This document shows positions 1 through 64,000 of a stretch of DNA of 64,000 nucleotides, in pieces (within the stretch, counting starts at the first letter, position 1; every line of letters starts with the position of its first letter). Below the pieces are notes generated by a model. It did not search any database. It was not told where the DNA came from and was given only the letters and a program-made list of their open reading frames with translations. Origin of the DNA: the human T2T-CHM13v2.0 reference genome, Homo sapiens; NCBI RefSeq assembly GCF_009914755.1, contig NC_060930.1. The stretch is one strand, 5' to 3'. Position numbers and translations under genes: made by a program.

Positions 1-1030
1 TGTCGGGGGAGACTGAAATAACAACACAAGCAGTGACACAGACACCTGGGAGGAGACAATCACATTATTTAACCATCAGTCAGCATGGAAGCTGGGCACA
101 GGGTCCTGGGAGTCCCTTCCATATGCCACACATTAACCCTTTAATTGCAGGATCAGGGAAAGTGAGGGGTGCCCAGGGGAGGGACAGGGGTGGCAATGAA
201 CATACTCAGTGGCTCAGGGCCATGGCAATTTACCAGCCAATATAGAAGAATTTTAATATTCCAGCCATCTGCGGGATGCAGCCCTGCACACACCCCACAC
301 TATTCCGTTTCTTCCCTGGGGGAGCATCCTGGCCCTCAAGTAGCAGGCAGTGCCTGCCAAACCCAGACCAAGTGGAAGAGACAGTGGGCACATGGGCCAG
401 GCAGCCAACACCTGTGGGTTAGAGAGCCCCACCCTGGCAGAGTCAGAGCCCTGAGGCCAGGGAGACCACATATTCCAACTTTCACAGTGGGTGCGACAGG
501 TGAGGTGGGAGGAAGGTGGGAGGGAGGTGGGGTTCAGCCCTGAAACCCCCCTACACACAGTCACTGAGGAAAGTCCTGACTCCAGGATGTGGGTGCCGGA
601 GCCCACCCCCGAGACCCCTGTCTTCAACATCTGCTGATTTTTGTTGGCGTTTCTCTTTTTTGTTATTTTGCTTTCCACACTTTAAATAATTAATACAATT
701 ACTTTTAAATACAAAATACGCCATGTCCTTTCTCTTCTCTTCCATTTGTTTGGGGTGATTGGGAGGTGAGTTTTAAATAAGGGTCTCAGCTCTCTAACGG
801 GTAACAGGCTCCAGGTGGGAGGGCCAAGAGCCCCAGATGCCACTCCTCCCGTGGGGTGTCCAGGCAACCACTTCACCCCTCCCCTGGCCTGCCCCGACTG
901 AGGGCTCTCCACGCCCTGGCCCAGGGCTCCCTAGATAGTGAGGAGCCCTCTTGGGAGGTGGCACAGAGCTGATGTTGTGGGATTCCAGGTGGGCCTGGTT
1001 CCGAATGGACAGGATCAGACAGAGACGGTC

Positions 1031-29593
<28,563 letters not shown>

Positions 29594-30281
29594 GGCTGAG
29601 AAGCCGAAACGCCGGGTCCCAGGGACCCAGGTCGGCCTGAGACGCTGGATGCCCTGAGGCTGACAGAAGACAGGGAGCAGACTATGAGCCTCAGACGCCG
29701 GGGTCCCAGGGAGGTCAGAGGCTGCGGGCAGCGACAGCTGTCAGCGGCCCAGCTCCATGCAGCAAGGCGCCGTCGGGGCTCCCGGCACTGCTCCCTCCTC
29801 GGTGGCTGCCGCTTCTGTGTGTCCCCGGCCACCCTGGCGCCCAGAGCCCCCACCTCGCCCCCGCCCCCGGCCCGGCCCCCGCCTCCAGCCGCCCGCCCAC
29901 AGCCACCGAAGGGAAACCCCACCCTCAGTCTCCACCTGGGGAGGGAGGCGGGAACCCTCCCTCTATCGCTCGCTCTCTCCTGCCCCTTGTAGGTCTCAAC
30001 GGCCTGTACCCTAAGATTCTCTTTTCGGGAACCCCAATATCTTCCCTAGCCCCTTCCTTTTCTAGGACCCAAACGTCCAGTCACACACACTCCCTCCCAT
30101 TCCCTCCCTCTTGGGGGCCCAGAGCCCCCTTTCAGCAGAGGCCTGGGCGGGATTTAGGGCACAGTGGGAGGGGGAGAGGCGGGCCTGGGGGTCGCAGTCC
30201 CCACCCCACCCATAATCAGGTCTCCATAATTACTTCCCTCACCCCGCCCCGTGTAATTACAGAGCCGGGCCGGGGCGGGGG

Positions 30282-30289
30282 TATTTATA
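30282..30289 (-). promoter_or_regulatory. TATA box of an upstream COL11A2 promoter
   Basis: TATAAATA on the minus strand, flanked by GC boxes, within a CpG-rich region (about 29520-30930). Confidence 0.65.
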
Positions 30290-30698
30290 GACAAGGCTAT
30301 AGATAGCGACGAACTGGGGCGGGGGATGTGGGGGAAGGTGTTCTACGGAGAGCAAGAGGCCAGAGACTGGGACCCACCGACAAACACAGGATAGTCAGGT
30401 CCAAGGAGATGCAAATGGGGGACGCGGTTAGGGAGTCCCAGAGCCGAGGTAGAGGGGGAGCAGTGGTAAGATGAGCGAGCAGTCGACTCTGGTTGGAAGG
30501 GTCCAGGGAAATGGGGTCACTCGGGGACGTGGGCCGCCTCCGGGCGGGCAACGCCTGAGAAGCACGCAGCGCTCGGCGCCCAGTGCGCCCCCACGAGCGG
30601 GCACGGCGCCGGGTCTGCCCGGAGCCCGCAGCGCGCCCGGAGGGAAGGCCGCAGCGAGCCGAGGCGCCGCCGCCCGCTGGCGCGGAGAGGGCACGAGC

Positions 30699-30805
30699 GA
30701 ACAAGGCGCCTTTGAGAATCCACCGCCCCCCCTTCCTCCTCCGGCCGGCCCCGCCCCCAGCCTGGCACACCCTCTCCCCCCCTCCCCGACAAAGCTTGCC
30801 TTGTG
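30699..30805. promoter_or_regulatory. COL11A2 upstream chondrocyte enhancer: two inverted SOX9 site pairs (B/C- and D/E-like)
   Basis: GAACAAG-gcgc-CTTTGAG (30699-30716) and GACAAAG-cttg-CCTTGTG (30788-30805), both with 4-bp spacers. Confidence 0.8.
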
Positions 30806-30956
30806 TCCCCCACCCTGCGTGCACCTCTTGGGCCCCACGGAACCTCGGCGGCGGCGTCCAGGGATCGCGTCCGGAGCTCCCAACCGGATACCCCCCCCAA
30901 GCCCGAAACGGCGCTGCCCATCCTCATACAGTCACCTCAGTCCAGAAAACAGCGAT

Positions 30957-30962
30957 TTTAAT
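30957..30962 (-). terminator. RXRB poly(A) signal (ATTAAA)
   Basis: TTTAAT on the plus strand, about 1.08 kb past the RXRB stop. Confidence 0.65.
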
Positions 30963-32034
30963 TTGAAAGCGATTTTATGTATGAGAGGGGAAAGGAGCCC
31001 CAAAGAGAAGGGACGCAGGGCAAAAATCATGCAGCCCCAGCACCCCACCTCTGCGGGCTGGCCACCTCCCCTCAATTCTCAGGCCAGGATCCTGTGTCCC
31101 CAGCCTATGCTATGTGCCCAGGGCTGGAGGAGAGCTGTAAAGGGAAGGCCTCCGGGACTACACTCGTGAAACCATCCCCTGTGGGGGCCCTGTCCTCACA
31201 GCCCAGGCCCCTTCCCCAAGTTAGACAGGAAGAGATAGGGGGGGCGGCGGGAAGCTGGGAAGGCTAGTGCTTGGAGAGCCCTAGGGACAGGCCATTTCAG
31301 GGCCCTGCCTTTCCCAAACACCCACCTCCACCACTGGCATTTCTTAGTCAACCTGGGAAAGTACAGTACTTCTTTGAGTCTAACTGCAAGTCTCTATCCT
31401 CACAGGAAATTAAAAATAGCAGATCGGTTCCTACATCTCCACCAGCCCCTTCACCACCACCACCACCTTTTTTATATTTCAGTCTGACTGCAGAAGGAGG
31501 TGAAGTGTAAAAAGAGACTCTGGACAGTGACAGGGCCCCTCCCTCTTCCAGAGAGGCCCCCATCTGCCAGGTTTGAGAGGAGGAAGGCCTGTCAGGGCCC
31601 TACTCTCATGTCCATCAGCTTGGGAGGCCTGCCCCCCAGTATCCACCTCTGGGGGAGTTCCCCATTTCCACTCTTCAGATGGGAAGCAAAATGAGGCAAG
31701 ATGAGAAGGAAGCAAGGTCCTGGAGGCAAGGCCAGTGCTTTGTGCTGGGGGAAGGACAGAGGGTGAGAAATCACCCCAAATCATGGGAGAACCCGACAAA
31801 TTCAGAGACTCAAGGCCACCGAAGAGAGACAACCAGTCCTCACAGGTATCTGGGGTCCCTTCCAACTTGGGATATCAAGCAGATCCCTTGGAGGGTTTAT
31901 GTTCTTGGTTCTGCCCTGTACTTCTCACCCCATCAAGGTTCTGGGAACATGGCCCCCCACCCTGCCCCAGGGCTTGGAGTCCCTCTTGGATGTGTGCTCC
32001 TCCAGTGTGAGAAGCACCACGTCTGGGTCTGAGC

Positions 32035-41166
<9,132 letters not shown>

Positions 41167-41763
41167 GGGGTGGATAAACTACCCCTGCCCCAAACCTCTA
41201 CCCCTAACTCCAGGTCAGGGGTGCGTAGAGGTTGGGGGCCCTGGCCAGGGACATCTGCCAAAGGAAGGAACTGTAGCCTGGGAGAATGGTTACTTTGGCA
41301 TTAGGGCCTTCAAGGGCTGGCAGTCTTACAGAGGCTGGAGCGGTGAGAATGAGAGGCCAGAGGGACCATAGTGTTGGGCACTGTCTGACCATGTTGCATT
41401 TGGAAGGCTAAATGGGGCCATGAAGAAGGCTGGAAGGGACAGGGGGTGATGGCAGCCTACCTGGTGTCCCCTACCCCACCTGTTCTCGGAGAACCAAGTT
41501 GCTACACAGGAAGTTCTCCAAGGTCCAGTTTCCTTTCTCCCACCAGTTGGTGGAGGCTTCAGGGAAGACCAGAGTCCTGGACAGAGAGGGTAACAGGAGG
41601 AGTCGGGGATAAACATCAAACATCAATCGTGTGTCCTGATTTGGGAGTGATTGGGGGGATGGGGTGGGAGAGGGTTAGTTGGTATTCTCATGGCCTGATT
41701 TTTTTTGTTTCTATTCCTTTTATATCACTGTGTTTGAATCGAGGGGGAGGGGTGGTAACCGGA

Positions 41764-41769
41764 AATAAA
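41764..41769 (+). terminator. SLC39A7 poly(A) signal
   Basis: AATAAA followed by the GU/U-rich tract GTCTTTGTCTTTTT. Confidence 0.85.
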
Positions 41770-41937
41770 GACCTCCGATCTTCCGCCCCACATGCAGTCT
41801 TTGTCTTTTTGGGGGGAATGGGGCCCCTTGTCTTCTCCACACCCGGGGCCCCTAAGCAGCAGTGTCGGGCCACGCCCCCTCGGTGGGAGGTCGGCCTGCG
41901 CTGGTGGCCGCAGATGGCCTAAGGCTGGCGGGCCTTT

Positions 41938-41985
41938 GATTGGCCCCGGCTTTGCCCTTGCCACGCCCCTCTGCGCTGGGATTGG
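41938..41985 (+). promoter_or_regulatory. HSD17B8 promoter, two inverted CCAAT boxes
   Basis: GATTGG at 41938-41943 and 41980-41985, with GC boxes, just upstream of the ATG. Confidence 0.7.
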
Positions 41986-42021
41986 CTTAGTGCTGGGATT
42001 CCCACCCACCCACAGCCCGCC

Positions 42022-44007
42022 ATGGCGTCTCAGCTCCAGAACCGACTCCGCTCCGCACTGGCCTTGGTCACAGGTTGAGGGGGTTCTTTCCCCGGGCGGT
42101 TTGGGGTATTGGAGTGAGGTCAGGGGCGTGCCCTTGGAGTGCGCGGCCGCTGTGACCTCTGGCCCCTTACCCACATTTTACTTTCTGCCCTGTGACCTCT
42201 GATCCCTGCCCTCTCCTCCCCGTGCCCGGTCCGGCGTGTTCTGTCCTACCTCAGGTGCGGGGAGCGGCATCGGCCGAGCGGTCAGTGTACGCCTGGCCGG
42301 AGAGGGGGCCACCGTAGCTGCCTGCGACCTGGACCGGGCAGCGGCACAGGAGACGGTGCGGCTGCTGGGCGGGCCAGGGAGCAAGGAGGGGCCGCCCCGA
42401 GGGAACCATGCTGCCTTCCAGGCTGACGTGTCTGAGGCCAGGGCCGCCAGGTGCCTGCTGGAACAAGTGCAGGTGAACGCTAGGCCACTTTCCCCCTCTA
42501 AAGCTCTGATATTGCCTCCACTGCCCCGGCTTTTTGTGGGGGGTTTTTGATGCGTAACCTCCCCCTCCCATAGGCCTGCTTTTCTCGCCCACCATCTGTC
42601 GTTGTGTCCTGTGCGGGCATCACCCAGGATGAGTTTCTGCTGCACATGTCTGAGGATGACTGGGACAAAGTCATAGCTGTCAACCTCAAGGTGGCGATCT
42701 CTGAACCTGCGACGTTTGGCCCCCTTAGCCTGGGGAGGGAGTTGGAGGAGGGCTGTCACCCCAGCTGATCTTTTCTCCCTTGTTACCCTTTCCCGCCAGG
42801 GCACCTTCCTAGTCACTCAGGCTGCAGCACAAGCCCTGGTGTCCAATGGTTGTCGTGGTTCCATCATCAACATCAGTAGCATCGTAGGAAAGGTCAGGTT
42901 GAGTTGGACGAGGTCAGCCAGCCAAGTGGTATAGAGAGGAGAACCCCTCCTTGAGACTCCTGACTCATTCCACATCTCTGACTCACCTATAGGTGGGGAA
43001 CGTGGGGCAGACAAACTATGCAGCATCCAAGGCTGGAGTGATTGGGCTGACCCAGACCGCAGCCCGGGAGCTTGGACGGTTGGTCAGATGCTTGAGGGTG
43101 CTGGGGAGCACCTGGGGGGTCTGAGGGAGGTACCAGCATTCAGCCCTCTCCAGAATCGGCAGCCACTCTCCTTCCCACAGACATGGGATCCGCTGTAACT
43201 CTGTCCTCCCAGGGTTCATTGCAACACCCATGACACAGAAAGTGCCACAGAAAGTGGTGGACAAGGTAGGAGGCTGTGGGTGGAGGGCAGAATCATTCAG
43301 AGACTCAATCTCTCTGGGCTTCACAGAGAGAGAGAGAGAGAGAGAGAGAGAATACTGGGCACAGTTCCTGGCAAACATTAAATATTCAATGAATGTATGA
43401 GAAATGAAGACAAAAAAGGGTCACAGACTCAGTCTTCAAAAAAATCCATAAAAGAAGCTTTCACCCACATGAGTATTTCCTTACAGATTACTGAAATGAT
43501 CCCGATGGGACACTTGGGGGACCCTGAGGGTGAGCACTGAATGTAGTGGGGTCCCTGGGAAGGGGGCCTGAATGAAGAGATCCCCAAAGTTTGGGGATTT
43601 TCTAGGGGACTGGTGGTTGGTGTCTGTGGAGAGGTTTGTGGGGAGGGATGTCTTTGGTGGGAGATTATGGCTGTTTTGGGTCTATGGGAGTGAGCAGAAT
43701 TCTGCCCTCTCCCCACCATTCTCATAGATGTGGCAGATGTGGTCGCATTCTTGGCATCTGAAGATAGTGGATACATCACAGGGACCTCAGTGGAAGTCAC
43801 TGGTATGAGGCCAGCATGGGGAGGGAGAGGGCAGAGAAGTAGAACCCAGACTATATGAGAAAGCAAGTAAGGGGAGTCTGGAGCCACTGGGAAGGGCAGA
43901 GGTTCCCAAGGCCAGGGACAGAAGTGGGTACCCCCTAGCCCATTTGTGTCTCCACCCATGCATCTGTCCAAATGTTTCTGCCCCTCCCAGGAGGTCTTTT
44001 CATGTAA
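42022..44007 (+). CDS. HSD17B8: 17-beta-hydroxysteroid dehydrogenase 8 / KAR alpha subunit (SDR family)
   Basis: 9 exons: 42022-42073, 42255-42472, 42574-42690, 42800-42892, 42993-43078, 43181-43265, 43487-43529, 43728-43802, 43991-44007; total 786 nt, 261 aa. TGAGSGIG Rossmann motif and YAASK catalytic motif. AATAAA at 44157-44162. Confidence 0.99.
43325..43350. repeat. (GA)n microsatellite
   Basis: About 13 AG units in HSD17B8 intron 6. Confidence 0.95.
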
Positions 44008-45187
44008 CTGCCTCAAGGACCCTGGACTCTGCTCACCCCCCCACCACTCTGCCTGGCCTCCTGCTGATGAGGACTCTAAGTTCCCAGGATACAAAAGGGG
44101 TGGCAGTGTATGGTTCAGGAATGCTGAATATGGGAAGCAGGGGTGCTTGTGACCCTAATAAATTCCAAGTCCTCTTCCCTGCCACCTCCGGCTCTTCTTG
44201 TGTCCAAGCCCTCAGACCCTTCCCCACCTCCCCCTCCTTTCCCTTTCCCGAAGGATTGTTCCCTTTCTCTGCCTGGTCTCCCAGGGCAACCCCCGCCGCC
44301 GGGTGTGAGAGGAAAGAGTATGTGTCACTGTGTATGCGTGACACTCCGGGTCTTTTTGAAGGGAGGGGTTCGTGCGTCACCCCTTTCCACTGGTTCTGCA
44401 GCACCAGTCCCCTCCCCCCAACTCCCTGGGTTCTTATGGTCCCCAAGGGTGATTTGTTCATGGCCCCATCTTGGTGTCCAGTCTGGCCTTGAAAGGGGGT
44501 CTTGGAACAGGTGGCCCTCCCCCACCCCTCTCCTTTCTCTGAGTCCCCCCCTCCCCTTTCTCTCCACCTTACAATAGCTGCAGCCGGCCTGGGGTCGGAT
44601 GGGGGGGATTAGGGGAGGGGGCCAGGATTAGGGGAATGAACCAGCCGATGAAAGGGGCTGGAGAGAGCAGGAGGGAGGGGGCTGGGAAGAGGAGGAGGAA
44701 GGGGAGGGGGGTCTGCGCTAATCGACTCTGGCGCCCACATAAGGACTGGCCACGGACTGAAGGAGAGGACAGGGAAGTAGGGGGGAACTGGGGTGGGGGG
44801 CGAGGGCACCCACTGCTGCCTTGTCCCAGGGACAGGCCACCCCCTGGCAGCCGCAGCCCAAGTCCGGGAGCCTCAGCTCGGGCGGGGACAAGATGCCCAT
44901 CAGGGTCTCTAACTGCCCCCCACCCCCTCGCCCTGTATCCCTCTCATTCCCTACACTCAATGGGGATCGCTCTGCCCCTTCCTCTTCTCTTTCCTCCCCA
45001 TCCCCTTCGTTTACTCTAGAGTCCTCGAAGAGGCTTCTGCCCACTTCCCACTCCAGACATTCTGCCCCTGTGTACCCCACCCACACGCGCACCCCCCCTT
45101 CCCAATGGGAGCTCCATCTTGTGTATGTCCCTGTTTCCGCGTGGTGTCTCCATTCCCCCTTTCCTCCCGTGCGCCTCCCTCCCTTCC

Positions 45188-45297
45188 CCGCCCCGGGCCG
45201 CGGCTCCTGATTGTCCAAACGCAATTCTCGAGTCTATGGCTCCGGCCGAGAGTTGAGTCTGGACGTCCCGAGCCGCCGCCCCCAAACCTCGAGCGGG
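45188..45297 (+). ncRNA. MIR219A1: microRNA 219a-1 precursor
   Basis: miR-219a-5p TGATTGTCCAAACGCAATTCT at 45208-45228 and 3p AGAGTTGAGTCTGGACGTCCCG at 45249-45270; the arms are complementary. Confidence 0.98.
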
Positions 45298-45789
45298 AGA
45301 GCGGGTCGGAGGGTCTAGGGAGAGCCAAAGCAGAGGGTGGAGGGAGTCCCCAGGGTGGTAAGGGGAATCCCGGGCACATCGGGACCTAGGTGTGTTCTCA
45401 GGACTAGAAGGCTAAAGCGGCAGATCTTTTGCAGCCTTTTCCCCCGGGATCCTGGAATGGGGGTTACGGAGAAGTGAGGGGGGTTGATCCCCAGAGTCGC
45501 CAGGGTACGCAGAGTGGGGGAGGTAGCCCTTTTCACGAGCCCTCTGTCCCCTCCTGGGGTCCCAGATATTCCAGGCCCCGGCCCCCCGGAGCTGAGGCCC
45601 CGCGTGGGGGCCTCTGGAAGGGAACCGAGGCTAAGGTTGTTGGCCGCGCGACGGTGCTGGGCCGGGGGCGGAGACCGTGGTTCCCTAAGTGGCGCAGAAC
45701 TCCCGGGACGCAGGATCCTCACGCGGGACGAGCCCGTCCCGTGGGCGGGAGAACCGCGGCGTCCACGTCCCGTCCCACCCGCGCCGCGA

Positions 45790-45860
45790 ATGGTGGGTGA
45801 CGTCTCCGCCGGCGGGGGGAGCGGGTGTAGCGGAGGAGCAGGCGGAAGTGACGTAGGGCC
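45790..45860 (+). promoter_or_regulatory. RING1 CpG-island promoter, overlapping ETS-CRE element
   Basis: CGGAAGTGACGTA at 45843-45855 and TGACGT at about 45798; noncoding exon 1 donor at 45998. Confidence 0.7.
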
Positions 45861-46175
45861 CCAGCGCCCGGGCCATGGCGGCGGCGGTGGCGGGAGCTGC
45901 TGTCTGAGCAGCGGTTGCGGACCGAGCGAACTTGGCCCAGGAGCCCGGGCCTAGGGAGAGGCGCGGCGGCGGCGGGAGCGCGAACGGCTGGAGCTGGGTG
46001 AGGGGCAGTGCCGGCGCGGGGGCGGGAGCGGGGGCGGAGAGGGGCGCTTCTGGAGGGGCGGGGTCTACGCGAGGGGCGGCCCCCCTGACGCCCTCCTCCC
46101 CTTCCCCCCACCCCCAGCCTTCTTCGCCTTCTCCTCGGCTGTGGAGCCCTGGTGGGGGGTCTGCGCCCGGTCACC

Positions 46176-49100
46176 ATGACGACGCCGGCGAATGCCCAGA
46201 ATGCCAGCAAAACGTGGGAACTGAGTCTGTATGAGCTGCACCGGACCCCGCAGGTGACAGGCATTCTCCCTTTCAGGCTTACCCCCTCCCCCAAACCCTT
46301 ATATCCACAGACCGCATCACACAGCTTCTTTTCCGTAATTTGCTCTATTCTGCCTTGCCTGGCCCTACCTTTGAATCACCTTAATCTTTCCAAAGCACTT
46401 TCGCATTTAGCTCATTTAATCCTCAAAACAGCCCTGCCAGAGAGGTGGAACAAGTATTATTATCTTCATTTGAAAGATCACAAACACAAAAATTACCTTC
46501 CCTGTTCCTCATTCAGTGTCATAAGTCAGTGCACATAAGACTCACTTTGGGAGTTTATTAAAAGCAGAGCTTCATGCCCCCCAACATTCTGATTCAGTAG
46601 TGAATTGGGTTCTCAGAATCTGAATTTTTAACAGGCACCCTATGGGGTTCTAATACAGGTAGCACCAGGACTTTAAAAAATTTTGTTGAATAGTTTTTCC
46701 CAACCACAGATTTGTGCCATCTTCACTCCTAGGCCACTTAGCCACCTCAGATCCTCCTATTCCAAAGCTCCTACTCTTAGTTAATGGACACTAAAGTCTG
46801 TCTTTTCTCCATTTGCTCCAAGTCATCAGTCCTTCTCTTTCTCAGAATTCTTGTCTCCTATAGAGACCAACATGGGTCTTCTCACTGTATTTCTCAAAAT
46901 TCTTATTTTATGGGCTGCTGTTTCTAAAACCCCTTTCCCTCTAACCCACACCACCTTTCTACTCACTGATGCCTTCAGGAAGCCATAATGGATGGCACAG
47001 AGATTGCTGTTTCCCCTCGGTCACTGCATTCAGAACTCATGTGCCCTATCTGCCTGGACATGCTGAAGAATACGATGACCACCAAGGAGTGCCTCCACAG
47101 ATTCTGCTCTGACTGCATTGTCACAGCCCTACGGAGCGGGTAATAGGAGAGACATGTTTGAGATGAGATGAAGGGGTACAAAGTTAGGGCCCTCTCACTG
47201 GTCTTGGTTCAGCCTAGGCTTCAGTTCCCTTGACTGACCACTCAGGGCTTCCCTTCTCCTACCCCAGGAACAAGGAGTGTCCTACCTGCCGAAAGAAGCT
47301 GGTGTCCAAGCGATCCCTACGGCCAGACCCCAACTTTGATGCCCTGATCTCTAAGATCTATCCTAGCCGGGAGGAATACGAGGCCCATCAAGACCGAGTG
47401 CTTATCCGCCTGAGCCGCCTGCACAACCAGCAGGCATTGAGCTCCAGCATTGAGGAGGGGCTACGCATGCAGGCCATGCACAGGTGTGAGGGTCAGGAGA
47501 GAAGCAGAACTGATGGGATGGGTCCGTGGGTCAGTCCTTGTTGCCTGCTAGCTTCTAAGCCTCAGCATCCTAGGAGCTGACCACAGACTGATCATTAGGG
47601 CTGGAAATCATGGGTGTAAATTGCAGTTTCTTAGTAAACAACTGGCCCTGCTCTTCTTAAGAAAAATATAGGGCTGGGCACAGTGACTCACATCTGTAAT
47701 CCCAGCACTTTGGGAGGTGAGGATGGGAGGATCACTTGAGCCCAGGAGTTTGAGACCACCTTGAATAACATAGGGAAATCTCATCTCTACAACAAATTAA
47801 ACATTTAGCTGGGCATGGTGGCACATGCCTGTAGTCCTACCTTCTTGGGAGGCTGAGGTAATAGGATCACTTGAGCCTGGGAAGAAAGTGGATGTTGCAG
47901 TGAACCATGATCACACCACTGCACACTGCACTCCAGCCTGCTGGGCGACAGAACAAGGCCCTGTCACAAAAAAAAAAAAAGGAAAAATGTAGTTTACCCC
48001 ATGACTTTCTAGAAGTTAGAACAGTAGAGCGATTTTGAGAATAAGCCCCGGATTCATACTGCTGGAAGTTAAATCACCTCCTAGGCCAGCATCTCTCAGT
48101 CTTTCATGTGTATCCAGATTACCTGTAGATCTTCAGATGCAAACTGTGATTCAGTAGGTCTAGAGTTGGGCCCGAGAGTCTGCATTTCACAAGCTCACAG
48201 GGGATGTGTATGCTGCTACCGCACTTTGAGAGGTGACAGCCTATGATCACTAACAAGTTACTTAACCTCTCTAAGCCTCAGTTTCCTCAGCCATAAAATA
48301 GAGGTAATATAATTACCTGTGTCATAGGATTCATTGTATTAGGTAAGGGGATTGGTGCAAAACACTTAGTATACTGAGTGCTTAGCACATTGTGTTTAAT
48401 AAATATTAGGTATCGTCATTAGGATTTTTCTTATCTCTTAATTCTCTGAAGTTTAAAGTCTAAGCCCTTTATCCTGGATGCCTTCTAACCTTAACCACTT
48501 GCTTCTACAGGGCCCAGCGTGTGAGGCGGCCGATACCAGGGTCAGATCAGACCACAACGATGAGTGGGGGGGAAGGAGAGCCCGGGGAGGGAGAAGGGGA
48601 TGGAGAAGATGTGAGCTCAGACTCCGCCCCTGACTCTGCCCCAGGCCCTGCTCCCAAGCGACCCCGTGGAGGGGGCGCAGGGGGGAGCAGTGTAGGGACA
48701 GGGGGAGGCGGCACTGGTGGGGTGGGTGGGGGTGCCGGTTCGGAAGACTCTGGTGACCGGGGAGGGACTCTGGGAGGGGGAACGCTGGGCCCCCCAAGCC
48801 CTCCTGGGGCCCCCAGCCCCCCAGAGCCAGGTGGAGAAATTGAGCTCGTGTTCCGGCCCCACCCCCTGCTCGTGGAGAAGGGAGAATACTGCCAGACGAG
48901 GTGAGGAGCCCTGTCTTTCCCCAGCCACTGAGAAACCAAAGATCACCTAGATTTCCATCAGAAGTGGGCTTTGCCCAAACCCAAAATACCACCCCAACCC
49001 AGAATCCATTTTGGAAAGCCCCTACCTCCAGTCCTCATCTGAGGCGCTCTGGCTCTAAGCCTGTCCTCCCTCCCATTCCAGGTATGTGAAGACAACTGGG

Positions 49101-49752
49101 AATGCCACAGTGGACCACCTCTCCAAGTACTTGGCCCTGCGCATTGCCCTCGAGCGGAGGCAACAGCAGGAAGCAGGGGAGCCAGGAGGGCCTGGAGGGG
49201 GCGCCTCTGACACCGGAGGACCTGATGGGTGTGGCGGGGAGGGTGGGGGTGCCGGAGGAGGTGACGGTCCTGAGGAGCCTGCTTTGCCCAGCCTGGAGGG
49301 CGTCAGTGAAAAGCAGTACACCATCTACATCGCACCTGGAGGCGGGGCGTTCACGGTGAGAGCTTCTGAGGGCAGTGGTAGAAGAGGGGAGAGGAGGGAG
49401 GGTGGTCTGGGCCACATAGAACCATGAGCCTGGTCTAACTCATCAGCACTCTTCCCCTATACATCCTCTATCTCTTTCTATGTCCCCTCTCCTTTCCCAT
49501 CATCCATGTCCTTTTTTGCCTTATCGCTTTTATTATTCCTTTTTTCTTTCCTCCTCCCTTGGTCACCTTTTGCCTCTCATTCATTTCCTTTTCCATCTTC
49601 TCCAACTTTCCTCTCTCTTTTCCCCTCTCTCCCTTTTACCCCCTCCTCAGACGTTGAATGGCTCGCTGACCCTGGAGCTGGTGAATGAGAAATTCTGGAA
49701 GGTGTCCCGGCCACTGGAGCTGTGCTATGCTCCCACCAAGGATCCAAAGTGA
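46176..49752 (+). CDS. RING1: E3 ubiquitin ligase RING1 (RING1A, Polycomb PRC1)
   Basis: Coding exons 46176-46253, 46979-47139, 47268-47483, 48511-48900, 49082-49355, 49651-49752; total 1221 nt, 406 aa. C3HC4 RING (CPICLD...CLHRFCSDC...CPTC), Gly-rich linker and RAWUL C-terminus. Confidence 0.99.
47672..47980 (+). mobile_element. Alu (AluJ-like)
   Basis: Diverged dimer with GGAGGATCACTTGAGCCCAGG; imperfect TSD GAAAAATATAG/GAAAAATGTAG. Confidence 0.95.
48250..48410 (+). mobile_element. MIR remnant
   Basis: CAAGTTACTTAACCTCTCTAAGCCTCAGTTTCCTCA, a MIR core. Confidence 0.8.
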
Positions 49753-50429
49753 CCCCACCAGGGGACAGCCAGAGGAAGGGGACCATGGGGTATCCCTGTG
49801 TCCTGGTCTATCACCCCAGCTTCTTTGTCCCCCAGTACCCCCAGCCCAGCCAGCCAATAAGAGGACACAAATGAGGACACGTGGCTTTTATACAAAGTAT
49901 CTATATGAGATTCTTCTATATTGTACAGAGTGGGGCAAAACACGCCCCCATCTGCTGCCTTTTCTATTGCCCTGCAACGTCCCATCTATACGAGGTGTTG
50001 GAGAAGGTGAAGAACCCTCCCATTCACGCCCGCCTACCAACAACAAACGTGCTTTTTTCCTCTTTGAAACCTGCAGTTCTGTGTGTCTGTTTATCAGGGG
50101 TGTACAAGAAAAAGAAAGGAAAATAGATTGGGGAGGGAGGCCTAGAAATAATGTAAAATCAGCCTTGGAAATGGGGAGAAAATGTCGGGTTATTCGAGAT
50201 ATGTCGTCGGAAACTCCAAATTAGCAAATATGTATGAAAATAGGAACCATCTATGAAGCTGGAAGAGAGGATAAAAAACAGAGGTGCCAAGTTAGACCCC
50301 AAACTTTCCCCCCTAAAACCTGAGTCGCCCAGGCTGAAATCCAGGGTTTCAACACCAAAGGGAAAGCAGGAAAATGGCTCAAAAGAGAAAGGGATGTGTG
50401 TAGATGTGGGAATGACCGTGATGTTTGGA

Positions 50430-51110
50430 AGTCACTGCGAGCAGCCGGTTTCTATAGCTGGAAAGAGGGAGGGAGGTGGAGAGGACTGCGGAGAAGCTCC
50501 CTGTTCGACATCCCAGTCCCCGGGCCACCTCCCAAAAAAGGGCAGGCTGGGCTGCAGACTCGGAGTGTGAGTGCACAGCCTTTGCCCGCCGGGCAGCGGG
50601 GCTGAGCGGAGGGAGGGTCGCCTGGGAACACTAGTTCTGTGCTCGTCCAGGCAGCGGCTGAGAGCAGAGGAGTGGGGGCATCAAGGAAAGCCGCGGCTGC
50701 CTTACTGGCCTCGAGTTCCGCGAGCGGGGCTGGGCACCAAGCCTGAGGCTGGGGGGACAGGGGCGCACGACTGCACTCCCGGTCCGGGGCAGTGCAGGTA
50801 TTCGGGGAAGAGGAATCGCCTCTCCAGAACCGACTGCTGTTCCTTCCACCACCCGTAACCTCTCTGCCCCTCACTTCCTGTTTCCTCTGCTCTGGGTACC
50901 CCCAGCCCCTCTGGCCCCAAATTCCTCCCCCATGCTCAGTTCTCTGTCTCACTGGCAGAGGAGCCGGCCGTGTTTCCCCCTAAAGCCCGCTTGGCCCTCC
51001 CAGTTCCGCAGCTGCGCGGCCCGCCCGCCGATCCCATGGCTCCCTTCTCCACCCTTGGGATTTCTCGTTTGTTCGCCTCCTCTCCGGTACCCTCAATCCC
51101 GTAGATGCAG
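50430..51110. promoter_or_regulatory. Orphan CpG-rich island downstream of RING1
   Basis: Locally high CpG/GC content with no protein-coding exon. Confidence 0.6.
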
Positions 51111-51929
51111 GTGGGCATCCTCCAGCCCCAGCAAGTACTGCGGACCAGTTGGGCTGGCTGGCCCCTTTCCTGCAGAAGCAGACAACACCCACTTCTACCC
51201 TCGTAGGAGCCCCTTTCTACACTCACTTCCCTGGAACCCGTGATCCTGACTCCCCTCCTCCCGGACCCCAAGCATCCAGGACGTGTACGGTATAAGGGGA
51301 AGTTGTAGTGGGAGGCAGGTGGGCGTTGTTCCTGGAGTTTCAGGGTAGAGAAGCAGGTGGGGAGGAGTTGGGTGAGATACAGAGGTGGAAGCCAAAAGTC
51401 TGGAGTTAACCTGACTTCTCTTCTGGCTCCAGGGGCTGCCGGGATCGTCTGTCCTCACCCTCCTTGTCCTCCCCAGCCCTAACCACCCGGCAGCCTCTTC
51501 TCTGTCTCTGCTGCCCGTCCTGCCTTCACTCTGAAACAGCCTGCCCCCTCCCGGGTCCCCAGTCCTCACCTTTGCCCCACACGCCCCCCTCTCTATTTAT
51601 CACATTTCCTTTCGTGTCCCCCTAACCCCATCGCTTGGTGCGAGTGCTCTCTTGCCCTCCTCTCCCCATGACTGAACCTCACAGACATGGCTGTTTATTT
51701 AGGTGACACCATGTGGGAGACACAGAGGAACCCATTTCCATCCTGGCTCCACTGGGGCATTTCCTTTCCAAGTCCTTCAGTCCCTCCCAACCAAGCCTAT
51801 GTTACTGGGTCAGGCAAGGTGAGAGATATAAAGTATGCAAAAGAAAACGTTACTATTTTGTTGAGGAACAAGATACATGTGGAATAGTTGACAATGCAGA
51901 GGAACAGGGTAGAGGAAGGAGGGTTGATA

Positions 51930-52095
51930 CAGTATTAGAGTCAGACAAACGTGGGTTCAAATCGGCTCTGCCACTTACAAACTGAGCCACCTTGCACAAG
52001 GCACTGGGTCTTCCCTCTGTTTCTTCACCTGCAAAATGGGGGAGAGTAACAGGTTGCCCTGAGAATTGAGAGATAATACAAGTAAAGTTACACGC
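51930..52095 (+). mobile_element. MIR remnant
   Basis: GAGTCAGACAAACGTGGGTTCAAATCGGCTCTGCCACTTA...TTTCTTCACCTGCAAAATGGGG. Confidence 0.8.
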
Positions 52096-52103
52096 CTAAC
52101 AGA

Positions 52104-52287
52104 TCAGTGGCTCTCCCAGTGTGGATCCCAGACTAGCAGCATCAGCATCGCCTGGGAACTTGTTAGAAATGCAAATTCTTGGGCCCCACCCCAGATCTGC
52201 TGTTTAAGAAACTGGAGATGGGGCCAGCAATTGCATTTTCCCAAGCCCCCAAGTGCTTCTGATGTTCACACAAGGCTGAGGACACTG
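52104..52287. mobile_element. MER5A-like hAT DNA transposon
   Basis: CAGTGG...AGCAGCATCAGCATCGCCTGGGAACTTGTTAGAAATGCAAATT...CACTG, with CAGTG/CACTG termini. Confidence 0.8.
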
Positions 52288-54178
52288 AAGAAGATGCCCC
52301 ACAAAATGTTACGGCCTTGCCTTATACTATAAAGAATGGCAAAGGGCCCGTGTAGGGGTGCTCTGTGACTCCCAAGCAGGAGGATCACTGCAGGCCAGTA
52401 GGGAGGTGAGGAGCGGCCTCACAGAGGAGGTGGGACTGGGCTGGGGAAGGAAACAGAGAAGCCTTTCTGCAGTGGGTGAGGGAGATGGGGGGAAGCTCCC
52501 TCTCCCTTACCCTACCTACCACCCAGCACGATTTTACCTCTCAGGCTTCTCAGTCTCCAAAGCAGAGCAGACCATGTATCTGAACGCGGAAGCTGAGCTC
52601 TGGAGCCCAGAGCCTCAGGGCCCTGAGGGAAGGTTCCCCCAGGAGACCCCTGCCCAGGCAAGGCCTAACTCTGAGGGCCCTGTCCTTGCCTGGCAGCCCT
52701 CAACACCCTGGGAAGCTGCTCACAGGAGGCTGTGCTCTGGGCTTCTCCACCTTCACAGTCCACCTCAGCGAGGAGGGAGGTGCCGCTGAAACCGCCAACC
52801 ACTTCTTCAGTTGGGTGTGGGGCTTAGCCTCTCCTCTCCCACCTCTGTCTCCTCTGCTTCCTCCTCCCCCATGCTGCTCTCACCTCTCTCCCCTCTCCCT
52901 GCAGGCTGGGAGCAAAGGGAGAGGAGGAGGAGAAGAGAGGACAGACCCAGCCCTCTACCTACTATGGCACTCCTTTACCTGCCAGCTGTCACAACCAACC
53001 CTTCCCCAACTCCCCTACCCGGGACCCCCATCTCCACCCACAAATCCACTCAAATTTCCTGCCTGGAATGTGGAGTCTCTTCCCACTGCTCTCACCTCTC
53101 TCAGCACAGCCTGGGCAAGGGGCCCTTCTCCTCCCCCTAATATAGGAAGTACTTCAGCCAAGGGGCCCACCTGACCCTGTGCGAACACTTTCACACAGGT
53201 GATAGGCCCTACTCCTGCAGAAAGTGTGGCCACAGCTCTTGCCACAGCTCACACCTGGCCCAGCACTGCGGCACACACCTGCCTGAACCCAATCACTGCC
53301 ACCAGTGTGGCAAGGGCCTCTCCCCAAGGCTCCAGCCCGTTGCAGCCTGCCACTCTACACACAGGCAAGCAGCCTTACGTCTGTGCCACCTAAGCCTTCT
53401 TGTGGTAGATGAGGGTGCTGGCCCCCACTCCAACCTGCAACACCAGCAGCAGAACCATACCTGGGGGCGTCCCCATCACAGTGACCAGTGAGGCAAGGGC
53501 TATGGACATTGCTCAGGGCTGGTGCAGCACCAGCAAGTCTGCAGAAGCAAAGGCTGCAGGCATGGTTTCTGATACAGCCCCAGGCTGGTGCAGCATCACC
53601 AGGGCCACATCAGGGACAGGCTCTACTGCTTGCCTCTGTGGCTGTGGTTTCACTTGGAACACCCACCTGCCATGACACCAGGCCTCATATGTGGAGAGGA
53701 ATGAGATGAACACAGTGGGGAGGCAGGGAATCAGAGCCCCTGTGGCTGCATCACCGCCCCCAATCTGCAGCGCTCTATGAGGGTGGCAGGGCAGCCTCAG
53801 AGACAGACTTCCTCCACCTGTGGGAGGCATAACAGAGCAGAGATCCACCCACTCCCAGCCAGGGTGACCTTCAGAGCAACCATAAGGGGTAGCTCGAGTG
53901 TCTCGCCTGAACCCACTCAAAGCTGGAATGGCCAGGTCCACTTCACTCTAGACCAAAGTGCCAAGTCCTAAGGGAGCTCCCAAGCCAGGAACTTTTCTCT
54001 GGAGAAGAATCCATACTTCTCAGGGTCTTAAAAAATTTTGTTTTTTATATAAATAAGAGGTCCTGGGGCACTTTTCCATCTCCTGTCCTCCATCGGAGAA
54101 ATTTCACTAGGCTGTCTCAGACGTGCTGTTGTCGTGGATGGATTAGACTCCTTGGGACTTTCTTGAAGGGTCATTTTA

Positions 54179-54498
<320 letters not shown>

Positions 54499-55049
54499 TG
54501 CCCTTAAGAGTTCTTTTATAAAAATAAAAACAGAAAAAAAATAGATAACTTAATTTCCAGAGATCTCCAGGACAACCCCCTACCATCAAATCCTAGTCCC
54601 CCAACTAATCCCACCCAACCCCCAGAGGCTACTGGGTTCTTCCTGCCTCAGGTGTTCACACTACACCCGGCGCCCCTATTTGATGAGCCATCTTCCTGTG
54701 CCTACTCCTTGCTTCACCAGGTCCTGTTCTTACGAGTTTACTGTTACTCTTCATGTTATAGGGTAAGTGAGACCTTATTCTTGTATTAACTTGCCCCAGA
54801 GTATACTCTTTGGAACTCGGCAATATTTCTCCCTATGATGTACCAAGGAGGTTGATTACTGACACATGCTAGAAGAAATTAAATACGCTTAGTGGTCAAA
54901 GGATTACTTGAGAGACTGCTAATCATTTCCACCCTTTCGGGAAATGTGTATTGAGTCTACCATGTGTCAGGAGTTGTTCTGGGACCTGGGTATCATAGTC
55001 ATGTGGCATAGCCCCTGCCTTCGAAGGATTTGATGTAGGGGCGGTTTAG

Positions 55050-55822
55050 AATGAGCATCTCAATATTGAATCCAGCACCTAGTCCTATCCATTTTATCTG
55101 CTCTAATATATCTCAAGTCTGTCCACTCGTTTTCATCCCTCCACATCCCTGGGCTAGCCACCATGTGGACCATGTGGCCTTCTCTGAGTCATTGCAGTAG
55201 CTGAAGAGGCTGGGAATGGCCTTCTCTACAGTATGACACACACCTAAGAGGGATCCTTTAAAAATGCAAATCTGATTGTTTCAGTCAGCCTCCTTAAACC
55301 TATTCAGTGGTTTTCCATTGATCTTAGGTTAAAGACCCAAGTCCTTAACCTGACCTCTAAGGCCCTGCAAGGGGTGGCCCCTCCTCTCCAGCCTCATCTC
55401 CCACCACACCCCCTCACTCGTGTGCTCCAGTTGCTGTCCACCTTGTGCTTCCTCCTGCACAGAGTCTCCAGGGAGGCTGGACCCTCTGTGGAACGGCTCC
55501 TTCCTCTGTTCCTCTCCTCTTAGCTCCTCTTCATTCTTCAGGCCTCACCTTCTCAATAGCCTCAGGGAAGCCTTCCTGACCTTCTTTTCAGGGTCAAATT
55601 CTCCTGTTATGAGCGCTCACACTAAGGTGTACCTTTCCTCAGAGGCACTTGGCCCTGTTGGAGTTCTACATTTGTTGATGATTATGTACAGACTGATGTC
55701 TGTCTGCCCCATTGAATGTAAGCTCCCTGAGGGCAGGGACTATGACTGCAGATGCTCACTCTTGCCACTCCCTGGACCTAACACTGGATACTTTATAAAT
55801 AGTGGTTGAATAGATGCATTCA
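55050..55822 (+). mobile_element. L2 LINE 3' remnant
   Basis: AAAATGCAAATCTGAT and TGTAAGCTCCCTGAGGGCAGGGAC...ATAAATAGTGGTTGAATAGATG, L2 3' hallmarks. Confidence 0.8.
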
Positions 55823-56036
55823 TGGCAGGATCTGGGCAGGAGGCTAGATATTTCAGGATTTCAGAGGTGATGAATTAAGGCCATGATTCTCCCTCCTGTA
55901 GCTGCAGCCCAAGAATCCCATGTGCTATTACCTAACACTGTTACTTCCTCCTTAATTCCTGGCATCATTCAGGTCCACAGCCCTGCCTTCATCCCAGGCT
56001 TCCTCCATCTTGCCTGTGAGACCCTCTCCCTCTTTA

Positions 56037-57500
<1,464 letters not shown>

Positions 57501-57810
57501 TTTTAATCTTTTTAATCTAGCTAACTAGGAATAGAAAGTAACTTCCAAAGTCAAGACAAGGATACCAGTTTTTACTGTTTCTATTCACCTTTCTGCCAAG
57601 AAGTCTGAAGTGACACAAGAAGAAAAAGAAGAAATAAAGCCATCACTATACATAGACAATTACTATACATAGATTGCTTACTATACAAAGAAAATTCACA
57701 AGAACCTACCAACTATTAGAAATAACAATTTCCTTGCCGGGGGCAAGGAGAATACACAAACATCAATATCCTTACACCACAGCAATAAACAGATAAAAGA
57801 TTTCATTTTA

Positions 57811-58183
<373 letters not shown>

Positions 58184-58305
58184 TTATGGAGAAAATTATA
58201 AAGTTTTATTAGAGAACATAAAGAAGATATAAAAGAATAGGAAGAGATCCCCTACTCACAAAGACGGAAGTTTGATATAAAGCTGATAATTTTTCTCAAA
58301 TCTAA

Positions 58306-58670
<365 letters not shown>

Positions 58671-58861
58671 TTAAAATTCTTATGGAAGAGTAAATGGCCA
58701 AGAAAAAACAAAACTTGAAGCAGAAGAATATGAGATCCCTTGCCTAACCATATGTCACAAGTTTACTGGTTGAAACTTAGAGTGATTAAAACAGTCTAGT
58801 CCTGGTATATGCACACATAAATAGACCACAGTACAGAACAAAACTTTTTTGAATCAGATCC

Positions 58862-59545
58862 TAATAGGGTTTGGATCTGTGTCCCTCCCTCTCCAAATCT
58901 CATGTCGAATTGTAATCCCCTTTGTTGGAGATGGGGTCTGGTGGGAGGTGATTGGATCATGGAAATGGATTTCCCACTGGGTGCAGTTCTCATGATAGTA
59001 AGTTATCATGAGACCCGGTTGTTTAAAAGTGTGTGGAGGCCAGGTGCAGTGGCTCTTGCCTATAATCCCAGCACTTTGGGAGGCTGAGGCAGGAGGATCA
59101 CTTGAGCTCAGGAGGTCAAGACCAGCCTGGACAACATGCTGAGACATCATCTCTACAAAAATACAAAAATAGTAGCCGAGCATGGTGATGCATGCCTGTG
59201 GTCCCAGCTACTCAGGAGGCTGAGGTGGGAGGATCGCTTGAGCCCAGAGGGTGGAGGTTACAGTGAACTGAGATTGTGCCACTGCATTCCAGCCTGGGTA
59301 ACAGAGCAAGACTCTGTCTCAAAAAAAAAAAAAAAAAGCGTGTGGCACCTCTTCCCTCTCTTCCTCCTGCTCCAGCCACGTAAGACATGCCTGCTTCCCT
59401 TTCACCTTCCACCATGATTGTAAGTTTCCTGAGGCCTCCCCAGCCATGCTTCCTATACAGCCTGTGGAACTATGAGCCAATTAAACTTTATAAATTACCT
59501 GATTTCAGGTATTTATCTATAGCAGTGCAAGAATGGACTAATACA
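58862..59545 (+). mobile_element. MaLR solo LTR (MST-like) interrupted by an Alu (59038-59337)
   Basis: GGTTTGGATCTGTGTCC...AAATCTCATGTCGAATTGTAATCCCC start and ATAGCAGTGCAAGAATGGACTAATACA end; near-TSD GATCC/GACCC. Confidence 0.9.
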
Positions 59546-60122
59546 GACCCTCAAAGATATGAGACTTGGCTATAATGGAAGTGACATAAATCAGTGGGAA
59601 AGTTCAATGGTTTTGAGTTAACTGGCTATCCAAACAAACACACAAAAAATAAATTCTACATTACATCCTACCCAGAAGTAAATTTCAGGTAGCTAGAGTA
59701 AAAAGCAAAACTGAAAACTATTCAAAGAAAATATAAGATCACATATTGATGATATCAGAATAGAGAAGGATTTCTTATACAAAATTTTAAAAGTACAAAA
59801 GTACAAGCAGTTAACAAAATGAAGAACACTATATGATTATATCAATAGATGGGGGAAAGGCGTTTGACAAAATTTAACATCCTTTCATGATACAAATTCT
59901 TAGCAAATTAGGTATAGAAAAAGTGTATCTCAACACAATAAAGCCCATATATGACAAACCCACAGCTAACATCATACATAATCATGAAAAGTTAAAAGAT
60001 TTTCCTCTAAGATCAGGAACAAGACAAGGATAACCATTCTCACCATTTCTATTCAATATAGTACTAGAAGTTCTAGTCAGAACAGATAGGCAAGAGAAAG
60101 AAATACAAGACATCCAAATTGG

Positions 60123-60206
60123 TCAATGTTGACCAGGTTGGCCTCGAACTCATAGCCTCGCCTCCCTGTGCACCAGGACAGCTGGCTTGAGCCACTGATG
60201 CTCCCT
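60123..60206 (-). ncRNA. Retroposed Alu-left-monomer-derived small RNA copy (snaR/CAS/ASR-like)
   Basis: Flanked by TSD CATCCAAATTGG; A-box-like TGGCTCAAGCCAG and B-box GAGTTCGAGGCC; internal deletion relative to FLAM. Confidence 0.65.
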
Positions 60207-61781
60207 AGGCATCCAAATTGGAAAGAAAGAAGTTAAATTGTCACTTTGTAGATGACATGATCTTATATAGAGAAATCCCTAAAGATACCACCAAAAAAAC
60301 TATTAGAACTAATAAATTCAGTAAAGTTGCAGGATACAAAATCAATATTCAAAAGTCAGTAGCATTACTGTATACTAATAATGCACCAACCAAAAAAGAA
60401 ATCAAGAAAGCAATCACATTTATAATAGCATCAAAAATATATACTTAGGAATAAATTTAATCAAAGAGGTGAGAAATCTGTACACTGAAAACCATAAAGC
60501 ATTGAAGAAAGAAATTAAAGACACAAATAAATGGAAAGATATTCCATGTTAATGGATTGGAAAGATTAATATTGTTAAAATGTCCACACTACCCCAAACT
60601 GTAGATTCCATCCAACCTCTATCAAAATTCCAATGACATTTTCACAGAAATAGAAAAAAAATCCTAAGATTCATATGGAACCACAAAAGACAAGGACCAA
60701 AATGGCCAAAGCAATCTTGAACAAAAGGAACAAAGCTAGAGCCATCACACTACCTAATTTCAGAAGCTGCCACAAAGCTATAGTAATAAAAACAGCATGG
60801 TTCTGGAACAAAAACAGACATATAAGACCAGAATAGAGGCCAAAAATAAATCCACACATTTTATGGCCAACTGATCCTTTACAAATATGCCAAGAACATA
60901 CAATGGGGAAAGGACAGTCTCCTCAATAAACAGTCCTGGGGAAACTGGATATCCACATGTAGAAGAATAAAATTTGACCATATCTCACCTCATATACAAA
61001 AATCAACTCAGGCCAGGCATAGTGGCTCACATCTGTAATCCCAGCACTTTGGGAGGCTAAGGCCAATGGGTTACTTGAGGCCAGGAGTTCGAAACCAGCC
61101 TGGCCAACATGGTGAAACCTACCAAAAACACAAAAATTAGCCAGGGGTGGTGGCACACACCTATAGTCCCAGCTACTCAGGAGGCTAAGGCACAAGAATT
61201 ACTTGAATCTGGGAGGCAGAGGTTGCCAAGACCACACCACTGCACTCCAGCCTGAAGAACAGAGAGAGACTGCCTCCAAAAAAAAAAAAAAAAAAAAAAA
61301 CTACTCAAAATGAATTAAAGACTTAAACATAAGATCTGAAATGGCGGGGTGCGGTGGCTTACACCTATAATCCCAGCACTTTGGGAGGCCAAGGCAGGTG
61401 GATCATAAGATCAAGAGATTGAGACCATCCTGGCCAACATGGTGAAGCCCCATCTCTACTAAAAATACAAAAATCAGCTGGGTGTGGTGGTGCACACCTG
61501 TAGTCCCAGCCACTCAGGAGGCTGAGGCAGGAGAATTGCTTTTCTCCTATATTTTCTTCTAGTATTTTTACAATTTCAGATCTTTTTTTTGAGATGGAGT
61601 CTCGCTCTGTTGCTGGGCTGGAGTGCAGTGGCATGATCTTGGCTTCTTGACATTGGTCTGGGCAATAATTTTTTTGGACAAATGAGATTGCATCAAATGA
61701 AAGCTTCTGAACAGCAAAGGAAACAATCAACAGACAACCTACGGAAAGGGACAAAATATTTGTAAACTATACATCTGATAA

Positions 61782-62143
<362 letters not shown>

Positions 62144-62752
62144 TGATTTTACAATGGGCAAATGATCTGAAAAAACATTTCTCAAAAGAAGACACATAAA
62201 TGGCCAACAGGTATATGAAAAACAAATGCTCAATATTGCTAATTATCAAGGAAATGAACATTTAAACCACAGTGAGATATCACCTCATACCTGCTAAGAT
62301 GGCTCTGATAAAAAAAATAAAAATAAACCAAGAGATTACAAGTGGTGGCAAGGATGTGGAGAAAAAGGAACCCTCACAAACTGTTGGTAGGAATGTAAAT
62401 TTGTACACCTATTTTGGAAAACAGAATGGAGCTTCCTCAAAAAATTAAAACTACCATGTGATCCAGTAGTTCCATTATCAGGTATATTTCGAAAGAAATG
62501 AACTCAGTATGTTGAAGAGATATCTGTATTCCCAAGTTCACTGCACCATTATTCACAATAGCCAAGACATGGAAACAACCTAAGTGTCCATCAATGAATA
62601 AATAGAGAGATTATGGAACATATACACAATGGAATACTATTCAGTCTTTAAAAAGAAGGAAATTCTGTCATCTGTGACAACATGGATAAAACTAGAGGAT
62701 ATTATGCTAAATGAAATAAACCAGGCACAGAAAGACAAATACCATGATTTCA

Positions 62753-62938
<186 letters not shown>

Positions 62939-63369
62939 TTAAAAAAATAAATAAATAAAATAAAATTGCAGAAGCAGAGAATAGAATGGTGGCTGCACAG
63001 GGGCTAGGGGGCGGGGGGCGGGTGTGGGCAGGGATTGGAGAGCTTTAGTCAAAGGATACAAAATTTCAGTTAGGTAGAATAAATTCAGGAGATCTATTGT
63101 ATAACATGATGACTAGAGTTAATAACAATGTATTGTATACTTGAAAATTGCTGGCCAGCTGCAGTGGCTTATGTCTGTAAACCCAGCACTTTGGGAGGCT
63201 GAGGTGGGTGGATCGCTTGAGACCAGTTCGACACCAGCTTGGGCAACATGGTGAGACCCCATCTCTAAAAAAAATAGAAAAATTAGCTGGGCGCAGTGGC
63301 TCATGCCTGTAATCCTAGCATTTCGGGATGCCGATTGCTTGATTGCTTGACCCCAAGAATTCAAGACTA

Positions 63370-63615
<246 letters not shown>

Positions 63616-63671
63616 TCACGTTTAAAATGATAGTATGTGAGATAACAGATACAGTAATTACTCTAGCCATT

Positions 63672-63702
<31 letters not shown>

Positions 63703-63706
63703 CACA
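63672..63706. repeat. (CA)n(TA)n microsatellite
   Basis: Seen directly. Confidence 0.9.
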
Positions 63707-63835
63707 CATCATGTTGTTACACCATAGATACAATTTTTATTTGTCGACTATAAATAAATGCACAAGCAATAAAGGAAAATATTGATACATATGACCACGT
63801 TAAAACATTTTTAAGCTTTTATAAGAAATCACATA

Positions 63836-64000
63836 GGCCGGGCGCGATGGCTCAAGCCTGTAATCCCAGCACTTTGGGAGGCCAAGGCGGGTGGATCACA
63901 AGGTCAGGAGATTGAGACCATCCTGGCCAACATGGTGAAACCCCGTCTCTACCAAAAATACAAAAAAATTAGCTGGACGTGGTAGTGGGTGCCTGTAGTC
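63836..64000 (+). mobile_element. Alu (truncated by the window end)
   Basis: GGCCGGGCGCGATGGCTCAAGCCTGTAATCCCAGC... Confidence 0.95.

What the first reader, a model, noticed from the sequence alone, without database searches (positions are those of the whole stretch)
60111..60221. Tailless, TSD-flanked insertion of a snaR/CAS/ASR-like Pol III small RNA inside an L1
Seen: L1 ORF2 sequence is interrupted by about 84 nt between direct repeats CATCCAAATTGG (60111-60122 and 60210-60221). The minus strand reads AGGGAGCATCAGTGGCTCAAGCCAGCTGTCCTGGTGCACAGGGAGGCGAGGCTATGAGTTCGAGGCCAACCTGGTCAACATTGA. It aligns to the Alu left monomer but lacks about 19 nt between GAGGC and the B box, has a GGAGC 5' end, keeps an A-box-like motif and a perfect B box (GTTCGAG), and has no poly(A) tail. 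Established: the primate snaR lineage (ASR, CAS, snaR) derives from the Alu left monomer by internal deletion, and tailless retrocopies of small RNAs exist. Inference: this is a retroposed copy of such an RNA, possibly still Pol III-competent; the first T4 on the minus strand is at 59994-59997.
Basis: partly seen in the sequence, partly recalled or inferred. Interest (0 to 1): 0.7.

Follow-up and report, generated by a model that had tools for sequence, protein, structure and literature searches.

The report
Tailless CAS retrocopy inside an L1
This is an old, probably dead retrocopy of CAS, the small Alu-derived element that later gave rise to the human snaR RNA genes, inserted without a poly(A) tail into an ancient L1; it is an ordinary member of a family described in 2011.

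Summary
An 83-nt body (60123-60205, sense on the minus strand; one extra A at 60206) interrupts the reverse-transcriptase region of an old L1 ORF2. It lies between direct repeats CATCCAAATTGG, which extend to 15 nt with one mismatch.

It has the 19-nt internal deletion relative to an Alu left monomer, the 13-nt 3' deletion that separates CAS from ASR, the family's GGGAGC 5' end, and a B box at +57-65. It lacks the two snaR expansions (Rfam snaR-A 14.6 bits, threshold 98).

Three searches of the window's own genome gave 76 further ASR/CAS copies with the same boundaries. The body is closest to a small CAS subgroup whose RNA ends ...TTGACC-A(n).

The missing tail fits priming of reverse transcription on that CCAA by a nicked target ending ...TTGG. 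This is inferred.

About 10% divergence from the subgroup majority points to an old insertion. No T4 terminator follows for about 125 nt, so Pol III activity is unlikely and was not testable here.

Both the family and tailless retropseudogenes are in print. I could not read the published locus list.

The parts
60123..60205 (-). Body of the CAS element, 83 nt, GGGAGC...CAACATTGA. One extra A at 60206 lies between the body and the 15-nt repeat.
   Evidence: The boundaries coincide with those of 76 other genomic copies. The alignment shows delta1 (19 columns) and delta2 (13 columns).
60141..60149 (-). Pol III B box GTTCGAGGC. It fits GWTCRANNC and sits at +57-65 of the element.
   Evidence: for coordinates and for the 56-nt spacing. 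The consensus and the +57-65 position are from Parrott et al. 2011.
60184..60195 (-). A-box-like segment GTGGCTCAAGCC at +11-22. It carries G19A relative to the family's GTGGCTCAGGCC.
   Evidence: position 19, G to A, against all three subgroup majorities.
60207..60221 (.). Target-site duplication, copy at the element's 5' side: AGGCATCCAAATTGG on the plus strand.
   Evidence: AGG before CATCC is seen in 4 of the 11 related L1 copies examined.
60108..60122 (.). Target-site duplication, copy at the element's 3' side: AGACATCCAAATTGG on the plus strand. Its minus-strand start CCAA coincides with the CCAA that precedes the A-tail in the closest CAS subgroup.
59797..60122 (+). Host L1 ORF2, reverse-transcriptase region, left of the insertion. 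It is decayed and carries stops.
   Evidence: RVT_1 profile positions 57-143, E 4.6e-13.
60210..60391 (+). Host L1 ORF2, reverse-transcriptase region, right of the insertion. It includes the FVDD motif and a frameshift.
   Evidence: RVT_1 profile positions 149-194, E 0.0073; 3230 first-look candidates in the genome.
59994..59997 (-). First run of four T on the element's strand downstream of the body, about 125 nt past its 3' end.

Best explanation
The insert is a retroposed copy of a CAS RNA. CAS (catarrhine ancestor of snaR) is a roughly 85-nt Pol III transcript derived from the Alu left monomer / FLAM-C by two deletions.

Shown:
- The element has both deletions, the family's 5' end and the B box.
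- It is flanked by a 12-nt (probably 15-nt) duplication of the L1 target.
- It has no A-tail.

Inferred mechanism: L1 ORF2p, or a pre-existing break, left a plus-strand 3' end ...AAATTGG at the site TTGG/AAAG. That end paired with the CCAA lying directly before the A-tail in the source RNA, whose subgroup ends ...CAACATTGACC-A(n). Reverse transcription then started there instead of in the tail. A second nick 15 nt away produced the duplication.

The copy is old and has since decayed: G19A in the A-box-like segment and about 10% divergence from its subgroup. With no nearby terminator it is most likely an inert fossil.
For: - Family identity. The alignment with an Alu left monomer from the same window and 14 genomic ASR/CAS copies shows a 19-column gap (delta1) in this element and in all ASR/CAS rows. 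It also shows a 13-column gap (delta2) in this element and the CAS rows relative to the ASR rows. These are the two deletions by which Parrott et al. define ASR and CAS (passages and whole text).
- Link to the published family. Two published CAS sequences, HsX and the HERV-44200 copy (Supplementary Fig. S5), are identical by eye to L015 and L010 among my hits.
- Boundaries. Matches in the own genome cover query positions about 20-103/107 only, which is the insert and not the L1.
- Spacing. The 5' end to B box distance is 56 nt in nearly all copies, which puts the B box at +57 as published.
- Subgroup. A tree built on the 80-nt body, leaving the 3' end out, puts this copy in a 26-row branch (SH-aLRT 88) holding all TGATT, TGACC and TGAC-ended rows, and outside the TGATT subclades. 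It differs from the TGAC(C) majority at 8 of 75 columns, from the TGATT majority at 14 of 80, and from the ASR majority at 13 of 80.
- The CC is carried by the element in that subgroup. Four other copies (L006, L007, L008, L019) read TGACC followed by an A-tail, each in a different genomic flank.
- Retroposition. My script called direct repeats of 10 nt or more in 45 of 71 assessable copies, and 41 of those 45 start A-rich as L1 targets do.
- Empty-site proxy. 11 of 11 related L1 copies are uninterrupted at the site.
- Precedent. Tailless retropseudogenes whose target is complementary to the last 2-18 nt of the retroposed RNA are described in Noll et al. 2015 (PMC5322556, passages).
Against: - The CCAA at the 3' junction is also native L1 sequence, so it is no evidence for the subgroup. 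The assignment rests on the 80-nt body, where the tree is poorly resolved: 50 of 68 inner branches are open and no starred set holds this copy.
- The single most identical copy is L004 (68 of 80 positions), which is not in the TGAC(C) group.
- The TGAC(C) majority comes from only 4 copies.
- The nick site TTGG/AAAG is not the canonical TTTT/AA.
- A 4-nt microhomology is short.
- Nothing here shows when the insertion happened or whether other catarrhines share it.
- A later precise loss of the tail cannot be formally excluded.
Confidence: 0.85

Rival explanations
1. It is a CAS retrocopy that was inserted with a normal A-tail, and the tail was later deleted, for example by slippage or recombination. 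Internal priming played no part.
For: Most family copies do carry A-tails. A-tails are unstable over tens of millions of years. ASR copies such as L051, L053 and L056 show hardly any A's between the body and an A-rich duplication.
Against: The body abuts the duplication with no residual A beyond the AA that the target itself supplies. A deletion would have had to end exactly at the border of the duplication. The duplication starts CCAA, not A-rich as in 41 of 45 family copies, which points to an unusual priming event. Two other copies abut a non-A-starting duplication with no A-tail between (L017, L023), and L048 by eye looks 3'-truncated and tailless as well.
Confidence: 0.08
2. It is a single decayed free left Alu monomer (FLAM) or Alu fragment that resembles the snaR lineage only by chance deletions.
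For: Parrott et al. report that RepeatMasker scores ASR as closest to FLAM C / AluJb. The copy is only 77-89% identical to its relatives.
Against: The 19-nt deletion, the 13-nt 3' deletion, the GGGAGC start and the CAACATTGA end all coincide exactly with those of dozens of other copies. The nearest Alu left monomer in the window matches only 34 nt around the B box.
Confidence: 0.02
3. It is a live Pol III gene. The intact B box drives transcription from about 60205 through the L1 antisense sequence to the T4 at 59994-59997, giving an RNA of about 210 nt.
For: The B box fits the consensus perfectly at the right distance from the 5' end. The 87-nt RNA folds to -36 kcal/mol, z -2.78, with 2 of 200 shuffles folding as well.
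Against: - The A-box-like segment carries a substitution at a position held in the family.
- No terminator follows the body.
- The upstream flank is L1, not the chromosome 19 parent locus that Parrott et al. think confers expression.
- They report transcript evidence for only one human CAS locus, on chromosome 8 (Supplementary Fig. S4 legend).
- Three relatives folded the same way have z between -0.8 and +0.5, so the fold is not a family trait.
Confidence: 0.05

Closest known systems
CAS (catarrhine ancestor of snaR) elements, Parrott et al., Nucleic Acids Res 2011 (PMC3045588)
   Same: - About 85 nt long, with a GGGAGC start.
- The 19-nt delta1 and the 13-nt delta2 deletions.
- B box at +57-65 and an A-box-like segment at +11-22.
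- The end ...GGTCAACATTGA.
- Flanked by a target-site duplication, intergenic, and dispersed by retroposition.
   Different: - It has no 3' oligo(A/T) tract.
- Its target duplication starts CCAA instead of A-rich.
- Its body belongs with a minority of copies ending TGAC(C)-A(n), not the commoner TGATT-A(n) form.
- The paper's text does not describe this split. Its locus list (a .doc file) could not be read.
ASR (Alu/snaR-related) elements, same paper
   Same: The delta1 deletion, the 5' end and the B box. It also shares several older base states (TTGTCC, GCACA-GGAGG) with ASR.
   Different: ASR keeps the 13-nt 3' segment (AACCTCTCATC-like) and reads CCTGGGCAACAT. This copy lacks that segment and reads CCTGGTCAACAT.
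snaR-A and other snaR genes (Rfam RF02556)
   Same: Same lineage. The 5' and 3' thirds align with the model.
   Different: It lacks both 8-nt expansions (gaps in the alignment). It scores 14.6 bits against a gathering score of 98. It has no oligo(A)-oligo(U) end and is not in the chromosome 19 duplicon.
Tailless retropseudogenes (Schmitz et al. 2004, recalled; Noll et al. 2015, PMC5322556, passages read)
   Same: L1-type target duplication, no A-tail, and a target site complementary to the last nucleotides of the inserted RNA copy.
   Different: Classic cases are truncated inside the RNA at single-stranded A-rich regions. Here the whole body is kept and only the tail is missing. The target start (TT/CCAA) departs from their consensus TT/WAAAAWW.

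Membership tests
CAS | Internal deletion delta1 of 17-19 nt relative to FLAM-C / the Alu left monomer, between the A and B boxes | tested here: met
   a 19-column gap against the Alu left monomer at window 61011-61140, shared with all 14 ASR/CAS rows.
CAS | 3' deletion delta2 of 13 nt relative to ASR | tested here: met
   a 13-column gap relative to the ASR rows; the body continues CAACAT|TGA as in the CAS copies, not CAACAT|AGAAACCTCTCATC as in ASR.
CAS | About 85 nt long, with the family's 5' end (GGGAGC) | tested here: met
   83 nt from GGGAGC (60205) to TTGA (60123).
CAS | Type 2 Pol III B box at +57-65 (GWTCRANNC) | tested here: met
   GTTCGAGGC at 60141-60149, starting 56 nt after the first base.
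CAS | A-box-like enhancer at +11-22 | tested here: inconclusive
   The segment GTGGCTCAAGCC is present but carries G19A relative to all three subgroup majorities. The functional consequence is unknown.
CAS | Dispersed by retroposition, with flanking short direct repeats | tested here: met
   12 of 12, extending to 14 of 15; single-copy target in 11 of 11 related L1 copies.
CAS | [quoted passage not shown] | not testable with these tools
   No other primate genome is held (one search states that the genome has no relatives here).
snaR | Two 8-nt internal expansions (epsilon1, epsilon2) and a score at or above the Rfam RF02556 gathering score | tested here: not met
   14.6 bits against 98, E 3.9. 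The alignment shows gaps of 7 and 8 positions where the expansions lie.
ASR | delta1 present and the 13-nt 3' segment retained | tested here: not met
   the segment is absent.
Tailless retropseudogene | Target-site duplication, no oligo(A), and a target complementary to the 3'-terminal nucleotides of the RNA copy | tested here: met
   for the first two features. The complementarity (CCAA) is inferred from four relatives that end TGACC-A(n) and is not shown for this copy's own source RNA.

The most novel reading that the evidence does not exclude
The copy is not a fossil but a Pol III unit still in use. Its intact B box would drive a roughly 210-nt CAS-plus-antisense-L1 RNA in the extended MHC class II region, between RING1 and VPS52. 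That would be a second expressed human CAS locus besides the chromosome 8 one.

A lesser novelty is more likely. This copy and the TGAC(C)-ended copies mark a distinct stage of the CAS master gene, between the GGGCAA...TGAA form and the TGATT form. The 2011 text does not mention it. The complete human assembly also holds more delta2-type copies (at least 33 by my count) than the 24 human CAS reported.
Probability: 0.06. Interest if true: 0.4.

Novelty: new member of a known kind. Interest (0 to 1): 0.2.

Why it matters
It matters little by itself. It adds one fossil to a low-copy family that records how the human and African-ape snaR genes grew out of an Alu monomer.

Two small points may interest people who study retroposition. 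First, the copy is a clean example of a SINE-like RNA inserted without its tail, apparently primed by four bases of homology just before the tail. Second, together with its relatives it suggests the CAS source gene passed through a TGACC-ended state before the TGATT state that led to snaR.

For annotation, this 84-mer should be labelled CAS, not FLAM or Alu fragment.

Tried and rejected
- Rfam scan of 59900-60450 at E up to 10. It gave only a weak snaR-A match (14.6 bits) and a chance snoRNA match, which is not enough to name the element.
- The locus list of Parrott et al. (Supplementary Dataset). It is a .doc file that cannot be read here. The readable supplementary PDF holds no Hs6, Pt6, Mm4 or 'chromosome 6' label. 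The main text mentions no chromosome 6 or MHC locus. Whether this locus is among their 24 human CAS therefore stays open.
- Earlier findings of this scan were not open to the session.
- RNA folding. This copy folds better than its shuffles (z -2.78). Three relatives do not (z -0.62, +0.54, -0.79), so no conserved structure is claimed.
- The bacterial-type promoter and terminator scan is irrelevant to Pol III and found nothing of use.
- Pfam on the raw translations failed on stop codons. It was repeated with stops read as X.
- I did not type the published CAS or snaR sequences into any aligner. The comparison with HsX and HERV-44200 was made by eye against the genome's own copies, L015 and L010.
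- A single decayed FLAM was considered and rejected (see rival explanations).

Full report
**1. What is there**

On the plus strand, the 12-mer CATCCAAATTGG occurs at 60111-60122 and again at 60210-60221. The repeat finder extends the pair to 15 nt with one mismatch, AGACATCCAAATTGG at 60108-60122 and AGGCATCCAAATTGG at 60207-60221. It was the only direct-repeat family found in 59900-60450.

Between the 15-mers lie 84 nt.

An exact direct repeat of 12 nt or more within 150 nt arises somewhere in 25 of 2000 dinucleotide shuffles of this A-rich 551-nt region. The repeat alone is therefore only mildly unusual. Its weight comes from sitting precisely at the ends of a recognisable element.

**2. 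The host is an L1 ORF2**

With stops read as X, the left flank matches Pfam RVT_1 over profile positions 57-143 (E 4.6e-13). The right flank resumes at positions 149-194 (E 0.0073, below the Pfam cut-off on its own) and includes the FVDD motif.

The right flank has 3230 first-look candidates in the genome, with the best at 84-88% identity. That marks an old, abundant L1.

In 11 of 11 related L1 copies examined, the site reads ...A(G/A)G CATCCAAATTGG AAAGGAAG... once, uninterrupted, with the 12-mer exact in 6 of the 11 and carrying one or two substitutions in the other 5. This stands in for the empty site. AGG before CATCC is seen in 4 of those 11 copies, which favours a 15-nt duplication that has since taken one substitution.

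**3. What the insert is**

Parrott et al. (Nucleic Acids Res 2011, PMC3045588; I read the abstract, sections 16 and 18, passages, and the supplementary figures PDF) and Parrott and Mathews (2011, PMC3337139; I read part 1 of 3 of the text) describe three stages.
- ASR is FLAM-C or the Alu left monomer minus 17-19 nt (delta1).
- CAS is about 85 nt. It is ASR minus a further 13 nt near the 3' end (delta2). It has a B box at +57-65 and an A-box-like segment at +11-22. Most copies are flanked by target duplications, and 24 copies were counted in human.
- snaR is CAS plus two 8-nt expansions.

The window's own genome could be searched. The insert with short flanks gave 40 matches. The 39 others, at 77-89% identity, cover only the insert (query positions about 20 to 103/107).

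Searches with a young CAS copy (this locus ranks 33rd of 40, at 81%) and with an ASR copy (40 scored of 101 candidates) added more. After fetching I held 77 copies including this one. Each search scores only 40 candidates, so these are lower bounds.

Two of the copies, L015 and L010, are identical by eye to the published CAS HsX and to the HERV-44200 CAS printed in Supplementary Fig. S5. This ties my set to the published family.

I aligned an Alu left monomer from the same window (61011-61140) with 14 of these copies and this element.
- All ASR/CAS rows, this element included, have a 19-column gap relative to the Alu (delta1).
- The CAS rows, this element included, have a further 13-column gap relative to the ASR rows (delta2).

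The distance from the first G of GGGAGC to the B box is 56 nt in nearly all copies. The B box GTTCGAGGC therefore sits at +57-65, as published.

Rfam's snaR-A model matches end to end but with gaps where the expansions lie. It scores 14.6 bits against a threshold of 98. The element is therefore CAS, not ASR and not snaR.

**4. Place within the family**

After CAACAT, the 3' ends fall into groups.

| 3' end after CAACAT | Copies in the tree | Notes |
|---|---|---|
| AGAAACCTCTCATC... (ASR) | 37 | |
| TGA-A(n), with GGGCAA | 5 | |
| TGACC-A(n) | 4 | This locus, L006, L007, L008; L019 is also of this type but is 5'-truncated and not in the tree |
| TGAC-A(n) | 2 | L002, L040 |
| TGATT-A(n) | 20 | Includes HsX and the snaR-like chromosome 21 and chromosome 7 copies |
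| other | 3 | |

A maximum-likelihood tree on the 80-nt body, which leaves the 3' end out, is poorly resolved: 50 of 68 inner branches are open. It does put this copy in a 26-row branch (SH-aLRT 88) made of all TGATT, TGACC and TGAC rows, outside the TGATT subclades. ASR, TGAA and 'other' rows lie on the other side. Six of the 77 copies lacked a 5' or 3' anchor and were left out.

This copy differs from the TGAC(C) majority (4 copies) at 8 of 75 informative columns. It differs from the TGATT majority (18 copies) at 14 of 80 and from the ASR majority (34 copies) at 13 of 80. Its single most identical relative is L004, at 68 of 80, which is an intermediate form. The subgroup assignment is therefore likely but not firm.

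**5. Why there is no tail**

My script called flanking repeats of 10 nt or more in 45 of 71 assessable copies. Of those 45, 41 start A-rich and follow an A-tail, which is the signature of L1 target-primed reverse transcription. A few of these calls are low-complexity A runs and are weak.

Four calls do not start A-rich. One (L020) still follows an A-rich tail. The other three abut the element with no A-tail at all: this locus (CCAA...), L017 (a TGATT CAS inside an Alu on contig 12, duplication TCAAACTCCCGAC...), and L023 (an ASR, TTAAAAGCTTC). L048 looks by eye like a 3'-truncated tailless CAS inside an Alu.

Here the junction reads TTGA|CCAATTTGGATG. In L006, L007, L008 and L019 the RNA-derived end reads TTGACCAAAA..., so in that subgroup CCAA lies directly before the tail.

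The inference is as follows. The nicked plus strand ended ...AAATTGG-3' (site TTGG/AAAG). It paired with CCAA in the RNA, and reverse transcription began there.

Noll et al. 2015 (PMC5322556, passages) describe this class. Their tailless retropseudogenes have target sites complementary to the last 2-18 nt of the retroposed RNA, and they state that SINE transcripts are also sources.

There are caveats. CCAA is native to the L1, so it cannot itself prove the RNA's end. Four bases is little. The nick site is non-canonical. A later exact loss of the tail is the rival reading; I give it about 8%.

**6. Age and activity**

About 10% divergence from the nearest subgroup majority and one change in 15 nt of duplication fit an insertion tens of millions of years old. 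This is an inference from 80 nt and the error is wide.

The B box is intact. The A-box-like segment has G19A relative to all subgroup majorities. No T4 lies inside the body, and the first downstream is at 59994-59997, about 125 nt on.

Parrott et al. report transcript evidence for only one human CAS locus, on chromosome 8. They attribute expression of the lineage to the chromosome 19 parent locus. The copy folds to -36 kcal/mol (z -2.78), but three relatives show no such excess. I rate present Pol III use at about 5%. It cannot be tested here.

**7. Novelty**

The family and the mode of insertion are both in print. In the held library only the two Parrott papers contain the phrase 'catarrhine ancestor of snaR'.

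I could not read their locus list (a .doc file). The readable supplement and the main text name no chromosome 6 locus. I therefore file this as a member of a known kind whose listing is unverified.

By my classification of the 3' ends, the complete assembly holds at least 33 delta2-type copies against the 24 human CAS reported. The difference may only reflect search thresholds or where the authors drew the line between ASR and CAS.

Noticed in passing
L017:1472-1583 (G000 contig 12, about 100,305,922-100,306,011, minus): A second CAS copy without any A-tail. It is of the young TGATT type, sits inside an antisense Alu, and is flanked by TCAAACTCCCGAC(T/C)TC. The body abuts the duplication after TGAT.
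   Followed up: partly
L048 (G000 contig 3, about 65,751,051-65,751,108, minus): A CAS copy that stops after about 58 nt, just before the B box, and runs straight into Alu sequence that repeats the upstream flank (CCAAAGTGCTGGGAT). It looks like a 3'-truncated tailless retrocopy.
   Followed up: no
L001-L077 (own genome): The ASR/CAS copies fall into a graded series of 3' ends: ASR, late ASR with CATCCATT, TGA-A(n) with GGGCAA, TGAC(C)-A(n), TGATT-A(n), then snaR-like copies on contigs 21 and 7. This is what a single evolving source gene would leave. At least 33 copies have the delta2 deletion, against the 24 human CAS reported in 2011.
   Followed up: partly
window 61011-61300 (+): A full dimeric Alu with a long A-tail lies about 800 nt downstream, inside the same L1-rich stretch. 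I used its left monomer as the reference for delta1.
   Followed up: yes
window 60114-60141: A 13-nt inverted repeat (CCAAATTGGTCAA / TTGACCAGGTTGG, 85% complementary, 2 nt apart) spans the 3' junction of the element. It arises because the target's CCAATTTGG partly mirrors the element's CCAACCTGGTCAA. It is probably incidental.
   Followed up: no
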